In this document: positions 1 to 64,000 of the stretch, one piece after another
Position numbering within the stretch: position 1 is the stretch's first letter
How the letters are laid out: every line of letters begins with the position of its first letter
Source: Candidatus Kaiserbacteria bacterium RIFCSPLOWO2_01_FULL_45_25
Lineage (GTDB): Bacteria > Patescibacteriota > Minisyncoccia > Phycocordibacterales > UBA918
NCBI GenBank assembly: GCA_001781415.1
Contig: MFLT01000003.1
Span: 6,672-70,671, forward strand
Length of the DNA: 64,000 nt
Direction: 5' to 3'
Translations under genes and position numbers: made by a program
The notes under the pieces: generated by a model
What the model was told of the DNA's origin: nothing
The model's database searches: none
Seen by the model: the letters and a program-made list of their open reading frames with translations, nothing else

Positions 1-436
1 CAAGCGCGCTTCCCTACCAGCCGGCACCAAACCGGAAGATGTGACGCTCGAGTTAGCGCTCAAGTTCCTCACACTACCGCGTGAACTTGGACTTCACCCT
101 ACTACCGGCGAGCCAGTCATGGCCAACACTGGACAGTACGGACCATACATCGCCCACGCTGGCGACTTCCGTTCACTTAAGGGTGGAGACGATCCATACA
201 CCATCACCTTTGACCGGGCAATGGAAATATACAAAGAACCAAAAGGGACTCGTAAGGGTGAGAAGCTTATCAAGGAACTTGGTATCCACCCAACTACCCG
301 TAAACTGGTAAACGTCTTTGAATCAAAGTCAGGACGCTACCTCAAGAAGGGATTCAAACGAATCAGCATCCCCGACCAGGTCAGTACTGATGACCTCACC
401 ATAGAAATCGCCGTTGACCTCCTAAAACAAGGTTAA
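1..436 (+). CDS. topA: DNA topoisomerase I, C-terminal repeat region (5'-truncated by the window edge)
   Basis: Translation carries repeated 'ELG(L/I)HPTTGEPV...GQYGPYI' and 'GIHPTTRKLV...SKSGRYL' units typical of Topo I C-terminal repeats. The reading frame is open from base 1. Confidence 0.55.
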   Translation, partial: KRASLPAGTKPEDVTLELALKFLTLPRELGLHPTTGEPVMANTGQYGPYIAHAGDFRSLKGGDDPYTITFDRAMEIYKEPKGTRKGEKLIKELGIHPTTRKLVNVFESKSGRYLKKGFKRISIPDQVSTDDLTIEIAVDLLKQG

Positions 437-517
437 GACCGCTTAAAACCACACGCCACTGGCATGTGGTTTTTTGTTGATACACCCCTGGGTCTCTAAC
501 TTAATAAACTTGTTATT

Positions 518-2104
518 TTGAGTGCGGGGTCATACAATAAAAATATGACAGCCAGAGATATCATCGTCCTCATGCAGAAACCCAGTGATGCCGATAAGGC
601 ACTCATTGAACAAGCCTTTGACCTAGCCGAAAAAGCCCACGCTGGACACAAGCGTTACTCAGGCGAACCATACCTCAATCACCTCACTGCCGTCGGCGCC
701 AAGCTCGCTGAGATGGGTATGGGCGCACGCACCATTGCGGCCGGTCTCCTTCATGACACCATTGAAGACACAGACGTCACAGCCGAAACCGTACGTGAGC
801 AGTTTGGTGAAGAAGTGCTGTTCTTGGTTGAAGGCGTGACCAAGTTGAGTTCCGTTCGCTACTACGGATCAGACCGTCACAACGAAAGTCTGCGCAAACT
901 ATTTGTGGCGACGAGTCAGGACATTCGCGTGCTTATTATCAAGCTGGCTGACCGTCTCCATAACATGCAGACCCTCAACCACGTACCAGCTGAGAAGCAG
1001 CTGCGTATCGCGCGAGAGACGCTAGAAATTTATGTACCAGTTGCTCACCGTCTTGGTATGGGTCGGGTACGCAAGGAGCTAGAAGACCTAGCCTTCCCGT
1101 ACGTCTATCCTGAGGAGTATGACCGAGTAAGTAAACTCCTCCAAGCCAAAGCTGGTAAATCAAATGAACTTCTAGAACGTGAACGCAAAGTACTGCAAAA
1201 GCGTCTAGCGGAAATTGGTTTACTTGATTTTAAAACCTCATACCGCGTCAAAGGACTGTTTAGCCTTTTCCATAAACTTAAGCGTAAGGAATGGGACATC
1301 ACGGCTGTGTATGACCTCCTCGCCATGCGAGTGGTAGTACCAACTGTCGAAGACTGTTACCGTACGCTTGGCATTATTCACAAACTTTGGCGCCCACTAC
1401 CAGGACGCGTAAAGGATTACATTGCCTTTCCAAAACCAAACGGCTACCAATCACTCCATACGACGGTAGCGACCCCAAACGGTGTAATCTTGGAAATCCA
1501 AATTCGGACCGAGCGTATGCACCATGAGTCTGAGTTTGGTGTGGCCTCACACATCAGTTACAAAGAAGTAGTAATTGACGGCAAGCCAGCTGAGGGACAA
1601 TCACGCTTCTCCAGTCTCATTCCTTCCCTCTTCAGACCATTTAGTAAACCAAAGGAAGAGAAAGCAGAAATTAAAGAGACCAAAGCCGCTCCCCACCGCG
1701 ACAAAATCCCTCGCTGGATTGCCCAGATTGGTCAGACTCACACCAAAGACAAATCAACTACGGCAGAATTCGTAGCTGACGCTCAGACCGACTTCTTCAG
1801 TAACCGTATCTTCGTGTTTACGCCAGTTGGTGACGTGGTCGACCTTCCGGTTGGCGCTACGCCAGTCGATTTCGCCTATGCCATTCACTCTGAAGTGGGA
1901 GACCACATCTTTGGGGTAAAGGTAAACAAGAAGCTAGTTCAGCTCGATAGTGAACTTAAGAACGGTGATATTGTTGAAATCGAAACTCGAAAATCAAATA
2001 AGCCAACGGCTAAGTGGCTGACGTTTGTAAAAACCTCACTCGCCCGCAGGCGTATTAAAGCCGCTCTAGAAATTAAAGAAAAAGAAGGCGGAAGTAATAA
2101 ATAA
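518..2104 (+). CDS. rel: Bifunctional (p)ppGpp synthetase/hydrolase, short RelA/SpoT-family form
   Basis: HD hydrolase motif (HKRYSGEPYLNHL...LLHDTIEDT), synthetase core (RVKGLFSLFHKLKRKEWD...DLLAMRVV), TGS-like region (FVFTPVGDVVDLPVGATPVDFAYAIH). No ACT domain. Confidence 0.85.
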   Translation: MSAGSYNKNMTARDIIVLMQKPSDADKALIEQAFDLAEKAHAGHKRYSGEPYLNHLTAVGAKLAEMGMGARTIAAGLLHDTIEDTDVTAETVREQFGEEVLFLVEGVTKLSSVRYYGSDRHNESLRKLFVATSQDIRVLIIKLADRLHNMQTLNHVPAEKQLRIARETLEIYVPVAHRLGMGRVRKELEDLAFPYVYPEEYDRVSKLLQAKAGKSNELLERERKVLQKRLAEIGLLDFKTSYRVKGLFSLFHKLKRKEWDITAVYDLLAMRVVVPTVEDCYRTLGIIHKLWRPLPGRVKDYIAFPKPNGYQSLHTTVATPNGVILEIQIRTERMHHESEFGVASHISYKEVVIDGKPAEGQSRFSSLIPSLFRPFSKPKEEKAEIKETKAAPHRDKIPRWIAQIGQTHTKDKSTTAEFVADAQTDFFSNRIFVFTPVGDVVDLPVGATPVDFAYAIHSEVGDHIFGVKVNKKLVQLDSELKNGDIVEIETRKSNKPTAKWLTFVKTSLARRRIKAALEIKEKEGGSNK

Positions 2105-2150
2105 CAAAAAGGCCGGGAGCGTAGCTCCCGGCCTTTTTATATTTGAGATA
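2105..2150. terminator. Bidirectional intrinsic terminator between rel and parB
   Basis: aaaaaggccgggagcgtagctcccggcctttttat: GC stem flanked by an A-run and a T-run. Confidence 0.6.
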
Positions 2151-2161
2151 AGTTCTAAAAT

Positions 2162-3571
2162 CTAGACTCCAAAATTTCTAATCGAATACAATCCACTTTC
2201 GTCTTCATCCTTTGGGACCGGAGCCGGTGTTGGTTCTGGAGTTGGTGCCGGTGGCATTACTGGAGCTGGTGCCGGTGGCATTACTGGAGCTGGTGCTTCA
2301 GCTACTGGTGGTACCATCACATCACGCTCTACCAAGTATGGATTTGGTACTGCAGGAGCAGCGTATGACTGCACATCGTGTGGCAGTGGTGAGGCTGGTA
2401 CTGGAGTTGGTGCATACTCCTGAATTGGAGCTGGAGCGGGTGTGTATACCTGTGGCTCAACTGGTCGTTGTACTGGCTCTGGCGAAGGAGTAGGCATAGC
2501 TGAATGATTTCCAACCGGCCCAGCAGTAAACGTCGGAGCAAAGGTCGACATTGGTGTTGGTTCAGGAGTTGACGGCGCCGCTTCTGCAACCGGCTCTACT
2601 GGAGACACTTCAGTCAACACCTCCTCGTCTGTGACATCAGCCGCTTCACGACCAGTATCATCCTCGGCTACTTCAAGTGGCGTGTGGGTAGTTAGAGTCG
2701 CCATGGCTGCCGCTGGAGCTACTACGGCCTGCTCTACCTTCATCCGTGTCAGCATGCCTTCAAGATCATCTACTGAGAAGTAATCAATAGTTAGGCGTCC
2801 ACCGTAATCAGTCTTTTGAATCTGTACACGAGTACCGAGTGTCTCCATAAACTTCTTTTCAATTTCGATAAGCTCAGCATCAAATTCACCTGGGTGCTTC
2901 TTGCGGACTTTATCAGTCGCAATCTTGCGCACAATGCGTTCAACTTCACGCACTGATAACTTCTTCATAAGAATCTCACGGAAGACTACGTCCTGTTCTT
3001 CTGGACGATCGTTAAGCATAAGGAGTGTGCGAGCATGACCTTCGGTCATCTCAGCTTGGCGGAGTGCGCTGAGCATGTAGTCTGGAAGAGCAAGGAGACG
3101 AATCGAGTTTGAGACGTACTCACGACTTCGTCCTACCTTCTTAGCTACTTGAGTGTGTGAGAGACCAAACACATCAGCCAGCTGGCGAAATGCTAGTGCT
3201 CGATCAACTGCGTTGAGGTCTTCACGCTGCAAGTTTTCAATAATCGCCAACTCCAACTTCTCTTGCTCAGTATCTTCACCGTCACGAATAATCACTGGTA
3301 CTTGTGACAGTCCAGCTAGCTTACTCGCTCGTAGACGGCGCTCACCAGCAATGAGCTCGTATTCTGTGTAGAACGTACCATCTTCACGTTGAATCTCTTT
3401 TCGTGTTACCGTGAGCGGCTGCAAAATTCCGTACATTCGTACCGATTCAGACAACTCCCGTAATTTTTGTTCATCAAACTCTCTCCGTGGTTGAAACGGA
3501 TTTGGAACAATTTTCTCAACCTCTACCCAAAATATTGAATCTCCCTGAAATGCCATAGAAAAAACTGCCAA
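2162..3571 (-). CDS. parB: ParB/Spo0J-family partition protein with ~200-aa Pro/Ala-rich low-complexity C-terminal tail
   Basis: ParB N-domain motif GERRLRASKLAGL..VPVIIRD and an HTH region. The C-terminus has PAPVMPPAPAPVMPPAPTPEPTPAP, encoded by a 24-bp tandem DNA repeat at ~2238-2290. Confidence 0.7.
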   Translation of the reverse strand: MAVFSMAFQGDSIFWVEVEKIVPNPFQPRREFDEQKLRELSESVRMYGILQPLTVTRKEIQREDGTFYTEYELIAGERRLRASKLAGLSQVPVIIRDGEDTEQEKLELAIIENLQREDLNAVDRALAFRQLADVFGLSHTQVAKKVGRSREYVSNSIRLLALPDYMLSALRQAEMTEGHARTLLMLNDRPEEQDVVFREILMKKLSVREVERIVRKIATDKVRKKHPGEFDAELIEIEKKFMETLGTRVQIQKTDYGGRLTIDYFSVDDLEGMLTRMKVEQAVVAPAAAMATLTTHTPLEVAEDDTGREAADVTDEEVLTEVSPVEPVAEAAPSTPEPTPMSTFAPTFTAGPVGNHSAMPTPSPEPVQRPVEPQVYTPAPAPIQEYAPTPVPASPLPHDVQSYAAPAVPNPYLVERDVMVPPVAEAPAPVMPPAPAPVMPPAPTPEPTPAPVPKDEDESGLYSIRNFGV

Positions 3572-3699
3572 TAATTACCTCCACAAAGCTCCCGCTCTGT
3601 CTTAATTAACATTCTATCACACCCCTCCCAGGTACACTGTTTATAACTTTTCAATTATCTGGTAGACTGTTGCGCACTGCTTACATAAGCATAAATATT

Positions 3700-3781
3700 G
3701 CCTCGGTGGCGGAATTGGTATACGCGCACGACTCAAAATCGTGTATCGCAAGGTGTGAGGGTTCGACCCCCTCCCGAGGCA
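3700..3781 (+). tRNA. tRNA-Leu(CAA)
   Basis: Acceptor gcctcgg/ccgaggc, anticodon loop cuCAAaa, long variable arm, T-arm gagggttcgaccccctc. CCA not encoded. Confidence 0.8.
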
Positions 3782-4025
3782 CAGAAAATGACCACTCCTT
3801 TCAGGAGTGGTCATTTTGTGCCTCGGGAGCAAGCAAATAATTTTGCTTGCGTAGGGGGTCGAAAACCGCAGCGATGCCGTAGGCGAGCGAGGTGGGGTCG
3901 AGAGTACTTAGCAGAATCTGAGCTTGCGAAAGATTATGCTTAGTAACTCGTGACCGACCCATCTCCAATTATATATCTGTGACCGACCCCTGTCTTTCCA
4001 CCACCTGACCGACCCATCTCCAGCC
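3782..4025 (+). repeat. tRNA-linked composite repeat element, copy A
   Basis: Terminator palindrome aaaatgaccactcc..ggagtggtcatttt, then an inverted copy of the tRNA 3' end (gtgcctcgggag). A second palindrome and inverted T-arm (gtagggggtcgaa) follow. Then the conserved core ccgcagcgatgccgtaggcgagcgaggtggggtcgagagtacttagcagaatctgagc...tacttagtaactcgtgaccg. It ends in three degenerate direct copies of gaccgaccc(a/c)tctcc, matching the tRNA T-loop/3' end. Confidence 0.6.
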
Positions 4026-4101
4026 CAACCCAACAAGACAAACAAAAAACCCGCCGAAGCAAAGTTTTTTGCTTAGCGGGCTGGTTTCAGCCTTTTTCAT
4101 C

Positions 4102-4386
4102 TTACTTCTTCATTGCGGCAATTTTTTCTTGCATATCTATGCCGATGGCGCCAATGAGCGTGAAGCAAGCCACGACACCAAAAAATATGGCGCCGAGAGC
4201 AACGTACACAACCACCGTGAAATTGCTCGGGTTGTGATATATGCCCAAAACAGAGATAAAAAACAACGCAATGGACACTGCAGCGGAAATGACAAATGCG
4301 AGGGGGTGGAACATGGATTTTCTCCAGTTGATTGAACTGTTTACAACAATAGCACATTTACGCACCATTGTCAATGTTAACGCCAT
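4102..4386 (-). CDS. Small hydrophobic membrane protein (hypothetical; the true start may be the internal Met at MFHPLAF)
   Basis: Two predicted TM helices. ORF only, no recognisable family. Confidence 0.3.
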   Translation of the reverse strand: MALTLTMVRKCAIVVNSSINWRKSMFHPLAFVISAAVSIALFFISVLGIYHNPSNFTVVVYVALGAIFFGVVACFTLIGAIGIDMQEKIAAMKK

Positions 4387-4613
4387 AATTTATCTAACAA
4401 AAATCCCCGCCTAACAAAAGTTGGCGGGTGACGGCTTGAGGAACAGGGCTCTTTAGAAGAGCCTTACGACCGCCATCAGAATGGCTGGTACCAGCAAGCT
4501 GGCGGCAGCAATCATTTGGGGGCGGACGGAAGCGAGAAAGGACACGTTATTCTCCTGGTTGTTGAGCGACTCACACGATACCATCCATATTTATAAGTGT
4601 CAATTTTGGTCAG

Positions 4614-5531
4614 GTGTGCTATATTCCCCCTATGTCAAAGCCCAAAGTCATTGTAATTCTCGGACCAACCGCGTCTGGAAAGACTGCGCTATCTATCGAA
4701 CTCGCCAAACTCGTTGACGGCGAGGTGATTTCGGCTGACTCCCGCCAAGTATACAAAGGCCTCGATATCGGTTCAGGCAAAGTAACTGAGGCAGAGATGC
4801 AGGGCATCCCCCACCATCTCATTGATATCGCCAACCCAGAACAACGTTACAGTGGAGCGGACTTCGTCAATGATGCCAAGGCCGCTATCGCAGACATTGT
4901 ATCTCGCGGCAAAGTACCTATCATTGCTGGTGGTACCTTCTTCTACACCGACCTCCTCCGTGGCCGACTCCAGACAGCGAGTGTGCCACCGAACCTCCCC
5001 CTCCAAGCTGAGTTAGAGAAACTATCTACAGAAGAACTATTGGCGAAACTTGAAGCGGCCGACCCAATCCGGGCGGCCAATATCGAACAAGGTAACCGAC
5101 GAAGACTTGTCCGCGCTCTTGAGATAGTTGCTACATTAGGGCACGTACCTGTACCAGAGACTCCAGATAGTGAATTTGATTTCTTGGTCTTTGGTATCAA
5201 AATTGATCGAGAGACTTTGTACAAGCGAATTGAGATTCGCCTCCATGACCGCCTAGAGAACGGTATGCAAGAAGAAGTAACTAATCTTCTAACTAATGGC
5301 GTTGATCCGCAGCGCCTGATTGATTTTGGACTAGAATACCGCTACCTCACCCTACGCCAACATGAGACGTTAACTTATGAAGAAATGGTTGAACAGCTAT
5401 TTGCCAAACTTCGGCAGTTTGCCAAGCGGCAATTGACTTGGCTCAAGCGTGACGAGGAGATTATCTGGAAAGAATTTCCAGTCAAAGGAACTGACCTCCT
5501 ACCTGAAACGGAAGCTTTTCTTAAGAAGTAA
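4614..5531 (+). CDS. miaA: tRNA dimethylallyltransferase (likely start at MSKPKV, ~4632)
   Basis: P-loop VIVILGPTASGKT followed by ISADSRQVYKGLDIGSGK, the MiaA signature. Confidence 0.9.
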   Translation: MCYIPPMSKPKVIVILGPTASGKTALSIELAKLVDGEVISADSRQVYKGLDIGSGKVTEAEMQGIPHHLIDIANPEQRYSGADFVNDAKAAIADIVSRGKVPIIAGGTFFYTDLLRGRLQTASVPPNLPLQAELEKLSTEELLAKLEAADPIRAANIEQGNRRRLVRALEIVATLGHVPVPETPDSEFDFLVFGIKIDRETLYKRIEIRLHDRLENGMQEEVTNLLTNGVDPQRLIDFGLEYRYLTLRQHETLTYEEMVEQLFAKLRQFAKRQLTWLKRDEEIIWKEFPVKGTDLLPETEAFLKK

Positions 5532-5642
5532 CCTCCCCCGAGCAAAGTTGCCAAATCGTCCCCTTTCCCCTACTATTACACCACTCTACTATTTGGTAGA
5601 GTACTAGAGTCACAATTGGTGACTAAAAAAACAATACGTAAG

Positions 5643-5713
5643 GGCCTATAGTTCAGTGGTAGAATGCCGGTTTCCAAAACCGTTGACCGGGGTTCGAATC
5701 CTCGTGGGCCCGC
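5643..5713 (+). tRNA. tRNA-Trp(CCA)
   Basis: Acceptor gggccta/tgggccc, anticodon loop uuCCAaa, T-arm cggggttcgaatcctcg. CCA not encoded. Confidence 0.75.
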
Positions 5714-5990
5714 AAAATGAAAAACCAAAGCGTCAAGCTTTGGTTTTTCTAATTTTGCGATGGCCCACGAGGATTCGAAAGACGGAGCCGGGGACCCTTT
5801 GGGCCGGCGAGTCCGGGGAGAAAGTTCTTAACGAGCTTGCGAGTTTAGAAACTTGACCCCGAATCATCGTGGGATTAAATAGAACAAATATACTTAGTAA
5901 CTCGTGACCGCATGCGGGCCTCGCGGCACCTGCTAGATTGTGAGCATAGCGAGACAATATAACTTGGTGACCGTCAGGACGAATCCTCAT
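5714..5990 (+). repeat. tRNA-linked composite repeat element, copy B (two tandem units)
   Basis: Terminator palindrome aaaaaccaaagc..gctttggttttt, then an inverted tRNA 3' end (tgcgatggcccacgaggattcgaa). The core variant ends ...acgagcttgcgagtttagaaacttgacc and is followed by a direct copy of the tRNA 3' end (ccgaatcatcgtggg). A second unit ends ...atatacttagtaactcgtgaccg. Confidence 0.55.
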
Positions 5991-6040
5991 AAACTTAACA
6001 AAACAAAAACCGCCTCAAGGCGGTTTTTGTTTTGTCAGGC
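5991..6040. terminator. Bidirectional intrinsic terminator
   Basis: aaaacaaaaaccgcctcaaggcggtttttgttttgt. Confidence 0.6.
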
Positions 6041-6049
6041 ACGCAGTCC

Positions 6050-6403
6050 TTAGAAACTACCGCGACGCCAGAGCAGATAAACTAGTGTAGCAATAGCTAT
6101 CCCAGCTAGTGGAACTGCCCACATAGCTGCATTCCACGCAGTGGAGTCAGTTGTTGCCAACAAAGCACTTTCTTCCCTACCCTGGACGACCGTACCTTGA
6201 ATCTGTCCACTACTTTGACCAGTAGCTTGCGCTGTTACTTCACCATCTATGACCGCTTCTTCATCTGTTCCAGTTGCAGAAGAAGAGCCGTCCGAAGACA
6301 ATGAACCAGTAACCTCTGAAGCAACAGCCAAATGAACAGCACTCAAAAGTGACGCTATGACTAGAAGGAGGAGTACTACAGAGTTGTTACGAATATTAGT
6401 CAT
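6050..6403 (-). CDS. Small secreted/surface protein with an N-terminal signal/TM and a C-terminal hydrophobic segment plus RRG tail (possible cell-surface sorting signal)
   Basis: N-terminal hydrophobic stretch, Ser/Thr/Gly-rich middle, C-terminal AVPLAGIAIATLVYLLWRRGSF. Confidence 0.45.
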   Translation of the reverse strand: MTNIRNNSVVLLLLVIASLLSAVHLAVASEVTGSLSSDGSSSATGTDEEAVIDGEVTAQATGQSSGQIQGTVVQGREESALLATTDSTAWNAAMWAVPLAGIAIATLVYLLWRRGSF

Positions 6404-6409
6404 ATTCGA

Positions 6410-7453
6410 TTAAGGAAGGGTGCGTACACCATAGTTGGTGCTATATGTACCATTATAGGTACCAGACGGTACAGCTACCTCAACCAACACTTGTACCTGT
6501 AGGCCTTCCTCATCCTCATTAAGGTCTCCAGTCATGGTAAGTTCAGGAGTAGAGTAGGTGTCAGCAGCACTTAGTGTTACCACTAGATTAGAATCACTAG
6601 CTTGGTCTGACGAAATTCGCATATTGCCAGCCACCGGAAGAATATGGTCATTGCCAGACTGTGTCCAATCAGCAAACTTCATAGCTAAATCTGTTTCATC
6701 AGTTGGCACGGTGATATTGAACAAATATCGCCAACCATCAGCAAACTGTCCATTAGCCACAGCCGTGGTCTTTAGAGCTTCAATTGACGTAACCTCCAAT
6801 TCACCCGGATCTTCGTCAGAGGCCCCGCCAGTTACTTGGCCACTGATACTACCTGAGGTGGTGGCAGTGTCTGTATCATCATCGTCACAAGTTTCGTTCC
6901 AAACGATAACGTATTGATCTGATGTGAGGTTAGTAAATGACGGTGTGGTGGTAGACACAGTAGCCGCGGCGGCAGCGGCACTAGTTGTACCAACTGAGTA
7001 ACCAACTAGCACGTAGGGTGTATCATCATCACAAATAGCAGCGACGATATCACCATCAAGCACTTCACTCGTGCTGTAGTCTGCCCCGACTTCCATTTCA
7101 GAAGTTACAGCTTGGTAGTCTGGGGTGGTGGCGGTTGATAGCGAATAGGCACCACTTCCCTCACCAATACCATCTGGGTCATCCCAGGATGCTGTCATTG
7201 GAAAAGCATTACCGTCCGCGCTTTCACTAGTAGCTAATTCACCATCAATATACTTTTGGATGGTGACAGTGACAGTTGATTCATCATCATCGTCATCATT
7301 ATTACCCTGAGCATGGGCGTGGTGCTCACCCCACGGCCACCAAAACGCACTAGCATTATTAGGTGAGAACATCATGCCCGACATAATAATACTCATGGCG
7401 AGTATTAATGTTCCAAATCCAATCATTCTATTTTTTATTGTTGCTTGTTTCAT
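6410..7453 (-). CDS. Acidic, Thr/Ser/Asp-rich secreted protein (hypothetical surface protein), co-oriented with 6050..6403
   Basis: Signal-anchor, DDDDDE runs, low-complexity T/S/D-rich sequence. 6 bp from the downstream gene. Confidence 0.5.
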   Translation of the reverse strand: MKQATIKNRMIGFGTLILAMSIIMSGMMFSPNNASAFWWPWGEHHAHAQGNNDDDDDESTVTVTIQKYIDGELATSESADGNAFPMTASWDDPDGIGEGSGAYSLSTATTPDYQAVTSEMEVGADYSTSEVLDGDIVAAICDDDTPYVLVGYSVGTTSAAAAAATVSTTTPSFTNLTSDQYVIVWNETCDDDDTDTATTSGSISGQVTGGASDEDPGELEVTSIEALKTTAVANGQFADGWRYLFNITVPTDETDLAMKFADWTQSGNDHILPVAGNMRISSDQASDSNLVVTLSAADTYSTPELTMTGDLNEDEEGLQVQVLVEVAVPSGTYNGTYSTNYGVRTLP

Positions 7454-7703
7454 AATCTTTTATAATTTATACAGTTAATTATTAGTAAATATGTAAGCGG
7501 TCTATAAGACGCGGCAAAAATCATGCGCTTTATAAACCATGTGTACATACTAATGAAAGTGAGGTTAAGAAAGCGTGAAGTATTGGCCACGATAATATTC
7601 AGACTTTAATTTTGGCTCTAAATAAGACAATAGTAATAATTGAAGAAGAGACTGTATAACTTCTTCATCTTAACTTCATGTTTGTGTGAGAGTATAGATA
7701 TAT

Positions 7704-8375
7704 ATGAGAATCCTACTAGTTGAAGATGAACAACGATTGGCAGATTCACTTAAGCACGGGCTTGAGCAGAGTGGTTATGTAGTTGACCATTTCGCTGAGG
7801 GTCTACCCGCCGTTGATCGCCTGTCTTTATATAGAAACGAATATGACATTGTCATCCTCGACCTCATGCTGCCTGATATTGATGGACACACCATCTGCAA
7901 AACTGTTCGGGGCTTAGGCGTTACCCTACCAATACTAATTTTAACCGCCAGAGGAGAAACGGAAGACAAGGTTCTATTACTACAAAGCGGCGCTGATGAC
8001 TACATGGTAAAACCATTTGCGTTTAGTGAGCTACTCGCTCGCCTCCAAGCACTCTTGCGTCGTCCAGACGAGACCGTACCGAATGTATTATCAGTTGGTC
8101 AATTTACTCTTAATACTGCCACCCATACAATCTTTCGCTTTGAAGAAAAACTCCCACTGACTCTAAAAGAATTTATGTTGCTTGAATACTTCATGCGGCA
8201 TCCCAACCAAGTAATTGTTCGAGATGATATAATTGATCATGCTTGGAACTTTGACTTTTCGTCATTGAGTAACACTGTGGACGTTCACGTAAAGAACTTA
8301 CGTAAAAAAATAGGCACCGATGGAAATAAAATCATCAAAACAGTTCGAGGGGTCGGCTACCAGTTTGTGGGGTAA
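7704..8375 (+). CDS. OmpR-family two-component response regulator
   Basis: Receiver domain (LLVEDE...DIVILDLMLPDIDG...KPF) plus a winged-helix output domain (VHVKNLRKKIG...VRGVGYQF). Confidence 0.9.
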   Translation: MRILLVEDEQRLADSLKHGLEQSGYVVDHFAEGLPAVDRLSLYRNEYDIVILDLMLPDIDGHTICKTVRGLGVTLPILILTARGETEDKVLLLQSGADDYMVKPFAFSELLARLQALLRRPDETVPNVLSVGQFTLNTATHTIFRFEEKLPLTLKEFMLLEYFMRHPNQVIVRDDIIDHAWNFDFSSLSNTVDVHVKNLRKKIGTDGNKIIKTVRGVGYQFVG

Positions 8376-9426
8376 ATACCGCACCGACCTCTTCTTTAGG
8401 ACCACTTGCCACATTATTGTCCTGCAAGTAGTTTTTACTGTGATTGTGGTTATTGCTCTTTGGTTTGTTATGGACCTACTAATGAGAGACACAACTGAGG
8501 CACTGATGAGTACCTTTACCCAAATGCTGCAAGGTCAATCAGTGACTCCAGACAACGTAAGGGCCAGTATTGAAGATGTGCGCACTAATCATTTTTTACC
8601 GACAATGGTAATCAGTACTGCTCTCATGCTGTGCTTTGGATTTATTATTGTCTACGTAGCCTTGACCCCGACCCGTCGTTCAATGGAAAGACAAAAGCGG
8701 TTCATCAGCAATATTGCCCATGAACTACGAACTCCCCTGGCGGTCATACAAACCAATACAGATGTGGCACTCCTAAATAGTGACGTTCCGGCCAGACTTC
8801 GCCAAACCCTACAAAACAACAGTCAGGAGATAAGTCGAATTTCAGAAATCATGAACAATCTGCTCAGCCTCAGTAATTTCATGAGGAATGAGCAATTAAA
8901 ATTTGAAGACGTTGATCTGAGTGTTGTGGTGCAGCGGGTACTCGATACTCTAGAGGAAACCTCAAATCATAAAGACATCACTCTGGCCCTAAAGACCCAC
9001 ACCAATCAGGCTGTTCTTGGTAACGCTGTGGCGCTAGAGCAAGTGGTATTTAATCTAGTAAAAAATGCCATCACTCACACGCAGGCTCGTGGCCTAATAA
9101 CCATAGAAATTGAACCCTCTACTGATGGCAAATACATAGATTTAGCAGTTTCTGATTCCGGTAGTGGTATTGCTCGCAGTGATTTATTTCATATTTTTGA
9201 GCCATTCTATAGAGCACGTACTGCTCCAAAAAATGGTGGCAAAGGACTTGGTCTAGCCATTGTAAATGAAATTGTACAAATGCACCGTGGAAAAATAAAA
9301 ATACGGAGCACAGAAGGACAAGGGACCAAAGTCATTGTTTCAATCCTGCAAAGTACCCGAGAAATTACCTCAAAGGGTGACACTGAGGAACTGTCTATGG
9401 ATTTTTCACACAGAATATTGCAGTAG
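8320..9426 (+). CDS. Sensor histidine kinase (the start may lie downstream of the 56-bp overlap with the regulator)
   Basis: Two TM segments, H-box ISNIAHELRTPL, HATPase motifs (NLVKNAITHT, DSGSGIA, GGKGLGLAIV). Confidence 0.85.
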   Translation: MEIKSSKQFEGSATSLWGKYRTDLFFRTTCHIIVLQVVFTVIVVIALWFVMDLLMRDTTEALMSTFTQMLQGQSVTPDNVRASIEDVRTNHFLPTMVISTALMLCFGFIIVYVALTPTRRSMERQKRFISNIAHELRTPLAVIQTNTDVALLNSDVPARLRQTLQNNSQEISRISEIMNNLLSLSNFMRNEQLKFEDVDLSVVVQRVLDTLEETSNHKDITLALKTHTNQAVLGNAVALEQVVFNLVKNAITHTQARGLITIEIEPSTDGKYIDLAVSDSGSGIARSDLFHIFEPFYRARTAPKNGGKGLGLAIVNEIVQMHRGKIKIRSTEGQGTKVIVSILQSTREITSKGDTEELSMDFSHRILQ

Positions 9427-9784
9427 CAAAGCCAGCTTAAGACTTCATAAATACTTCACGTTACCCTATGTATTATGGGGCGACAAACGCATTTGTTTGT
9501 ATAGCGACGTATTACTTCAAATAGAACGGCATCAGTTATACCAAATGTGTAATTTGCCCAAGAATATTGGAATGGTACTGAGCACGATAATAAAAGTTCT
9601 TTATCAGTTCTTGAGGAATCAACAAATGAACAAGATATACTATGGTCATCGCGAATACACCTAGTACTGATACATCATCGACATGTATTTTGACTCGTTG
9701 AGGAGGGGCTGCAGCGTTAAGGCGTTGCAGCCTCTCCGTCTATCTGGTGTTCCTAGATTAATACCAGAAACTGACAGCCACTTA

Positions 9785-10648
9785 CTACGGCCTGTACACA
9801 ACATCTATATGGTCTCTCTCAACTGCGTAGGTAGCATTTCCATTTACATAAGTTCTTGTGCCGTCTCTCCAAGGTGCTCCAGGAGTAAAATTATTTTGAA
9901 CATAACTAACCAAAGCAGGATTATTGTTGGTTCTTAAGTCTAATTTATATCCATTAGAGTGGGAGTAAGTACCGTTTTGATGAGTTCCACCAGTACCTTC
10001 AGTAACCACAATATTACAACCACAAGATCGGTTTAGTGCAATTACCCCATCAATCACATGTGGTTGAATTCCTTCAAGCCTAGCTCCTGGTTTTACACCA
10101 ACACCAGCAGCACTTAATCTGGATGCGGCTTCTGCTTGTGTTAGCGGTGTACCAGGCGCACTAGGAGCCGAAGGGTCAGTTGGTACTGTTCCAGCCGGTT
10201 CAGGATTTGTCTCAACGTACTCATGTGGCACTACTTGAGTAGTACACTGCACTTGTGACCATGGTCCCCAGCCAACTAACTCACCCATGGCTGCACCACT
10301 AGAGCCACCGCCCACCAAACCTTTCATAACCGTATCAACAATCAACCAAGCGGCTAGCACAATAATAATTCCAATAAGAGCATTCTGGAACTTTGATTTA
10401 GCAGCATCAAGAGCTGACTGATTTCCACCTGATGTCACGAGTCCAAAGCCAGCGACCACCATCATAACTGCAAACAGTATGAACAAGATGCCGATAAGCC
10501 AAACAATGATGAGGTTAATCATGGCCACCAACTGACAAGACCCACAGTCTGCACCACTACAAGTCACGAGTCCGGTTTGTGCCAAAACGGCATCAGTTGG
10601 CAAAAACATCAGAGCAAAAGCGATAACAGCAACTGGTATAAATTTCAT
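9785..10648 (-). CDS. TrbC/VirB2-like (CPR 'T4SS-pilin'-type) membrane domain fused to a C-terminal M15-peptidase-like domain
   Basis: Signal peptide, Cys pair and two TM helices, like the pilin paralogs at 31-32.7 kb. The C-terminus, NRSCGCNIVVTEGTGGTHQNGTYSHSNGYKLDL, resembles the SxHxxGxAxD motif of zinc D-Ala-D-Ala carboxypeptidases. Recognised from memory, not searched. Confidence 0.5.
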   Translation of the reverse strand: MKFIPVAVIAFALMFLPTDAVLAQTGLVTCSGADCGSCQLVAMINLIIVWLIGILFILFAVMMVVAGFGLVTSGGNQSALDAAKSKFQNALIGIIIVLAAWLIVDTVMKGLVGGGSSGAAMGELVGWGPWSQVQCTTQVVPHEYVETNPEPAGTVPTDPSAPSAPGTPLTQAEAASRLSAAGVGVKPGARLEGIQPHVIDGVIALNRSCGCNIVVTEGTGGTHQNGTYSHSNGYKLDLRTNNNPALVSYVQNNFTPGAPWRDGTRTYVNGNATYAVERDHIDVVYRP

Positions 10649-10649
10649 A

Positions 10650-11168
10650 TTAAATAATTATATTACAACTCTGGGTTAACGGCGTTGCTGTTGAGCACAT
10701 ATATGTATCTGCCGGCAATGTAACCAAGTTATCTAAAGGTACTGCAAAACTACTACGTGGTTGTGGTGCTGGCTGAGTTGTACAGATGATGTCATTCCAA
10801 ACACCGTAATTTTCTTGTCTGAGCAGGAAGCGCAAGCCAGTATCCACTAGCATCCACGCTGCCAAAAATAGTATGTACCCAACAATAGCGTTACTGATTA
10901 GTTTACGAGCGTTTGTCACTGCTGATAGATCACCAGCCGCTACCACCATCCTGAGTCCAGCCAGCATAATGAGAATAACCACTATAATTCCCATAACTGT
11001 CGCCAACCAGCCACCAACCGTCGCCACTAGTGCTCCAACATGGCACATTTGGCATGGCTCTTCACCTATCCCACCACACGGAACCAACCCGGCTGCAGCC
11101 ACCACAGACGGAGAAAGAAGAATGAGAGTAGGCAGGAAGCTTTTCCACATATAGGTATATACTAGCAT
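10650..11168 (-). CDS. TrbC/VirB2-like pilin-type membrane protein; the ORF-track start at 11420 is unlikely because it runs through tRNA-Tyr fragments
   Basis: From MLVYTYMWKSFL: signal peptide, Cys-containing segment, two TM helices. Adjacent and co-oriented with the 9785..10648 gene. Confidence 0.5.
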   Translation of the reverse strand: MLVYTYMWKSFLPTLILLSPSVVAAAGLVPCGGIGEEPCQMCHVGALVATVGGWLATVMGIIVVILIMLAGLRMVVAAGDLSAVTNARKLISNAIVGYILFLAAWMLVDTGLRFLLRQENYGVWNDIICTTQPAPQPRSSFAVPLDNLVTLPADTYMCSTATPLTQSCNIII

Positions 11169-11230
11169 GACCACTCTTTGAAAATCAGGCAAGATGTGGT
11201 AATTTGTATGCCACATACGGCATACCGTAT

Positions 11231-11270
11231 TAATCGCGTCGGTACTCAAGCGGTCAACGAGGGCAGACTG
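11231..11270 (+). repeat. Partial 5'-half duplicate of tRNA-Tyr (first ~40 nt up to the anticodon)
   Basis: gcgtcggtactcaagcggtcaacgagggcagactgta is identical to the 5' part of the full tRNA-Tyr gene 200 bp downstream. It diverges exactly at the anticodon loop. Confidence 0.55.
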
Positions 11271-11431
11271 TATGACTTGCGCTTTGCGCACCAGGAAGTC
11301 ATGCTGGCATAGGTGTCTCCCACCGGAGACTCTGTCTAAAGTCGCTAGACGCGACACACCAGTAAATCTTGCAGATTTCCAGTCTGCTGATATAACTGAT
11401 AGGACCAAGTGATACAACAAAATAAATAAAT

Positions 11432-11514
11432 GCGTCGGTACTCAAGCGGTCAACGAGGGCAGACTGTAAATCTGCTGACTTATGTCTACGAAGGTTCGAA
11501 TCCCTCCCGGCGCA
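11432..11514 (+). tRNA. tRNA-Tyr(GTA)
   Basis: Acceptor gcgtcgg/ccggcgc, anticodon loop cuGUAaa, long variable arm, T-loop ttcgaat. Confidence 0.8.
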
Positions 11515-11935
11515 CGCGTATAAAAAACCGTCCAAGCACAAGCTTGGGCGTTTTTTATTGCGTGCGCCGGAGCAAGGCATCTGCATGCCTTGCGTGAGGG
11601 ATTCGAAAAGCGCAGCGATGCCGTAGGCGAGCGAGCTGGGGTCGAGAACACTTAGTAGATTATGAGCGAAGCGAAATAATATACTTAGTGATTTGTGACC
11701 GAATCCCTCCCCTCCCGGAGCACATTAGAATTAAAAACACCAAATGGTGCTTTTTCTAATGTGCGCCGGGAAGTGAAATGTCTGGGAGACATTTCATGTG
11801 GGATTCGAAGCCCGATTGAGCTAGATTGAAAGCAAAGCGCATCAATCTAGCCAATTGGGGTACTGGTCGTGTAACGACCGAAATTCCCTCCCGGCGCACG
11901 CGTTAAAAATCCTTGCTCAACAAGGTATTTTTATA
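11515..11935 (+). repeat. tRNA-linked composite repeat element, copy C (tandem, with two direct repeats of the tRNA-Tyr 3' end)
   Basis: Terminator palindrome, then inverted tRNA 3' end (tgcgtgcgccggag), a second palindrome and an inverted T-arm (cgtgagggattcgaa). Core gcgcagcgatgccgtaggcgagcgagctggggtcgagaacacttagtag...tacttagtgatttgtgaccg|aatccctcccctcccggagcaca. A second unit ends ggtcgtgtaacgaccg|aaattccctcccggcgcacgcg, and a terminator hairpin closes the element. Confidence 0.6.
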
Positions 11936-11978
11936 GTCCGAAATAGATGATTCGACACTCTGCTATACTTAAAGAATT

Positions 11979-12524
11979 ATGCCAAAGACTTTTCTTGTAT
12001 TAATTGATGGTCCAATGGGTTCTGGAAAAACTACCACCAGTAAGCTACTCAATCAAAAACTCCCTGATACCGCTCGTGTCGCTTTACCAGACATCAAGCG
12101 TCTTGTTCCAAATTTCCGAGAAGACTCCAAAACTTTAAACACAATTAGAGAAGTAATGCGAGCGATGATTGAAACATATCTTAAAAATGATGTCAGCGTC
12201 GTTGTTGAACAAATTACAAAAGCGGATGGTGCACATCTACTAAAAGAAATAACTGAGAGGAACGGAGCAACATTTCATGGATACCGGCTAACGGCCCCAA
12301 AGGAGATTCGCTGGAACAGAGTTCTAGAGAGAACAAAATGTATGATGGAAGTATCGGAGTTACCCCAATCGAAAATCGATGAATTAGCTGGATATTTCGA
12401 ACCAAATCATCAATTTTATATAGATAATCCTATTGAGATATCTGAAACCGTTAACACCGATGAATTCAATACCGATGAAGTAATTTCACACATCATAAAT
12501 AACTTGACAACACAGCCTTATTAA
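11979..12524 (+). CDS. P-loop NTPase/kinase (AAA_33 or zeta-toxin-like small kinase), AT-rich
   Basis: Walker A LIDGPMGSGKTTT near the N-terminus, ~180 aa. The family is not resolved from sequence alone. Confidence 0.45.
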   Translation: MPKTFLVLIDGPMGSGKTTTSKLLNQKLPDTARVALPDIKRLVPNFREDSKTLNTIREVMRAMIETYLKNDVSVVVEQITKADGAHLLKEITERNGATFHGYRLTAPKEIRWNRVLERTKCMMEVSELPQSKIDELAGYFEPNHQFYIDNPIEISETVNTDEFNTDEVISHIINNLTTQPY

Positions 12525-12578
12525 GGCATTGTATTTTCATTCCCAATCTTGAGTTGGGTTTCATTTACGGAGATAACC

Positions 12579-12932
12579 ATGAAGGTTTTCCTTGCAGTTC
12601 TTTTACTGGTCGCAACCAATGTCTGGAGCGGGCCTTCGATGCCGAGACTGATCATGCCGCGCATCATGCCAACCATGCCACGCACAACAACGCCGACACC
12701 TCGCGTGACGCCACCACCCTCTCCGGTCAGGCCTACTCCAACACCAAGCCCGGTCCGGTCGTTCAGTTACAACAACCGGAACTACACACCCGTGTACCAA
12801 AACAACATCCTGTTGTGGGTGATCTGGTTCAGTGTCATCAACGGCCAGCAGGTTGAACAGCGTGCGGACTGCGCCAATCCCCTGAACGAACACGACCGCA
12901 AGATTTGCGAAACAGCCAAAACACAGCAGTGA
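12579..12932 (+). CDS. Small secreted Pro/Thr-rich protein (GC-rich cassette gene); the ORF-track start at 12549 is less likely
   Basis: RBS ggagataaccATG, signal peptide MKVFLAVLLLVATNVWSG, PTPxP repeats. Confidence 0.5.
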   Translation: MKVFLAVLLLVATNVWSGPSMPRLIMPRIMPTMPRTTTPTPRVTPPPSPVRPTPTPSPVRSFSYNNRNYTPVYQNNILLWVIWFSVINGQQVEQRADCANPLNEHDRKICETAKTQQ

Positions 12933-12950
12933 TCAACTAGGTCACCTACA

Positions 12951-13001
12951 CCCCGCCCACACCAGAAAGCCACCCGGCTTCGGTTGGGCGGTTTTCTTTT
13001 T
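12951..13001 (+). terminator. Conserved cassette terminator, copy 1
   Basis: ccccgcccacaccagaaagccacccggcttcggttgggcggttttcttttt: GC-rich stem, C(UUCG)G loop, T-run. Confidence 0.7.
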
Positions 13002-13023
13002 ACCAACACTCAAGTATAAATAT

Positions 13024-13051
13024 TGACTTTTTCACAAAATCTATGTTTAAT
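13024..13051 (+). promoter_or_regulatory. Conserved cassette promoter, copy 1
   Basis: -35 TTGACT, 16-nt spacer, -10 TTTAAT. This is part of an ~110-bp block that is near-identical to 13840-13920. Confidence 0.55.
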
Positions 13052-13105
13052 ACTTGCCTATCAGACACAGGGTGTGTTTGTGTGTTCCTTTACAGGAGTT
13101 TGAAA

Positions 13106-13762
13106 ATGATAGAGAGCAATGTCTGGGAAAATGACGGTGAAAGCACCATGTCACGGAGAAGTTTCTACTTCGCACTCGGCTGCGTCCTGACGTGGGGTTT
13201 CTTTGCCACCAACCTGGTGTCACAAGCCACTGCCGAATGGAAGCCTGGCCTGGTCTCCTTCCTTTTGGTTGGGCTTGTTCTGCCGATAGTGGGCATCCTG
13301 CTCAGCAGCTTCAGCCGCGTTGCCATCATCTCGTTCATCGGCTTCAACTTGGTGGTCATCCCGTTTGGCGCAGTCCTCGGCCCACTGCTCGCACAGTACG
13401 AACTGTCACAACCCGGCGTGGTGGCCCGCGCCGCTCTACTGACCGCGGCCGTCACGGGCATGATGGGCCTCTCCGGCTTGATGTTCCCGCAGTTCTATCG
13501 AAACATTGGCGGCGCTCTCTTCATGGCACTCTTGTGCCTTCTTGGAGTGCGCATCCTCCAAATGTTTGTGCCGAATCTGCAAAACGTCGGTTTCGTCGAC
13601 TACGCAGCGGCCGGACTGTTTGCTCTCTACATCGGTTACGACATGTGGCGAGCCAGCGAAATTCCAGCGAACCTGGATAACGCTGTGGATGTCGCAGTCA
13701 GTCTATACCTCGACATCATCAACCTCTTCCTCAACTTGCTGAAAATCAGCAGCGACGACTGA
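13106..13762 (+). CDS. Bax-inhibitor-1/YccA (TMBIM)-family membrane protein; start at MIESNV, not the ORF-track 13043
   Basis: RBS aggagtttgaaaATG. About 7 TM helices. The C-terminal motif SLYLDIINLFLNLLKI is characteristic of the BI-1/YccA family. Confidence 0.6.
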   Translation: MIESNVWENDGESTMSRRSFYFALGCVLTWGFFATNLVSQATAEWKPGLVSFLLVGLVLPIVGILLSSFSRVAIISFIGFNLVVIPFGAVLGPLLAQYELSQPGVVARAALLTAAVTGMMGLSGLMFPQFYRNIGGALFMALLCLLGVRILQMFVPNLQNVGFVDYAAAGLFALYIGYDMWRASEIPANLDNAVDVAVSLYLDIINLFLNLLKISSDD

Positions 13763-13766
13763 GGTA

Positions 13767-13818
13767 ACCCCGCCCACACCAGAAAGCCTCCCAGCTTCGG
13801 TTGGGCGGTTTTCTTTTT
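13767..13818 (+). terminator. Conserved cassette terminator, copy 2
   Basis: aaccccgcccacaccagaaagcctcccagcttcggttgggcggttttcttttt. Confidence 0.7.
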
Positions 13819-13839
13819 ACCAACACTCAAGTATAAATA

Positions 13840-13867
13840 TTGACTTTTTCAAAAAATCAATGTTTAA
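13840..13867 (+). promoter_or_regulatory. Conserved cassette promoter, copy 2
   Basis: ttgactttttcaaaaaatcaatgtttaatac: the same -35/-10 as copy 1, followed by the same cagggtgtgtttgtgttcctttgtaggag leader. Confidence 0.55.
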
Positions 13868-13919
13868 TACGTCCCTATCAAACACAGGGTGTGTTTGTGT
13901 TCCTTTGTAGGAGAAGACA

Positions 13920-14612
13920 ATGAACCAAAGCAAGATTCGTGACCAACGCATGTGGGCAAAGTGGAATGCGGCCGGGGCCGTCAGCGGGGCCATCAAGCTT
14001 GTGGCGGACTACTCTGCAGGAGATCAAAAGATCCTGGATGTCCTCTCCAATGAGATGACAAATGACGTCATCGACGAGGCGATCGGCAATTGGACGCAAC
14101 GGCATTTCAAGAAACCCAACCCCCGAGTGAAGACGCTGCTTCTGGGATACGCAACAGCGGTCACTAGAAAGGTGTTCGCTGGAACAACTCCCTACCCCGA
14201 CTTCTCACCGGAATGGAAACGAGACGTCTCTAATCGGGCCTACGCACTCCTGGATTTCAAGAAGTTCAAGGAGCAGCAAGTCCCAGTGATCGTAGACGCG
14301 CTTTCTCCCATCCTGGGCGATACACGCGACAAGTTCGAAAATGGCTTGCATGGTTATTCTCTCGCCAAGATTGCGAACGTCGTCGGCTGTGTCGCCTATA
14401 TGGTGAAGAACGGTCTCGAGCCCGAGCTCCTCCGTATGACACCCGAAGAAGCGAACGCGTCGCTCCTCAAGATGGCGGAAACTCGCGCCAAGACGCATCC
14501 TGACAAGGTGCTCACTTTCGATCCGTCGACCGACGAGCCCCATGAAGTGGTCACAGAGATCCTTCTCCGGACAAATCCGCCGGACATCAGCGCGATCCTA
14601 CCCAAGAGGTAA
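13920..14612 (+). CDS. Hypothetical protein (GC-rich cassette gene)
   Basis: ORF with RBS aggagaagacaATG. No recognisable family. Confidence 0.5.
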   Translation: MNQSKIRDQRMWAKWNAAGAVSGAIKLVADYSAGDQKILDVLSNEMTNDVIDEAIGNWTQRHFKKPNPRVKTLLLGYATAVTRKVFAGTTPYPDFSPEWKRDVSNRAYALLDFKKFKEQQVPVIVDALSPILGDTRDKFENGLHGYSLAKIANVVGCVAYMVKNGLEPELLRMTPEEANASLLKMAETRAKTHPDKVLTFDPSTDEPHEVVTEILLRTNPPDISAILPKR

Positions 14613-14664
14613 CCCCGCCCACACCAGAAAGCCTCCCGGCTTCGGTTGGGCGGTTTTCTTTTAT
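14613..14664 (+). terminator. Conserved cassette terminator, copy 3
   Basis: aaccccgcccacaccagaaagcctcccggcttcggttgggcggttttcttttattt. Confidence 0.7.
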
Positions 14665-14809
14665 TTAAGCATCGTCGTAACCAATGCCACCATCTGATCT
14701 TTCTTCCGTGGATCACTTTCAGCAATTAATAGAGTAATAGCAGTGAGGGCAGCTGGATTGATGTTGCGAGCCCCCTTCACTCCTACCCAATAAAACTGGT
14801 TTATCTGAA

Positions 14810-15034
14810 TTAGCAATGTGCAAATTTTGCACATACTGAATCAGCCTCTAACTCTCCATCTTTTATGACATTTCTAATATGCTTGGTAATAACAGAACGA
14901 TCGACTTGAAACATCTCAGCTATCTGTGCCTGAGTAGCCCAAATGGTTTCTGTTTTTAGATCCTCACGCAGCTCCAAAGCCCCCGACTTAGTCTGGTAAA
15001 TTACCATCTTTTGCTCTAGCTTTTTCTTGATCAT
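14810..15034 (-). pseudogene. N-terminal fragment (74 aa) of a RhuM-family (virulence protein RhuM / Fic-associated DNA-binding) gene
   Basis: VIYQTKSGALELREDLKTETIWATQAQIAEMFQVDRSVITKHIRNVIKDGEL matches the characteristic RhuM N-terminus. The ORF stops after 74 aa, so it is truncated or decayed. Confidence 0.5.
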
Positions 15035-15139
15035 GTTGATGGGTATTTTACCACACTAATTTGACACAGCCTGAGTCCTATAGTTTACTTTTGGACATCT
15101 TGCCTAAGTTGGCATGCGTTCTTCTTCAGGAGAGATTAG

Positions 15140-15712
15140 ATGAACCAAAACCGCATTTCGCAATATCTTGAATCCAGACGCGAGCGACTCCAGTTGCTTG
15201 AAGCGATGTGGAACGACCCCAAGGTACAGCTATACAACGATGTTGAGTTGCCGCCAAAAGATGATGCTCCATCGGTTTTTCTCAACGGCCCGACTTCGCG
15301 TCACCAAATCCTTGAGTTCAACCACCGCTGCCTGTCCGTGAAGTATCTGCGTGATGCCGGCTTCAACGGATGGATCTACGCCCCCGAACCACGAGGCCAC
15401 GAAGAACCTGGAGATTTCACGGAACGTGGATACATCCACGAATGGGAATCCAGTCGACGCTTCTCTGCATCCTGTAATTCATTCTGGATTCCGCGCGACA
15501 GTAACGAGTTGCTCGGCCTCAACAGCAACCTTGAGTTGGGTATTGATATCGGCAAACTGTTAGCAGGAACACAAAATCACAGGGTGTTTATCGGCTGGCC
15601 CGATCAGGCACTCCGTATGGGATTGCCCAACCACTATCGCAAACTCACAGGTCTCACCCTCTACCGAAACCAGCAGGTCATGTGCGAACAGATTGCACTC
15701 CTCGTGAAGTAA
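15140..15712 (+). CDS. Hypothetical protein (GC-rich cassette gene)
   Basis: ORF only; no family recognised. Confidence 0.45.
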   Translation: MNQNRISQYLESRRERLQLLEAMWNDPKVQLYNDVELPPKDDAPSVFLNGPTSRHQILEFNHRCLSVKYLRDAGFNGWIYAPEPRGHEEPGDFTERGYIHEWESSRRFSASCNSFWIPRDSNELLGLNSNLELGIDIGKLLAGTQNHRVFIGWPDQALRMGLPNHYRKLTGLTLYRNQQVMCEQIALLVK

Positions 15713-15717
15713 CGTCT

Positions 15718-15767
15718 CCCCCGCCCCACCAAAAGCCACACGGCTTCGGTTGGGCGGTTTTCTTTTA
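15718..15767 (+). terminator. Conserved cassette terminator, copy 4 (compensatory changes in the 5' arm)
   Basis: cccccgccccaccaaaagccacacggcttcggttgggcggttttcttttat. Confidence 0.65.
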
Positions 15768-15820
15768 TCTCGCAGTTAAACCCCGTTTGACTTAAGTTTA
15801 ACTTAAGTTAAACTTAAGCT

Positions 15821-16096
15821 ATGAATGCAAAAATAAAATCTAATATCGTTGGTCTCAAGGAACTTCGCGAAAACATGGAGACATACATAAAGCGAATCAA
15901 TAAAGGCGAGTCCATCACTGTGTTTCGTCGCTCAACACCCCTGTTTCGTATATCCCCTGTCGATTCAGAAGAAATTGGCTGGGAGACAGTGGTTGATTTT
16001 ACAAAAGAAACTGGCCGAGGTGTCCCGGTTGAAGAACTACTAAAATCAATGAAAGTGTATGGACAAAAATCAAAGGTTTCTAAAAAGACTAAGTAG
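15821..16096 (+). CDS. Phd/YefM-like type II antitoxin
   Basis: N-terminus GLKELRENMETYIKRINKGESITVFRRSTPLFRISPV fits the Phd/YefM pattern. It overlaps the downstream toxin gene by 38 bp. Confidence 0.5.
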   Translation: MNAKIKSNIVGLKELRENMETYIKRINKGESITVFRRSTPLFRISPVDSEEIGWETVVDFTKETGRGVPVEELLKSMKVYGQKSKVSKKTK

Positions 16097-16301
16097 CAAA
16101 GAATTTGCGGCGGTAGAAATAGTCTTGCGAAAGATTTTGTCCAAAAATACTACTGGTTTGGATATTAAAAAATTATCTGGATATAGTGACGTCTACCGAG
16201 TACGGACTGGTAATATTCGTATTATTTTCCTTGACGACAAAAGGCACGCTGAGGTGTTAGAGATAAGCAGACGTAGTGAAAAAACGTACAAAGACTTTTA
16301 A
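16059..16301 (+). CDS. RelE/ParE-family type II toxin (mRNA interferase)
   Basis: LSGYSDVYRVRTGNIRIIFLDDKRHAEVLEISRRSEKTY carries the RelE/ParE core motifs (YRiRvG.yRiiy..d..v.il.i.hR...Y). Confidence 0.65.
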   Translation: MDKNQRFLKRLSSKEFAAVEIVLRKILSKNTTGLDIKKLSGYSDVYRVRTGNIRIIFLDDKRHAEVLEISRRSEKTYKDF

Positions 16302-16364
16302 AGATTTCTAATTTTAATAAATACCCACAGTCTGCTCCCCTCAGTTGACATATTGCATAGCTGA

Positions 16365-16394
16365 CCGGTCTTGGGTTGGGCGGTTTTCTTTTAT
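16365..16394 (+). terminator. Conserved cassette terminator, copy 5 (partial)
   Basis: ggtcttgggttgggcggttttcttttatac. Confidence 0.5.
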
Positions 16395-16429
16395 ACTTAA
16401 ATAAAATCTCTAGGTTCTAGGTTCAAAAA

Positions 16430-16460
16430 TTGACTTTGTTCTAATATTATGTCAAAGTTT
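16430..16460 (+). promoter_or_regulatory. Cassette promoter variant upstream of 16513
   Basis: aaaaattgactttgttctaatattatgtc: -35 TTGACT with a TATTAT-like -10. Confidence 0.4.
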
Positions 16461-16512
16461 CACACAGACAAGTCTCTTCCCAATCAACAAAACCAAATTA
16501 GGAGGTGCTCAA

Positions 16513-17292
16513 ATGCAGCACGTTACAATCAAGCGCAATGGAGCATCCACGACGCTACAACTGAAACTAAATCTCAAAGTAAGTATCGAGGGTTCAGCAA
16601 CTATTGATTCTCACCAACTGGAAAAGCAAATGGATTCTTTTCTAGGCTGGACCCTTAGAGATGTTGGTTTAGGCGATGGCACGCCTGAGCAGGTGGACAC
16701 CTGTAAACGGTACATCAAACAATTTATGCATCACCGCGAATCAGAAAGCTTCTACAGAAATCTGGTTAAGACAAATTTTGAGCCTTGCGAAGAACCTGTA
16801 TGCATGCGGTACGAAACGCTTGCAGACCTAGCAGACAGCTTGGGGGTCATCTACCAGCTAATGTACTTTCATTACTTCCTAGGAAGAAATACTCGTATGA
16901 AGTGGTCTTTTCCGAGAATGTGCTGTGGTTACTCTGCTCACAACTTGACCACTGCCCTCTGGGAAGCTGGCGTGGTCGCAGCAGTATCAACTCATAACTA
17001 CTCACATGACCACTCATACGTAACCGTACCGTTTGTACTTATGGAAACAGGACGAACAGGAATAATTCTTGCCGACCCGACATCCGACCAACTGTGGATA
17101 GCTGGATCAAGGAGGATTCGAAACCATATGATGGTTTTGCCGAGCAAAGACTGGGAGTACAAGACTGACTGGAGAGACGGTGAAAACCTCTACCCTGAAA
17201 TCGTTCAGTTAAGCACCTGCCACGGCACTGAAGAAAAAGATTACAATCAGTACATGGAAAACGCCTTCAACAACGCTGCTGTTGTCGCATAA
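16513..17292 (+). CDS. Transglutaminase-like/papain-fold cysteine peptidase-like protein (hypothetical)
   Basis: C..H..D order and spacing: MCCGYSAHNLTTALWEAGVVAAV...HDHSYVTV...GIILADPT. This resembles the transglutaminase-like core G-C...A...L...G..A..V......H.W.EV......DPT. Confidence 0.45.
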   Translation: MQHVTIKRNGASTTLQLKLNLKVSIEGSATIDSHQLEKQMDSFLGWTLRDVGLGDGTPEQVDTCKRYIKQFMHHRESESFYRNLVKTNFEPCEEPVCMRYETLADLADSLGVIYQLMYFHYFLGRNTRMKWSFPRMCCGYSAHNLTTALWEAGVVAAVSTHNYSHDHSYVTVPFVLMETGRTGIILADPTSDQLWIAGSRRIRNHMMVLPSKDWEYKTDWRDGENLYPEIVQLSTCHGTEEKDYNQYMENAFNNAAVVA

Positions 17293-17295
17293 ATA

Positions 17296-17340
17296 TCCGC
17301 CCTACGACGCCACACCCGTGGCGTCTTTTCTTTTATTTAA
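17296..17340. terminator. Intrinsic terminator (cassette-style T-run ttttcttttattt), convergent with rarA
   Basis: gacgccacacccgtggcgtc followed by ttttcttttattt. Confidence 0.55.
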
Positions 17341-18466
17341 AATACTTCTTGCCTTTTAGCTTATCTGGCAGGAGTGACGTACCTTCCTCTGGATACATCT
17401 CGTATCCTTCTCCATAACCCTCATCCTTCATGAGTTTGGTCGGCGCATTGCGCAGTGAAAGTGGAATTGGTAAATTACCAAAGTTACGCACATCACGCTC
17501 GGCCGAGCGAAGTGCATCATAGGCTCGCCGATCTTTCTTGGCGGTCGCTAGATACACCACTGCATGTGCGAGATTGATAGTACATTCAGGGTACCCAATA
17601 GTCTCAACTGCCCGAAAGACTTCGTTTGCAATTACGAGCGCCGTCGGCTGCGCCATTCCCACATCCTCACTAGCGAAGATAACAAGACGTCTCGCGATGA
17701 ACTTTGGATCTTCCCCCGCCTCAGTCATACGCGCTAGGTAGTACAGTGCCGCATCGGAATTACTAGCCCGCATACTTTTAATAAACGCACTGATGGTGTT
17801 GTAGTGTTCTTCGCCTTGTTTATCGTAACGAAGAAAAGAATTTTGGAGCGCTTCGGTCAGAGTCGCAACCGTCACTTCAGGATAGAGAGCGGTTGTTGCT
17901 TCAATCAATGTCAAAGCTTGCCTCGCGTCCCCTCCCGCCATTCTAACCAGCCACTCAGTTGCCTCAGCATCTAAAGCCGCGCCACTTCTCTTTATAATTT
18001 CCTGCATCTCTTCTTCACTAAGTGGCTTCAGAGTAAAGACCCGGCAGCGAGACAAGAGCGCACCAATCACTTCAAAGCTAGGGTTCTCAGTGGTAGCCCC
18101 AATCAAAACCAAAGCGCCACTTTCCACAAACGGCAACAAGTAATCCTGTTGGGCTTTATTAAAGCGGTGAATCTCATCCAAAAACAGTACCTTCTGTACC
18201 CCTTCTTCCTCATCTATAATTTTTTTAATATCGGCTTTGCCAGCACTTACCGCTGAAAGTTCATAAAACCGCGCCCCGAGTGAATTAGCATAGATACGCG
18301 CCAAGGTGGTTTTACCTACCCCAGGCGGACCCCAAAGGATGAATGAGAAGAGTAGTTTCTTGGCAATAGCTTCAAACAGCGGCTTGCCGGGAGCCACTAG
18401 ATGTGCCTGTCCGACGTACCCAGCTAGGGTATCTGGGCGTAGTTTGGCTGCTAGAGGTTGTTTCAT
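17333..18466 (-). CDS. rarA: Replication-associated recombination protein A (RarA/MgsA AAA+ ATPase)
   Basis: Walker A ILWGPPGVGKTTLA, Walker B LFLDEIHRFNK, sensor motifs and the C-terminal MgsA helical domain. Confidence 0.85.
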   Translation of the reverse strand: MKQPLAAKLRPDTLAGYVGQAHLVAPGKPLFEAIAKKLLFSFILWGPPGVGKTTLARIYANSLGARFYELSAVSAGKADIKKIIDEEEGVQKVLFLDEIHRFNKAQQDYLLPFVESGALVLIGATTENPSFEVIGALLSRCRVFTLKPLSEEEMQEIIKRSGAALDAEATEWLVRMAGGDARQALTLIEATTALYPEVTVATLTEALQNSFLRYDKQGEEHYNTISAFIKSMRASNSDAALYYLARMTEAGEDPKFIARRLVIFASEDVGMAQPTALVIANEVFRAVETIGYPECTINLAHAVVYLATAKKDRRAYDALRSAERDVRNFGNLPIPLSLRNAPTKLMKDEGYGEGYEMYPEEGTSLLPDKLKGKKYFK

Positions 18467-18608
18467 GTCTTAATCGTACTCCGTAGAGAGACAATCATCA
18501 AATTAGGTTGATTAATATGGTTATAATAGCGCTCTAAATTGACAAATGACTGTTTTTATGTATAATGTACATCAGTAATCCGCCCTTTCAACTTCCAGGA
18601 GAATCTCC

Positions 18609-18818
18609 ATGCACTTGTCTGTCAAAGGCGCCATCGGCTGCGCCATCTTCGCCTTCATCGCCATGGCCATCTGCGGCCTACTACCATTCGTGGTGGACCT
18701 GCCGCTGGCTACCGATTTGCAGCTGGGCGCCTACGCCTTTGGCGCCGGCGTCCTGCTCTGGAGCAGCATTGAGCTGCTCAAGTACCAGTGGCACCAGCCG
18801 ATGTGGAAGGAACACTGA
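18609..18818 (+). CDS. Small membrane protein (GC-rich cassette gene)
   Basis: RBS caggagaatctccATG. Two hydrophobic helices. Confidence 0.4.
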   Translation: MHLSVKGAIGCAIFAFIAMAICGLLPFVVDLPLATDLQLGAYAFGAGVLLWSSIELLKYQWHQPMWKEH

Positions 18819-18825
18819 AAAGCGC

Positions 18826-18875
18826 TCCGACCCAAGACCAAAGACCCACGCTTCGGCTGTGGGTTCTTTTTTATT
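18826..18875 (+). terminator. Cassette-style terminator with a C(UUCG)G loop
   Basis: acccacgcttcggctgtgggttcttttttattt. Confidence 0.6.
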
Positions 18876-19044
18876 TGACACACTCCCCTTCCTTTTGCTA
18901 CCCTAATGACATGACCACACGAAACTTTTTTTGGTTTAGTTTTTATACCGCATCAAGTCGGGTGGTCTAGTTAATGTCCTAAATTTTAGGAAAACGGAAC
19001 CGCCCCACCAGGGCGGTATTTTTTGTTCTTTAAAGGAGTACGCG

Positions 19045-19410
19045 ATGAGCGAAGAAGCAACGACCGAGGATTTGTTTTTGAGCCTATACGGTTTGACCGA
19101 GTGGGAGTTCAACCAGCTTTTGGTCAATTACGAACACTTGAACCAGGAACCAGGTGAACAGGCCTGCGCTCGCCTGCCGTTCAAGACGGTCGACGCCGCT
19201 GAAATCAAAGTCATGTTTGAACTACTCAACGGCAGGCCTCGGGGACAGGCCCTGTTGGCAACCATCCTTGATGTATGCCGCCACAACGCTCACGTGAAGA
19301 GTATTGAGAAGGCAATGCCCTTGGTTCCCAAGATGCGTGCGAGCACAATTGGTGCGTTTTATGCTCAGCACGTACCGCTCGCCGAACAATCCAACGTCGC
19401 CTCGATCTGA
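19045..19410 (+). CDS. Hypothetical protein (GC-rich cassette gene)
   Basis: RBS aaaggagtacgcgATG. Followed by the terminators ccgcgccatgcgcggggctttttt and gcgcagaccgaaggtccgcgctttt. Confidence 0.4.
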   Translation: MSEEATTEDLFLSLYGLTEWEFNQLLVNYEHLNQEPGEQACARLPFKTVDAAEIKVMFELLNGRPRGQALLATILDVCRHNAHVKSIEKAMPLVPKMRASTIGAFYAQHVPLAEQSNVASI

Positions 19411-19524
19411 ACGAACACAAGTTCAGCAGGCACCTTCTGCTCCGCGCCATGCGCGGGGCTTTTTTGTATTATCATAAAAAGCGCAGACCGAAGGTCCGCG
19501 CTTTTCATTTCTTATCTAATTTAT

Positions 19525-22233
19525 TTACGCTACTTGTGTCGTCTCTTTCTTGGCAGCAGCTGGCTTCTCTGTCTTTACCCCTTTGACCTTGGCGCCTTGT
19601 CGCTTCACATCAAAGACAAGTTCACCCTTCTTCATCGAGACCTTCACACTACCTCGTTGAAGCATTCCTTCTCCCACCATCATATTGGCAACTGGAGTGA
19701 GAATCTTACTCTGAATCACTCGCTTGAGTGGACGAGCACCAAACTTTGGATCGTAGCCTTCTTTAGCTAAGTAATCGAGTACCTCATCAGTAACAGAAAG
19801 TTCAATTTCTTTCTTGGCTAGACGCTTCTCAACATCCTCAATTTGAATGTTGACGATACTGCGAATAGTTTCAGCCGATAAGATATCAAAGACGATAATC
19901 TCATCGAGTCGATTGAGGAATTCTGGACGGAAGAATAGTTTTAGACTATCCATCACCTTGTCCTTGGCCTGTACATACTGGGCTGCATCATCACGTTCTG
20001 AAGCAAAGCCGAAGTTAGACATGCGGTCGATATGCTCCGCCCCGATGTTTGAGGTCATCACAATAACAGTGTTGCGGAAGTTTACCTTACGCCCCTTAGC
20101 GTCGGTAAGGTGCCCTGAATCAAGTACTTGAAGCAAGATGTTGAATACCTCTGGATGAGCCTTTTCGATTTCATCGAGTAGAATCACTGAGTATGGACGA
20201 TGACGCACGCGCTCGGTGATAGAGCCTCCCTCTTCGTGTCCGATGTAACCAGGCGGTGAACCAATAATCTTTGAGACTGAGTGCTTCTCCATGTACTCAG
20301 ACATATCGATACGCACCAAGGCATCAGGGTCATTAAACATAAACTCCGTTAAAGCTCGAGATAATTCAGTCTTACCAACTCCGGTTGGTCCAAGGAATAA
20401 GAATGAACCAATTGGTCGGTTCGGGTCTGAGATACCAGCGCGTGAACGCTTGATAGCGTCGGCTACCAGCTTGATGGCATGGGTCTGTCCTACCACCTTT
20501 TCTTGGAGCACTTCTTCCATGCGAGCCAGCTTCATTGCTTCCGCTTCAAGCATGCGGGAGACAGGAATACCAGTCCAGCGTGCTACCACACTCGCAATGT
20601 CTTCTTCGGTCACCTCTTCTTTGAGAAGACGTCGAGTTCGTTGGAGTTTCTTTAGTCGCTTAAGCTTGGTATCTAGTTCACGCTGAGCTGACGGAATAGC
20701 ATCGTAACGAATCTCAGCAGCACGTGTTAAATCAGCCACCGCTTCAGCATTTTCAGCTTCTACCCTAAGTTCATCAAGTTCTTTCTTGAGTGCACTAATT
20801 TCACCAAGCGCAGTGCGTTCGTTGTTCCACTTAGTTTCGATTGCAGACGTGGTCTCACGCAACTCGCCAATTTGGTGTTCAATTTCTTTGATGCGTTCCT
20901 TGATTTTCTTTTTGTTTTCAGAAATTTCTACTTCTTTACGAAGAGCTTCACGCTCAATCTCGAGACGGCGAATTTTACGATCTGAAATCACTAGTTCTTC
21001 TGGCTTGTTCTCCAGCGAGATACGCAGAGCCGAAGCCGCTTCGTCAATAAGGTCCACTGCCTTGTCTGGCAAGAATCTATCAGTGATATATCGTGAAGAT
21101 AAGTTTACAGCGGCCACGATTGCGTCGTCAGTGATACGCACACCATGGAAGAGTTCGTACTTTTCAGATAGTCCACGCAAAATGGCGATAGCGTCATCAG
21201 TGGATGGTTCATTAACAAACACTGGCTGGAAACGTCGAGTGAGAGCTGGGTCTTTTTCGATATGTTTCTGGTACTCCTTGAGAGTAGTAGCACCAATTAC
21301 GCGCATTTCACCACGAGCCAAAGCCGGCTTAAGCATATTTGAAGCGTCCATTGAACCTTCGGCTTGGCCGGCGCCCACAATAGTGTGGAGTTCATCAATA
21401 AATAAAATAATAGAGCCAGCAGAACTTTCAACTTCTTTCATCACCGCTTTGAGACGCTCTTCAAATTCACCACGGAACTTTGTACCAGCCACCAAGAGAC
21501 CGAGGTCAAGCGAGAGAATCTCCTTCTCCTTCACTGACTCTGGTACTTGCCCAAGGACAATTTGTTGTGCCAATCCTTCTGCAATAGCCGTCTTTCCCAC
21601 TCCCGCCTCTCCGATAAGAACTGGGTTGTTCTTAGTACGACGAGACAAAATCTGAATCACTCGTTGAATTTCAACATCACGACCAATAACCGGATCAAGT
21701 TTGTTGTCTTGTGCGAGCTTGGTGAGATTACGTGTGTACTTAGTGAGCGCACGGTACTTCTTTGGTGAATGTACATCAGTCACACTATTTTCACGCACAT
21801 CCTTAATGGTGCGCATTACCTTCTCTTTATCTACACCCGCTCGGATGAGGACATCAGCCGCTGGACCAGGGTGTTCAAGCACCGCCACAAAGAGGTGTTC
21901 TACTCCCACATAAGCATCACCCATCTTCTCAGCAAATTGTCCTGAGAATTCAAGGGCCTTGGCTAGCTCTGGAGTGAGGTAGAGCTGGTACGATGGTGAA
22001 ATCGTGTTTTGCATTTCAGCAACTTCAAGCGCCTCAAGGAGGAGGTCAGTAAAGGCAATAATGTCTATATCGAGTCTATCAAGTACAGAAATAACCGCAC
22101 TCTCGTCTTGCATAGCGAGTGAAGTTAACAGATGAATTGGACTGACGTGGTTCTGACCACGTTCAATCGCTAGTTCATGGGCTTTTCGGATGGCTTCTTT
22201 GGCTTTGGATGTAAAATTTTGAAAGTTAGGCAT
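19525..22233 (-). CDS. clpB: ClpB (Hsp104-class) disaggregase
   Basis: Clp N-domain, two AAA+ modules ([15 protein letters not shown]; [17 protein letters not shown]), a long coiled-coil M-domain between them, 902 aa. Confidence 0.95.
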
Positions 22234-22344
22234 AGGAAGTATTGATTATACGACACGTAATTGCGTAAACAGAAAAACAGATGTTGCTAAGCGTACGGTC
22301 ACTCTTTAGTACGTGTGTAGTTACTCTATATTGCAACGAAAAGA

Positions 22345-23577
22345 CTACCTAGTCAACTCATTCATTTTGGCTTTGAAGCGAAGGAGAATTTCAACCACAT
22401 ACTTGGCGTCAGCGAGTGTGGTATCAGTAGATAGAGATAGTCTAATAGTAGACTTGGCACGTTCACTATTTCCAGTCATGGTAGACACAACCGTACTCTC
22501 TCCTCCCCCAGCACCAGCACAAGCACTCTTAGTACTAGCGGCAATTCCCTGTGCATCGAGGTACACCACGGCGTATTCGGTATCAAGTTTTGGTAATGAG
22601 ATATTTATATTGTTAGCAAGTCTCTCTTCCCCTTGTGGACCATTGAGTAGCACTTCTGGCAGAGCCTCAGTTAAGAGGTCGATGAATGAATCGCGGAGCT
22701 TACTCACACTAACGGCTCGCTCTTGGTAATCAGCTTGGGCAAGCGTGAGTGCAGTGGCGGCACCAACGATATTAGCGACATTCTCAGTACCCGGGCGCAG
22801 ACCCTGTTCTTGTCCTCCACCATAAAGAATTGGCAACAGTGGTACATTGCCACGGAGTACCAGCATACCAACCCCTTTTGGTCCGTTACATTTTCCAACA
22901 TCAAGGGACATCATGTCGACACCAAGCGGTGTAAGTGAACACGGAAGCCAAAGTGGTGCTTGAGCCGCATCAATATGAATCACTATTCTGCGACCATGAG
23001 TGTGCGTCTTTTCAAATTGCCGAACCGTACGCACCAAACGTGACACATTCTGTACTACCCCCACCTCACTATTGGCATACGCAAAAGTAACGAGCACCGT
23101 CTTTGGACTCAAGACCTTCTCTAGAGCGGCAACCGTTATCTTGCCTTCACCATCTACTTCAACAAACCGTACGGTGACTCCAGTCGCCTCAATCACTGGC
23201 ACAAGACTCATAATTGAAGGATGCTCAATGCGAGTAGTGATGACTTCCATATCACTGTAAGCAATTCCTTCCTTACGGGCGAGATATTTTAGACGGCCGA
23301 GGATAGCAAGATTATTACTCTCAGTACCACCAGAGGTAAAAAGCACCCCTTCCGGGCGAATACCAAGAGTAGTTGCAACTTTCTGCCGAGATGACTCCAC
23401 AGCAGAGCGAGCGGCGATGCCTTCCGCGTGGATAGCGCTCGGGTTTCCAAACTCAGTTTCCAAATACGGCAGCATAGCGGCACGAACCTCCTTCCGGAGT
23501 GGCGTGGCCGCCGCGGTGTCCAGATAAATGCGGCGCTTTTTACGAATTAGACTAAACATCTCAAAATCATGACACAA
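22345..23577 (-). CDS. Cysteine desulfurase (class V aminotransferase; NifS/IscS-like)
   Basis: LDTAAATP...FTSGGTESNN...HIDAAQA. The PLP-lysine context SLDVGKCNGPKGVG may be SufS/NifS-like. Confidence 0.85.
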   Translation of the reverse strand: MCHDFEMFSLIRKKRRIYLDTAAATPLRKEVRAAMLPYLETEFGNPSAIHAEGIAARSAVESSRQKVATTLGIRPEGVLFTSGGTESNNLAILGRLKYLARKEGIAYSDMEVITTRIEHPSIMSLVPVIEATGVTVRFVEVDGEGKITVAALEKVLSPKTVLVTFAYANSEVGVVQNVSRLVRTVRQFEKTHTHGRRIVIHIDAAQAPLWLPCSLTPLGVDMMSLDVGKCNGPKGVGMLVLRGNVPLLPILYGGGQEQGLRPGTENVANIVGAATALTLAQADYQERAVSVSKLRDSFIDLLTEALPEVLLNGPQGEERLANNINISLPKLDTEYAVVYLDAQGIAASTKSACAGAGGGESTVVSTMTGNSERAKSTIRLSLSTDTTLADAKYVVEILLRFKAKMNELTR

Positions 23578-23626
23578 GGTGTAAATTATGTAAATCTTTG
23601 CTATACTGCCCGCACTTAATTATTAA

Positions 23627-23722
23627 ATGAACAAACGAGCACGCCAGTGCGACTATTGTGAATTTATACCGTTGCCTCGGCAGATTCGACCCCGCAGGGA
23701 GAATATGCTGGCGGCAATCGGT
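23627..23722 (+). repeat. Dispersed stem-loop element, family R, copy a (in the infB 5' leader)
   Basis: tgaacaaacgagcacgccagtgcgactattgtgaattta...cggcagattcgaccccgcagggagaatatgctggcgg. Confidence 0.55.
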
Positions 23723-23752
23723 AAGTGTTAATCTAAAATTTATTACAAATAT

Positions 23753-25252
23753 ATGTCAAAAAAGACCCAAACCAAAGAAAATATCGTAAAGCGCCCTCCA
23801 ATCGTAGTGGTTATGGGTCATATTGACCATGGAAAATCAACTCTCCTTGATTACATCCGTAAGAGCAATAGTGTGGACAGTGAAGCTGGTGGAATCACTC
23901 AGCATCTCTCAGCCTATGTGGTTACCCACACCACCAAAGAAAAGGCAGTAGAACAAATCACCTTCCTCGACACCCCTGGACACGAGGCCTTTCAAAAAAT
24001 GCGTTTGCGTGGCGCAGACATCGCTGATGTGGCTATTTTGGTAGTATCTGCTGAAGACGGCGTAAAGCCACAAACCCTTGAAGCCCTCGCTTCAATCAAG
24101 CAAGCGAACATCCCATACATTGTCGCTATCAACAAAATCGATAAACCGGGCGCAGACATCATGCGTACTCAAACCAGTCTCATTGAAAATGAGATCTATG
24201 TTGAAGGTATGGGTGGAGACATTCCCTGGGTCGGTATCTCAGCCAAAACTGGCGAAGGTATTCCAGACCTCCTAGATATTGTGGTACTCGCTGCAGACAT
24301 CGCTGAACTCAAGGCAGACACTAACGCACCAGCCATTGGACAAATCATCGAAGGTAAGATGGATCCAAAGCGTGGCAATACCGCTACTCTCATTGTAAAG
24401 GATGGAACCCTCAAGAAAGGCAGCTTTGTGGTATCAGGACACTCATACACACCAGTGCGTATCATGGAAGATTTTAATGGTAAGCCAGTTAGTGAGGCTG
24501 GACCAGCGACCCCAGTTGGAATTGCTGGCTTTGGTGAAATCCCAGCCGTTGGTGCCGCTTTTTATACAGTCGCTACCAAGAAAGAAGCAGAAGCTGCTAT
24601 TGAAGCTAGTCGTCCGGTCCTCCAGGACCAGAAGCGAGTCATGCAGACCCTCCCTATTATTCCAATTCTCATCAAAGCTGATGTACTTGGCACAATTGAA
24701 GCCATTGAACATGAGCTTAGTAAATTCTCTTCTGACCGTATCATCGTTCGAGTAATCGGTACGGGTGTCGGAGACATTACTTCAAACGACATCCAAAACG
24801 TTAGTGCCACTAAAGAAGCAATTGTGGTTGGTTTTAACGTAAAGGTAGAACGCCAAGCGGCTGACCTGGCTGAACGTCTCGGTGTAGAAATTGATACTTT
24901 TGATATTATCTACGAACTTTCAGACTGGCTAAACACCGCGCTCAAAAACCGTACTCCACGTATGGAAGAAATGAAGACTACCGGTAAGGTAAAAGTACTA
25001 AAATACTTCAGTTCACAAAAACACCTCCATGTTCTTGGCGCTCGTGTTGAAGAAGGTCACATCAAGATGAATCAGCGAGTAAAAATCACCCGCCGTGATG
25101 TAGAAATTGGTAAAGGTGTTATTAAGAACCTCCAACAATACAAATCAGATGTACAGCAGGTTGAGGAGGGTGAATTTGGTCTCCAGCTTGATACCAAGTA
25201 CGAAGTAGCCCCAGGTGACCACCTAGAGCCTTACGATATTGTTGTTACCTAA
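23753..25252 (+). CDS. infB: Translation initiation factor IF-2 (short form starting at the G domain)
   Basis: G motifs GHIDHGKST, DTPGHEAF, NKIDK, followed by the IF-2 domains II-IV. Confidence 0.9.
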   Translation: MSKKTQTKENIVKRPPIVVVMGHIDHGKSTLLDYIRKSNSVDSEAGGITQHLSAYVVTHTTKEKAVEQITFLDTPGHEAFQKMRLRGADIADVAILVVSAEDGVKPQTLEALASIKQANIPYIVAINKIDKPGADIMRTQTSLIENEIYVEGMGGDIPWVGISAKTGEGIPDLLDIVVLAADIAELKADTNAPAIGQIIEGKMDPKRGNTATLIVKDGTLKKGSFVVSGHSYTPVRIMEDFNGKPVSEAGPATPVGIAGFGEIPAVGAAFYTVATKKEAEAAIEASRPVLQDQKRVMQTLPIIPILIKADVLGTIEAIEHELSKFSSDRIIVRVIGTGVGDITSNDIQNVSATKEAIVVGFNVKVERQAADLAERLGVEIDTFDIIYELSDWLNTALKNRTPRMEEMKTTGKVKVLKYFSSQKHLHVLGARVEEGHIKMNQRVKITRRDVEIGKGVIKNLQQYKSDVQQVEEGEFGLQLDTKYEVAPGDHLEPYDIVVT

Positions 25253-25261
25253 TTATTTTAT

Positions 25262-25600
25262 ATGTCTACTGGTCGTCATTTACGAGTTGAATCACTTATT
25301 CGCGAATTAGTCGCGGGGTTTATTCAGCATGAAGCCAATACAGACCCGCTCATCACAGTTACTCACGTCACCACTTCACCTGACTACCGCCGTATCACTG
25401 TTTTTTTTACCACCATGCCTGAAGGAAAAGAGAAAGAAGCAGCAGCCCTTGCTTTCCTCATGCGTAGTGGTGGTGAGCTTCGTGGCTACATCAAGAAGAA
25501 GAGTAACCTCAAAATCATCCCATTTATCGAGTTTGCAGTAGACTATGGCGAACGTCATCGTCAGCACATCGATGAGATCGCTCGCGAGATTGATAAATAA
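25262..25600 (+). CDS. rbfA: Ribosome-binding factor A
   Basis: RVESLIRELVAGFI...ITVTHVTTSPDYRRITVFFT is the typical RbfA KH-like fold sequence. It lies immediately after infB. Confidence 0.85.
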   Translation: MSTGRHLRVESLIRELVAGFIQHEANTDPLITVTHVTTSPDYRRITVFFTTMPEGKEKEAAALAFLMRSGGELRGYIKKKSNLKIIPFIEFAVDYGERHRQHIDEIAREIDK

Positions 25601-25628
25601 TAAAAAAGCTGCTCAACTGAGCAGCTTT

Positions 25629-25701
25629 TTCTATATTGAGACCAGAGCGGGAGTCGAACCCGCGCGTGGCGGTTTTGCAAACCGCAGCGTTAACCACTTC
25701 G
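25629..25701 (-). tRNA. tRNA-Cys(GCA)
   Basis: Reverse complement: gaccagatggcgaagtggttaacgctgcggtttGCAaaaccgc...gggttcgactcccgctctggtct. No downstream repeat element; it shares the rbfA terminator. Confidence 0.8.
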
Positions 25702-25952
25702 CCATCTGGTCAAATTGGTGCCTTACACTGTATCACCCTTCCCTTTGTTTATAAACCCCAGACATAATGATAAAGTACGCCAAAATGCGAGCTCTGCGGC
25801 TGGGCAGAGGTGTCGAAAGATGGTAGAATCCCAGTCGAACTCGATCATATAAACGGTAATCACCGTGATAATCGGCTAGAAAATTTAAGAGTTCTCTGCC
25901 CAAATTGTCATAGTCTGCAGCCGACGCATCGAGGAAAAAATCAAAAGAAACC

Positions 25953-26036
25953 GCCGGGGTGGCGAAATCGGTAGACGCGCAACACTTAAAATGTTGTAGG
26001 CGAAAGCCTATATGGGTTCAAGTCCCATTCTCGGCA
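25953..26036 (+). tRNA. tRNA-Leu(TAA)
   Basis: Acceptor gccgggg/tctcggc (G-U pairs), anticodon loop cuUAAaa, long variable arm, T-arm atgggttcaagtcccat. Confidence 0.8.
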
Positions 26037-26250
26037 CAAACAAAAATCATCAGCTTTGGCTGATGATTTTTGTTTGTGCCGAGAAAGAAAGCAAACTACT
26101 TTGCTTTCGGTGGGACTTGAAGCTCCGGACGATATGCTCTGCTCTGTGAAGAGCAGAGCATAAGGAGGAGCCGACCAAGAACGCGAGACTGTTTTATGAG
26201 TAAAGCGAAATAAAAGAGCCGCGATTCTGGGTCAAGTCCCCCACCCCATA
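26037..26250 (+). repeat. tRNA-linked composite repeat element, copy D (second core variant)
   Basis: Terminator palindrome acaaaaatcatcagc..gctgatgatttttgt, then inverted 3' end ttgtgccgaga, a second palindrome and an inverted T-arm ggtgggacttgaagc. Core variant tccggacgatatgctctgctctgtgaagagcagagcataaggaggagccgaccaagaacgcgagact...atgagtaaagcgaaataa...gccgcgattc, followed by a direct T-arm copy tgggtcaagtccccc. Confidence 0.55.
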
Positions 26251-26318
26251 ATTTGACATTTTGCGCATACATTGTATTATTTAGGGAGATTGCCCCTTCA
26301 ACAACCGGAGACTCTACC

Positions 26319-26735
26319 ATGAACGACATCATCTTTTTGGTTCTCGATCATGGAATCGGGAAGCAAATGACCTTGCAAATGGTTCAGGAAATGCGCAAGA
26401 AAGTAGCCTATGCGCTACTTGTGCACTATGAGGTTTTCGACCAGTCCGAAGGCCACTACCGGCCACTGACCTCACGTGAGCAAGTACGCCTCCTCCCCGA
26501 GGACAACCTGCTACGTATTGCTCGCCAAGACGAGCATCCGGAACAACTGCCCGGCGAAATTTATCTTGGCTCCTTTGAGCCGAGTGAAATCAAAAGTCTT
26601 TTTGTACTCACCTCCTGGCAGCCACGTACCGGCGACAAAGCCTATGCGAAGTCGGGAAAGGTCCTTTACGACCACCGACCGGTGTTTGCCAAAGCGTCGG
26701 ACATCTTCATGATGACCGAGAAAATTTCGGCCTAA
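26319..26735 (+). CDS. Hypothetical protein (GC-rich; start at MNDIIF, not the ORF-track 26253)
   Basis: RBS ggagactctaccATG. Followed by the cassette-style terminator cagccccacaaatgtggggctgtttcttttcc. Confidence 0.45.
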   Translation: MNDIIFLVLDHGIGKQMTLQMVQEMRKKVAYALLVHYEVFDQSEGHYRPLTSREQVRLLPEDNLLRIARQDEHPEQLPGEIYLGSFEPSEIKSLFVLTSWQPRTGDKAYAKSGKVLYDHRPVFAKASDIFMMTEKISA

Positions 26736-26854
26736 AAAGCCGTCAAATGAAGCCGATGCGCCGACAACAGCCCCACAAATGTGGGGCTGTTTCTTTTCCT
26801 TCTTGTATATTATAAACATTTGTTGTACACTTCTTGCCACATCCGCCCTCTTAG

Positions 26855-26927
26855 CTCAGCTGGTAGAGCAGCTCCCTCTTAAGGAGAAGGTCCAAGGTTC
26901 GATCCCTTGAGGGGGCACATACGTAAA
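26855..26927 (+). tRNA. tRNA-Lys(CTT)
   Basis: Acceptor gccctct/agggggc, anticodon loop cuCUUaa, T-arm caaggttcgatcccttg. Confidence 0.75.
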
Positions 26928-27190
26928 GCAAAACACCCTATCCACATGGATAGGGTGTTTTGCTTTAGCATCTGCCCTGCGGCAGATGCGTGCGTATGTG
27001 CCGACCGCAGCGATGCCGGAGGCGAGCGAGGTGGGGTCGAGAGTACTTAGCAGAATCTGAGCTTGTGAAAGATTATGCTTAGATAAAACTTTCTGGGAGA
27101 TAGTTTTATCGTGACCACAAAAGGAGATACCCCTTGAAGGCAAGACTAACAATTATACTTAGTGATTCGTGACCACACGTGCCCCCAACA
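26928..27190 (+). repeat. tRNA-linked composite repeat element, copy E
   Basis: Palindrome aaagcaaaacaccctatcca..tggatagggtgttttgcttt, then inverted 3' end tgcgtatgtgcc. Core ccgcagcgatgccggaggcgagcgaggtggggtcgagagtacttagcagaatctgagcttgtgaaagattatgcttag, with an inserted 28-nt palindrome ataaaactttctgggagatagttttatc. A second end follows: tacttagtgattcgtgacca|cacgtgccccc. Confidence 0.6.
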
Positions 27191-27249
27191 GTTAAATACC
27201 CGTATCTCTCGCCATATTTATATTTTATGCTATACTCTTCCCCACACCT

Positions 27250-27331
27250 GCGCGGGTGGCGAAATTGGTAGACGCGTTAGTCTTAGGAACTAATAGGGTA
27301 ACCTGTGGAGGTTCAAGTCCTCTCCCGCGCA
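27250..27331 (+). tRNA. tRNA-Leu(TAG)
   Basis: Acceptor gcgcggg/cccgcgc, anticodon loop cuUAGga, long variable arm, T-arm gaggttcaagtcctctc. Confidence 0.8.
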
Positions 27332-27495
27332 CAGTAATAAAACCGCCTCTGGCGGTTTTATTGTGCGCGGGAGAGCAAAGCGCTAATGCGCTTTGCGTAG
27401 GACTTGAAAGCCGGAACGATGCCGGAGGCGAGTGAGGCGGGGTCGCGGAAAATCTCTGAAAGAGATTTATCTGTGACCAAGTCCTCTCCTTGCTT
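27332..27495 (+). repeat. tRNA-linked composite repeat element, copy F (short core)
   Basis: Palindrome aataaaaccgcc..ggcggttttatt, then inverted 3' end gtgcgcgggagag, palindrome caaagcgc..gcgctttg, inverted T-arm cgtaggacttgaa. Core agccggaacgatgccggaggcgagtgaggcggggtcgcgg...atctgtgacc|aagtcctctcc, a direct copy of the tRNA T-loop/3' end. Confidence 0.6.
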
Positions 27496-27597
27496 AAACC
27501 TTCATCAAAACCTATACCGCTCATGTAATGAGAAAGACTCCTCTACGCACAAACAAAAAGACCCGAAAGGGTCTTTTTGTTTACCTTAAAAATTTTC

Positions 27598-28650
27598 CTA
27601 CCCCGCCCGCAACTTCGTCTTCTTAAACTGGGCTGGTCTAAAGTATCGGTTATAGTATCGGGCATATAGCTTCTTCAGCTTTTCTGGGGCCTTATCAGTC
27701 AGACGACACTTAGCAGAACAATACCCGTCTCGTGCCTTAATACAGGCATCACAACCCAAAAACAACACGTGGCAGACCTGGTTTTTGCAGTGATAGTGGG
27801 TATCGCTCTTGGCGGTCCGGCACAGGTGGCAATGTGAGATAACCTCGTCACCCACTCGTTCACCGAGGCGCTCATCAAACACAAAGTTCTTACCTTTAAA
27901 CTTGTTTGGCAGACCCTCTCGCTCCACTTGGTGCTTATAGTCAATCACCCCACCTTTGAGGTGCTTTACGTTTGTATAGCCCTGGTGCTTCATCCAGGCA
28001 CTGGCCTTCTCACAGCGAATTCCGCCAGTGCAGTATAGAGCGATTTTTTTATTCTTATGAACAGTCAGGAGCTTAGGGACTACTTCAAGCTCTTCGCGGA
28101 AAGTATCCACATCAGGAATAATCGCATTTTCAAAATGACCAATTTCACTCTCGTACGCATTACGCATATCAATCACCACTGCCTCTGGGTCGTCGATGTA
28201 TTCATTCATCTGCGCAGCAGTAAGGTATTCACCAGTGTTAGTGACATCAAAGCTATCATCATCAAGTCCATCAGCCACAATTTTATTTCGCACCTTAATG
28301 GTGAGTTTATAGAAAGACGGCATAGGACCTTCTTCAACTGCAATCTTGTATGGAACACCAGTTAGTTCTGGTTGTGCCTGTACCCACGCGTCAAAGGCCT
28401 CAAAATGCTCTTTAGGCACGTTCATTTGAGCATTAATACCTTCATGTGCCACATAGATGCGCCCCATACAGCCAAGCGCTGCCCAAGCTTCTAGGAGTCG
28501 TAGTCTAAAAGCGTCCGGGTTACCGATTTTGACATAACGATAAAAAGACAAAGTTACTCGCGGACGAGTATCTTTGAGGGCGGCAGCCCGCTTTTCGGAG
28601 CGTGGACGAAGATCTTTTAGTAGAGTTGGCATAGATATAATTAAGAACAA
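27598..28650 (-). CDS. trhO: Rhodanese-domain tRNA uridine(34) hydroxylase TrhO (YceA/UPF0176) with a Cys/His-rich C-terminal extension
   Basis: N-terminal UPF0176 domain (VTLSFYRYVKI...GRIYVAHEGINAQ), rhodanese active-site context LYCTGGIRCEKA. The C-terminal ~70 aa has multiple CxxC/HxH motifs. Confidence 0.75.
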   Translation of the reverse strand: MFLIISMPTLLKDLRPRSEKRAAALKDTRPRVTLSFYRYVKIGNPDAFRLRLLEAWAALGCMGRIYVAHEGINAQMNVPKEHFEAFDAWVQAQPELTGVPYKIAVEEGPMPSFYKLTIKVRNKIVADGLDDDSFDVTNTGEYLTAAQMNEYIDDPEAVVIDMRNAYESEIGHFENAIIPDVDTFREELEVVPKLLTVHKNKKIALYCTGGIRCEKASAWMKHQGYTNVKHLKGGVIDYKHQVEREGLPNKFKGKNFVFDERLGERVGDEVISHCHLCRTAKSDTHYHCKNQVCHVLFLGCDACIKARDGYCSAKCRLTDKAPEKLKKLYARYYNRYFRPAQFKKTKLRAG

Positions 28651-28898
28651 AATGGTACCAGAGACTATGCACTAGCGCAATGAATCTTGAAGGAGGTTCG
28701 ACCTCCTTCAGACGGATAATGGTCTAGTTTAACCTAAGCGCACATCACTACTTAAAACACCAAATTAAGTGGCTAAAGTCGCTTTTTAAACCCTTATTAA
28801 ATCAAGCCGGCCCACAAGGGCATTCTAGTGCCAAACTGCAAAATAATCCTATTTTACAAGGGTATTTTCAGTGCCATTTACTTGACTTTTGGGTCAAA

Positions 28899-28934
28899 GT
28901 ATGGTAATATAGCACCAGGTGGGTAGAGAAAGGT
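28899..28934 (+). promoter_or_regulatory. Sigma70-like promoter upstream of the SPFH gene
   Basis: TTGACTtttgggtcaaagtatggTAATAT with 17-nt spacing. Confidence 0.5.
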
Positions 28935-28974
28935 TTGGGAGCAATCCCCTTCCCGACTTTACCTAAAAAGTTAT

Positions 28975-30132
28975 TTGACAATTTTCTTACTTTTAGGAGC
29001 GATCATGGAAAAATCTAATCTGGGACGGCTTGTTATGACTGTCCTCTTCTCCTTCATCATCGGCATCATTTTGTTCGGTGTGAATTTTTTCACCGAACAG
29101 TCTTATGTCAGAATCCACATGATGTGGATGTGGCTCAGCCTCTTCTACATCATTTTCTCTTGGCGCTGGACCGAGCAAGTGCAGGCTGGCTTCAACGCCG
29201 TCCTGCAGCGCTTCGGAAAAAACGTGGACACTCTCGAGCCTGGTCTGCATTTCGCCCCTCTCTGGATCTACAAACTCCAGATGGTCGATATGCAAATCAA
29301 GCAGGACGAACTGCCTGACGAGCCAGAGAATATATGGCTCGGTGACGTTGACGCCATTCCGGGCGACAAAAAACCTGCTTTGCGAGTATCTTTCCGTGAT
29401 TCCATTACGGAGGCACAAGCACGGCAGATCTTCGGTGGCAGATTCACAGCTCCGGACGGTACAGTGTTCCAGGCAGACGTCCCCAAAGACGGCCTCTCGA
29501 GGCGTGTGACGGCACCGGTAGTGCCAGTGGTAGAGTACGTGGTCAAAAACCCCGAACTCTTTATCACCCGGTTCGCCCAAACCGCCGACCTCAGAAAGGT
29601 GCTGGAAGATGAAGTATTTCGCGTCATCAACATGCTCATGCCCAACATGAGCATCGGCCAAGCTTTGGCCAACAAAGCTTGGTTCAACTCCCACCTGAAA
29701 AAGACGGTTGAAGATCGCATCGAACGCGATGGTGAAGCGGGTAAAGATTGGGGTGTCGATGTCATCGGCGCTTTTATCAAAAACCTGCCACTGCATCACG
29801 GCCTCAACAAGGCCATTGGTGAAGCGAGCGAAGCGGAGTTCACTGGACGCGCAGACAAGGAACTCGCTATCCAGCGAGGAAAAGGTGCAGCTACGGCCGC
29901 TCATGACCTCGAAGCCGAGACCCTCAAAGGTCGCGGTGAAGGTCTCAAGGTAGCAATGAAGGCTACTGGGCTGACAGCTCAAGAAATCCAGGCCGCGGAA
30001 GTGGCTCGTGCAATTGGCGAAGGTGGCAACACTGTCGTGGTCGGTGGAGATGGCTTTGGCCAACTCCTCGGCGTCGTCAATGCCACTCTCGGTAAAAACG
30101 GTCAGAAGTCTGGCCAGAAAGGAAATCCGTGA
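28975..30132 (+). CDS. SPFH/Band-7 (stomatin/HflK/C-like) membrane protein; GC-rich
   Basis: N-terminal TM helices, then GFNAVLQRFGKNVDTLEPGLHFAPLW, the characteristic start of the SPFH domain. Ala/Glu-rich coiled-coil C-terminal half. Confidence 0.65.
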   Translation: MTIFLLLGAIMEKSNLGRLVMTVLFSFIIGIILFGVNFFTEQSYVRIHMMWMWLSLFYIIFSWRWTEQVQAGFNAVLQRFGKNVDTLEPGLHFAPLWIYKLQMVDMQIKQDELPDEPENIWLGDVDAIPGDKKPALRVSFRDSITEAQARQIFGGRFTAPDGTVFQADVPKDGLSRRVTAPVVPVVEYVVKNPELFITRFAQTADLRKVLEDEVFRVINMLMPNMSIGQALANKAWFNSHLKKTVEDRIERDGEAGKDWGVDVIGAFIKNLPLHHGLNKAIGEASEAEFTGRADKELAIQRGKGAATAAHDLEAETLKGRGEGLKVAMKATGLTAQEIQAAEVARAIGEGGNTVVVGGDGFGQLLGVVNATLGKNGQKSGQKGNP

Positions 30133-30968
30133 TTGAGTTTTTGATTGCGTTACTGGTGGTTGGATTGTTTGCGTGGCCGAAGCTGGTAAAGCTTTTGCCA
30201 CGTCAGGCAACTCCAGCCACACCAGCAGCACAAACCGGAGCGGGCAACCCTCCGGCACCAGCAGCACCATCCACTCCTGTTTCAAAGCGGGTCAAGTGGA
30301 TCGTTGGTGGCGTGATTGGCATCTTGATTCTGGCGCTCATTTGGCAGGCCTTGCCTACCGTGAGTACGCCAGAACAAGTGGCCAGCGTAAGCTGGTTCTA
30401 CAATCTCATGTCCTACCTGGATGTGAGCAATACAACCTTCGGCAAACCAGTTGCAGAACTGGTCGGTGTCACTCTGGCACCTTTCGTGCTGGCTATCGCT
30501 GCTGTGGCCTTGGCTGTGGCAGTGTTCTACCTAGTCCACTGGGGTGGAGGGGTGATGGTTGCCTTCGCAATCGTGCTGATGCTGGCCATTGGTTTCTACT
30601 GGGGCCTCAAAGCCTATGTCCAAGGGGACACGAGCTCAAGGCCTGTACCAGTCGATTTCCGGCGTGCAAACGTCGGAGAGACTGTGACGGTCCGGATGGA
30701 GCTGATGACTACTGCGGTGGTAAAACTCCGCATGGCCATCAAAGGTCGTGACAACGGTGTTTTCTGGGCTTGCCCAATTACCACCACTCCGGCCAAGCTC
30801 CCCTTCGCCCCAAAGTTCAAAGTGGCAGCCGGTGCTTACAACACCGAAAACCACATTGTTCTGACGCAAGCAAGCAAGGCGGAACTCATCGAGAACGGTA
30901 CCACCGCTATCGAGGTCACGTTCCAACTGGCAGTGGCACCGGACAACCCGTGCGCCAACCTGCTCTGA
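30129..30968 (+). CDS. Polytopic membrane protein, possible NfeD-like partner of the SPFH protein
   Basis: Translationally coupled to the SPFH gene by a 4-bp overlap. Multiple TM helices, then a C-terminal soluble beta-rich domain. The NfeD assignment is inferred from synteny only. Confidence 0.35.
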   Translation: MIEFLIALLVVGLFAWPKLVKLLPRQATPATPAAQTGAGNPPAPAAPSTPVSKRVKWIVGGVIGILILALIWQALPTVSTPEQVASVSWFYNLMSYLDVSNTTFGKPVAELVGVTLAPFVLAIAAVALAVAVFYLVHWGGGVMVAFAIVLMLAIGFYWGLKAYVQGDTSSRPVPVDFRRANVGETVTVRMELMTTAVVKLRMAIKGRDNGVFWACPITTTPAKLPFAPKFKVAAGAYNTENHIVLTQASKAELIENGTTAIEVTFQLAVAPDNPCANLL

Positions 30969-31037
30969 AGTAAGAAAATTGGAGCCACACAAAAGGCCTG
31001 GGAAGTTTTACTTTCCAGGCCTTTATTATTTTATATA

Positions 31038-31412
31038 TTATGGATTTGGAAACTGTGGAGGGTTTGGCAAAGTAAAAGCCGAACCGCAACCACTAGCTCC
31101 CGGAGTAGCCGCACAATCAAGCTGCTGTCCAAGTCCAAAGGTATTTGCTGCAAGTGTGAGAATTGCGTATGCCGATACCATAACAGTGAGTCCGATAAGA
31201 CCATACATAATATGCTTCTTACCATCTGCGCGTGCTGCATCATTATCAGCATTAAAGATGTAGACTGCAGAACCATAGATAAAGAATAAGAAAGCGATAC
31301 CAGACAATAAAGCAATGAGTGGAAACAGAATAGCATCGTTAAATCGCCCTACAAATTCTGCCGCCTCTGCCGCTCCTTGGCCTGCTTGGGCCGCCTGCTG
31401 TTGTGGTGTCAT
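31038..31412 (-). CDS. TrbC/VirB2-like 'T4SS-pilin'-type small membrane protein, paralog 1
   Basis: About 120 aa with two TM helices separated by a short loop and a Cys pair (DCAATPGASGCG). Confidence 0.5.
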   Translation of the reverse strand: MTPQQQAAQAGQGAAEAAEFVGRFNDAILFPLIALLSGIAFLFFIYGSAVYIFNADNDAARADGKKHIMYGLIGLTVMVSAYAILTLAANTFGLGQQLDCAATPGASGCGSAFTLPNPPQFPNP

Positions 31413-31505
31413 ATTTTATAATAATACCAGAAATTTGCCGCAGCCTAGCCGTAATACACAAAAGCCCCGTTAGGGGCTTTTGTGTAACATAAGTTAAGAG
31501 GTTAA

Positions 31506-31886
31506 TTAAAGACCTCCTACTTGTGGAATGTTATCTAGAGTATCTCCCTCTAGTCCAGTACTACTAGCGAGAAGGTTTACTACTCCCCAGAATACAATAA
31601 TAAGGAGGAAACCGAGTGTTGCGTAAATCATCAAACTCTTTCCTTGCTCCTTAGCATCATCGTTAGCACCGCCAACAATGAAGAACTTGAACATACCCCA
31701 AACGAAGACGAGGAAACCGATACCAATGATAAACGGAATAAGTACTTCGTTGGTAAATTCAATAATATTTCGAAGCAATGTTTCAAATTGACCACCTCCT
31801 CCTGAGGTTGCAATTTGAGCAAGTGCTACCATCGGTGAGAGGAGCATTGCAGCTGCTGATCCGGCAAATAAATTTAAACGTCGCAT
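31506..31886 (-). CDS. TrbC/VirB2-like pilin-type protein, paralog 2
   Basis: MRRLNLFAGSAAAMLLSPMVALAQ signal-like N-terminus and two TM helices. Near-identical N-terminus to the 31991..32320 gene. Confidence 0.55.
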   Translation of the reverse strand: MRRLNLFAGSAAAMLLSPMVALAQIATSGGGGQFETLLRNIIEFTNEVLIPFIIGIGFLVFVWGMFKFFIVGGANDDAKEQGKSLMIYATLGFLLIIVFWGVVNLLASSTGLEGDTLDNIPQVGGL

Positions 31887-31990
31887 ACAACAATTTTGAT
31901 ATTAATAATAACGCGCTACCTATAATTATACACAAAATTGTAGCGTAGCGCGCTAGCTTAAGCAGGTATGTGTATAAGTCTATACTAGGC

Positions 31991-32320
31991 CTAAAAGCCA
32001 AATATCGACTGCCGAAGCATGGCCACGACACCCCAAGCAATTACCATCAAGACCACAACAAAGACTGCGACCGTCGCATATTTCTTCCCTTCTTCACGTT
32101 TTTGTTCGTCGCCACCATTGAGGACCCAAGCATCAAATATCTTCCAAACTAAAAATAAAAAGACAACCGAGAAAATGGCTGGGATAATTAAATTTATAAT
32201 CCCAAGAATTTGATCTACAAAGCCATTAAAGGTGGTGGGAGTTGTAACCTGAGCAAGTGCTACCATCGGTGTAAGGAGCGTTGCAGCTGCTGATCCGGCA
32301 AATAAATTTAAGCGTCGCAT
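31991..32320 (-). CDS. TrbC/VirB2-like pilin-type protein, paralog 3
   Basis: MRRLNLFAGSAAATLLTPMVALAQ and two TM helices. Tandem paralog of the 31506..31886 gene. Confidence 0.55.
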   Translation of the reverse strand: MRRLNLFAGSAAATLLTPMVALAQVTTPTTFNGFVDQILGIINLIIPAIFSVVFLFLVWKIFDAWVLNGGDEQKREEGKKYATVAVFVVVLMVIAWGVVAMLRQSIFGF

Positions 32321-32337
32321 ATGATAAATTATGATAT

Positions 32338-32703
32338 TTAGAATGACTGTACTAAGTTACTGATAATTTCGGCAATCGCTACTGCACCAAGTACTAGCAC
32401 GCCACCAATGATGGCGTACGTCAGTGAGCGAGTGGCTTGCTCAATTTGTTGAGCGTTACCTTTGGCTGTCACATACAAGAACCCAGCGTAAATAATGAAG
32501 AACACAATAATTGGTACCGCGAGCACAATCACGATATTGAGGATAGCCGCCAAAAGTTCAGTGATGGTATTTACCCGGAGTGGGTTAGCAAGTGTAACCA
32601 CCTGACCCTGTGCACCCTGCGCCAAGGCCACTGATACCGAAGCCAACCAGGCTACAGCAGTAAGGAGAGCGGTCTCTAGAGTCTTTGGAATACTTTTTAG
32701 CAT
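32338..32703 (-). CDS. TrbC/VirB2-like pilin-type protein, paralog 4
   Basis: Signal peptide ending ...VALAQGAQG and two TM helices. Confidence 0.5.
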   Translation of the reverse strand: MLKSIPKTLETALLTAVAWLASVSVALAQGAQGQVVTLANPLRVNTITELLAAILNIVIVLAVPIIVFFIIYAGFLYVTAKGNAQQIEQATRSLTYAIIGGVLVLGAVAIAEIISNLVQSF

Positions 32704-32724
32704 GAAGATTTAATTATTTTAAAA

Positions 32725-34032
32725 TTAATAATACGCCTGCTGAGCGCGATTAACAGCGTCGTTGGCAGCTGAGCTAATATCACGACGATTAGCATTAATA
32801 TCATCAAGCATTTGCGTCATGATATCACCAAAGACAGTGGCGTCGGGATTGAGCCAGCCACGTGCATATGGAGCTGAGGTATAAGCGATCCGTCCATACA
32901 CGTCATTACTACCAGCAATCAAAAGACTGCGGTTGGCCGGAGCAAAGTTGTAACCATCGCTTAGTTGTTTGGCTGTCTCTGGCGCAGCTAGACGTAGCAT
33001 CACGGCGTACGCGCCATTTTTATTAATAGACGCTTTGGGAATCGTAAATGCGTAAAACTTGCCATAGGTGCGGCGAACCGAAGCCGTCTCTCCTTGTGGC
33101 ACTTCAGCAATATCAAAGCTGAGGTTTGGGTTCTTGGCTGCCAAGTCACGTCCTTCACTTGCAAAGCCAAAGTACATTGCCAAGTCTTCACTGAGGAACA
33201 TGTCTCTATCTAGGCGCAAGGCGCGATTCCAACTGTATAGGGTGTTACCGGTGTTACTGAAATTAGTAAAGAAAGCTGCGGCATTGGTGAAAGGTTGTGC
33301 GGCAGTCACTTCACCAGGTAATTGATTGAGTGAGACCTGGTAGGTGCCACGGGCTTCTGTCACCAAGGCACTACCTCCTTGAATGGCCAGCAGTGAAATA
33401 ATCGGGAAGGCATTTTTGATATTACGGTATTCGCCCATCGCGATACCAGCCGTTTGGATATTACGACTAAAATCGCGCACGGTCAGAGTTGGTACGGTAT
33501 TTGCAACCACTTCTTCCCAAGTCTTTGGGGCTACAATCAATCCCCCACGAGCGAAGATGTCACGGTTCCAAAATAGCACTAGTGGATCAACTGCCACTGG
33601 CATACCATAGAGGCCATCAGCTAGTGCAAAAACTTCTGCTCCATCTATGTAGGTAGTACGGAAATCACGTAGTGGGAATGTCTCATATGATAATGGTTGC
33701 AAGCGAACGCGATGCTTCACCAAACGCTCCTGAGACATAAACAACAAATCTGGTGGTGTCTGGTCGGCCAGCGCGTTTACAAACGCCGTATCAAAATCTT
33801 CTGGTGGAAAGTACTTATAGGTAACAGCATTAAAACCTGGGTCAGCAGTACGCACCTCACGAAGTACCGAATCAAATACCTCAGCTGGAACATCACCCCA
33901 AATTGCCACCGCTCCCACTTCAGTCACGTTTTCATCTGGTGCTGGCTCATATGCGCGCAAAAGAATAAGCGCCACAAACATGAGGACCCCAAAGACAACT
34001 ACCAGCACTAATTCAAATGGTCTTAATTTCAT
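32725..34032 (-). CDS. Extracellular solute-binding protein (ABC-transporter SBP family 1-like), membrane-anchored
   Basis: N-terminal TM anchor and a MalE-type SBP sequence (VDPLVLFWNRDIF...). No permease or ATPase genes are adjacent in the window. Confidence 0.6.
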   Translation of the reverse strand: MKLRPFELVLVVVFGVLMFVALILLRAYEPAPDENVTEVGAVAIWGDVPAEVFDSVLREVRTADPGFNAVTYKYFPPEDFDTAFVNALADQTPPDLLFMSQERLVKHRVRLQPLSYETFPLRDFRTTYIDGAEVFALADGLYGMPVAVDPLVLFWNRDIFARGGLIVAPKTWEEVVANTVPTLTVRDFSRNIQTAGIAMGEYRNIKNAFPIISLLAIQGGSALVTEARGTYQVSLNQLPGEVTAAQPFTNAAAFFTNFSNTGNTLYSWNRALRLDRDMFLSEDLAMYFGFASEGRDLAAKNPNLSFDIAEVPQGETASVRRTYGKFYAFTIPKASINKNGAYAVMLRLAAPETAKQLSDGYNFAPANRSLLIAGSNDVYGRIAYTSAPYARGWLNPDATVFGDIMTQMLDDINANRRDISSAANDAVNRAQQAYY

Positions 34033-34601
34033 ACTTTTCTAACAGCTAAGCCATAATGATGCTCACCGGCTGGATACTCCCGCTCTGGTATAAAGCGGGC
34101 CGCCTCACAAAGAGCAGTCGCCTGCTCTTGAGTAATTACATCTTTCGGTTGTGGACCGAGTCCACCAAAAGATTCTGTCCAATCAATAATATGCAGGACA
34201 CCACCAGGACGAAGGACCCGGTAAATTTCCTGCAATGCAGTTTCTTTAAGTTCAAACTGAAATAAAGTATTGACCAAGATAGCAGCATCGAGGGTGTTAT
34301 TGGGTAGCTTAATACCACCAACTTCTTCCAGATCACACCAAAGTGGACTGATATTTGAGAGGCCACTAAGGCGAGCAAATTCACCTAGCTTGTCCACTAG
34401 TTGCTTTTGGATTTCGCAGGCATAGACCTTACCCTCAGGACCAACTGCATCAGAAAGCGGTTTCAAAAAAAACCCGCCACCAGCACCGAGATCAGCCACT
34501 CTTTCTCCGGGCTTCAAGTGGAAGTGGGTTGCAACAACTTCAGGTATTACGAAACGACCAGGTAAGACAAAATTCATACGTATATTATACACGACCATCA
34601 T
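34029..34601 (-). CDS. Class I SAM-dependent methyltransferase (probable start at MNFVLP, 34577)
   Basis: SAM-binding motif VADLGAGGGFF and motif II/III context LDAAILVNTLFQFE. Confidence 0.7.
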   Translation of the reverse strand: MMVVYNIRMNFVLPGRFVIPEVVATHFHLKPGERVADLGAGGGFFLKPLSDAVGPEGKVYACEIQKQLVDKLGEFARLSGLSNISPLWCDLEEVGGIKLPNNTLDAAILVNTLFQFELKETALQEIYRVLRPGGVLHIIDWTESFGGLGPQPKDVITQEQATALCEAARFIPEREYPAGEHHYGLAVRKV

Positions 34602-34672
34602 CCTTAGAGACTCCGGCCTGTGTAATAAAAAACCACCCAGGTGAGTGGGTGGTTTTTAAATCTCTATCTAAT

Positions 34673-34942
34673 ATCGTCTATGGTCATTACCTTTAATGAC
34701 GCCTTAGAGCGCGAGTCCTAGTGAATTAAGTAAAACAAGGAGCCGTCGGCGACTATGCTTTTACTTATGCAGACGCAATGTTTGTTTCGACCCCGCAGGG
34801 AGAAACAAACATATGCGGCCTGCACCCAAGGGAATGGAAAATCAAGGACTTAGTTCGTAATATGCCCTTTGGAGATATCGAATTTAACATCGTCTATGGC
34901 AATCACCTTCAGCGAAGTTTTAGAGTTCGAGTCCTAGCAATT
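34673..34942 (+). repeat. Dispersed stem-loop element, family R, copy b, flanked by ~50-bp imperfect direct repeats
   Basis: DR-left atcgtctatggtcattacctttaatgacgccttagagcgcgagtcctag (34673-34726). Core taagtaaaacaaggagccgtcggcgactatgcttttacttatgcagacgcaatgtttgtttcgaccccgcagggagaaacaaacatatgcggcctgc. DR-right atcgtctatggcaatcaccttcagcgaagttttagagttcgagtcctag (34889-34942). Confidence 0.55.
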
Positions 34943-35006
34943 TGCCCTAGGAAGGGGCAAATTGAGGACAAAATTCGCCATAGTCGCTACGCTCGTTGGC
35001 TCATTT

Positions 35007-37475
35007 TTAAACGAACACCACGCTGGCAATTGCATCACCATCACGCATCTTCATGACGCGGACTCCTTGGGTCTGGCGACCGAGGGTTGGGACGTCCTTG
35101 AGTGGAAGCTTAATCACCTGCCCCTTCTGACTCATGATAACCAACTCTCCATCAGCTCGCTCATCTTCTTTGAGCACAATTCCGCAAACAATCTGTCCTG
35201 TCTTACTGGTCAACTTGGCGGTCTTGATACCTGATCCACCACGCTTTTGGACTTTGTATTCTTTGGCTGGAGTAGTCTTACCATACCCGAGCTGGGTCAC
35301 AATGAGGACTTCAGTCTTCTTATCATCTTTCTTAAATACATCGGCTGAGACAATGTGGTCTCCCTTACCGAGCTTCATACCAGTTACTCCAGCGGCAGTA
35401 CGACCCATTTCACGAACATCATTTTCCTTGAAACGGATTGATTGCCCTAGCAGTGTCACAAGTGAGACCTCGTCTCCCTTACCAACGAACTTGGCAGCAA
35501 TGAGTGAATCGTCTTCTTTGAGGGTGATGGCAATGAGTCCACTGCGACGAACATCCTTAAAGGCAGAAGCGTCACTCTTCTTGGCTACACCGTTCTTAGT
35601 AATCATCATGAGACCCCATTCACCAGCCCATTCCTCCTTGCGAACTGCTAGCACTGACGTAATCTTCTCTTCTTGTGTCATTGAAAGGAAGTTCATAATG
35701 GACTTACCTTTAGTGGCCTTACGTCCTTCTGGGATTTCAAACATCTTACTTTGGTACACCTTACCCTTATCAGTGAAGAAGAGGAGATCACTGTGAGCTG
35801 AAGTAGTAAGTAGTGTAGTAACCACATCTTCTTCCTTGGTGTTTAGGTCAATCACCCCTACCCCACCACGCTTTTGAGTTTTGTATTCTTCTGGGTTGGT
35901 ACGCTTTACGTAACCTCCAGCCGTGAGTACAAGCACACTTTCATCGTCAGGTATGAGGTCTTCTTGAGACATTTGCTTTACACCACCTTTTACGATTTTT
36001 GTGCGACGGTCATCGCCATACTTCTCGGCAATTTCGAGCAAATCATCTTTTACAATCTTCATCATCTTTTCTTTACTCTTGAGAATAGACTGAAGTTCCT
36101 TGATGAGCTTTTGCACTTCAGCTAGTTCGTCTTCAATCTTCTTGCGTTCAAGACCAGCCAGCTTCTGCAGGCGCATATCAAGAATCGCCTGGGCTTGGAT
36201 AGCTGAGAATTTAAATTCTTTCATCAAAGCCGCGTGTGCAGTCGGTACGTCCTTAGCAGCACGAATGAGCTTGATAATCTTGTCGATATGATCAAGCGCT
36301 TTCTTAAGACCAAGCAAGATATGCTCGCGGTCTTGAGCTTTGGTGAGGTCATACTGAGTGCGACGACGGATAACTTCAGCTCGGTGTTTTACATACTCCT
36401 CGAGGATCACCTTGAGTGAAAGAGTCTGTGGAATTCCGTCTACGAGCGCCACCATGTTGTAGTGGAAGGTATCTTCGAGCTGAGTGTGCTTGTACAGTTT
36501 ATTTAAAATAGTTTGTGGCTGAGCACCAGTCTTAAGTTCAATCACGATACGGATATCAGAGGTTGACTCATCGCGCATGTCACGAATACCTTCAATACGC
36601 TTGTCGCGTACCAAGTCTGCAATCTTAACCTGCAAGTCAGCCTTGTTGACGCGATATGGAATTGAAGTGATGACAATTGAAAACGCCCCACGCTTATCTT
36701 CCACAATCTCTGCCTCACCACGAACTACTACTCCGCCCTTACCGTTAGCGTAAGCGTGCGCAATGTCTTTTTGATTGAAGGCTACCGCTCCCACAGGGAA
36801 ATCTGGTCCTTTCACAAACTTGAGCAAGTCGTCTGTAGTAGCGCCTGGATTATCAATGAGGTGCGCCACTGCCGCCGCCACTTCCCGAAGGTTGTGTGGA
36901 GGGATGTTAGTCGCCATACCCACCGCAATACCAAGCGAACCGAGCAAGAGGAGGTTTGGTACAGCCGCTGGGAGAACCACTGGCTCCTTCTTGGTGCCGT
37001 CAAAGTTTGGCCGCCAATCAACTGTATCCTTCTCAAGATCGCGCAGTAGCTCTTCAGCTACCTTAGACATTTTGGCTTCAGTGTATCGGTAGGCCGCAGC
37101 TCCGTCTCCGTCGATTGAACCAAAGTTTCCTTGTCCAAGTACGAGTGGGTAGCGAGTAGCAAAGTTTTGTGCCAACTTAACCATAGCTTCATATACAGAG
37201 GCGTCTCCATGAGGGTGAAGACTACCAAGAACGTCTCCAACTACTGTCGCAGATTTCTTAAACTTAGCCGTTGAGGTAAGTCCATTGAGTCGCATCGAAT
37301 AGAGGATGCGTCGGTGTACCGGCTTTAGACCATCACGTACGTCAGGCAGGGCTCGCGACGTAATAACCGACATCGCATAGTCTAGGTATGCGGTCTCCAT
37401 TTCGCTCGTGATACTTTGAGCCACTATTCCGCGTGGTGAGGCTGGTGTTTCGTCAACAATTGTCTTTTTCGGCAT
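35007..37475 (-). CDS. gyrA: DNA gyrase subunit A
   Basis: Active-site region and QRDR ([20 protein letters not shown]), GyrA-box/beta-pinwheel C-terminal repeats, 822 aa. Confidence 0.95.
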
Positions 37476-37523
37476 ATGTCTATGACTCGCTTTCCGCTAA
37501 AAATAATAAAGAGTATACCACAA

Positions 37524-37940
37524 TTACTGCTCTGTCGTAGTGGCTGTGGTGGTGCCAATTAACACTTCTTTGTACTGTACTTCTTGGCTACTAGTGGCTG
37601 TAGACGAAGCTTTGGCCGAGGCTGTAGCTTTGTCTTCTTCTGTGAGAATCAGGTTAGCGGCAGTGGTAGTAGCGGCAGGGGTCGGAGCTCCTTGGTCTAC
37701 TATTGGCTCTTCCGTAGAGGCTGCTTTGAGGGCTGCTAGTTGCTCCTTAGATTTTTTAATTAGAGTCGCAAAGGGGCTAATACTATCACTCACAATTAAG
37801 TCGCCATTAATTGGAGCTTGGAGCCTAGCTGTTACCCAAAACACGCAGACCACCATCGTAAAGACACCGGCAGTGACAAGAGCGTAGTTATCGCGTACCT
37901 CTTTTGGCTTTCGATAGATGTTTTGTAAAAATTTACGCAT
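37524..37940 (-). CDS. Membrane-anchored protein with a Thr/Ala-rich C-terminus (hypothetical)
   Basis: One N-terminal TM helix and low-complexity TTTATT repeats. Confidence 0.4.
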   Translation of the reverse strand: MRKFLQNIYRKPKEVRDNYALVTAGVFTMVVCVFWVTARLQAPINGDLIVSDSISPFATLIKKSKEQLAALKAASTEEPIVDQGAPTPAATTTAANLILTEEDKATASAKASSTATSSQEVQYKEVLIGTTTATTTEQ

Positions 37941-37968
37941 ATATAACCCACCCCTCCTCCACTTTTAC

Positions 37969-38670
37969 TTAAGCTGCTTTTAGAACCTTAACTTGTCCTT
38001 CCATTTCGAGAACGTCCTTCTTTTTGATAGTTAGCTTATCAGTAGCAGTTTCTCCTTCTGCGCCAATTTCTTTGAGAAAGGCCCCGAGCGCAGTCTTGTC
38101 GTAGTGCATCGGAATAACGAGCTTGGCCTCGAGCTTAACAGCCAGCTTTGAGGCCGCTGGTACATCAAGTACATCTCCACCACCAATTGGAACAAAGAGA
38201 ATGTCGATATCCCCGAATTCACCGAGAATCTTTGGATCAATTTCAGCTGAACTAATTGCCCCTAGGAAAATCATATTAATATCCTCCAGACGAACTTGAT
38301 AGATAGTGTTGTAACGCTCTACCCCCTCATATATAGTCTTAACTCCGAAACCACGGGCAGTTACTTCCCCTACTTCATACTCACCTGGGCCTTGCACCAC
38401 ATATGGCGCCTTGTTGCCATGGGCCGCCTGGTCGGCTCCGTTGAAGTTTGGATGATTGAGTGAAATAAAAGCTACGTCTGCTCCGAACTTAGTGCTTGGT
38501 AATTTGGAATTCTTTGCAATAGGGTCAAAAGCGATTGTAGTGTCTCCAAAAGACACCTTAAAACACTGACCTCCCTGATATGTAATAACCATAGTGCCAC
38601 TAGTATACGATACTGTCGGCAGAACTAGAAATTTTGTCGCTTTAATTATCATTTTCAATAGCAAAATCAA
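37969..38670 (-). CDS. Metal-dependent hydrolase, MBL-fold (UPF0173-like); probable start at MVITYQGG (~38592)
   Basis: MVITYQGGQCFKVSF...FISLNHPNFNG...DILFVPIGGGD pattern. Confidence 0.6.
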   Translation of the reverse strand: MILLLKMIIKATKFLVLPTVSYTSGTMVITYQGGQCFKVSFGDTTIAFDPIAKNSKLPSTKFGADVAFISLNHPNFNGADQAAHGNKAPYVVQGPGEYEVGEVTARGFGVKTIYEGVERYNTIYQVRLEDINMIFLGAISSAEIDPKILGEFGDIDILFVPIGGGDVLDVPAASKLAVKLEAKLVIPMHYDKTALGAFLKEIGAEGETATDKLTIKKKDVLEMEGQVKVLKAA

Positions 38671-38740
38671 TTCCTTTACGAAAGACAGACAAAATACTTT
38701 ATGGTAACCTAGCTACATCACAACTTTTGAGGAGACTCAA

Positions 38741-38908
38741 ATGTCCAGTTCTTTAGACGCAGGCAATTCAGCCAAGCAGGCTGACGAAATCCGCGAATCC
38801 AAGTGCCCTAAGTCGGAAGACAAAAAGCACGAATGGGTGAAACATGGCACATATCCATCGACCTGGTATGCCTGCAAACACTGCGAAACCAGCATCTACG
38901 ACAAATGA
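38741..38908 (+). CDS. Small (55-aa) zinc-ribbon-like protein (not in the ORF track, <60 aa)
   Basis: RBS gaggagactcaaATG. Two Cys pairs (CPKS...YACKHC). Followed by the hairpin terminator aaaaccgcacc..ggtgcggtttt. Confidence 0.35.
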   Translation: MSSSLDAGNSAKQADEIRESKCPKSEDKKHEWVKHGTYPSTWYACKHCETSIYDK

Positions 38909-39150
38909 CGGCTCTGCCGGTTCCAAAACCGCACCACTTTACACCCTCCCGGTTTAAAGTTGTGCGGTTTTCATATATATGATTAAGCTAACTTCCCTAG
39001 ACATTTTGACGTTTCTATACTATATTTGGCGGACCATTTTTGGTAATTAATAGTTTCCTAGCGGCACACGGTAACCCCCAGACTCATGCACACGGCTACG
39101 AGTAACGGTTGTCTGGACCTGTGGCGTCGGAATAACAAAAGAAAAAGAGT

Positions 39151-40242
39151 ATGTCAGATTCTACAAACGTAGAAAACACTGGAGCTATGCAAGCGTATGC
39201 TGCAAGTATCCCAGCTGCCCCAAAGGAAGGACAATTAATAGACGGAACCGTCTCAGCTATCGGCCGAGCACGGGTTTTTGTAGACCTACCACCATTTGGT
39301 ACTGGTATCATCTACGGCCGTGAGTACATGAACGCGCGAGACATCCTTCGCAAAGTTTCAGTTGGAGACGGAATTGCTGCCAAGGTAGTAATGTCAGAAA
39401 ACGAAGACGGCTACATCGAACTTTCACTTAAGGAAGCTCGCCAAGCTCTCATCTGGGCTGATGCTGAAGAAGCAGTTAAGCGTGGTTCTATCCTCAGTCT
39501 TGAGGTTAAGGAAGCCAACAAGGGCGGACTTATCATTGAATGGCAAGGTATCCAAGGATTCCTTCCAGCCTCACAGCTTTCAGCTGACAACTACCCACGC
39601 GTAGCTGATGGCGACAAGGACAAGATCCTATCTGCGCTTAACGACCTCATTGGTAAGCACCTCTCAGTAGTAATGATTACTGCCGACCAGAAGGAGCACA
39701 AGCTCATCTTCTCTGAAAAGGGACTCCAAGAAAAAGAAGAGAAGGAAGAAAAGGTTGGTAAGTACGAAGTCGGAGATGTTCTTACTGGAGAAGTTACTGG
39801 AGCAGTTGATTTCGGTATCTTCGTTAAGGTGGAGCAAGGTCTTGAAGGTCTCGTTCACATTTCTGAACTCGACTGGGGTCTCGTTGAAGACACTCGTGCC
39901 CTCTACAAGGTAGGAGATCAAGTAAAGGTTAAGGTAATTGAAGTGAAGGATGACAAGATTTCTCTTTCAATCAAGCAACTTAAGGAGAACCCATGGCAAG
40001 AAGCAGCCAAGAAGTTCAAGAAGGACCAAATTGTTGACGCGGTAGTTATCAAGTACAACAAGCATGGTGCTCTAGCTTCAATCGAAGAAGGAGTAGCTGG
40101 ACTCGTCCACATCTCAGAATTCGAGAAGGAAGAAATGCTTAAGTCTACACTTTCACTTGGAAATGTTTACAAGTTCAAGATTACCCTCTTTGAACCAAAC
40201 GACCAACGTATGACACTTTCATACAAGGAAGCAAATACATAA
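39151..40242 (+). CDS. rpsA: 30S ribosomal protein S1 (four S1 domains)
   Basis: Repeated S1 OB-fold modules (GTVSAIGRARVFVDL; GEVTGAVDFGIFVKV; DAVVIKYNKHGALASI). Confidence 0.85.
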   Translation: MSDSTNVENTGAMQAYAASIPAAPKEGQLIDGTVSAIGRARVFVDLPPFGTGIIYGREYMNARDILRKVSVGDGIAAKVVMSENEDGYIELSLKEARQALIWADAEEAVKRGSILSLEVKEANKGGLIIEWQGIQGFLPASQLSADNYPRVADGDKDKILSALNDLIGKHLSVVMITADQKEHKLIFSEKGLQEKEEKEEKVGKYEVGDVLTGEVTGAVDFGIFVKVEQGLEGLVHISELDWGLVEDTRALYKVGDQVKVKVIEVKDDKISLSIKQLKENPWQEAAKKFKKDQIVDAVVIKYNKHGALASIEEGVAGLVHISEFEKEEMLKSTLSLGNVYKFKITLFEPNDQRMTLSYKEANT

Positions 40243-40340
40243 GTAGAAACAAGGAGTGCGAAGCGCGACTATGTTTTACTTAGGCAGACACAACCTTAGC
40301 TTCGACCTCACAGGGAGAAGATAAGGTATGTGGTCCGCCA
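40240..40340 (+). repeat. Dispersed stem-loop element, family R, copy c
   Basis: taagtagaaacaaggagtgcgaagcgcgactatgttttacttaggcagacacaaccttagcttcgacctcacagggagaagataaggtatgtggtccgcc. Confidence 0.55.
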
Positions 40341-40442
40341 GGTACTCGAAATTATCATCCTAAGTAATAATTCGAGCGTAGTAGTAATACTACAGAAAAA
40401 GCGACGGTGGCCTTCGGCCACCGTCGCTTTTTGTTGTCATAG

Positions 40443-41039
40443 TTAGTTCCAGGTATTCATCGCCTTCACATACCCCTCGCGCACAATTTCGCAGACGGCT
40501 TTTTGGACGTCTACCAAAATCTCTTCAGAGAGTTGGGTCCGTTCTTTACCAGTGAACTTCCCGAGCACAAAGCGTGGTAACGCGTCACCACTTAGTTGCT
40601 TCGGCTTCCCTGTCCAAAAGCTAGTTGGGCCAACACCGATTCGCACCCGCACAAATTCTTTACTACCCATTACGCCAATAATTGACTTTAGTCCGTTGTG
40701 TCCCCCGTCACCACGATCAAATGAGACCTTTATAGCACCAAACGGCAGCGCTACATCGTCATACAACACCACGAGATTTTTAAGCTCGTCTTTTGAGACC
40801 AATTTTTTGATTGAGTTACCAGAATTATTCATAAAAGTCTCTGGATACAAAAGCCCTACCGACTGGCCGCACAAACTTCCCTCAGCGTATCGACCCTCTA
40901 GGTGACCAGCTTTAGTTGGGACCGGAAGATGTAATGAGTCCACGATAAAATCAAGCGCCAAAAACCCGACGTTGTGTCTGGTGTGTTCATATTCTTTTCC
41001 AGGATTACCGAGTCCGACGATGTAAAACATTAGTGACAT
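40443..41039 (-). CDS. pth: Peptidyl-tRNA hydrolase
   Basis: MFYIVGLGNPGKEYEHTRHNVGF...GHNGLKS. Confidence 0.9.
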   Translation of the reverse strand: MSLMFYIVGLGNPGKEYEHTRHNVGFLALDFIVDSLHLPVPTKAGHLEGRYAEGSLCGQSVGLLYPETFMNNSGNSIKKLVSKDELKNLVVLYDDVALPFGAIKVSFDRGDGGHNGLKSIIGVMGSKEFVRVRIGVGPTSFWTGKPKQLSGDALPRFVLGKFTGKERTQLSEEILVDVQKAVCEIVREGYVKAMNTWN

Positions 41040-41092
41040 TGTACATGAATATCTAGACGAGTAACAAATCTTATTAATTCACTTTGCAGGCC

Positions 41093-41162
41093 ACTACAGT
41101 CGACCGCTCCCTGCGGGGTCGCGGCTCGACTAAGTGTCTGACTAAGTTCAAAATAGTCGACG
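41093..41162 (-). repeat. Dispersed stem-loop element, family R, copy e (inverted; on the pth 5'-leader side)
   Basis: Reverse complement: cgtcgactattttgaacttagtcagacacttagtcgagccgcgaccccgcagggagcggtcgactgtagtgg. Confidence 0.5.
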
Positions 41163-41230
41163 TTTTACGTCTCGTTTTTTCACTCATTGTTTTTAGTTTT
41201 TTCTTAAAGTATAATAGTGAAACTTTTGCT

Positions 41231-41878
41231 ATGAATCTGTTCTCACACCAACAAAAAGACTTCACTGATGCTGATATCGATGGATCAGTTGAGACAGAGA
41301 CATCTAACAACAAACCGTCCGAAAACTCACTTTTGGAAATTATCCGCTTTTCACTGATTGCCCTTTTGATTGTGGTACCAGTGCGGATGTTTATCGCTCA
41401 GCCTTTCATCGTCTCTGGCGCCTCAATGGAAACCACTTTCCACAATGGCGAATACCTGATTGTTGACCAAGTCAGCTACCACCTACATTCACCAGAGCGT
41501 GGTGACGTGGTTATTTTCCGCTACCCGCGTGACCCGTCCAAGTACTTCATCAAGCGAATTATCGGTATTCCTGGTGACACAATCACCATTGAAGGCAGTA
41601 CGGTCACAATCGTAAACGAAGCCAACCCAGAAGGCTTTACCGTCAACGAGCCATACATCAAATCAATGCGCGATGGTGTCACTATTACTGAAGAACTCGG
41701 TGACCGTGAGTACTTTGTGATGGGAGATAACCGTGACGAAAGTTCTGATTCCCGTGTCTGGGGCGTACTCCAAGAGGAGCGAATTATTGGTAAGGCGTTT
41801 TTGCGCCTATTCCCACCAAAAGTGTTTGACGTATTACCTGGAGCAGCTGATGAAGCAGTTATGAATAGTGTCGAATAA
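41231..41878 (+). CDS. lepB: Signal peptidase I (start at MNLFSH; the ORF-track start at 41084 runs through repeat R-e)
   Basis: TM anchor, catalytic Ser box SGASMETTF, GDVVIFRYP, KRIIGIPGD, GDNRDESSDSRVWG. Confidence 0.85.
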   Translation: MNLFSHQQKDFTDADIDGSVETETSNNKPSENSLLEIIRFSLIALLIVVPVRMFIAQPFIVSGASMETTFHNGEYLIVDQVSYHLHSPERGDVVIFRYPRDPSKYFIKRIIGIPGDTITIEGSTVTIVNEANPEGFTVNEPYIKSMRDGVTITEELGDREYFVMGDNRDESSDSRVWGVLQEERIIGKAFLRLFPPKVFDVLPGAADEAVMNSVE

Positions 41879-43058
41879 TTATTTAGATCTTATGAAATAT
41901 TCACCAACAGAGTTTCTCAAGATTGCGACCAATACCGCGGAACACTTCGGCTTCCGGACAGCTGACGTAGTCAAAAAAGACCCACTCTGCAAAAACTGTG
42001 AAGTTTCACTGCCCTACTCAGACACCCCCGAAGACAAAAAGAACTTTTCCGAACAATTCCTACTCACGAGCAGTGTCTCAACTTTCTGCAACGACAACCT
42101 CCACGCCATCAAAGCACCGGTACTTTTGTATTCTCTTGAGCAACTCCCACAGATAGACAGTACTGCCGTTACCTTTAGTATTTTCAACGTCCAAAAAAGT
42201 ATTGCTGAAGCCATCCTCATTCAAGCTGGACGTTCACTCATGCAAGAGCTCGGACATGAGGACCATGTAGTACGTATCAATTCACTTGGCGATACCGAAT
42301 CAAGTACTCGCTACAGTCGAGAGCTCACCAACTTCCTTCGTAAGCGACTTGATGTCATGCCAACTGATGCTCGTGAACTAATGAAAGAACACCCACTCTT
42401 AGCCCTCATGAGTCTCTTGAAGCAAGAGCATGACCTCGCCTACCGTAGCCCAAATCCACTCGAATACTTGAGTGACCAAAGTCGCAAACACTTCCGAGAG
42501 ATTGTGGAGTATTTGGATATGACAGAGACACCATACGAAATTGATCCAAAAATGATTGGACACCACGAGTATTACTCAGATGCCCTTTTCTCTATCGAAG
42601 CTATTGGTGAGCGAGAACCACTAGCACCAACTGTGTCAGTCCAAGGTGGTCGCTACGATGAGTACATGTACCGCAAGACTCGCAGTCGTATCCCAGCCGC
42701 CGGTGCCGTAATCACCTACAGCAACGGCAAGCAACCAGCTCGCATGCCGAAGGGTAAGTCAGTGAATCCAGAAGTGTATGTAGTACAGCTAGGTTTTGGT
42801 CCAAAGGTCCGTAGTCTGATGGTAATTGACCAGCTCAAGCACGCTGGAATCCCCGTACGGCACGATTTGGCTAGTGATTCGCTCTCAGCCCAACTACGTG
42901 ACGCCGAAGCTCGTGGCGTGCGTTATACGGTCATTATCGGCCAGAAGGAGTTTGTCGACCAAACCGTCATCCTCCGCGATATGCGCGAACGAAATCAGGA
43001 GAATATCCCACTTGATGCCATGATAAAAAGACTCAAGAAGCAACTGACCGTCAGCTAG
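41868..43058 (+). CDS. Histidyl-tRNA-synthetase-like class II aaRS paralog (divergent catalytic core)
   Basis: Motif 3 QGGRYDEYMY...AAGAVI and a C-terminal HisRS/GlyRS-type anticodon-binding domain (VYVVQLGF...IPVRHDL...YTVIIGQKEF). Motifs 1 and 2 are not recognisable by eye. Confidence 0.5.
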   Translation: MSNNYLDLMKYSPTEFLKIATNTAEHFGFRTADVVKKDPLCKNCEVSLPYSDTPEDKKNFSEQFLLTSSVSTFCNDNLHAIKAPVLLYSLEQLPQIDSTAVTFSIFNVQKSIAEAILIQAGRSLMQELGHEDHVVRINSLGDTESSTRYSRELTNFLRKRLDVMPTDARELMKEHPLLALMSLLKQEHDLAYRSPNPLEYLSDQSRKHFREIVEYLDMTETPYEIDPKMIGHHEYYSDALFSIEAIGEREPLAPTVSVQGGRYDEYMYRKTRSRIPAAGAVITYSNGKQPARMPKGKSVNPEVYVVQLGFGPKVRSLMVIDQLKHAGIPVRHDLASDSLSAQLRDAEARGVRYTVIIGQKEFVDQTVILRDMRERNQENIPLDAMIKRLKKQLTVS

Positions 43059-43118
43059 AACCCGTCTAGATTACCCCCTTGCACATATGAGCGCTTAATG
43101 ATAAGCTCTTGCTCACAT

Positions 43119-43364
43119 ATGGCAACAAACGTCCAAGTAGATAAAAATAACAACGAAAGCAGTGCGAACGTAATTCGCCGCTTTACCAAGCGTGTGCAAG
43201 GCGCAGGTATCGTACCAAAGGTACGAGCTGGCCGTTACTACACTCGTCTAAAGAGTCGAAACGTACAACGTTTTGCAAAGCTAAAGAAGCTCGCTAAGAA
43301 AGAAACTTACGAAAAACTTCTCAAGCTAGGAAAGATTGCAGAACAACGAAGCTATCGCCGCTAA
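43119..43364 (+). CDS. rpsU: 30S ribosomal protein S21 (start at MATNVQV)
   Basis: MATNVQVDKNNNESSANVIRRFTKRVQGAGI...RRYYTRLKSRN is a basic S21 pattern. Confidence 0.75.
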   Translation: MATNVQVDKNNNESSANVIRRFTKRVQGAGIVPKVRAGRYYTRLKSRNVQRFAKLKKLAKKETYEKLLKLGKIAEQRSYRR

Positions 43365-43427
43365 ACCAAAAACCCTTCTCTACTGAGAGGGGTTTTTGTT
43401 TGCTCAACCGTATGTCATACTGAAGCT

Positions 43428-43814
43428 ATGTCAGACAACACATTTTCTCTTTCGAGCACCATCGCCCACTACCCAACCTTTCCTTATCGTGAAATGAAAG
43501 ATGCCATCCTCGGCAAGAAGTACGAGCTATCAGTGGCCTTTGTTGGGACTGCCCGAGCCCAAAAGCTAAACGTTGCCTACCGCCAGAAGACGTATGTACC
43601 AAACGTCCTATCCTTCCCACTAGATGATGCTCACGGCGAAATTTACCTCTGCCCAGAAATTGCCTATCCTGAGGCCAAAGACTTCAATCTAACCAAAGAC
43701 GGCTACATTGCATTTCTATTTATCCACGGCTTACTTCATTTGAAAGGTCATGACCATGGCGCTACAATGGAAGCATTAGAGCAGCGCTATATGAAACGCT
43801 TCAACATCGCGTAA
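43428..43814 (+). CDS. ybeY: rRNA maturation endoribonuclease YbeY
   Basis: Zinc motif HGLLHLKGHDH. Confidence 0.85.
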   Translation: MSDNTFSLSSTIAHYPTFPYREMKDAILGKKYELSVAFVGTARAQKLNVAYRQKTYVPNVLSFPLDDAHGEIYLCPEIAYPEAKDFNLTKDGYIAFLFIHGLLHLKGHDHGATMEALEQRYMKRFNIA

Positions 43815-43831
43815 GCTCTTTGTAATCCACT

Positions 43832-45001
43832 ATGGCCGAACACATCATCACAGGTATCGACGTCGGAACCTACCATGTAAAAGTGGCGATTGCTCGCCTG
43901 CCAAAAAACGGCCACGAGCGAGTTGTACCCGAAATCATCGGGACTGGTTTTGCTGAGACTCGTGGCCTCAAAAGTGGCTACATTCTCCAAAGTGACGAAG
44001 TGGCACGCAGCATCAAAAGTGCCATCGCCCAAGCCGAGAAGAGTGCTGGCGTTATCGTCAAACGGGCCCATGTAGCGATTGGAAGTATCGGACTTGAGGA
44101 AACATACTCTAGGGGCGAAATTATCCCAGCCCGAGCTGATTCAGAGGTTACTTCAACTGACGTTGAGAAGGTCATGCAAGACAGTGAAGACCGCATTATC
44201 GACCACATTCCCAATCGACGCATCTTACACAGTATCCCCCTTCGCTACACTGTTGACGGTGCTGAAGTACTTGGCCGCCCTCAGGGCATGCGTGGGACCA
44301 AGCTTGAAGTTGATACCCTTTTCATTACTTCCTACGAGCAGCACATCAACGACCTTATGAGTGCCATTGAAAGTATCGGCGTATACGTGGAGGATGTCAT
44401 TGCTTCCCCACTGGCCGCTAGCTTTGTAATGCTCAACAAGACCCAGAAACGGGCTGGCTGCATTCTGGCCAATATCGGCTCAGAGACCACCTCTATCGTC
44501 GTCTTTGAAGACGCCACCCCAATCTCACTCAAGATCTTCCCGACTGGCTCAAACGATATCACCAACGACATTGCCCTTGGACTCAAGGTACCAATCGAAG
44601 AAGCAGAGAAGATTAAACGTGGCGGTATGACGAGTGCTACTTACTCCAAGAAGCGCTTAGATGAAATTATCCAAAGTCGCCTCACTACCATCTTTACCCT
44701 CATTGACGGACACCTCAAAAAAATCAAACGCGATGGTTTACTTCCGGCTGGCATCATCCTTACTGGTGGAGGATCAAATACCCACAACATCACTGACGTG
44801 GCCAAAAATATTCTCTCTCTTCCAGCCAGAACTGCTACTCTTGAAATCGGCAAGAACACCAAAGTAAAGGACGCAACTTGGGCTGTAGCTTACGGACTAT
44901 GCATGTGGGGCGCGAGTGATACTGAAGATACTTCTACTCTAGGAATTGTGAAGCAAACAAAAAAGAGCCTATTTTCTTGGTTTAATCAATTCCTTCCGTA
45001 A
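43832..45001 (+). CDS. ftsA: Cell division protein FtsA
   Basis: Actin-fold: ITGIDVGTYHVKVAIA...ILTGGGSN. Sits immediately upstream of ftsZ. Confidence 0.85.
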   Translation: MAEHIITGIDVGTYHVKVAIARLPKNGHERVVPEIIGTGFAETRGLKSGYILQSDEVARSIKSAIAQAEKSAGVIVKRAHVAIGSIGLEETYSRGEIIPARADSEVTSTDVEKVMQDSEDRIIDHIPNRRILHSIPLRYTVDGAEVLGRPQGMRGTKLEVDTLFITSYEQHINDLMSAIESIGVYVEDVIASPLAASFVMLNKTQKRAGCILANIGSETTSIVVFEDATPISLKIFPTGSNDITNDIALGLKVPIEEAEKIKRGGMTSATYSKKRLDEIIQSRLTTIFTLIDGHLKKIKRDGLLPAGIILTGGGSNTHNITDVAKNILSLPARTATLEIGKNTKVKDATWAVAYGLCMWGASDTEDTSTLGIVKQTKKSLFSWFNQFLP

Positions 45002-45133
45002 CACAAATTCTTTTGTGTCAAACACACGAATTTGATTGATGTCAATATCGTGACAGATAGTTTTATCCGCTGTATGATTACGGAGCTTATTAAATAAAGG
45101 TACTCAGGGGTGGGTACGAGCACAATTTTTTAT

Positions 45134-46393
45134 TACACAAAATTTATGGAACAAATTAAATCAGACGTTGAATCTTTCGCACGTATCCGAGTAATTGGAG
45201 TTGGAGGTTCTGGTAACAATGCCGTGAACTACATGGTGGGCTCAAAAGTTAAGGGTGTAGAATTTATTGCCATTAACAGTGACGCACAAGATTTGCATCA
45301 CTCACTAGCAAAGAAGAAAATTCACATCGGTAAAAATCTTACTCGTGGACTAGGAGCTGGTGGTAATCCTGAACAGGGACGCCGAGCCGCTGAAGAGACA
45401 CGTGAGGAAATTAATAACTCCATCAAGGGCTCAGACATGATCTTTGTTACTTGTGGTATGGGTGGTGGAACAGGTACTGGAGCTGCTCCAGTTATTGCCA
45501 AGATCGCTCGCGAAAGTGGCGCCCTAACTGTTGGTGTTGTAACCAAGCCATTCCTATTTGAAGGACAAGAGCGTATGCGCTTGGCCCTCCAAGGAATTGA
45601 AGAGCTCAAGAAGGAAGTAGACGCTCTCATCACCATCCCAAACGACCGACTCCTCGCTATCGTTGATCGCGAAACTACCGTCCGCAATGCCTTTGAGCAG
45701 TGTGACAATGTACTCAAGCAAGCTGTTGAAGGTATCTCTGACCTCATCACAATGCCAGGTATCATCAACGTCGACTTTGCCGACATCCGTAGTGTGATGG
45801 AAAACGCTGGTTCAGCTCTCATGGGTGTAGGTGTATCAACTGGCGAAAAGCGTGCTGAAGAAGCCGCTCGCTCAGCGATTAATTCCCCACTCCTTGAAGT
45901 ATCTATTACTGGAGCTAAGGGTGTACTCTTTGCCATTGCTGGTGGAGACGACCTCGCCATGCTCGAAGTACAAGATGCCGCTCGTATCATTACAGAATCA
46001 ATCGACCCACATGCCAAGGTTATCTTTGGAGCGATTAAAGACGAGAAGCTAAAGAAGAATGAGATTAAAGTAACTGTGATTGCAACCGGTTTCCCAGAAG
46101 AAACTAGTGGTACACAAAACACCATCTCTCGTCGCATACCAACCGCAGCGCCAAGTCGAGTGGAGCCAGAAGATGAAATGGTGGAGCCATCTCGTGGCAA
46201 AATCTTCAACTCTCTATCAGTACCACGACGTCCCGAAGCAGAGATGACTCCAGAACCAACCATGTCTCAGGCTGCACCTAAGGCACCAGAAATGCTAAAG
46301 CGTGATCCAAAGCCAGTTGATCCTATTGACGAGGATGATGGGGATGACTGGGGGGCAGTGCCTGCTTTCCTACGTAGGTCAAAGTTGAAATAG
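45134..46393 (+). CDS. ftsZ: Cell division protein FtsZ (start probably MEQIKS, ~45134/45146)
   Basis: [11 protein letters not shown] and the tubulin signature [13 protein letters not shown]. Confidence 0.95.
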
Positions 46394-46612
46394 GAAGTAT
46401 CTACTTACCTCGTAGTACTTATTACTCTCTGTAGCAGGCACTGCCGGACGGAGCGTAGTGAGTCGCCCCTTTCCTAGGGCGACGAACCGCGAGTCGGGGT
46501 CGAGAACACTTAGTAGAATTTTGCACGAAGTGCTAAATTATACTTAGTGATTCGTGACCGGTGCCGGTATATCTTTTAACAAAACCCGCCTCTAGGCGGG
46601 TTTTGTTAAAAT
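46394..46612 (+). repeat. Composite repeat element core, copy G (no adjacent tRNA), with terminator
   Basis: gcaggcactgccggacggagcgtagtgagtcgcccctttcctagggcgacgaaccgcgagtcggggtcgagaacacttagtagaattttgcacgaagtgctaaattatacttagtgattcgtgaccg, then the terminator aaaacccgcctctaggcgggtttt. Confidence 0.55.
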
Positions 46613-46639
46613 TAATCATTCTTATATCGCCCTCTAGCA

Positions 46640-46765
46640 GACACTGCCGGCCGCAGCGAAAAGTGAACAAACGAGACGCAAAGCGTCGACTATTGTGAAC
46701 TTATGCAGAAGTAATATTATTTTCGACCCACAAGGGAGAAAATAATATATACTTCCTGCAAGTAA
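46640..46765 (+). repeat. Dispersed stem-loop element, family R, copy d (~100 bp upstream of trxB); begins with the core-like ccgcagcga
   Basis: gcagacactgccggccgcagcgaaaagtgaacaaacgagacgcaaagcgtcgactattgtgaacttatgcagaagtaatattattttcgacccacaagggagaaaataatatatacttcctgc. Confidence 0.55.
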
Positions 46766-46868
46766 GTCCCTCGACAATACCTCTCCCCAAAACCCCACCG
46801 GCCCCACGCCGATGGGGTTTTGCTGTTAACTCCTCTTGCGGTACAATAGGCTCCACTAACACATAATA

Positions 46869-47804
46869 TTGAATACTGATATGTACGAACTAACGATTAT
46901 TGGAGGAGGGCCAGCCGGAGTAGCAGCCGGAGTATACGCTTCACGCAAGCAACTTCGAACACTATTTATTACTAAAGAATGGGGTGGCCAAAGTATCGTT
47001 TCAACAGATATTCAAAACTGGATTGGTACTCCATCAATCAGCGGCAGCAAGCTCGCTAGTGACCTCCGTGGTCACCTCGAAGCTTATGCTGGAGAGTACG
47101 TAGATATCAAATCAGGTTCACTAGTAACCAAGATTGAAAAGGCGGAGGAAGGCTTTACCATCCATATGACTTCAGGTGAAACTATCTCTACCAAGACAAT
47201 ATTGGTAGCCAGTGGCTCAGAGCGACGCAAGCTTGATGCTATCAATGCAGACATCTTTGAACACAAGGGACTTACCTACTGTGCTAGTTGTGACGGACCA
47301 ATGTTTGGTGGCCAAGACGTAGTGGTGGTTGGTGGTGGTAACGCAGCTTTTGAGACCGCAGCGCAGCTTCTAGCGTACGCCAAGAGTGTAACTTTGCTCC
47401 AACGCGGCGACGCCTACAAAGCAGATCCTGTGACTGTAGAGCATGTCCTCTCACATCCCAACATGACTGGTATCCTAAACGCCCATGTAACAGAAGTGGC
47501 TGGAGATAAATTCGTATCAGGCCTCACCTATCTAGACGCCACCACCAATACTCCTGTGACTTTGGCGACAGCGGGAATCTTTGTTGAAATTGGCATGCTG
47601 CCAAACACAAGTTACCTGGGAGACGTTGTCGAGCTAGACCAATACAAACGAGTAGTGATTGATCCTTGGACTCAAAAGACCTCTACCCCAGGTATCTGGG
47701 CCGCTGGTGACTGCACCAACGTCCTCTACCACCAAAACAACATCGCTGCTGGCGATGCGGTGCGGGCCCTGGAAGATATTTACATGGCTCTCAAAGCACA
47801 CTAA
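46869..47804 (+). CDS. trxB: Thioredoxin-disulfide reductase
   Basis: FAD site IIGGGPAGVAAGVYA, redox CASCDGPMF, NADPH site VVVVGGGNAAFE. Confidence 0.9.
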   Translation: MNTDMYELTIIGGGPAGVAAGVYASRKQLRTLFITKEWGGQSIVSTDIQNWIGTPSISGSKLASDLRGHLEAYAGEYVDIKSGSLVTKIEKAEEGFTIHMTSGETISTKTILVASGSERRKLDAINADIFEHKGLTYCASCDGPMFGGQDVVVVGGGNAAFETAAQLLAYAKSVTLLQRGDAYKADPVTVEHVLSHPNMTGILNAHVTEVAGDKFVSGLTYLDATTNTPVTLATAGIFVEIGMLPNTSYLGDVVELDQYKRVVIDPWTQKTSTPGIWAAGDCTNVLYHQNNIAAGDAVRALEDIYMALKAH

Positions 47805-48199
47805 CCAAAACACCCGAGCAACGTAAAAGGCGCCCCTCCAGGCGCCTTTTACTTTGTACAACGTAGAGTTTTGGCCTGCGCGCTTTGCTCGTATTACCGA
47901 GCGTTGTATAGAGATACATCACCACCGCGCAAACCTGTGTATAGCTTCCCATGGGTAAGTACGAGCGTCAACGAAATATTTAAACCTTATTTTGAGCCAC
48001 CCTGTGCATAAACCTGTGCAAAACACCATGTATAACCACTGGTATATCCCCAGTGATAACTATGAGCAAAAGTCTTTGCATTAATTTAGCGATTGTAAGT
48101 GGGTTTTCCTCCCATTTCTACCTCAAATCAAAAGCAACCAAAAGAGTGGAGTTTTCTGGTATCTTTGCTACTATAGTGCGCACAGAGCAGAAGTTATAT

Positions 48200-48271
48200 G
48201 GCCCTATCGTATAACGGCTAGTACACAGGATTCTCATTCCTGGAATCGGAGTTCGATTCTCCGTAGGGTCA
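48200..48271 (+). tRNA. tRNA-Glu(CTC)
   Basis: Acceptor ggcccta/tagggtc, anticodon loop uuCUCau, T-arm cggagttcgattctccg. Confidence 0.7.
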
Positions 48272-48702
48272 CATCGGTATTAAACAAACGACCACTTCTC
48301 AGGAAGTGGTCGTTTGTTTAATAGAAAGCAAAGAGTTTTGCTTTCGTACCGATGTGACAGTCGGAGCACTGTGAGCTTGCGAACAAGCGAGACGGGGTCG
48401 AGAGTACTTAGATTTTTATGAGTAAAACGAAATAAAAAGCTTAGTAACTCGTGACCACAGGAGTGACCACCAATGTTGCCTGCGGCCTGCTGTGAGGCCG
48501 CAGCGATGCCGGAGGCGAGCGAGGCGGGGTCGAGAGTACTTAGCAGAATCTGAGCTTTGCGAAAGATTATGCTTAGATAAAACTTTCTGGGAGATAGTTT
48601 TATCGTGGCACAAATGCAGAACTGAGTGGAGCGAAGACCTTATTTAACGAGCTTGCGAGCTTAGAAACTTGACCCCGATTCTCCGTAGGGTCACACTTTT
48701 TT
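48272..48702 (+). repeat. tRNA-linked composite repeat element, copy H (two tandem cores)
   Basis: Two palindromes, then the inverted 3' end gtaccgatgtgac. Core 1 ...gagacggggtcgagagtacttag...atgagtaaaacgaaataaaaagcttagtaactcgtgacc. Core 2 ccgcagcgatgccggaggcgagcgaggcggggtcgagagtacttagcagaatctgagc..., with the same inserted 28-nt palindrome as copy E. Ends ...gcgagcttagaaacttgacc|ccgattctccgtagggtcaca (direct tRNA 3'-end copy), then a T-run. Confidence 0.6.
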
Positions 48703-48774
48703 GAGCTATATAATAAGACTTGTTTTATACCCAAAGAATACTCTGGAATCATTTTTGTGGTGTAGACTTAATAT

Positions 48775-49437
48775 ATGAAAAATATATTCATTGTAGTTTT
48801 ATTGATACTACTATCGGGGGTAGGAGTATTTATTTATACAAATGTAAAAAATAATGATTTACCCTCAAATGAAAAGGTTACCTACACTAATAATTTACTT
48901 GGTTATTCAGTAGTTTTACCAGATGGATATGAAGTGGCTGAAGAATATACAAAATTTGTTAATCAAGACCTTGAATTAGGATCTATAACATATGAAGATA
49001 AAGTTTTTGATATCCAACGAGCAGAAATTATTGTCTTTTCTCCTGACACAATAGAAGAGCAGCTAGAGACAATAAATAGAGCATCATCATATTCAAACGA
49101 AGGTAAAATGCTTACTCAAGAACCAAACTACATCTATATTGAACCAAATCCAGTTTCACCAGAGATAAGAAATCGTTTAGAGGAGAAACTACAAGAAATA
49201 AACCCAAAAGATGAAGATGGATTCCGTCTAGCTAATACACCTTTAATGTTTAGTGCGGAAAAAGTACAAGAAAGAATTATAAAGACAGTTTTGCTTGAAG
49301 AGACAAAAAAATACTATGTCAACGAAAGTTACAATGATACTGGATATCAAGAGGTGTATGGCTTAGACATTGTTGTTCCAAATAATAATGAGGCTAAACA
49401 AATTGTAGCCAAGATGATAGCTAGTCTAGAATATTAG
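48775..49437 (+). CDS. Hypothetical membrane-anchored protein, strongly AT-rich
   Basis: N-terminal TM helix. Lys/Asn/Glu/Ile/Tyr-rich composition, unlike neighbouring genes. Confidence 0.45.
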   Translation: MKNIFIVVLLILLSGVGVFIYTNVKNNDLPSNEKVTYTNNLLGYSVVLPDGYEVAEEYTKFVNQDLELGSITYEDKVFDIQRAEIIVFSPDTIEEQLETINRASSYSNEGKMLTQEPNYIYIEPNPVSPEIRNRLEEKLQEINPKDEDGFRLANTPLMFSAEKVQERIIKTVLLEETKKYYVNESYNDTGYQEVYGLDIVVPNNNEAKQIVAKMIASLEY

Positions 49438-49561
49438 TAATTGTTATCTACTTCCCAAACCCCTCCAAGACTTCATCTCCTTAACAAGTTGGTTCCAATT
49501 CGTAATACTTAGTGTCACAACGGGTACAGAAAAAGCGGGACGATTCTCCGTAGATTAACAT

Positions 49562-49590
49562 TGACAAACAGCACATAACGTGCTATTGTG
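49562..49590 (+). promoter_or_regulatory. Sigma70-like promoter
   Basis: TTGACAaacagcacataacgtgcTATTGT. Confidence 0.45.
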
Positions 49591-49650
49591 TCAACAATGT
49601 CCGCCCAGAAAGCGACAGTGTCCCTATCAACACCACCTGGAGAAAGTCTC

Positions 49651-49959
49651 ATGGAACTCGTCAAAGTCTCCTCTCCCGTTTCCCGTGTCCGCAAGTTCGT
49701 GTCGCGCGTGCATTGGCCGAGTCGTCGGCAAGTCGCTAAGCGTGGTTGCGACCCCTATGTCGAATTCGACATCCGTGGAAGGACCTACCGCGCGCACTTC
49801 ATCGCAACGGCCGACATGAAAACGGAGCGTACGCACAGCGTGTACGTGACGGCGCAGGGGCCGAACATCAAGGTCTCGTCAATCGACGACTCGGGCCTGC
49901 AGGTCGGCAAGGTCTTTGTGGTCTACGAAGACCCTTTTGCTCTCCTGAAGTACGCCTGA
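49651..49959 (+). CDS. Hypothetical small protein, strongly GC-rich (start at MELVKV)
   Basis: RBS ggagaaagtctcATG. Followed by two hairpin terminators (49967-50030, 50075-50110). Confidence 0.4.
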   Translation: MELVKVSSPVSRVRKFVSRVHWPSRRQVAKRGCDPYVEFDIRGRTYRAHFIATADMKTERTHSVYVTAQGPNIKVSSIDDSGLQVGKVFVVYEDPFALLKYA

Positions 49960-50127
49960 ACCAACAGCACTGAGCACCAGCTCGCAAAAACAACTCCTAG
50001 GAGTTCGCTTCTGCGAGCTGTTTTTGTTTATAAAATCTGAATTGCTTCTATAGCCGGATAACTGTTACCTGTAGCATTTAAAAAACCGTCCCGAAGGACG
50101 GCTTTGTGCTTGTGGCGGCAGGAGCCA

Positions 50128-50544
50128 CTAGGACGGGAACTTATTGTACACATCTAGTTTTATATCCAAAACCAGACTATTTAATTTGAGAAACATATCC
50201 TCTATCACTTCCTCCGCTTCGTCCAAGCTTTGGTGAATAAGCGTAAGACGTTGACTCATCAAAGTGGTGATTTGTTCGCTGGTCAAATTCTCATCAGCCG
50301 AGTCAACCAAAGACTGGCACATCTCTTTTTCCAGCAAAGAAAACTCGGTCCTAACCAAGGCGAGATAATCACTCTGTCTGATAAAAAACCACTCCTCAAG
50401 CCTTTGCAGCCTGTCCAAAATGGCCACCAACTCCTGTTTGTATGTGGCCTTTCCTTCAAATAGATTTTTAAGCAACAACTCCTCGATCAGGAGGAAGTGC
50501 CGGGCAAAAAACACAAATTCCTTAAGAGTGAATTTGTTGTCCAT
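50128..50544 (-). CDS. Hypothetical alpha-helical protein (start MDNKF at 50544)
   Basis: RBS ggaggtgattATG. Preceded in its leader by the conserved 22-nt motif. Confidence 0.5.
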   Translation of the reverse strand: MDNKFTLKEFVFFARHFLLIEELLLKNLFEGKATYKQELVAILDRLQRLEEWFFIRQSDYLALVRTEFSLLEKEMCQSLVDSADENLTSEQITTLMSQRLTLIHQSLDEAEEVIEDMFLKLNSLVLDIKLDVYNKFPS

Positions 50545-50575
50545 AATCACCTCCTGTTTTAGGTACCGCTCCAAA

Positions 50576-50597
50576 ATGGGAGTTCTAAACCTATTAA
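50576..50597 (-). promoter_or_regulatory. Conserved 5'-leader motif TAGAACTCCCATTTTGGAGCGG (minus-strand sense), copy 1
   Basis: Identical 22-mer in the leaders of 50128..50544 and 52026..52481. Contains a small CUCC/GGAG hairpin. A TTGAAT-N17-TTTAAT promoter lies just upstream. Confidence 0.5.
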
Positions 50598-50674
50598 ACA
50601 CTTATCTTCCCTATAATTCAAATTATTAAAATCAAAACAGCTCGACTTTAGTCGAGCTGTTTTTTCTATTTTCT

Positions 50675-51904
50675 CTACAACCCTTTAGCTTTATACCCAG
50701 CAATTTCTTTCTTCAACTCCACCATTTTCAACTCCCGATTAATCATCATCTTATTCATTTTTTCTGTCTCTTCTAAGCGTTTTTTCAAAATTTCCCCAAT
50801 CTCTCGCACTTTTTCATTTGATTCATCTTCCGCTTTTTCGGCGGCAACAATTTTATCGAGCAGACCATTTATAGATGATGCCAGCACCCCAATTTCATCA
50901 TTAGTCCCTTCTTTGATTCGAATAGATAAATCTTTTTTATCACCTATCTGCCTCACTTTCTTTTCTAGTCTAGTGAAGCGGGCCACCACAAAGAGTTCAA
51001 GAAGCACAATGAGAATTAGTCCGAAAAAGATTAAGAGAGCGCTGGTAGCAATCATATAAAAAGACAGAGTGGCCTTTCCTTGCATATACACGTCTCTAGT
51101 CTCTTCTATCTTTAAAGTGATTAGTGGTTTCCCATAATAATCATTGATTACTTTATATGCAGCGATAGACGCTTCAGACAGTGGACTAACGAACTGATTA
51201 TTCTCAGTTGTTAGAGACTGCTCAGCAGCTATAACATCAGCAGGAGAATCTGGACTTCCGTATGGAAAGACTTCCAAGTTAAGATGAGTGAGAGCACGAA
51301 TCTTGGCAATAACGTTTTTATCTATAAAGGTTCCGAACGTAAGGCTGCCGTGGATTGGACCTTCCCCGGCACTCGTTAATATCGGGAGTGAAGTAAATAA
51401 AAATGGCCCGTTAGTGAATTGCAAAATACCAGAAATAGAACTCTCAGTATCAGGATGAGTTATCAGTTCACGATGTGATTCAAAGTATTCTCTTATTTCG
51501 GTGGAGTCTACCTCTTCCTCAGTCTTACTATCAATGACTCGTATAAACACGACACCACCTTCTGGATTAGCAAAAATCATCGAGTTTATTTCAAGATTGG
51601 CTATGCTGTATGACTTGAGATTGGAGTCGTAATATTCTTGATTTAAATCAGTAACAAATTGATAAGTATCGTCCCAAGTTGCCCAGTCCTGCAGCTTTAC
51701 AGTTAGCTGAGGGAAAAGGTTTTTAATAGCATCATCAGCTCTTTCCAGATCCTTAATTATTTCTTTGGTTTCAATATTTGAATAACTTTGCGGATGGATT
51801 TTAGAAGAAACTACGTAAAGAGTTGAAGCTAGACACAAAATAGATACCAAAATAACCAGAATCATTTTCTGGGTAATAGACAGATCCTTTAGTTTTTGAA
51901 ACAT
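50675..51904 (-). CDS. Membrane sensor with a periplasmic domain, HAMP domain and short C-terminal coiled coil (no kinase, MCP or GGDEF output domain)
   Basis: TM1 (ILVILVSILCLASTLYVV), ~250-aa extracytoplasmic domain, TM2, HAMP-like segment VVARFTRLEKKVRQIGDKKDLSIRIKEGTNDEIGVLASSINGLL, then ~70 aa of coiled coil. Confidence 0.55.
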   Translation of the reverse strand: MFQKLKDLSITQKMILVILVSILCLASTLYVVSSKIHPQSYSNIETKEIIKDLERADDAIKNLFPQLTVKLQDWATWDDTYQFVTDLNQEYYDSNLKSYSIANLEINSMIFANPEGGVVFIRVIDSKTEEEVDSTEIREYFESHRELITHPDTESSISGILQFTNGPFLFTSLPILTSAGEGPIHGSLTFGTFIDKNVIAKIRALTHLNLEVFPYGSPDSPADVIAAEQSLTTENNQFVSPLSEASIAAYKVINDYYGKPLITLKIEETRDVYMQGKATLSFYMIATSALLIFFGLILIVLLELFVVARFTRLEKKVRQIGDKKDLSIRIKEGTNDEIGVLASSINGLLDKIVAAEKAEDESNEKVREIGEILKKRLEETEKMNKMMINRELKMVELKKEIAGYKAKGL

Positions 51905-52025
51905 ACAATTACTATTGAGTATATAACTTTGCCTTATTAAGACAACGATTTATATACACCTATCAATCACTTAAATATTAAAATTGAAAACAGCTCGACC
52001 AAGGTCGAGCTGTTTGATTTGAGCT

Positions 52026-52481
52026 TCAGCGCCGCTTCTTGCGAGCTGGCAATGAAACGCCGTACGTGATCGTGAGTTCACAAGTGATCTTACTGACCAT
52101 TTTAATGTATACGGCCTGCACCTGCATAACACTTGCTTCAAATTCGGCTGCTTGAACCGCCCACTTCGATACGTCAGCAGTCAGAGCTTTTTTCTGCTCT
52201 TGAAGACCCAAGTCAGGTGGGCGAATCTTTTCTGTAAAAGCAGTCCAGTGAATATTATCTACTGCAGCCAAGAAGAGCTCGTCTTGCCGACTCACGTAAT
52301 CAGCCAAAATTGATTCAAAGCCAGATTCCAGCTCCGTAACAAAATCAGTGCAGGCGTTACGCACAATGAGTGCCTGTATGTACTGAGCTTCTTTGGGGAG
52401 TACTTTTATTTTATCGTTGGCTGCCCTAAGCGCAGCCAGGCGTTGTTTCCAAACACTAAAATACTTGTCCAGATTAATCAT
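52026..52481 (-). CDS. Hypothetical alpha-helical protein (start MINLDK at 52481)
   Basis: RBS ggaggtgtgtgATG. The leader carries the conserved 22-nt motif. Confidence 0.5.
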   Translation of the reverse strand: MINLDKYFSVWKQRLAALRAANDKIKVLPKEAQYIQALIVRNACTDFVTELESGFESILADYVSRQDELFLAAVDNIHWTAFTEKIRPPDLGLQEQKKALTADVSKWAVQAAEFEASVMQVQAVYIKMVSKITCELTITYGVSLPARKKRR

Positions 52482-52506
52482 CACACACCTCCGCGGTTTC
52501 AAAGAC

Positions 52507-52528
52507 CCGCTCCAAAATGGGAGTTCTA
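52507..52528 (-). promoter_or_regulatory. Conserved 5'-leader motif TAGAACTCCCATTTTGGAGCGG, copy 2
   Basis: Same 22-mer as copy 1. A TTGACA -35 lies upstream. Confidence 0.5.
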
Positions 52529-52599
52529 CACTAATTAGATTCCTGTCCAGGTACTATGTCAAGAAAAAAGTCGAGCATAACGCCCGACTTTTTTGAGGA

Positions 52600-53010
52600 C
52601 TACATCCCAAGCAGTAGTTGCCGCTCATTTGATACCAGCTGCCTCAGCTCGGCAATCTTATCAGCAATCCGCTCGCGCGTCTCAGTCACTTCAGCCTCCA
52701 GACCAGATAGCTGGGCGGCAAAGACAAACCTTGACTCAACTCTGTTGGTAGACTTGTCCATTTGGAGCAACTCGCCCTCTGACTTTTGCATAAGCGAAAA
52801 TGAAGCCATCACTTGGCCAAGCTCCCCGAGCATCATTCGCTCAGCTGAACGCAAGACCAAGTCCAGACTATCAAGTTCGTAACGAATACCAGCACGCAAT
52901 TTGAGCTTGTCCTCCTCTGGCAAACCAAGTTGCAACAAGAGGCGCGCGGTACGCTCACACTGATCTACTATCAGGCGAGCCAGAGTTTCTATCACATCAA
53001 GTGAGTTCAC
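52600..53010 (-). CDS. Hypothetical alpha-helical protein (probable GTG start at 53010; the ORF-track start at 53073 abuts a terminator hairpin and has no RBS)
   Basis: RBS ggaggtgtgctGTG. Confidence 0.4.
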   Translation of the reverse strand: MNSLDVIETLARLIVDQCERTARLLLQLGLPEEDKLKLRAGIRYELDSLDLVLRSAERMMLGELGQVMASFSLMQKSEGELLQMDKSTNRVESRFVFAAQLSGLEAEVTETRERIADKIAELRQLVSNERQLLLGM

Positions 53011-53299
53011 AGCACACCTCCGTAGGTTAAGACAATCTATGACTATATAACTCCTAAAGGCAATGTTGGTCAAGCTTGCTTATATTTGAAAATAGGCGCC
53101 AATGGCGCCTATTTTCAAACAGCATGAACTAATTAAGCCACAATCCCACCCCAGTACTTACCAACCGTAAATGCAAAACAAAGTGTAATAGCCCAAATAA
53201 CGAGTTGATCTGTAGTTATATTTTTCATAGTGATTATTTAAAAACTCTACTACTATTCTACACCGCCTAGAGATATACCCCTTCACAGATATAAACAGA

Positions 53300-55114
53300 C
53301 TATTCAACCGTCACGCTCTTGGCCAAGTTTCTTGGACGGTCAACATTAAGTCCTTTAGCTACACCAACATGGTAAGCAAAGAGCTGTAATGGCAACACTG
53401 CCACAATTGGCTGAAGTAGTGGATGAACCTTTGGCATATAAATAACGTCATCAGCTACGGCTGAGATTTGTAGATCTCCCTCCGTGGCCAATGCCACTAC
53501 TGGCGCTAGACGAGCTCGGACTTCTTCGATATTTGAAATCATTTTTTCATACACATCGTTTTGCGGCACAATAGCCAGTACAGGGAAATCTTTATCGAGC
53601 ATGGCAATTGGGCCATGCTTTAATTCCCCGCCCGCATACGCCTCAGCGTGAATGTACGAAACCTCTTTCAACTTAAGAGCGCCTTCATAGGCAATTGGCG
53701 AATGAAACGTTCGTCCGATATACATAAAGTCTCTATATTGTGCATACTTCTTGGCCACCTTAGCAATCTCATCGTTCTTCTTTAGGACCGCCCGCATGGT
53801 CTCAGGTAGTGACTGCAAAGCTTTAACAATATCCAAACCTTCTGCCTTGGACATACCTCGCTGGCGCCCCAGGTATAGAGCCATGAGAGCAAAAGCAGTA
53901 AGTTGTGATATATAGGCCTTGGTCGACGCTACTGCCACCTCTGGGCCAGCGTGATTATAGATACCAGCATCTACCTCACGCGCAATGGCTGAGCCGACCA
54001 CGTTTACCATACCAAGGGTGAGCATCTGCATACTCTTGGCTTTTTCAACTGAAGCTCTGGTATCGGCCGTTTCACCAGACTGACTCACAAACAACGCTGC
54101 CGCTTTTTTGTCTGGGTAAGTCTTTTTGTAACGATACTCACTGCCGAGCTCTACCTCAACCGGGATATGAGCATACTCTTCTAGCATGTACCGCCCCACC
54201 TCTCCGGCATAGTACGCAGAGCCGCAACCAATAATATGCAGTCTCTGAATATGTTTAATGCGTTCTTCAACCATCTCCAATCCGCCGAGTTTGGCAGTAC
54301 CCTCTTCGACATTGAGTCGGCCTCGAAGGGTGTTCAAGACCACCTCTGGTGCCTCAAACATTTCTTTCAGCATGAAGTGAGCAAAACCGTTTTTTTGTAC
54401 TGCCTCATGTTCCCATTCCACTATCTCAGATTTTTTGGTTTTCTTTTCGCCTCGGATAGTAGTTACTTCAAAAGAATCTTTGCTCACACTAGCTATTTCA
54501 CCGTCATCCAAATACACCACCCGTTTGGTGTGTACCAGGAGTGCAGAAGGATCGGAGGCAATAAAGTTTCCTTCTTTTCCGAGACCAAGCACAATCGGGC
54601 TTCCCATTCTTGCCACGATGATTTTGTTTGGTTCGTGTTCACTCACCACCGCCAGACCATACGTACCACGCACCGCTCGCAAGGCCAAGCGTGTAGCTTC
54701 GAGTAAGTCACCTTTATAAAACGAACCGATGAGCTTAACCAACACTTCGGTATCCGTCTCAGAATAAAAAGTAATTCCCTGTACGGCCAGTCCTTCTTTA
54801 AGTTCACGGTAATTTTCAATAATGCCGTTATGGACCAGCCAAATCCGTCCACTCATATCGTGGTGTGGATGAGCATTCTTTTCTGATGGGGCACCGTGGG
54901 TAGCCCAACGAGTATGAGCTATGCCAGCAGTACCTTGGATATCTTTGGGGAGTTTGGCCTCCAGACTACTAATTGGACCAGCGGCTTTTATAACACCGTG
55001 ACCATGGACAAAAATACCAGCTGAGTCATAGCCGCGGTATTCAAGGGTACGTAATCCTTCAAGCAGAAATGGTGCTGCTTTCTCAGTTCCTATGTATCCA
55101 AATATTCCACACAT
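53300..55114 (-). CDS. glmS: Glutamine--fructose-6-phosphate aminotransferase
   Basis: N-terminal MCGIFGYIG (Ntn amidotransferase), two SIS domains, C-terminal ...VDRPRNLAKSVTVE. Confidence 0.95.
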   Translation of the reverse strand: MCGIFGYIGTEKAAPFLLEGLRTLEYRGYDSAGIFVHGHGVIKAAGPISSLEAKLPKDIQGTAGIAHTRWATHGAPSEKNAHPHHDMSGRIWLVHNGIIENYRELKEGLAVQGITFYSETDTEVLVKLIGSFYKGDLLEATRLALRAVRGTYGLAVVSEHEPNKIIVARMGSPIVLGLGKEGNFIASDPSALLVHTKRVVYLDDGEIASVSKDSFEVTTIRGEKKTKKSEIVEWEHEAVQKNGFAHFMLKEMFEAPEVVLNTLRGRLNVEEGTAKLGGLEMVEERIKHIQRLHIIGCGSAYYAGEVGRYMLEEYAHIPVEVELGSEYRYKKTYPDKKAAALFVSQSGETADTRASVEKAKSMQMLTLGMVNVVGSAIAREVDAGIYNHAGPEVAVASTKAYISQLTAFALMALYLGRQRGMSKAEGLDIVKALQSLPETMRAVLKKNDEIAKVAKKYAQYRDFMYIGRTFHSPIAYEGALKLKEVSYIHAEAYAGGELKHGPIAMLDKDFPVLAIVPQNDVYEKMISNIEEVRARLAPVVALATEGDLQISAVADDVIYMPKVHPLLQPIVAVLPLQLFAYHVGVAKGLNVDRPRNLAKSVTVE

Positions 55115-55229
55115 ATATCTAATATTACTCCCATTTTACAGTTTTAGTTACAGCCAGCTCCCAAGAACTTAATATTTCAGTTACCAATAAATTATGCTAT
55201 TATCGTGCCACGCAGAATAGGATAATTAA

Positions 55230-55305
55230 GTCCGATTAGCTCAGCTGGTAGAGCGCTTCGTCGACATCGAAGAGGTCACAGGTTCAAGTCCTGTATCGGA
55301 CACCA
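55230..55305 (+). tRNA. tRNA-Val(GAC), CCA encoded
   Basis: Acceptor gtccgat/atcggac, anticodon loop ucGACau, T-arm acaggttcaagtcctgt, then a-CCA. Confidence 0.8.
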
Positions 55306-55344
55306 TTATAAAAAGCCCCGGGTGGGGCTTTTTATAATGGTGTC
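55299..55344. repeat. 46-nt perfect palindrome spanning the tRNA-Val 3' end and its terminator (left boundary of the islet)
   Basis: gacaccattataaaaagccccgggtggggctttttataatggtgtc. Confidence 0.7.
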
Positions 55345-55623
55345 TTTAATTGTACCAAGTCCGAACCTGCTTCCAAAACAAATGATGTCATACGCGCCGA
55401 GCTCGTGGTGGTTTTGTACCTCTCCGTGCGCTCAACGTTCGTGGTGACGCCTCGGCCCACGCTAGCAAGCTCGCGTGGCGCACTTACAAAAAATTTTCTT
55501 ATCTTTTTATCGGCTCCTCCGCCGACACCTCCGCCGAAAGGCGAAAAGATATGGAAAAGAAATTTTTGGAGTGCGACGGCACTATCAAGGGAATACAAAA
55601 AGTGATAAAATACGAATACAACT

Positions 55624-56538
55624 ATGGAGAAATACCGACAACCAAAACAGCAATTCTTAACTGGTGCAGAGCTTCTTGAAAGGAACGAAGCGGGACGCGA
55701 ACGTTATAAATTGAAGGCTGGTGCCTATCAATTTGAGTTTGGTTTTCGGAATTTTGGAGAACACGAAGATGACTGGTTATCTCGCGCTAGTGATAGAGCA
55801 TCGGACTGGGAAACTCCGTTTACGTTTGATTATGAGCATCCAAAAGTGGCTGAATTTACAAAAAATCTTTTTCAAGGAGAAAGTAGTTTTGCAAGCCCAG
55901 AGGCAGTACGTGCGCTTGCAGACAGACTCGGACAGTTGATTAGGTCAATGGGCATAAACGAACCAGAATACAACAATAGTTTGAGTGATATTGTGACTTC
56001 TGGGAAAGGTATGTGTGATGCAAAGTCAGTACTATTTGGTTCGTTACTTGCGCGACATACAAACTTGAAAGCACAGGCTATTATTGGGCAGTACGGCAAA
56101 GTGCACGAACGAGTTTCACATCCATTTCATCACCAATGGATGCGTATTAGTGACGGAACGCATGTATATCTCTTTGACCCAATGTATAAACGATTTGCTA
56201 CTTTTGAAAATGAAGGCGATGCGTTTTATCCTCTCGATGAAGAAGATTCTCATTTCAGTAATTTGACTCCCGCTTGCTATCCAGCAGCAAAACTAATGAC
56301 ACAAATGGGCATCAGCCGTTTTGGCGGTGTACAGGTAGTGGAATCGAATAGTGGTGATAGCCATGAGATTTACGTAAGTAGCGAAGAAAGTTTACCTGTT
56401 CAATTGTCAAACAATGCAACATTTTCTTTTGAAATTGATAAAGAAAAAGAATTTGAAATATTCGATGGAGCGATAAAGACGGGTTCGGATGAAACCGCTT
56501 TATATTTTCCTATAAAGGGATTCCGAGAGTTGAAATAA
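55624..56538 (+). CDS. Transglutaminase-like cysteine peptidase-like protein (islet gene 1)
   Basis: GKGMCDAKSVLFGSLLARHTNLKAQAIIGQY...HPFHHQWMRISDGTHVYLFDPM fits the Cys-His-Asp transglutaminase-like core (G.C...a..l...lR..G..Ar...G....H.W.ev......DPt). Confidence 0.6.
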   Translation: MEKYRQPKQQFLTGAELLERNEAGRERYKLKAGAYQFEFGFRNFGEHEDDWLSRASDRASDWETPFTFDYEHPKVAEFTKNLFQGESSFASPEAVRALADRLGQLIRSMGINEPEYNNSLSDIVTSGKGMCDAKSVLFGSLLARHTNLKAQAIIGQYGKVHERVSHPFHHQWMRISDGTHVYLFDPMYKRFATFENEGDAFYPLDEEDSHFSNLTPACYPAAKLMTQMGISRFGGVQVVESNSGDSHEIYVSSEESLPVQLSNNATFSFEIDKEKEFEIFDGAIKTGSDETALYFPIKGFRELK

Positions 56539-56543
56539 AATTT

Positions 56544-56936
56544 ATGAACTTCACAGGCGTAATAATTGAAGAAAGCTTGACTGATTTGTCCATTTTGAAC
56601 GAGATAAAAATTGTTTCTACAGAAGTCGAACTAGTCACAGAAGAACATAAAACTCCATGGTTTAGTCAGTGGACTATGCACACTGTTGAAATTACACCAG
56701 AGAGAGTTGTTGGGGTTGCAGAAAAAATTAGCAAAGCCCTAGACCACACACATAATTGGTACGCGGATTTCAAAACTGATAAAGAGCACTTTGTTATTTA
56801 CCGCAACAAAATTTTTCACATCACCGACCGCTCCGACAAAGCGCAATATAACAAAGCGACCGCTTACGGTATTTCAATCGGTATTCCTGATTATCAAGTA
56901 GACTTTTCACCTCACATAACACAGTGGGAGCGATAG
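56544..56936 (+). CDS. Hypothetical protein (islet gene 2; possible partner or immunity protein, speculative)
   Basis: ORF 5 bp after gene 1; no family recognised. Confidence 0.4.
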   Translation: MNFTGVIIEESLTDLSILNEIKIVSTEVELVTEEHKTPWFSQWTMHTVEITPERVVGVAEKISKALDHTHNWYADFKTDKEHFVIYRNKIFHITDRSDKAQYNKATAYGISIGIPDYQVDFSPHITQWER

Positions 56937-56972
56937 TTATGAAAATAACCATCCTTGGAAATTGTGGAAAAA

Positions 56973-57022
56973 GACACCATTATAAAAAGCCCCACCCGGG
57001 GCTTTTTATAATGGTGTCCGAT
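56973..57022. repeat. Second copy of the tRNA-Val 3'-end/terminator palindrome (right boundary of the islet)
   Basis: gacaccattataaaaagccccacccggggctttttataatggtgtccgat. The left arm repeats the last 9 nt of tRNA-Val plus its terminator. Confidence 0.7.
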
Positions 57023-57095
57023 AAAACAAACGGGCTTACGCACCACCCTCACGCACTCCACTGACTCATATTCAATTCTAAGCTATAATTCTTAT

Positions 57096-58097
57096 ATGAA
57101 AGAACGATTTGAAACCACCTTAAAGGCAGTAGCCAAAGAAGAACTGACGGAGAATGATACTGATGCTATCGAAATGATTGAGCGCTTTGTCGATGCTGAA
57201 ACTATGGACCAAATTCGTCAGCTGCAATTAGGAAAACTAGATTTAGTTAACCAACTTAAAGAATGGCGAAAAAAGTTTTGGGAAGACGAGGAGGCGAAGG
57301 ATCACGAATCAGGGCTTGAGGATAGACCCGGTGCAAAAACTCTATATCTAAAAGATGGTGCATATCAGATATTCACCAATGGTGGAGAAACCATAACCCT
57401 CAGCAAGGGCGAAGTCATGAGCGCTAGCGAGTGGGGTTTTTGGTGGAAGTTTGATGATACCGTGCCGCGAGAAGACCAAACCGAAATCATGTCCAAGCAG
57501 GTGCGTAACTTAATTGCAGCCGAGTACGATAGGCAACTAATTGAATATGGATCTGTCGACACACTTTCGGATAATTATAAACGCGAAACATACCAAGCCA
57601 TTAAGGAGAAAAATCTTAACCTGGAGACTATGCCTTCAGGTATTCTGGCCGAAAAGATGATTACATCGCTTTTAATCAAACAAATGCATGATGACCCTTC
57701 CCTTTCATTTAGGATTAAAAGTGTTGATGTATATGAAGACGTTGAACACAAAATTGACTTCATTCTTGAATTAAAAGATTACACACGTGGCGTTAAGGTT
57801 GGAGAACCACACAGTTTTGGTATTCAATTCACACTGAACCCAGGCGCTACCGCCAAAAAAGAGCAGCAGATTGAGCGAGTAAAAAGAAACTCAATCCACG
57901 AGACAGAAGTTGATGACATCATGCTCATCACCATCCCCCTTAGTGATGTTAAGGAAAAATATGAATTGTGGGCCTCTGCCAAAAAAAGTAAGCGTGATCC
58001 TAGGGGTCCAGACAACCTCTGGTCGGAAGAGACCAAAAAAACTATTATTGAAGGACTACTAAAGCGAATTGAAGATTCACACCATCCATACGCCTAA
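57096..58097 (+). CDS. Hypothetical protein
   Basis: ORF with the downstream terminator aaagcgccgccccgattggggcggcgcttta. No family recognised. Confidence 0.45.
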   Translation: MKERFETTLKAVAKEELTENDTDAIEMIERFVDAETMDQIRQLQLGKLDLVNQLKEWRKKFWEDEEAKDHESGLEDRPGAKTLYLKDGAYQIFTNGGETITLSKGEVMSASEWGFWWKFDDTVPREDQTEIMSKQVRNLIAAEYDRQLIEYGSVDTLSDNYKRETYQAIKEKNLNLETMPSGILAEKMITSLLIKQMHDDPSLSFRIKSVDVYEDVEHKIDFILELKDYTRGVKVGEPHSFGIQFTLNPGATAKKEQQIERVKRNSIHETEVDDIMLITIPLSDVKEKYELWASAKKSKRDPRGPDNLWSEETKKTIIEGLLKRIEDSHHPYA

Positions 58098-58166
58098 CAA
58101 AAGCGCCGCCCCGATTGGGGCGGCGCTTTATAGACACTTCATCTCTTCTCTTGTATAGTTCGAGCC

Positions 58167-59330
58167 ATGATTCTACTCTCTATTGAGACCAGCTGCGACG
58201 AGACCGCTATTTCGATTGTCGAAATTGTTGGAGATTTCCCGAACGCCACATACAAGGTACTCGGCAACGCCCTCTTTTCTCAAATTGAAATTCATCGTGA
58301 GTTTGGTGGGGTTTTTCCTGCTATCGCCAAACGTGAGCATATCGCTACCATTCTCCCAATGCTCGAGAAAGCTCTCCACGAAAGTAACCTTCCACATGAA
58401 GCTGCCCCATACCTACCAGAAACTGCTACCCAAATTAAATCAATCCTGGACCGTGAGTTTGGCTTAGCTGACCAACTCCTACATTTTCATGAGCACTACG
58501 GTATTCCAACCATTGACGCTATCGCGGTTACAAGTGGCCCGGGCCTTGAGCCAGCCCTTTGGGTTGGAGTTAACTTTGCCAAAGCGATTGCGCACTTATG
58601 GAACGTACCAGTAGTACCAGTCGATCATATGGAAGGTCATGTTCTGGCCTCAATCTTTGATGGACATCACCTAGCCGAAGTACACTTTCCTTCAATCGCA
58701 CTACTAGTCTCCGGCGGGCACACCGAAATTATTTTGATGCCCGATTGGGGCAAATACCAAAAAATCGGACAAACCCGCGACGACGCCGTTGGTGAGGCTT
58801 TTGATAAAGTCGCTCGCCTACTTGGCCTCCCATATCCTGGTGGACCAGAGATTAGTAAAATGGCTGCTCATGCTAGAGAGGTCAACTTACCTGAATACCT
58901 CGCCCTCCCACGACCAATGATGCACTCCGGCGACCTGGACTTCTCTTTCTCTGGACTCAAGACGGCAGTGCGCTACGGCATCGAAGGCAAAACCCTCACT
59001 GAGGATGAGAAGTTTGCACTGGCGCGTGATTTTGAAAATGCCGCTATTGAAGTACTCATCCACAAATCGATAAAAGCTATAGAGCAACACTCGGCTCGAA
59101 GCTTTATCCTCGGAGGCGGAGTATCCGCGAACTCATATTTACGCAATGCCGCCCAAGGCCTCGCTACCCCACAGTCCTTCCCCGACCTCCAAGTATTTCT
59201 ACCAGAAAAGTCTCTTTCAACAGACAACAGTGTCATGATTGCACTCGCTGGCCACGCCCACTTAGTAGATGCAGAAACCCCAACCAACTTCATGAACACA
59301 GTCCGAGTAGACGGCAACCAATCCCTCTAA
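58167..59330 (+). CDS. tsaD: tRNA N6-adenosine threonylcarbamoyltransferase (Kae1/TsaD family)
   Basis: MILLSIETSCDETAISIV... and the metal-binding HxxxH context (HMEGHV). Confidence 0.85.
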   Translation: MILLSIETSCDETAISIVEIVGDFPNATYKVLGNALFSQIEIHREFGGVFPAIAKREHIATILPMLEKALHESNLPHEAAPYLPETATQIKSILDREFGLADQLLHFHEHYGIPTIDAIAVTSGPGLEPALWVGVNFAKAIAHLWNVPVVPVDHMEGHVLASIFDGHHLAEVHFPSIALLVSGGHTEIILMPDWGKYQKIGQTRDDAVGEAFDKVARLLGLPYPGGPEISKMAAHAREVNLPEYLALPRPMMHSGDLDFSFSGLKTAVRYGIEGKTLTEDEKFALARDFENAAIEVLIHKSIKAIEQHSARSFILGGGVSANSYLRNAAQGLATPQSFPDLQVFLPEKSLSTDNSVMIALAGHAHLVDAETPTNFMNTVRVDGNQSL

Positions 59331-59437
59331 GAGCCTATCCAAGACTTCAAATAAGGCTTATTTATGGTAGTATGGAAAAACTAACCTTTTTAGTTATGAG
59401 TTCAACCCGTTAGAAAGGCAAAATAATTTCACAACAT

Positions 59438-61654
59438 ATGGAAACAGAAAATACTAATCAAAATAAGAATCTTTCTAACGGGGCGAGCACACCACAAAAC
59501 AACCCAAACACCCCGGAACTCTTTAAGAGCCCGTACGACCCTCAAGCCCACGAAGCGACTATTTATAAGCTCTGGGAAGATTCAGGGTATTTTAATCCAG
59601 ACAACCTACCTGGTGACCGAACCGAACCCTTCACTATTGTGATGCCTCCACCAAACGCTAATGGCTCTCTCCATGCCGGTCATGCTCTTTTCGTGACCGT
59701 CGAGGATATCATGATGCGCTACGAGCGAATGAAGGGTAAAAAGACTTTGTGGATTCCTGGAGCTGACCACGCTGGCTTTGAGACACAAGTGGTGTACGAA
59801 AAGAAACTAGAAAAAGAGGGTCGCTCTCGCTTCCAAATGACTCGCGAAGAACTCTACGCTGAGATTCTTGAGTTTACTCTTTCCAATAAATCATTCATGG
59901 AGGGACAGATTCGTTCTCTTGGCGCTTCGTGTGATTGGTCACGTGGACTCTTCACACTCGATGAACGCGTAAAGACAATTGTATACAGTACTTTCAAACA
60001 ACTTGAAACTGACGGACTTCTCTATCGTGGCGCACGTTCAAGTAACTGGTGTCCAAAACACCAAACTTCTTTTTCAAACCTAGAAGTAGAACACGAGCAA
60101 AGAGTTGACCCATTTTATTATTTCCAATATGGACCATTTGTAATTGGTACCGCTCGTCCAGAAACTAAGTTTGGAGACAAGTATGTAGTGATGCACCCAG
60201 ACGACGCCCGTTACGCAGAATATACTCACGGCCAACAAATCGAACTTGAATGGATTAATGGTCCAATTACCGCCACTGTTATCAAGGATGAAGCTGGTGA
60301 CCCAGAAATGGGTACTGGTGTGATGACTATCACTCCATGGCATTCAGCTATCGACTTTGAAATCGCCAAGCGCCACAACCTAGACTACGAACAAATCATC
60401 GATTGGCGAGGCAAACTCCTCCCGATTGCGCAAGAGTTTGCTGGAATGGATATTCGTGACGCTCGCAAGAAGATTGTTGAGAAGCTAGATGCCAAAGGTT
60501 TACTCGTACGAATTGATGAAAAATACGAGCACGCCGTACCTTGTTGCTACAAGTGTAACCGTGAGATTGAACCACAAATTAAAGAGCAGTGGTTTGTAAA
60601 CATGAAGCCACTAGCCGAGAAAGCTCTAGCGGCACTAGATGAGGGTAAATTTACTTTTGTCACTGAGCGTGATGAACGTGTCTTCCGCCACTGGTTAACT
60701 AATATCGAAGATTGGCCAATTGCTCGCCAGATTGCTTGGGGTATTCCAATTCCGGCCAAAGTTTGTGTAGATTGCCACCACGGCATGGTAGATATTGATA
60801 ACACCATCACTACCTGTACCAAGTGCGGTGGTAAAGTTGAACAAGAACAAGACACGTTTGACACTTGGTTCTCTTCTGGTCAGTGGCCACTAGCCACTAC
60901 CGATTTTGGAGGCAAGAGTGATGACTTCAAAAACTTCTACCCGACTTCTGTCATGGAGACCGGTAAGGACATTCTTTTCTTCTGGGTGGCTCGTATGGTT
61001 ATGCTCGGTCTGTACTGTACTGGAGAAGTACCATTCAAGAAAATTTACCTGCACGGCATGGTCCGTGACAAACACGGCAAGAAGATGAGTAAGAGTAAAG
61101 GCAACGTAATCGCGCCAAGTGAAATTCAAGAGAAGTACGGCACCGACGCTCTACGCATGGGTCTTATGGTCAACAACGTACCTGGTACCGATATGAACCT
61201 AGACCCAGACAAGGTCAACGCCTACAAAAAGTTCGCCAACAAGCTCTGGAACATTACTCGCTTTGTTCTCGATAATACCGGAGATTACGTACCACCAGTT
61301 GAACATACTGAAGCTGATACAAAGTTTGAAAATGAATTTTTGCACCCGATGGTCGCCGAGATTAATGCTGACATGGAAAAAGACCGCTTTGACCTAGCTG
61401 CCGAAAAAATTTACCACTTTGTTTGGGACCATTTCGCAAGTCTGGTACTCGAGGAATCAAAACCTCTCTTGGCTGGCACACCAGCTGAGCGTGCTTCACG
61501 TCAACGTATGCTCCACCACTATCTTGTAACTTCACTCAAACTCCTCCACCCATTCATGCCGTTTGTGACCGAGACTATCTGGCAAGAACTACCAAAAACT
61601 ATGAAAGATACCGACCTCCTCATGGTTGCTAAGTGGCCTGAGAAACGGTCTTAA
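59438..61654 (+). CDS. valS: Valyl-tRNA synthetase (compact 738-aa form)
   Basis: HIGH motif PPPNANGSLHAGHAL, KMSKS motif KMSKSKGN, ValRS-type WPIARQIAWGIPIP. Lacks the long C-terminal coiled coil of canonical ValRS. Confidence 0.8.
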   Translation: METENTNQNKNLSNGASTPQNNPNTPELFKSPYDPQAHEATIYKLWEDSGYFNPDNLPGDRTEPFTIVMPPPNANGSLHAGHALFVTVEDIMMRYERMKGKKTLWIPGADHAGFETQVVYEKKLEKEGRSRFQMTREELYAEILEFTLSNKSFMEGQIRSLGASCDWSRGLFTLDERVKTIVYSTFKQLETDGLLYRGARSSNWCPKHQTSFSNLEVEHEQRVDPFYYFQYGPFVIGTARPETKFGDKYVVMHPDDARYAEYTHGQQIELEWINGPITATVIKDEAGDPEMGTGVMTITPWHSAIDFEIAKRHNLDYEQIIDWRGKLLPIAQEFAGMDIRDARKKIVEKLDAKGLLVRIDEKYEHAVPCCYKCNREIEPQIKEQWFVNMKPLAEKALAALDEGKFTFVTERDERVFRHWLTNIEDWPIARQIAWGIPIPAKVCVDCHHGMVDIDNTITTCTKCGGKVEQEQDTFDTWFSSGQWPLATTDFGGKSDDFKNFYPTSVMETGKDILFFWVARMVMLGLYCTGEVPFKKIYLHGMVRDKHGKKMSKSKGNVIAPSEIQEKYGTDALRMGLMVNNVPGTDMNLDPDKVNAYKKFANKLWNITRFVLDNTGDYVPPVEHTEADTKFENEFLHPMVAEINADMEKDRFDLAAEKIYHFVWDHFASLVLEESKPLLAGTPAERASRQRMLHHYLVTSLKLLHPFMPFVTETIWQELPKTMKDTDLLMVAKWPEKRS

Positions 61655-61715
61655 TCCCCGACCAACCAAAAAAGCCAACATCAGTTGAAGTCCTACCTGG
61701 TACAATGTACTAAGT

Positions 61716-62417
61716 ATGGCTTCAACTGATTTTGCTATTGCCTTCTTAGCGGGACTAATCCCGATACTCTTTTGGCTTTGGTTTTGGCTCCATGAAGACA
61801 GACAAAGGCCTGAACCAATTATCCTCATCATCATCACCTTTCTCGCTGGCATGATGGTTGTTCCTATAGCCCTCCCTCTTCAAAAAATGGCTATCGATCT
61901 CTACACTGGAAACAACGTGATGTTTGTCTGGGTCATCATAGAGGAAGTACTTAAGTACTCTGCGGCGTTAATAATCATCTTTTGGAACAAAGCAGTTGAT
62001 GAACCAATTGATTACATCATTTACCTCATCACTATTGCGCTCGGGTTTGCCGCGCTAGAAAATACGCTCTTTATGCTAAATCCCCTCTCAGCTGGAGACT
62101 ATGTAACCGTTGCAGTCACTGGCTCATTCCGCTTCTTAGGGGCTACACTGCTCCATGTGCTCGCTTCAGCGACCATTGGTGTATTTATTGCTTTTGCGTT
62201 TTATCGCAGTACAGCGGAAAAAGTGATGTTTGGCACCTTTGGGTTGTTCATTGCTATTTTATTGCATGCTTTGTTTAACTTTTTTATAATGGAAGCAAGT
62301 GGAGGAGGAATTCTAATCATCTTCCTCTTTGTCTGGATGGGAATAGTAGCCCTGTTCCTTTTATTCGAAAAAATAAAATTATTAGAAGTAACGAAGCGTC
62401 CACTCATCCGTAAATAA
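61716..62417 (+). CDS. prsW: PrsW-family intramembrane metalloprotease
   Basis: Motifs EEVLKY (EExxK), FAALEN and LLHALFNFF in a polytopic membrane protein. Confidence 0.7.
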   Translation: MASTDFAIAFLAGLIPILFWLWFWLHEDRQRPEPIILIIITFLAGMMVVPIALPLQKMAIDLYTGNNVMFVWVIIEEVLKYSAALIIIFWNKAVDEPIDYIIYLITIALGFAALENTLFMLNPLSAGDYVTVAVTGSFRFLGATLLHVLASATIGVFIAFAFYRSTAEKVMFGTFGLFIAILLHALFNFFIMEASGGGILIIFLFVWMGIVALFLLFEKIKLLEVTKRPLIRK

Positions 62418-62423
62418 AACTTT

Positions 62424-62939
62424 ATGAAAAAACCATCATTTCTAGAACGACTCACCGGCTCAGTTCCAGCCCAAGATTACGATCGCATTCTCGATGAAGA
62501 GCATCGTTTTGGCGATGAGGTTGACCAAGAAACTGAAACTTTCACTGAAGATGAGGAGTGGGACGCTGATGCCCAGGGCGAACACACCCAACAAGAAGGA
62601 GAACTCCCAGTTGATATGTATCAAACCAATGACGCCATCATCATTAAGGCCTTGGTAGCAGGCGTGAGTCCAACAGACCTAGACATCTCAATCACTCGCG
62701 ACATGGTCACTATCCGTGGCGTTCGAGAAGAATACCAAGAAACCAACGACGACAACTATTTCCACCGCGAACTATTCTGGGGAGGATTCACTCGCACTCT
62801 CGTCCTACCAGAAGAAGTAGTAATTGATGAAGCTGAAGCCCAAGAGAAGCATGGACTACTCGAGATCCGTCTACCAAAACTAGATAAGCACCGCAGCACC
62901 CAACTCAAAGTCCGTTCCAATATCGTCGCTGGTAAATAA
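62424..62939 (+). CDS. Hsp20/alpha-crystallin-family small heat-shock protein
   Basis: ACD region DMYQTNDAIIIKALVAGV...GLLEIRLPK. Confidence 0.8.
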   Translation: MKKPSFLERLTGSVPAQDYDRILDEEHRFGDEVDQETETFTEDEEWDADAQGEHTQQEGELPVDMYQTNDAIIIKALVAGVSPTDLDISITRDMVTIRGVREEYQETNDDNYFHRELFWGGFTRTLVLPEEVVIDEAEAQEKHGLLEIRLPKLDKHRSTQLKVRSNIVAGK

Positions 62940-62986
62940 AAAAGAATATGAAAACGAGCTGCACAGGCAGCTCGTTTTTTTGCATC

Positions 62987-63298
62987 TCACACCGAAGCGC
63001 TCGAGAAGTAAAACTTTCCACGCCAGAAGCGGACCAACACGTGATCTTTTTGCTTAAACATTGAAGTCCTAACGTCCCGCAGAACTAACCGGTTCTGCTC
63101 AGCCACACAGATGAGTACTGATCCGATATCGACATGGTGGACTTCTACAGCCCGCAGAGTGTCGTTACGCACCAAAATGAGCTTGGCGTTGGTATGTTTG
63201 GAGAACTTCTCCACACTCAAGAGTTGGTAGTCTGGAATAGGAACCGAGGTTAGCTTGGAGCAGTTAAAGACCAAGAACAGAAGAACTGTGAATGCTTT
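62987..63298 (-). CDS. Small secreted protein (start at MKAFTVLLFLV)
   Basis: Signal peptide, ~100 aa. Confidence 0.4.
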   Translation of the reverse strand, partial: KAFTVLLFLVFNCSKLTSVPIPDYQLLSVEKFSKHTNAKLILVRNDTLRAVEVHHVDIGSVLICVAEQNRLVLRDVRTSMFKQKDHVLVRFWRGKFYFSSASV

Positions 63299-63311
63299 CA
63301 TAACAAGCCTC

Positions 63312-63617
63312 CTATTCTGGAAACCAAAAACGCGACTGACCAGCGGCACAATAGACAAGGCCGCCGTTAACCGCCAAATGAAGTACGGCTTTGGTCACCA
63401 CCCCATCATGAATTATGCGACCAGAAGCCATACGACAAGCCATCACAGCCCCGAGGTCATTTGGGTAGAGCTGTACTGGATAACGTGGAAAATTTGGTAG
63501 AACAATCACATCCTTGCTGAGAAGTTCCCAATCACTAAAAATTAATTTGTTGTGATCAATTTTGGCCTGCACCGGGAGCGCGACTAGCGCCAACGAAATC
63601 AACAGTTGTGCTTTCAT
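63312..63617 (-). CDS. Small secreted protein (start at MKAQLLISLALVALPVQA)
   Basis: Signal peptide, ~100 aa. Tandem with the 62987..63298 gene. Confidence 0.45.
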   Translation of the reverse strand: MKAQLLISLALVALPVQAKIDHNKLIFSDWELLSKDVIVLPNFPRYPVQLYPNDLGAVMACRMASGRIIHDGVVTKAVLHLAVNGGLVYCAAGQSRFWFPE

Positions 63618-63699
63618 GGTTACACCTCCAGGTTTGACGATAAACAATAGAACTTTGAGACTAGGCTAATTATAGAAGCATTGTGGTGATTGTAAACAC

Positions 63700-64000
63700 A
63701 TCCGGATGTCTATCCTCGGGCTAGGGCCGCGAGTACAGCCAACCGGAACCAGGTGTGTTGGCGGCGTGCTCGACCCAGAATAGCGGCTACTTTACGGCAC
63801 TTCGTACCGTAAAGTAGACTCGCTTTCTTGGTCGGCTCCTCCTTGTTTTGTTCGCTAGAAAGCTCACAAAACGTCGTCCGGAGCTTCGAGCCCGCCCCCA
63901 AGCTACAAACAGAAACGGCGGAAACACTTTCGTGTTTCCGCCGTCTGTTTGGCGGGCTGATCCTGCGGTCACCAACGTACTTTGCTCCAAGTATTCGCAA
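63700..64000 (-). repeat. tRNA-linked composite repeat element, copy I (second core variant, minus orientation, truncated by the window end)
   Basis: Reverse complement reads ...gtgaccg|caggatcagcccgcc, terminator palindrome caaacagacggcggaaacacgaaagtgtttccgccgtttctgtttg, inverted T-arm, then the core gaagctccggacga...aaggaggagccgaccaagaaagcgagtct...gccgctattctgggtcgagc (compare copy D). The 63710..64000 ORF is therefore most likely spurious. Confidence 0.5.

Follow-up and report, generated by a model that had tools for sequence, protein, structure and literature searches.

The window analysed here, the whole 64-kb stretch of DNA, holds nine tRNA genes as identified with ARAGORN and Rfam, eight of which do not encode CCA. 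A short non-coding module lies 3' of seven of the eight plus-strand tRNAs, and modules of the same type follow most tRNA genes of this Ca. Kaiserbacteria genome as well as tRNA genes across Patescibacteria. Such a tie between a module family and tRNA 3' ends had been proposed in an earlier note made from the window sequence, and it holds both here and in the larger collection of copies described below. Inverted and direct copies of the tRNA 3' ends were located by a k-mer scan. Two motifs recur in the window, exclusively on the + strand: the end motif was observed six times (0.05 expected) and the GCGATGCCG... motif five times (0 expected).

Module anatomy in the window

At tRNA-Leu(CAA) (3700..3782, + strand) the tRNA is followed, in this order, by hairpin (a), X'(b), hairpin (c), X'(d), the core and a direct copy (f). 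The last ~24 nt of the gene, from the T-loop to the discriminator plus C, constitute the segment designated X. Hairpin (a) (3784..3817, strand not assigned) is an A/T-flanked palindrome of terminator type, and looks like an efficient terminator. It precedes the 12-nt X'(b) (3818..3829, +), the reverse complement of CTCCCGAGGCAC in the acceptor 3' strand, hairpin (c) (AAGCAAA..TTTGCTT, 3830..3849, +) and the 11-nt X'(d) (3853..3863, +), the reverse complement of TTCGACCCCCT in the T-loop and T-stem 3' strand, which provides the 5' strand of helix P1. The canonical core, a three-way junction of helices P1, P2 and P3, occupies 3854..3962 (+) with a score of 101.8 bits, obtained, as were all bit scores of window copies, by covariance model search. 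The unit is completed (3955..4025, +) by a decayed direct copy, CGACCCATCTCC, and two further GTGACCGACCC-type remnants.

Variations on this order were found on the same strand at the other tRNAs. The tRNA-Trp unit (5714..6035) has hairpin (a) at 5719-5749, a contiguous 18-nt X' at 5762-5779, a variant-D core at 5770-5867 (47.5 bits) with an extra segment to 5916, and a distal terminator at 5998-6035. Two units stand in tandem behind tRNA-Tyr: the first (11516..11720) comprises (b) at 11562-11570, (c) at 11573-11592, (d) at 11596-11607 and a canonical core at 11598-11707 (107.6 bits), and the second (11721..11935) comprises (a) at about 11727-11757, (b) at 11761-11771, (c) at 11773-11797, (d) at 11800-11809 and a type-C core at about 11810-11884, with a terminator after its direct copy. 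Behind tRNA-Leu(TAA) (26028..26240), a perfect palindrome with 27-nt arms (26028-26054 and 26059-26085) is accompanied by the inverted copies (b) (26076-26085) and (d) (26111-26121), hairpin (c) (26087-26108) and a type-B core (26112-26240, 23.7 bits). The tRNA-Leu(TAG) unit (27333..27489) carries (b) at 27363-27375, (c) at 27376-27395, (d) at 27399-27408 and a short-P3 core at 27399-27485 (49.2 bits).

The units of tRNA-Lys and tRNA-Glu belong to a second junction class, termed A-type, in which the arms correspond to the final 3-5 nt of the tRNA and its trailer (GGCAC|ATACG and GTCAC|ATCGGTA) and not the T-arm, as had originally been supposed for both. The tRNA-Lys unit (26919..27190, +) consists of (a) at 26924-26967, (c) at 26968-26990, X' at 26991-27003, one or more cores at 27004-27174 (38.2 bits) and an X-like segment at 27175-27186. 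The tRNA-Glu array (48273..48694, +) begins with (a) at 48278-48323, (c) at 48324-48345 and X' at 48346-48358, and continues with the cores of unit 1 (48349-48463, 96.5 bits) and unit 2 (48486-48601, 40.8 bits) and a type-D remnant at about 48640-48675. An older remnant further on (49500..49553, +) combines the 3' end of a type-C core with a 13-nt copy of tRNA-Glu, CGATTCTCCGTAG.

The direct copies (f) begin at T-loop position C56 at Leu(CAA) (3955-3966, partial), Trp (5980-5988), Tyr (11700-11718 and 11885-11899), Leu(TAA) (26232-26240), Leu(TAG) (27478-27489) and Glu (48676-48694, the full 19 nt); a full 19-nt direct copy is present in 14 loci. The right junction is precise at T55|C56, and the replacement of GGTT|CGA by GTGAC|CGA described in the earlier note was indeed observed. 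The tRNA-less copy and the minus-strand copy reported there were likewise recovered. The former follows ftsZ (46436..46611, +), and has its own P1 (GGCACTG/CGGTGCC), a canonical core at 46436-46566 (84.1 bits) and a terminator at 46574-46611. The latter, a type-B copy at 63765..63894 (- strand, 16.6 bits, E 0.011), is a distal array unit whose tRNA lies beyond the window end. No module accompanies tRNA-Val and tRNA-Cys, the former having a short palindrome, GACACCA-(a)-TGGTGTC, without a core.

Hairpin (c), previously described as locus-specific, turned out to be a conserved family component (AGCAAA...TTTGCT), situated directly upstream of a core in 19 of 25 instances among the fetched loci and exactly at the acceptor/T-stem boundary within X'. 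Similarly, the cores fall into at least four related types in place of the two variants initially distinguished.

The core fold and its closing helix

About 110-130 nt long, the core forms a conserved, strongly covarying three-way junction and not the loose foldback first suspected. In alignment A2 (104 copies, made without a model), paired cells amounted to 92.8%, compared with 81.3% in shuffles and 26-38% when partners were slid; in alignment A4 (138 copies), which was fitted to the covariance model, the values were 91.3% versus 69.9%, and 31 of 33 pairs had changes on both sides. The P2 pair 119:194, for instance, is GC in 37, CG in 28, AU in 25 and UA in 5 copies. P2 combines a tandem G.A motif with a variable hairpin; a kink-turn is not claimed, given that the bulged strand is without the required G-A after the 3-nt loop. 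P3 is a long helix of conserved sequence (GGUCGAGAG(Y)ACUUAG ... CUUAGU(R)A(Y)UCGUGACC), the invariance of which is partly due to ascertainment because the P3 pattern was used to find the first copies; the later covariance model search added copies without this pattern. Purines at the junction are conserved in the fold alignments.

A G.U pair is conserved in 102 of 104 copies, and the tRNA-sense strand is the more stable one in 98 of 104 (mean -7.6 kcal/mol, p = 1.4e-17). Covariation and strand asymmetry of the core point to a sense-strand RNA or single strand. A minus-strand gene was ruled out by the fold energies and G.U counts, and the putative micro-ORF of the earlier note (ATGAGTAAARCGAAATAA) corresponds to the GA-rich tip of P3, with neither its ATG nor its reading frame conserved across copies.

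The closing helix P1 is locus-specific and is formed by X' and X, respectively the reverse complement and the direct copy of the tRNA 3' end, taken alone or together with its trailer. X spans the 8-22 nt preceding the terminator hairpin of the upstream gene, running from T-loop C56 to the tRNA 3' end in T-type copies and over the last few nucleotides plus trailer in A-type copies. P1 need not be tRNA-like, because A-type copies as well as copies after rpsI and ftsZ exist. The k-mer copies confirmed that the arms match the local tRNA, as had been stated before, and where X and (f) differ, X' matches the functional tRNA at 115 of 117 positions; the distal copy (f) is often decayed and X' tracks the functional tRNA. 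Trailer positions also covary with X' between orthologues (ATACG/CGTAT and AAACGC/GCGTTT).

One reading of these features is a host cis-acting RNA, in which the module would belong functionally to the tRNA precursor or 3' trailer and X' would pair with either the tRNA 3' end or the decoy copy X. T-type units would then mimic an acceptor/T minihelix (b:f and d:f), with hairpin (c) at the place where the D and anticodon arms emerge, and indeed units (b)-(f) fold into a tRNA-like shape. Such an RNA might attract RNase P, RNase Z or RNase III, shield the genes that follow against read-through, or govern how tRNA 3' ends mature in genomes with mostly CCA-less tRNA genes, as are eight of the nine in the window. 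The covarying sense-strand fold, the conserved junction purines, the perfect match of X' to the functional tRNA and the covarying trailer positions argue for this reading, which develops the antisense or processing structure offered as an alternative in the earlier note and remains a live rival. We nevertheless regard it as unlikely, given that A-type copies and copies after protein genes provide no tRNA mimic, that (f) is frequently decayed, that hairpin (a) should end most transcripts ahead of the module, and in view of the turnover described below.

Distribution, turnover and gene neighbourhood

The covariance model retrieved 138 copies from 95 sources, nearly all of them Patescibacteria, with Saccharibacteria and many Paceibacterota lineages among the carriers. 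The element is a Patescibacteria-wide structured family, not peculiar to one genome, and assembly artefacts are an unlikely source because copies occur in hundreds of independent assemblies. Of the 138 copies, 109 follow a tRNA or tmRNA on the same strand and none follows one on the opposite strand; the element-bearing loci include 34 tRNA species, the median gap is 70 nt, and copies also occur after ftsZ, rpsI and tmRNA. This co-orientation directly 3' of the tRNA or tmRNA, together with retention in very small genomes throughout the phylum, would suit a host RNA. Element-like flanks were found at 11 of 20 CCA-encoding tRNAs and 122 of 168 others in a biased sample, providing no clear link to a missing encoded CCA, which counts against that reading. 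A phage origin was ruled out, as all six pattern matches in IMG/VR viral contigs were chance matches in coding DNA and no viral copies were found there.

Comparison between strains revealed orthologous tRNAs in relatives that lack the element, have it, or have it with another core type. At tRNA-Lys the element is missing from L121 but occupies the site in L120, L119 and the window; at tRNA-Leu(TAA) it is missing from L120, and the window, L118, L119 and L121 each have a different one of four core types. Strain L130 and the window are identical over kilobases of flank and diverge only within 27004-27190 of the tRNA-Lys unit; the change in this pair is confined to the core and leaves (a), (c) and X' as they were. 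After ftsZ, the core of L135 is a mosaic relative to that of L136. Arrays and remnants are present at Tyr, Glu, Lys and Leu(CAA), some tRNAs having two or three units, and at the Glu locus of L135 protein-coding cargo separates the tRNA from the old X. An apparent 155-nt polymorphism between L134 and L135 was a scaffold gap of N's. Dispensability at orthologous tRNAs (Lys in L121, Leu(TAA) in L120, and Val and Cys in the window), multiple units with decayed fragments at several tRNAs, and core types that are interchangeable at a single tRNA all speak against a host RNA.

The succession of intact tRNA, insert and displaced 3' copy had been interpreted as attL and attR of a T-loop crossover. The arrays, the distal decay, the empty and filled orthologous sites and the cargo agree with this interpretation as far as the geometry is concerned, but A-type copies and those after ftsZ, rpsI and tmRNA are left uncovered by it. 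Extended to account for the inverted copy, it becomes a miniature integrative element that would rely on a site-specific recombinase acting in trans, with a hypothetical small circle, (a)-X'-core-X, in which X and X' would pair into a rod capped by hairpin (a) and, at the opposite end, by the three-way junction, similar to the folded single-stranded attachment sites of integron attC and CTX phage. X of the element would recombine with the identical X of the tRNA (T-loop to 3' end) through Campbell single-crossover integration. Consistent with such a circle, the insert is bounded by direct repeats of the tRNA 3' segment, with the tRNA restored in full; X' is the complement of the X copies on either side, as predicted from the splitting of one circle helix; tmRNA genes are among the targets; and both the L135 cargo and a strand-asymmetric fold, compatible with a single-stranded DNA form, can be accommodated. 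Furthermore, the distal terminator is mostly unlike hairpin (a), and a second, different terminator after the distal X is expected if (a) arrives with the element.

We consider this circle improbable, however. No recombinase gene is linked to about 100 copies, the A-type identity shared with the tRNA is merely about 3-5 nt, and the L130 pair changed in the core alone. In addition, a single core type is found with arms for 34 tRNA species, and in one genome 97%-identical cores lie behind Leu, Lys and Glu with unrelated arms; therefore the circle would require X/X' specificities to have co-evolved dozens of times, or cores to be converted separately.

When all ORFs located up to 3 kb from about 100 copies were clustered, no neighbour protein family recurred, the sole cluster being a spurious antisense ORF over the element itself. 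The ORFs adjoining the window elements encode a secreted or membrane protein, a transglutaminase-like protein and unknowns; no recombinase domain was detected in those tested, nor was an integron-type integrase among the tested window ORFs, in agreement with the integrase absence noted earlier. Rfam 15, covering among others self-cleaving ribozymes, introns, tmRNA, Y RNA and omega/HEARO RNAs, returned only tRNAs in the window at the gathering threshold and only sub-threshold, hairpin-type chance matches at E up to 10 or 0.5. A search of open-access papers and preprints by topic and motif strings found no published description of the element. TIGR-Tas dual-guide arrays are unrelated, being 36-nt tandem units beside Tas genes (PMC12045711), and the group I introns of Patescibacteria tRNAs are a different thing, located in the anticodon loop (PMC13011429).

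These searches bear on a further possibility, namely RNA-mediated movement, in which the core would be a new ribozyme or retroelement RNA, X' would serve as guide or primer-binding site for the tRNA 3' end, and insertion would proceed via reverse splicing or reverse transcription. The interval covered by X' (3' end to T-loop) is the same as that of a retroviral primer-binding site, the layout of P1, P2 and P3 resembles the a1/a2-msr-msd of retron ncRNA, and the arms are both complementary and identical to the target, as intron guide sequences are; the covarying sense-strand fold, the inverted repeats closing the three-way junction and the precise T55|C56 junction would also fit. We hold it to be very improbable nonetheless, since no reverse transcriptase or other gene is linked to about 100 copies, models of known ribozymes, introns and retron RNAs gave no match at E up to 10, and group II introns are reported absent from Patescibacteria (PMC13011429). 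Moreover, X' copies gene and trailer without CCA, and therefore the template would be DNA or precursor, not the mature tRNA.

A candidate mobile module and its known counterparts

Combining anatomy, fold, distribution and turnover, we favour, at roughly an even chance of being right, a recombinationally mobile, non-coding RNA-structured module that colonises tRNA 3' ends across Patescibacteria and would be selfish rather than useful to the host. P1 would not be carried as a fixed sequence but built from the target. Entry at the tRNA 3' end would leave the intact tRNA and its terminator to the left and displace the old 3' end to the right, and therefore repeated entries would build arrays with the decaying copies distal. 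Cores may be exchanged between loci through recombination or gene conversion, for which the conserved T-loop and ...CAC-3' sequences would presumably provide shared homology. Consensus promoter scans found promoters upstream of tRNAs and none for the module, and its transcription is predicted only as read-through from the tRNA or upstream gene.

We infer that the arms are made, or kept matched, in situ. The case for the templating in situ put forward earlier is purely combinatorial, one core type being combined with 34 tRNA species and several core types with one orthologous tRNA. As a guess, matching may occur by fold-back (quasipalindrome) template switching at the terminator hairpin, in which the constrained arm of the tRNA would be the one copied. 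The conserved hairpin (c) at the acceptor/T-stem boundary is unexplained by a simple version of such copying, and a distal terminator usually unlike (a) is not predicted by pure template-switch duplication. Conservation of P3 and junction sequence at phylum-level distances in streamlined genomes also fits a host function and weighs against a selfish module.

More tentatively, and with less than an even chance, the core may represent a new functional or catalytic RNA class programmed by the adjacent tRNA. It would act either as a tRNA-specific guide or decoy, with X' as a 12-22-nt guide and the T-type unit mimicking the cognate acceptor/T minihelix, or as a mobile element, protein-independent or RNA-guided, whose target-recognition arms would be templated afresh with every insertion. 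In either form, the mechanism would be without bacterial precedent and confined to Patescibacteria.

Patescibacteria genomes are among the smallest and most streamlined bacterial ones, and dozens of structured modules are nonetheless kept behind most of their tRNA genes. A selfish module would represent a new, protein-less way to exploit the tRNA T-loop and 3' end, the most conserved sequence of any genome, without killing the gene, and would offer a ready marker for strain-level variation in uncultured lineages. A functional one would reveal a hidden layer of tRNA precursor biology in a major share of bacterial diversity. Either way, this is a large, well-supported RNA-type motif absent from Rfam; its antisense and sense target copies around a conserved scaffold make it a candidate for programmable nucleic-acid recognition, and its partial tRNA copies and palindromes can mislead tRNA, terminator and ORF calling.

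Among known systems, the islands and prophages that tyrosine integrases insert at tRNA and tmRNA 3' ends, with the T-loop as a sublocation, share with the element an intact tRNA plus a displaced 3' copy starting in the T-loop, tmRNA targets, serial arrays and cargo genes at a hotspot. Unlike them, the element measures just 110-300 nt, has no integrase inside or adjacent, bears an extra inverted copy of the tRNA end, combines a single conserved core with 34 tRNA species plus tmRNA instead of one or few targets, occurs also in A-type form and after protein genes, and has a covarying single-strand fold as its core. The X-(a)-X' palindromes are similar in shape to integron attC, but their arms are tRNA sequence without the conserved R''/R' core site (GTTRRRY). 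REP/BIME, ERIC and Correia-type repeats and MITEs are also short, non-coding, multi-copy, intergenic, hairpin-rich, terminator-adjacent and polymorphic in presence between strains, whereas the terminal inverted repeats of the element are locus-specific, copied from each target and not conserved among copies, compensatory changes and G.U asymmetry characterise its three-way-junction interior, and its tRNA linkage and relative orientation are strict.

Quasipalindrome template-switch mutagenesis and the tandem-inversion duplications of enterobacteria produce direct-inverted-direct short segments with hairpins at the junctions, and such template switching keeps hairpin arms perfectly complementary, as in the element; it does not import a conserved foreign core, and hairpin (c) is left unexplained. 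In the guide RNAs of IS200/IS605-TnpB and IscB (omega/reRNA), a flank-derived segment follows a scaffold just as X does here, but the element has neither a linked gene nor an Rfam match. Retron ncRNA (a1/a2, msr, msd) similarly has inverted repeats closing two structured domains, one of them a long hairpin, whereas the element occurs in dozens of copies per genome without an adjacent reverse transcriptase and derives its closing repeats from the neighbouring tRNA. Structured RNAs 3' of a co-oriented tRNA are known from tRNA precursors (plant dicistronic tRNA-snoRNA genes, whose transcripts RNase Z processes, 3' external transcribed spacer RNAs of bacteria, and tRNA-like processing signals of mascRNA type), and the element could plausibly be released by tRNA-processing enzymes as well; those are single, orthologous, functional loci, whereas the element is polymorphic, arrayed and decaying, with antisense and sense copies of the tRNA end. 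Finally, although the element has no open reading frame, no similarity to known ribozymes and a bacterial host, the 5' HDV-like ribozyme of R2, which pairs with flanking 28S rRNA, and intron guide sequences are likewise site-specific with a fold that uses host-derived sequence, and R2 is co-transcribed with a structural-RNA host gene, as the element is predicted to be.

Association with tRNA genes and unit architecture

Scanning one genome per species for the pattern gave at least 117 loci, about 100 of those listed being true copies of the element; among the matches listed, these come nearly all from Patescibacteria (Saccharibacteria, Kaiser-, Nomura-, Yonath- and Lloydbacteria, other Paceibacterota and Minisyncoccia). 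As the earlier note had proposed, the core is tied to tRNA 3' ends: 109 of the 138 copies found by a covariance model follow a same-strand tRNA or tmRNA whose end lies ≤700 nt upstream (median distance from that end to the core, 70 nt), and none follows one on the opposite strand. Nine of the remaining copies are without upstream room and 20 are without a tRNA or tmRNA. The upstream partners are 34 tRNA species for 17 amino acids, plus tmRNA. The tRNA-less copies are placed after a protein gene has ended and before its terminator, as at ftsZ (window and contigs L136, L135 and L071) and rpsI (L024). No recurrent protein family was found near the roughly 100 copies among the matches listed, and no published description was found among open-access papers and preprints. 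All six matches on viral contigs were due to chance. Five model matches and a tRNA-Trp lie within 8 kb on JBLHQB010000003.1, a contig labelled Patiriisocius sp. (Bacteroidota) that is most likely mis-binned Patescibacteria.

From 5' to 3', a unit consists of the tRNA ending in segment X, a trailer, hairpin (a), the reverse complement X', the core and a direct copy of X, (f), often with a second terminator after it. The arms of hairpin (a), a terminator-type palindrome flanked by A/T, are perfect over 17–27 nt; hairpins of this kind normally serve as terminators in this genome. X' is often interrupted by hairpin (c), which divides it into halves (b) and (d); rather than being locus-specific, as first described, (c) is a conserved component, AGCAAA-N-TTTGCT, in 19 of 25 cases in the fetched loci <120 nt upstream of the core. 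A k-mer scan of the last 34 nt of each tRNA against the whole window confirmed tRNA-end copies downstream of Leu-CAA, Trp, Tyr (two tandem units), Leu-TAA and Leu-TAG, comprising the inverted acceptor 3' strand, the inverted T-loop/T-stem and a direct copy beginning at T-loop C56. The claim that the arms match the local T-arm stands for these five (T-type) and fails for Lys and Glu (A-type), whose arms derive from the last 3–5 nt of the tRNA plus trailer (GGCAC-ATACG and GTCAC-ATCGGTA). In the T-type, (b)-(c)-(d)-core-(f) fold in a tRNA-like manner, b:f being acceptor-like and d:f T-stem-like, with (c) at the exit point of the D and anticodon arms and the core in the T-loop's place. The window contains one conserved motif 6 times and another 5 times, on the + strand only, versus 0.05 and 0 expected, and the cores behind Leu-CAA, Lys and Glu are 97% identical in self-BLAST. 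The terminator 3' of the Leu-CAA unit (4040-4093) has a nested (c)-type hairpin (AAGCAAAgtttTTTGCTT) within a larger GC-rich stem.

The window is bacterial chromosome and encodes ClpB, GyrA, FtsZ, ValRS, GlmS and IF-2; its IF-2 and a thioredoxin-reductase-like protein match those of Candidatus Kaiserbacteria bacterium RIFCSPLOWO2_02_FULL_45_11 (Patescibacteria/CPR) at 100% identity. Eight of its nine tRNA genes are on the + strand and only tRNA-Val encodes CCA. The latter has a short palindrome, GACACCA-(a)-TGGTGTC, with the core absent, and its 54-nt block of tRNA 3' end and terminator (55294-55347) recurs as an inverted, 100% identical copy 1.7 kb downstream (56970-57023), enclosing two genes, one of them transglutaminase-like with a C...H...D motif and without a Pfam match. 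An exact 37-nt duplicate of the tRNA-Tyr 5' half (nt 1-37, to anticodon GTA) lies at 11236-11272, 196 nt 5' of the true gene, with a degraded stretch resembling an anticodon stem after it; it has the appearance of a leftover from a further insertion, or a duplication, at the anticodon loop. Just upstream of tRNA-Tyr are two neighbouring minus-strand ORFs (9785-11420) that match PF18895, a family of type IV secretion system pilins. A separate intergenic repeat of 50–134 nt (90–98% identity), unrelated to the tRNA element, follows every gene of a tandem small-ORF run (12950-13083, 13767-13900, 14612-14662, 15719-15766 and 16370-16394). Of two additional short repeats, one is direct (72 nt, 94% identity; 31816-31887 and 32250-32321) and one inverted (42 nt, 90% identity; 41143-41184 and 46662-46703, the second copy just 3' of the ftsZ element).

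Core fold and covariation

Covariation modelling of the core, proposed earlier as a check, revealed a conserved three-way junction with compensatory pair changes: P1, the X':X closing helix, then junction AA/A, P2, junction GGG and P3, the last stacked directly onto P1. P2 has three pairs, G.A / A.G plus a single bulged nucleotide, and after these a variable hairpin. P3 reads GGUCGAGAG[Y]ACUUAG ... CUUAGU[R]A[Y]UCGUGACC and includes an A.G, a U.U and one bulged A, its invariance being inflated by ascertainment of the first copies by a P3 pattern. In a 104-copy MAFFT alignment, made without model fitting, 92.8% of cells are paired, versus 81.3% in shuffles (0/500 reach the observed value) and 26–38% with slid partners. 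The changes include pairs 119:194 (GC 37, CG 28, AU 25, UA 5), 206:283 (GC 60, AU 42) and 207:281 (CG 52, UA 50), counts among copies that share descent, and one G.U pair is retained in 102/104 copies. A covariance model (42 copies, 117 positions, 33 pairs) found 138 copies over 95 sources; in the model-fitted alignment 91.3% of cells are paired versus 69.9% when shuffled, and both sides vary in 31 of 33 pairs. Its ten copies in the window are all sense-strand and include the Trp, Leu-TAG and Leu-TAA cores, which are therefore homologous variants; Tyr unit 2 (type C) gave no match in this search.

The tRNA-sense strand is more stable than its complement in 98/104 copies (mean difference -7.6 kcal/mol; Wilcoxon p = 1.4e-17) and carries twice as many G.U pairs. 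Together with the covariation, this points to sense-strand RNA, possibly sense single-stranded DNA, as the structure probably under selection, and rules out a duplex protein-binding site. That such an RNA acts in cis for the host is an unlikely reading, with the turnover described below speaking against it.

Turnover between relatives

The comparison with empty sites that had been called for found empty and filled orthologous tRNAs among four relatives (L118-L121; IF-2 identity 83–89%), which have the same four tRNAs downstream of infB-rbfA. tRNA-Lys is followed by an A-type array in the window, two to three tandem cores in L119, one core in L120 and a plain terminator in the empty L121, the L118 contig stopping 36 nt past the tRNA. 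At tRNA-Leu(TAA), the window has type B, L118 type C, L119 a canonical core with a contiguous 22-nt X' without (c), and L121 another variant, L120 being empty. The Cys / Leu-TAA / Lys / Leu-TAG cluster (window 25600-27500) is conserved in these relatives, with varying order and orientation of single genes, which suggests inversions mediated by palindromes or elements. L130, of the window's species, is 100% identical on the sequenced flanks; its differences are confined to the tRNA-Lys core region (27004-27190), with another P2, P2a and P3 subtype and unaltered (a), (c), X' and flanks; an N-gap further downstream is unrelated. The ftsZ copy is mosaic, L135 having only the last ~35 nt of the core in common with L136.

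The stretch from tRNA-Glu to an old (f) copy that is conserved in relatives measures 413 nt in the window and consists of two cores and a type-D remnant; the corresponding interval in L135 spans 1.57 kb and includes two units as well as a Band_7 gene. An even older remnant with a 13-nt tRNA-Glu copy lies 3' of ORF 48775-49437, and in arrays generally intact units adjoin the tRNA and fragments are distal. This ORF (220 aa, N-terminal membrane/signal segment, without a Pfam match) is flanked by displaced tRNA-Glu 3' copies and has a homologue at the same position in L135. In L135, a displaced tRNA-Glu 3' copy (5775-5808) is broken after CGAT by 13 nt (AAGGCGCAGCCGG), the first 13 nt of a canonical core, a pattern that would fit entry of a unit into the T-loop of this copy and later deletion of most of that unit.

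Given orthologous-site polymorphism, arrays, fragments, swappable core types and a very recent core replacement, we put at about even the chance that the element is a selfish, recombining repeat and not a fixed functional appendage of each tRNA.

Origin of the arms and comparison with known systems

Where the functional tRNA and (f) disagree, X' equals the tRNA at 115 of 117 positions and (f) at none (40 T-type loci); (f) is complete in 14 loci and elsewhere often has substitutions or internal indels. At orthologous tRNA-Lys loci, the unconstrained trailer and X' vary jointly (ATACG/CGTAT, AAACGC/GCGTTT and, with one mismatch, AGACGC/GCATCT). That X' tracks tRNA and trailer indicates that the maintained pairing is that of tRNA end plus trailer with X', around hairpin (a). 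Complementarity of X' to (f) is retained mainly over the first 6–8 pairs (P1), whose inner six pairs show 41 G.U versus 17 A.C. In the protein-gene copies X' copies the sequence right before the hairpin; these and the A-type show that tRNA mimicry is not needed, P1 being built from whatever adjoins the 5' side of the terminator hairpin.

A single core type is found with the arms of 34 tRNA species, and several core types and differently built X' occur at an orthologous tRNA, which favours local generation or correction of the arms over their being carried. Entry and exchange would proceed by recombination at short sequences common to all targets (T-loop TTCGA / CGAnTCC or the ...CAC-A 3' end), and fold-back template switching, copying from the selectively constrained tRNA arm, may keep the terminator-centred quasipalindrome perfect. 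Our confidence in this mechanism is modest because it leaves unexplained the conserved (c) inside X' and the strong conservation of the core fold. A trans-acting recombinase working on a rod-like circle, (a)-X'-core-X, would neatly account for X' matching both flanking X copies; we consider it improbable.

With regard to known systems, the element is shaped like a retron RNA but has no adjacent reverse transcriptase, and RNA-mediated mobility seems very improbable. It resembles MITE/REP repeats in look but lacks their conserved terminal repeats, and it matches none of the curated RNA families in Rfam. There is a sizeable chance, though well below even, that it is something categorically new. 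The attachment-site-like behaviour described earlier holds in part: the element works like integrative elements of tRNA 3' ends, but without an adjacent integrase and without a single tRNA target, and we file it with tRNA-targeting mobile or repeat elements.

Follow-up and report, generated by a model that had tools for sequence, protein, structure and literature searches.

The window, that is, the whole 64,000-nucleotide stretch of DNA analysed here, carries a working tRNA-Tyr gene with a GTA anticodon and a long variable arm, which scores 49.4 bits against the Rfam tRNA family (RF00005; gathering score 29) and is surrounded by partial copies of itself (Table 1). The upstream copy comprises the 5' half of the gene. 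It is identical to 11432-11468 at 37 of 37 positions (blastn-short, E = 2.8e-16 within the window), extends to 42 nt at 95% identity when 5 nt of upstream flank are counted and stops after A36, so that the break falls between positions 36 and 37 in the anticodon loop. Two copies of the tRNA 3' end follow downstream, both of which begin in the T-loop. In the proximal one, 11700-11711 is an exact match of 12 nt and the rest up to 11723 differs by four inserted nucleotides (CCTC) and a single C>A substitution. The distal one includes a 15-nt exact copy of the tRNA 3' end (11885-11899, E = 0.004); counting the trailer, 11885-11909 reaches 92% identity, and the exact match in the copy at 11880-11903 amounts to 19 nt, four trailer bases included. 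The original prediction had reported the 5'-half duplicate (at 11231-11270, here corrected to 11236-11272), the two 3'-end direct copies and breaks in the anticodon loop and the T-loop, and all of these were recovered, the breaks at 36/37 and 55/56.

Table 1. Features of the tRNA-Tyr locus (coordinates within the window)
Feature	Position	Strand	Evidence
Displaced original tRNA-Tyr 5' half (positions 1-36/37), original upstream flank attached	11236-11272	+	
X core (family 3): three hairpins and inner helix	11273-11370	+	
X closing arm: inverted anticodon-arm copy	11371-11387	+	
Insert-borne spacer, now upstream region of the working tRNA-Tyr	11388-11431	+	
Working tRNA-Tyr(GTA)	11432-11514	+	ARAGORN and Rfam
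Trailer and terminator hairpin S1 (stem 11529-11550)	11515-11559	+	Terminator scan, inverted repeats
Unit 1 inverted arm	11560-11607	+	Repeat comparisons
Unit 1 core (family 1), three-way junction ending in ...CTTAGTGATTTGTGAC	11608-11699	+	Covariance model
Older displaced tRNA-Tyr 3' part (C56 to 3' end), degenerate	11700-11723	+	
Trailer and terminator hairpin S2	11724-11758	+	Inverted repeat, 23 nt at 87%
Unit 2 inverted arm: 11759-11771, hairpin 11772-11799, GGGATTCGAA at 11800-11809	11759-11809	+	
Unit 2 core (family 2): long hairpin, GUACUG, short hairpin with UGUAA loop	11810-11879	+	
Oldest displaced tRNA-Tyr 3' part and trailer (GAAATTCCCTCCCGGCGCACGCGT)	11880-11903	+	
Terminator S3 (11911-11925), then degenerate inverted arm	11904-11957	+	Terminator scan

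The locus had been read as a tRNA-Tyr-specific scar made of direct repeats. This description turned out to be too narrow, as inverted copies of tRNA segments and folded cores are also present. Upstream of the gene lies insert X, 3' of which a complete and uninterrupted tRNA-Tyr is found. The closing arm of X matches the reverse complement of 11459-11475 at 16 of 17 positions and, in the consensus fold, pairs with 11262-11269 in the displaced 5' half, which closes X. Homologues of X are located upstream of tRNA-Tyr at the loci L045, L141, L165, L120, L153 and L179, and a consensus fold of 7 sequences (RNAalifold) contains compensatory changes in 13 of 39 pairs. Among 117 genome loci X was found only at L045, and elsewhere only at relatives of this tRNA-Tyr locus; a broadly occurring family was thereby ruled out in favour of a narrow one. 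A group I intron could likewise be rejected, since X is only about 100 nt long, has no match to Rfam Intron_gpI, does not fit the splice-site rules and is followed by a complete tRNA. The spacer between X and the working gene is conserved directly 5' of the tRNA at L045 and L126 and absent at L176 and L157, and may act as its promoter.

The downstream units share a common design, in which the terminator hairpins S1, S2 and S3 are the tips of long palindromes made by a tRNA 3' copy and the inverted arm that follows it. For S1, this palindrome spans 11495-11607. The inverted arm of unit 1 consists of the complement of the tRNA-Tyr acceptor 3' strand and trailer (11560-11570), a hairpin inserted exactly opposite the junction of acceptor and T-stem (11571-11595) and the complement of T-stem and T-loop (11596-11607). 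It mirrors the upstream tRNA end with its own trailer at 11 of 11 positions, compared to 8 of 11 for the downstream copy. In unit 2, S2 forms the tip of the palindrome 11708-11776, inverted tRNA-Tyr 3' copies occupy 11761-11771 and 11800-11809, and a small hairpin again stands opposite the acceptor/T-stem junction. The two cores belong to different families. The unit 1 core is detected by the family-1 covariance model with 116.6 bits (E = 4e-27), whereas the same model gives no detection of the unit 2 core, whose family comprises 24 distinct relatives behind related tRNA-Tyr genes, with compensatory changes in 11 of 11 predicted pairs. Sequences similar to 11904-11957 occur at L181, L131, L165 and L173-L175, and a TTCGACA in the degenerate arm after S3 resembles a -35 box and is a putative promoter element of the next gene. 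A kinase-like gene (11979-12524) comes after the array.

The history of the locus was approached through its relatives. A metagenome scan for tRNA-Tyr genes with matching T-arm and acceptor returned 65 loci, each with 0 to 3 units, in which terminators, arm hairpins and family-1 or family-2 cores are variously combined. Comparison with orthologous loci, named in the original prediction as a check, revealed two, L176 and L157, that lack both the upstream insert and unit 1. L176 matches the window at 11129-11272 with 99.3% identity (one mismatch in 144 positions), and L157 fits equally well in a three-way alignment. In both, ...GGGCAGACTGTA continues straight into the remainder of the tRNA, with no X and no unit 1. 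Because the working tRNA of both relatives uses this orthologous stretch as its 5' half, 11236-11272 must be the original 5' half. Relative to them, the window has an insertion of 196 nt that is made up of X, its inverted arm, the spacer and a new 5' half. On the basis of this comparison, the 5' half of the working gene (11432-11468) probably came with the upstream insert, and its part from C56 onwards (11497-11514) is likely the copy delivered with unit 1. On the 3' side, an S2-type terminator directly follows the intact tRNA at L176, L157, L045, L122 and L148, and S2 itself has its homologue in the terminator nearest the tRNA at L176, L157 and L045, behind whose tRNA-Tyr S1 is missing. Since S2 abuts the tRNA in these relatives, S1 and unit 1 (together about 208 nt) sit between the tRNA and the older, decayed 3' part.

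Other relatives provide further states. L126 has only a degenerate 5' copy and the spacer. At L171 the tRNA is bare, and the next gene's TTGACA promoter comes immediately behind it; exactly this point is occupied by a single cassette, flanked by a 19-nt repeat, at L141 and L159. In a few cases, distal tRNA-Tyr 3' copies bracket genes in metagenome loci. The existence of relatives with near-identical flanks that lack X and unit 1 argues for the gain or loss of units as blocks. The presence or absence of units could instead reflect loss by recombination between direct repeats; the gain polarity adopted here is suggested by parsimony and by the decay of the outer copies. The window and L045, at about 78% identity, show vertical retention. 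The perfect 37/37 match of the displaced 5' half, despite the old-looking insert at L045 with its diverged half, needs a recent re-insertion or gene conversion. A similar comparison of a tRNA-Val with L062 gave no clean empty-versus-filled site. The proposal in the original prediction that tRNA loops had served repeatedly in recombination thus stands with respect to the breaks in the loops and to units having been gained or lost separately and repeatedly (L176, L157), while crossing over at these loops by a classical integrase is one undemonstrated possibility, with no recombinase gene nearby.

The same relatives settle the start of the neighbouring pilin-like gene. A long open reading frame on the minus strand (10650-11420) runs through inserted DNA that is missing from L176 and L157. 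Because its extension consists of this DNA, the shorter coding sequence, which had been favoured from the outset, is right; the 167-aa product that starts at 11153 has the whole T4SS_pilin domain.

The tRNA-Tyr gene is not the only host of such units. A self-comparison of the window covering all nine tRNAs revealed the same layout of tRNA, terminator, inverted own 3' end, core and direct copy behind six others (Leu-CAA, Trp, Leu-TAA, Lys, Leu-TAG and Glu), and several of these units have a common conserved core that ends in CTTAGTRAYTCGTGAC. The family-1 covariance model, which was built from the family-1 alignment, detects at least 9 sense-strand copies behind seven of the nine tRNAs, plus one behind ftsZ, whose 12-nt arm is a copy of the last part of the ftsZ reading frame. 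An ORF at 48775-49437 is placed between 3' copies of tRNA-Glu. More widely, a species-representative genome collection has the 18-nt core motif GGGGTCGAGARYACTTAG in at least 117 stretches, nearly all from Patescibacteria/CPR (Saccharibacteria, Paceibacterota, Nomura-, Yonath-, Kaiser- and Campbellbacteria), and 84 of 120 matches have a same-strand tRNA no more than 200 nt upstream, with about 20 identities represented. The view of a Tyr-specific locus therefore had to be abandoned, as the family of unit 1 is CPR-wide and found behind tRNAs of all identities. When loci were selected by tRNA-Tyr rather than by the core, 32 of 41 model matches were again downstream of a same-strand tRNA. Only 29 of the 86 tRNAs in these loci carry a family-1 copy, which makes the element optional.

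The arms follow the local tRNA. The tail of that tRNA is inverted before the core and direct after it at 85 tRNA-linked loci, and the longest exact match between arm and local tRNA has a median of 10 nt, compared to 6 or none for tails exchanged among loci. Direct copies of the T-loop type begin at C56 in 33 of 35 clear cases. A second class of family-1 elements copies only the discriminator and trailer, starting at the 3' end, and T-loop-like arms are also found on most of the small number of copies that have no tRNA close by. A 2-nt staggered cut, with the inverted arm reaching to T54 and the direct copy starting from C56, was considered and ruled out; two A residues belong to the core, since they are also present at the junction of the 3'-end-type copies. 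The direct repeat runs through the terminator in some loci (L004, L016, L115). The units measure 170-210 bp, and their boundaries are fixed in more than 100 genomes.

The consensus fold of family 1 was derived from 27 sequences with RNAalifold and describes a three-way junction whose P1 helix is paired from both arms. It contains a 3-bp helix that covaries (GCC/GGC, GAC/GUC, GGC/GCC, AGC/GCU), with a conserved GNAG/YGAG loop alongside, a variable hairpin on top and a GGG linker after it. The long helix is almost invariant (GGUCG.AGARYACUUAG / CUUAGURAYUCGUGACC) and includes two covarying pairs, an invariant G-U and a variable, compensated hairpin. Paired cells amount to 94.1%, compared to 77.6% in shuffles and 32-40% in slid controls, and the covariation score is 0.47 against 0.16 in shuffles, none of 500 of which reach 0.47. 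The strand that is sense for the tRNA folds more stably in 63 of 69 elements (MFE, p = 8e-12; mean difference over the 69 elements 7.9 kcal/mol). G-U pairs number 200 on the sense strand and 81 on the complement; in the 27-sequence alignment, 16 G-U face 13 A-C outside the invariant G-U, a count that does not discriminate between the strands as the MFE comparison does. This bias in stability indicates that the fold is that of one strand, either RNA or single-stranded DNA, and not of duplex DNA.

A partner gene or known RNA class was searched for in several ways. The surroundings of 120 copies, taken out to 1.5 kb, consist of housekeeping genes and show no recurring ORF for an integrase, transposase, reverse transcriptase or TnpB-like protein. 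Rfam 15 returned only the tRNA and chance hairpin matches in 11100-12000 (E up to 10) and 3650-6050 (E up to 1). Hammerhead, hairpin, HDV-like, twister, pistol and hatchet ribozymes were rejected after finding no match by eye or in Rfam, and TnpB/IscB guide RNAs, retrons and IS110 bridge RNAs for want of a recurring partner ORF. The family-1 core has no genuine copy in 2.9 million viral contigs (IMG/VR), where the single match (L183) is due to chance, being within a coding region and without a tRNA, and no core match was obtained in phage and plasmid records; on these searches a phage or plasmid origin was rejected. Full-text searches of the literature by sequence and keyword yielded no description of the elements, and the unit 1 family is apparently undescribed. 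The closest paper deals with a different thing, group I introns in tRNAs of Patescibacteria (PMC13011429).

The interpretation starts from what is observed, namely the architecture, the arms that match the tRNA, the fixed boundaries, the presence or absence of whole units and the covarying folds. The favoured explanation, held to be somewhat more likely than not, is that the locus represents a stack of three miniature, non-coding and non-autonomous integrative cassettes that target tRNA loops. Gene restoration, the breakpoints in loops and a stacking order in which the newest unit adjoins the tRNA fit tRNA-integrating elements, and yet the units differ from these, which is why miniature cassettes are proposed. 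Gene-restoring elements that integrate into tRNA genes are known to stack with the newest beside the tRNA (PMC4383910). Each cassette would comprise a folded core, a tRNA segment reaching from the insertion point to the end of the gene, an inverted copy of this segment and a transcription signal, which would be a terminator in the 3' cassettes and the upstream spacer in the 5' cassette. Upon insertion between T55 and C56 or between A36 and A37, the tRNA segment of the cassette would complete the gene, and the older segment would be pushed outward as a dead direct repeat. As new cassettes would enter beside the tRNA, older ones are expected further out. Integration may occur by recombination within the 19-37 nt block of identity. 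The tRNA copy and its inverted copy may form a hairpin arm of a single-stranded form (RNA or ssDNA), and since they would make up one arm, the joining point would be placed at the central junction. The work could be done by a chromosomally encoded enzyme or by ordinary homologous recombination after DNA uptake.

A bolder version of this explanation is conceivable, although it is on balance doubtful. It envisages a novel mobile element, a three-armed ssRNA or ssDNA of about 200 nt, possibly circular, that opens between GUGAC and C and joins a matching tRNA loop without an element-encoded protein, with the arm re-templated for each target and small gene cassettes riding along. One arm of this molecule would be a terminator-tipped hairpin copy of the target T-arm and acceptor strand, and the molecule would act like an integron attC, a CTX-phi hairpin or a ligating ribozyme.

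The most serious rival to the cassettes holds that the core works for the host, as an RNA module that belongs to the transcription unit of the tRNA and is co-transcribed with it as a structured 3'-trailer or 3'-UTR; arrays would have arisen by local tandem duplication. Its closing stem would pair with tRNA-derived sequence, and its roles might include termination, 3'-end processing or protection from read-through. Several properties of family 1 are what such a module would be expected to have: the folding bias towards the sense strand with the conserved G-U pair, helix sequences that are near-invariant across CPR phyla, copies that are always on the strand of the tRNA and the absence of a mobility gene nearby. 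Some copies must indeed be co-transcribed, because no terminator separates them from the tRNA (L096). The vertical retention seen between the window and L045, at about 78% identity, and the ftsZ-linked copy, an orthologue of which has been kept in several genomes, also fit a host function, but in the loci chosen without regard to the core only about one third of the tRNAs have a family-1 copy, and closely related tRNA-Tyr loci differ in having 0-3 units of different families. Moreover, the direct copies exceed what a stem would need and continue into trailer and terminator (L004, L016, L115), the outer copies decay (11700-11723), an inverted arm would compete with the folding of the tRNA itself, and the last unit often lacks a terminator behind it. 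A host RNA is thus considered an unlikely, if serious, explanation.

It is rather improbable that the locus is the residue of integrase-mediated islands or prophages that once occupied the anticodon loop and the T-loop of tRNA-Tyr and have since decayed, leaving the cores as attP-adjacent remnants. Displaced tRNA fragments at the ends of the elements and blocks of identity that start in a loop constitute the signature of tDNA islands (PMC4383910), and two small coding segments are found in or beside the arrays (11979-12524 and 48775-49437). Random deletion debris would not, on the other hand, produce complete units of 170-210 bp whose boundaries stay fixed across more than 100 genomes, and an inverted arm and a covarying fold are foreign to att remnants. 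The lack of a recurring integrase in the neighbourhood and of genuine core copies among the 2.9 million viral contigs and the phage and plasmid records weighs against this origin as well. An assembly artefact, by which collapsed or chimeric joins at short repeats would have created the layout, has a negligible probability even for a repeat-rich locus in what is probably a metagenome-assembled genome, because equal layouts are found in independent assemblies from different projects (L045, L141, L159, L165, L120 and others), the repeats of 12-37 nt are below read length and the units are diverged from each other, not identical.

The miniature cassettes share traits with several known systems. 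Anticodon-loop and T-loop sublocations for integration into tRNA genes were reportedly described by Williams in 2002. Like tDNA islands (PMC4383910), the cassettes lie beside a tRNA and restore it by a copy from loop to gene end, their identity blocks start in the anticodon loop or T-loop, a displaced fragment marks the far end, and tandem accretion places the newest next to the tRNA. Unlike these islands, the units span 170-210 bp, have no integrase and no ORF, possess a conserved folded core and an inverted tRNA segment, serve about 20 tRNA identities with one family, exist in 5'-side versions and have no phage or plasmid counterpart. With integron cassettes and their attC sites they have in common the small size, frequent lack of an ORF, arrays in which the newest member lies closest to the point of entry, an imperfect palindrome as boundary, structure conserved over sequence and reshuffled modules. 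The attC palindrome folds from one strand, to which the sense-strand folding bias of the units could correspond if it acts in recombination, as ssDNA or RNA. In contrast to attC, there is no IntI, R''/R' boxes (RYYYAAC / GTTRRRY) are not visible at the unit boundaries of the sequences inspected, the entry site is a tRNA loop, the arms copy the target, and each family strongly conserves its core sequence.

In IMEX of the CTX-phi type, a hairpin folded from two inverted target-like sites imitates the site in the chromosome, and folding of this kind would give the units a reason to carry their target in inverted form. Those elements, however, target dif, use XerCD and are kilobases long with genes, whereas a ssDNA form of the present units is hypothetical. 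MITE, REP and Correia elements are similarly small, non-coding, multi-copy and hairpin-forming, are found at gene 3' ends and are mobilised in trans, but their arms do not change with the target, as they do here. In MITEs the inverted repeat links the ends of the element and the duplication comprises 2-10 nt, while here it links arm and target copy and the duplication is 19-37 nt or longer, variable and specific to a part of the gene. The TnpB guide RNA of IS200/IS605 elements resembles the units in having a right-end scaffold followed by target sequence; here there is no recurring tnpA or tnpB ORF, and the left inverted arm lacks a counterpart in IS200/IS605. Finally, tRNA-attached ribozymes (theta/HDV-like, behind phage tRNAs) and introns are also structured RNAs physically tied to tRNA genes, and the tRNA group I introns of Patescibacteria (PMC13011429) even stem from the same phylum, but the element described here lies outside the mature tRNA, measures about 110 nt, adopts another fold and has no Rfam match.

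The immediate benefit of the family-1 model is that of an annotation tool. It accounts for many calls of tRNA fragments and long hairpins near CPR tRNAs and prevents false ORF extensions such as that of the pilin-like gene. CPR/Patescibacteria combine tiny genomes with a large share of bacterial diversity, and RNA processing in this phylum is, to our knowledge, poorly understood. Even so, they put up with several of these elements in 64 kb, located at tRNA genes that are essential and present in a single copy. Were the core a host RNA, tRNA expression would be linked to a structured RNA that is widespread and yet uncurated. If the units are mobile cassettes, DNA would enter tRNA genes by a new route that needs no integrase encoded by the element; the cassettes would also supply terminators and promoters and might let small genes in. 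Should the three-armed mobile element prove true, the tRNA genes of CPR bacteria would be integron-like platforms.

Copies of the 5' end of a tRNA, at least 12 nt long, were found upstream of 19 of the 177 tRNAs tested. The first 12-22 nt of the tRNA recur in this manner upstream of other CPR (Patescibacteria) tRNA genes at eight loci (L009, L036, L103 and L111; L043, L081, L048 and L010). Two types of upstream copy can be told apart: tandem repeats of about 60 nt, in which tRNA positions 1-12 are joined to GTTTTGGTAGG..., and a D-loop type followed by the hairpin ATGAAAT...ATTTCAT. Upstream of tRNA-Tyr in L179 and L153, a core resembling that of family 2 abuts a copy of tRNA positions about 18-36, and this copy is broken at 36/37 by an X element, of family 3 like the upstream insert of the window. 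The arrangement is one of nested insertions, in the D-loop and in the anticodon loop.

Non-coding cassettes of family 1 are found at further sites in the window (see table). The element behind ftsZ carries a 12-nt arm, GCAGGCACTGCC (46436-46447), which is the exact inverse of GGCAGTGCCTGC at 46355-46366, within the codons for the C-terminal peptide of FtsZ. The window can be aligned with L102, L035 and L060 through this region, and orthologous copies therefore seem to be retained in relatives. The second unit that follows is degenerate. In the tRNA-Glu array, two family-1 cores precede an exact tRNA 3'-end copy, an ORF without a match in Pfam and a shorter 3' copy, so that the ORF is bracketed by tRNA-Glu copies; beyond lie a promoter-like site, TTGACA...TATTGT, and the next ORF. 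The tRNA-Val of the window is without a core. Its CCA end is paired with TGGTGTC in a palindrome that encloses a terminator and is followed by the 7-nt CAAGTCC, matching the T-loop of tRNA-Val. These features could be the footprint of a lost unit or could have arisen by chance; the relative L062 has a complete family-1 unit at this position.

Features of the window discussed in the text
Feature	Position in window	Remarks
Response-regulator-like ORF	7704-8375	
Histidine-kinase-like ORF	8320-9426	
Small hairpin in arm	11571-11595, 11772-11799	also L157, L126, L131, L149
P-loop kinase-like gene with preceding S3/arm	11904-12524	AAA_18 / AAA_33 / Zeta_toxin matches
ftsZ	45110-46393	
Family-1 element and second unit downstream of ftsZ	46355-46570, about 46640-46790	
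tRNA-Glu array	48273-49560	
tRNA-Glu 3'-end copy	48675-48694	20 nt, exact
ORF	48775-49437	220 aa
tRNA-Glu 3' copy	49541-49553	13 nt
tRNA-Val site	55299-55375	

A small hairpin, AGCAAGCAAAnnnnTTTGCTTGCGT or GTGACTAAATGTCAC in consensus, is found in the arm where the acceptor and T-stem parts meet. It usually lies in the inverted arm, in L157 and L126 in the direct copy, and may be a minute insertion in its own right.

The response-regulator-like and histidine-kinase-like ORFs overlap by 56 nt as listed, and the true start of the latter probably lies further in.

The P-loop kinase-like gene follows the Tyr array, the stacked cassettes around tRNA-Tyr, and is preceded by the outermost terminator of the array (S3) and a degenerate inverted arm, in which TTCGACA looks like the -35 box of the gene. 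L176, with an upstream flank 99% identical to the window, lacks the gene. The kinase-like gene may be a protein-coding cassette that shares its entry site with the units of the Tyr array.

Follow-up and report, generated by a model that had tools for sequence, protein, structure and literature searches.

The window, a stretch of 64,000 nucleotides whose encoded proteins group with those of Paceibacteria-like genomes, contains five full copies and one partial copy of a folded repeat that we refer to as element R. The copies lie in the spacer between a class-V aminotransferase gene and infB (copy a), downstream of gyrA (copies b and f), at rpsA (copy c), in the pth leader (copy e), and between ftsZ and trxB (copy d), corresponding to a density of about one copy per 11–13 kb. 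The first-pass annotation had described five related stem-loops of ~90 nt with a shared 5′ block; all five are true copies of R, with their stem pairs correctly quoted and their coordinates accurate to within 1–7 nt, but the element is ~105 nt long, the 5′ block is itself a folded domain, and there is a sixth copy, f, that has the 5′ domain only. Within the block that had been given as shared, only CGACTAT is invariant and TTTTACTTA is limited to copies b and c.

Element R copies in the window

A covariance model built from the five window copies (R1) recovers those five at 94–111 bits and picks up copy f at 34 bits; an improved model (R2) was built from an alignment of 91 R sequences (A3). 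Copy a (23625–23723, plus strand; 97.6 bits with R1 and 91.3 bits with R2) is in the divergent spacer between the aminotransferase gene on the minus strand and infB on the plus strand, with its 3′ edge 30 nt before the infB ATG; it contains CGACTAT at 23650–23656 and the apical CGACC...GGGAG motif at 23687–23701. Copy b (34727–34824, plus strand; 99.7 bits with R1) is antisense to the gyrA-methyltransferase transcription unit and has its 5′ domain at 34727–34767, its 3′ hairpin at 34768–34824, an AAGGAG motif at 34737–34742, CGACTAT at 34750–34756, and the apical motif at 34788–34802. Together with its 57-nt tail, copy b is enclosed by a 56-nt direct repeat with 77% identity and a spacing of 216 (34666–34721 on the left and 34882–34937 on the right, neither assigned a strand), which from its sequence looks like an aged target duplication. 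The right-hand repeat overlaps, on the other strand, the 3′ hairpin arm of copy f (34929–35009, minus strand; 34.2 bits with R1 and 38.4 bits with R2). Copy f is an f-type variant, in which the R 5′ domain is joined to a different hairpin (GUCCU..CCUUCCUA..AGGAC), and its 5′ start is at the gyrA TAA stop codon.

The first three bases of copy c (40240–40339, plus strand; 94 bits with R1) are the TAA stop codon of rpsA, encoding S1, and the copy is followed by a tail hairpin and then by a terminator common to rpsA and pth (~40396–40432). Copy e (41086–41186, minus strand; 100.7 bits with R1) is in the 5′ leader of pth, with a conserved −10-like TATACT upstream of it. Copy d (46661–46760, plus strand; 111.1 bits with R1) is located between the ftsZ terminator and trxB, with a terminator-like hairpin downstream (46800–46819), and its 5′ end is abutted by a fragment of the core of a tRNA-linked (T) family, GGCCGCAGCGA (46644–46654, plus strand); this adjacency had been recognised previously, but as 9 nt of the core rather than 11 nt.

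The loop pattern CGACYYNRCARGGAG occurs four times in the window with at most one mismatch, against 0.17 occurrences expected, and the apical loop of copy d is a slightly different variant, CGACCCACAAGGGAG. When each copy is folded and compared with its own shuffles the z-scores are −3.95 to −6.37, and none of 200 shuffles is equally stable. The window copies are ~60–75% identical to one another, which gives no sign of a recent burst. Weak model matches at 53026–53123 and on the minus strand beside tRNAs were rejected as ordinary terminator and tRNA-flank hairpins. A search of the whole window against Rfam 15 at gathering thresholds reported nine tRNAs only, and for copy b at E≤10 no match on the plus strand that covers the element scores above 10.4 bits; with no covariance-model match over R, membership in any Rfam 15 family was rejected.

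Fold, covariation and strand specificity

R folds on one strand into two domains, a 45-nt 5′ domain and a 60-nt hairpin. The 5′ domain consists of helix P1 (UAAGU.../...ACUUA), tandem G·A pairs (in copies a, d, e, and f) or Watson-Crick pairs at the same place (in b and c), a short P1b, an internal loop (5′-AAnGA / 5′-GACUAU), and a small hairpin, P2, that likewise covaries. The 3′ domain is a long hairpin, GCAGn...nCUGC, with the tip C-GA-CCY-CNNA-GGG-A-G. About 30 nucleotides of R are invariant and these are concentrated in loops and junctions; Shine-Dalgarno-like AAGGAG and GGGAG motifs are present, and P1 starts with U-(A/G)-A, giving a stop-codon-rich 5′ end. Positions −20 to −1 upstream are unconserved, and the first four positions beyond the 3′ hairpin (+1 to +4) are rich in A and G, without a U/T run there in the flank alignment.

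RNAalifold analysis of the five window copies yields 36 pairs, 21 of which have compensatory double changes. In alignment A3, the basis of the covariation figures, standard pairs are found in 93.5% of cells compared to 68.8% when shuffled, double-sided changes are present at 32 of the 36 pairs, and the covariation score is 0.60, versus 0.18 for shuffles and 0.05–0.10 when the partners are slid by 1–3 columns. Because the search pattern fixed loops and not stems, stem covariation in the 91-sequence set is unbiased. Wobble pairs are retained in particular columns (A-U 53/G·U 27; U·G 50/A-U 20; C-G 46/U·G 32), and across all paired cells GU and UG total 152, against 52 for AC and CA. In an alignment-free comparison the sense strand forms the more stable fold of the two strands in 72 of 75 copies, with means of −41.0 kcal/mol for the sense strand and −35.2 kcal/mol for its complement. 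The covariation and the strand-specific stability together show that a single-stranded form of one particular strand of R is under selection, and RNA and ssDNA fit alike; the covariation signature that the first-pass annotation had ascribed to a selected RNA or ssDNA structure is real, very strong, and strand-specific. The stems are free to vary provided that pairing is kept and the loops are fixed, presumably because a putative trans-acting enzyme or protein reads them.

Distribution, empty sites and rearrangements

We scanned one genome per GTDB species with the exact pattern CGACTAT-N27–35-CGACCYNNNAGGGAG, which returned 81 stretches. R1, the five-copy covariance model that the first-pass annotation had proposed as a check, confirms 91 matches in these at E<1e-3, distributed over ~34 Patescibacteria MAGs that include Paceibacteria/Parcubacteria, Nomurabacteria, Saccharibacteria, and Elulimicrobium; the scan demanded conserved loops, so that more divergent members of R were missed. 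Fourteen stretches from other phyla are unconfirmed by R1 and were discarded as chance matches. No R matches are present in IMG/VR, PLSDB, or INPHARED, giving no indication of phage or plasmid carriage. The family is patchy, with local expansions, and its loop sequences are conserved across many MAGs. A literature search, partly poorly targeted, found no published description of such an element in Patescibacteria, and from its sequence R appears to be an undescribed folded repeat of many of these ultra-small bacteria.

Syntenic contigs were gathered through Pth homologues, all of the relatives being MAGs or metagenome contigs. Copy e is missing from L082, L083, and L084, in which Pth is 84–91% identical, and also from L087, in which Pth is ~93% and RpsA 99% identical with ~90% nucleotide identity over the aligned columns; at this site the flanks align to the base, and the four relatives have a ~45-nt native leader in place of copy e. 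Between the convergent rpsA and pth genes, the window and L089 carry R directly after the rpsA stop codon, while L087, L083, and L082 carry a different R copy directly after the pth stop codon, which places it across the conserved terminator from the rpsA position. In the window, the copy c insert stands in place of the final three codons of rpsA and provides its stop codon.

An rpsA-anchored metagenome scan provided 80 syntenic loci totalling 838 kb, with RpsA 61–99% identical, and in these R1 and R2 find only three full R copies and ~10 f-type matches. Among the 80 loci synteny is kept for gyrA-methyltransferase in ~30, for ftsZ-trxB in ~19, and for rpsA-pth-lepB in more than 50. The spacer between gyrA and the methyltransferase gene measures 405 nt in the window versus ~55–115 nt in the closest syntenic relatives checked, and none of copies b, d, e, and f is present in those syntenic relatives whose contigs span its site (up to ~30 for the gyrA site). 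With synteny kept, R missing, and spacers short, copies b, d, e, and f are lineage-specific; since the closest relative analysed (L087) has ~90% nucleotide identity over the aligned columns, gain and loss are inseparable at individual sites.

R copies are arranged in tandem at four loci (L067, L006, L051, and L069) and are nested at two others, with a full R copy within the 5′ arm of another in L083 and an inverted 5′ domain inside P1 in L049; the nested copies destroy the outer R fold. Separate modules were also sought by regular expression, which identified 40 5′-only and 19 3′-only pieces versus 86 full copies. Some of the pieces that appear truncated or to have the 3′ domain only are degenerate full copies rather than 5′-truncated ones. 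The f-type constitutes a family of its own, with the common 5′ domain and the hairpin GUUCCnAAUUU...CUUUCCUA...AAAUUGCUGGAAC (alignment A5). A related 80-nt f-type variant is placed exactly after the GGGA of the R apical loop, once in L016 and twice in L065, with no duplication, and the R copy of L036 is broken at the same GGGA^G point. The conserved tip of R is thus a recurrent point of breakage and joining.

Comparison of 120-nt flanks, using unrelated flanks as the null, revealed convincing flanking duplications in only 5 of 74 copies, and most copies have no detectable one. There is a perfect 34/34 repeat in L057 that rebuilds the last 11 codons of the convergent gene, and a 45-nt repeat in L032 that rebuilds 14 codons; the others are the repeat around copy b and those in L029 (28 nt) and L009 (19 nt), such that duplication length varies from 19 to 56 bp. 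In L066 and L079, the first groEL codons are duplicated on both sides of R. The inserted unit consists of R plus a variable tail of ~8–57 nt, with the 5′ junction 0–5 nt from P1; left flanks are varied, no conserved flank was found, and the 3′ tails are partly common to members of subfamilies. An apparent 55-nt duplication in L008 is better explained by a different repeat whose tandem units each contain an insert, and R recurs inside this other repeat at AAAACTTAATG^TTGGCG. The cleanly bounded L057 insert ends in TAAAGAAAATAAGG... and ...GAATACACGCTACT, and there are no terminal inverted repeats; in the absence of these and of a short target duplication of fixed length, R was rejected as a classical MITE.

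Nature of element R

R shows no tie to the orientation or function of its neighbouring genes. Over all copies, the four orientation classes relative to flanking genes are approximately equal (18, 18, 13, and 13). Co-directional gene pairs are the only informative context for orientation, and with gene calls that are crude longest-ORF calls the numbers of sense and antisense copies are 10:15, 6:14, and 4:13 at ORF cut-offs of 120, 150, and 200 aa, respectively; orientation is random or slightly antisense. There is no bias with respect to local GC skew or replication strand (34:44), the genes beside R are unrelated housekeeping genes with no common function, and there is neither a conserved promoter upstream of R nor one predicted for copy b by a promoter scan. 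These orientation, flank, and neighbour statistics speak against three readings of R: as a leader or riboswitch, as a terminator, and as an sRNA gene equipped with signals of its own. The cis-regulatory leader or ncRNA suggested in the first-pass annotation is not borne out, as the orientation is random or leans to antisense and the orthologous sites in relatives are empty; a riboswitch or 5′ leader was rejected on the same grounds and because the neighbours are unrelated. An intrinsic terminator was rejected since a T run is absent after the 3′ hairpin and separate terminators follow copies c and d.

A partner enzyme was sought with Pfam in 64 kb of this genome and in 8–21 kb pieces from others, and neither a transposase, a reverse transcriptase, nor a recombinase was found among the 29 window proteins and 10 proteins beside R clusters; none of these 39 is a RAYT (Y1 transposase). 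Clustering of 248 flanking ORFs recovered only housekeeping genes and site hot spots, and no copy has an ORF between its 5′ and 3′ domains as would be expected of an autonomous parent. The lack of both enzyme and parent in these searches counts against mobility, as do the small number of copies with flanking duplications, the missing terminal inverted repeats, and the variable duplication length.

Several known systems share features with R. The ERIC/IRU repeats of enterobacteria, the BOX repeats of pneumococci, and REP/BIME sequences are likewise ~100 nt, intergenic or in untranslated regions in either orientation, and are imperfect palindromes kept foldable by compensating changes; they are also modular or clustered, with repeat-in-repeat insertion and a patchy distribution among relatives. 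In contrast to these, R is divided into two distinct domains in which ~30 loop and junction nucleotides are invariant, is not confined to a single genus or family but spans many lineages of Patescibacteria, and has a 5′ end with stop codons that often overlaps an ORF end. It is not a REP/BIME palindrome of 20–40 nt with a GTAG-type head, as it is ~105 nt in two domains with a U(A/G)A 5′ end and no GTAG head, and no RAYT-like gene is among the proteins scanned. IS200/IS605 elements and their miniatures, and IS1397 within REP sequences, resemble R in having a strand-specific conserved fold with varying stems and no terminal inverted repeats, and they resemble the f-type in precise, duplication-free insertion at a fixed hairpin-tip position (GGGA^G). 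R is unlike IS200/IS605 in having some long flanking duplications, no tnpA found, no lagging-strand bias, and long P1 and P3 stems without counterpart there; HUH/Y1 transposases do not make long flanking duplications. Integron attC sites are also recognised by structure as one folded strand, lie at gene 3′ ends, and have a crossover within a conserved part of the hairpin, but R has no cassette arrays, no intI nearby, random orientation, and extensive conserved loops; with the RYYYAAC/GTTRRRY core absent from the consensus and the copies dispersed among housekeeping genes in both orientations, attC was rejected. SINE retroposons and the IS1634/IS1549 group share with R variable duplications of tens of bp, variable 3′ tails, and partial copies, but for R no partner reverse transcriptase or transposase was found and there is neither an A-rich tail nor inverted repeats.

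Presence and absence in close relatives, nesting, the fixed tip junction, and the lack of a tie to genes lead us to read R as a non-autonomous, structure-dependent mobile repeat of Patescibacteria, whose folded single strand would be read by a putative enzyme. We hold this reading with belief and doubt about evenly balanced, and it agrees with the recognition hairpin of a mobile system that the first-pass annotation had offered as a candidate function. Its main rival, which we consider rather unlikely, is that R is a host-useful RNA module of untranslated regions that would bind a conserved Patescibacteria protein or block or direct RNases, would in this way control how mRNAs are stabilised, processed, or translated at gene ends and in leaders, and would have spread by duplication and recombination. 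An RNA-like fold with conserved G·U pairs and tandem G·A pairs is what such a module should have, and the window copies are suitably placed: a and e follow −10-like boxes within 5′ leaders, c and f each have a stop codon at their start and a terminator beyond them, d is between two terminators, and five of the six are sense to the flanking transcription units. Approximately 18% of all copies overlap the stop codon of an ORF that lies upstream in the same orientation, and distant genomes carry R at the same sites, namely at groES-groEL (L025, L066, and L079, sense all three times), at lepB-pth (the window, L074, and L031), and at the rpsA 3′ end; recurring sites and loops conserved across many MAGs would also fit a host-useful RNA. 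However, antisense copies are at least as frequent as sense copies at co-directional pairs, syntenic relatives lack R at the window sites and it is rare over the 838 kb, nesting destroys the outer fold, and the neighbouring genes have no common function. It is very unlikely that R is instead a set of paralogous, independently transcribed genes for trans-acting sRNAs: the missing promoter and U-run, the many copies that overlap stop codons or nest in each other, and the absence of R from most relatives all speak against this, in spite of a compact, stable, and conserved fold of sRNA size, several paralogues per genome, the terminators bracketing copy d, and the Shine-Dalgarno-like motifs.

A SINE-like retroposon moving via RNA, possibly self-cleaving at its 5′ end or at GGGA^G, would be transcribed from a source copy into the 3′ flank, and a reverse transcriptase would copy the folded RNA into staggered nicks. 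This is distinctly unlikely to be the nature of R, even though it would account for the strand-specific fold with wobble pairs, the precise 5′ boundary with a variable 3′ tail partly common within subfamilies, the long and variable target duplications, the 3′-domain-only fragments, and a set of invariant loop and junction nucleotides like that of small ribozymes. The nearby proteins scanned include no reverse transcriptase, the 3′ end is neither A-rich nor otherwise conserved, some copies that seem truncated are degenerate, and no known ribozyme family in Rfam matches; moreover, IS1634/IS1549-type DNA transposases also make long, variable duplications, and the precise, duplication-free f-type insertion at GGGA^G is more suggestive of DNA cleavage directed by a hairpin. 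A tRNA-derived or T-loop-mimicking element forming one system with the tRNA-linked repeats is extremely improbable. The tRNA-linked family is real, in that a ~100-nt core (CCGCAGCGATGCCGKAGGCGAGCGAGGYGGGGTCGAG...ACTTAGCAGAATCTGAGC...) follows five of the nine window tRNAs and is accompanied by copies of the tRNA 3′ end in inverted and direct orientation; the core is also present in L042, and an Rfam search of the region gave generic hairpin matches only. In favour of a connection, TTCGACCCC of R is identical over 9 nt to part of the T arm of tRNA-Leu(CAA), copy d abuts the 11-nt T-core fragment, both families co-occur in two genomes (that of the window and DAOLBU01), and both have a small hairpin flanked by GA dinucleotides. 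The identity reported in the first-pass annotation is thus correct, but homology to a T-loop is not, as the two U's of UUCGA are helix positions in R that covary with the opposite AA (UA 72/CG 8; UA 67/GC 15), the C pairs with G in 85 of 85 cases, and GA/A forms a small internal loop. Neither ARAGORN nor the Rfam tRNA model (RF00005) makes a call on R, a tRNA or T-arm mimic was rejected, and we take the 9-nt match to be coincidental. With covariance models the two families show no homology, the R models scoring T elements at only 17–22 bits on the wrong strand through generic hairpins, and an attachment to tRNA 3′ ends is a feature of T but not of R; the proposal that the two are modules of one system comes down to one adjacency and co-occurrence in two genomes.

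If R is a mobile repeat, active transposition would be the cause of its distribution. One strand, as RNA or ssDNA, would fold into the two domains, and the fixed loops would be read by a trans-acting enzyme or protein. New copies would insert, in both orientations, between genes and at gene ends, with a precise 5′ edge at the base of P1 and a 3′ edge carrying the variable tail, and some insertions would duplicate 19–56 bp of the target. The stop-rich 5′ end could let copies survive on ORF ends, and the apical loop may itself serve as a breakage and joining point at which f-type relatives insert. By analogy, an ssDNA intermediate with hairpin-directed insertion, as for IS200/IS605 or IS1397 in REP sequences, would fit the precise GGGA^G insertions, and an RNA intermediate with a SINE-like mechanism would fit the variable tails and long duplications.

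Implications for Patescibacteria

We think it unlikely that R and the f-type together represent a new kind of bacterial mobile element, SINE-like or ribozyme-bearing, that spreads via a folded single strand, perhaps RNA, with the GGGA^G tip as both recognition site and preferred landing site and with duplications of tens of bp that rebuild gene ends. No SINE-type retroposon is known in bacteria, and were this reading true R would be the first, or else the first small ribozyme-bearing element in bacteria. Patescibacteria genomes are tiny and streamlined, yet this one carries frequent copies of R, and the same fold is present in dozens of other lineages. If R is mobile, it would be an unrecorded force reshaping gene ends, leaders, and operon spacers in a huge and poorly known bacterial branch, supplying stop codons, displacing native leaders, and flipping sides of a common terminator, and the putative enzyme that reads its loops would be a worthwhile target. 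If it is a host RNA, it would rank among the orphan RNA structures with the strongest support, given covariation at 32 of 36 pairs. Whichever reading holds, the covariance model of R permits a direct genome-wide test.

A tRNA-linked repeat family

A repeat family separate from R follows tRNAs in the window, with sites at 3783-4000, 11516-11800, 26919-27200, 27333-27480 and 48273-48700 and reduced forms at 5714-5900 and 26038-26130; outside the window it occurs in L042 (about 6026, minus strand), a stretch from another genome. It starts with a terminator hairpin 3′ of the tRNA, the outer stem of which is the tRNA 3′ acceptor strand, and continues through a small hairpin, an inverted T-arm copy and a conserved core of ~100 nt (CCGCAGCGATGCCGKAGGCGAGCGAGGYGGGGTCGAG..ACTTAGCAGAATCTGAGC..GCTTAG..GTGACC) to a repeat of the tRNA 3′ portion in direct orientation. 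The repeat has no Rfam match, and looks like a miniature element with tRNA 3′ ends as its target.

Two other window regions, 9785-11420 (minus strand) and 48775-53073, hold a pair of neighbouring ORFs with T4SS-pilin domains and a stretch of lower GC (0.38-0.42), adjoined by a CHASE4/HAMP protein. This stretch contains several ORFs that lack Pfam matches and may be an accessory region.

Sites occupied by R and its relatives

Another repeat, with the sequence ...TATTGAAAACTTAATGTTGGCG(T/C)GAGAAATGGGATGGGG..., is absent from the window and present in L008 (4250-4600), L023 (770-782), L058 (5483-5797), L077 (1210-1636) and L067 (400-660 and 1580-1840), in some cases arranged in tandem with a terminator-like hairpin. 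The AATG^TTGGCG junction within it is a recurrent insertion point both of R, the ~105-nt two-domain folded repeat, and of f-type elements, which join the common 5′ domain to a different hairpin.

R is also present in sense orientation in the groES-groEL spacer of three different genomes (L066 1700-1960, L079 5900-6120 and L025 4100-4300), and in two of these the ribosome-binding region and first four groEL codons (ATGGCAAAAC...) are duplicated, with a copy on each side of it. The bidirectional terminator between the convergent rpsA and pth genes (window 40396-40432) is nearly invariant at the matching sites in relatives (L083, L087 and L089), and the flanking sequences turn over as R inserts into one flank or the other.

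Composite arrangements and additional modules

On the minus strand of L067 (150-1900), two nearly identical R-R tandem pairs form direct repeats of ~190 nt separated by a ~900-bp segment. This segment contains two small ORFs on the strand opposite to the pairs, which by eye look like a candidate antitoxin/RelE-ParE-type toxin pair, and the arrangement resembles a small cassette with R elements on both sides.

A short module, TTGACCTAATTTTT, is present at L028 262-340, L068 6500-6620 (minus strand), L077 1640-1700 and L006 about 1820. Because it recurs beside pieces consisting only of the 5′ domain, and also adjoins the GAG-CGACTAT motif where this lacks a hairpin, it suggests that the R-related repeat ecosystem includes additional module types.
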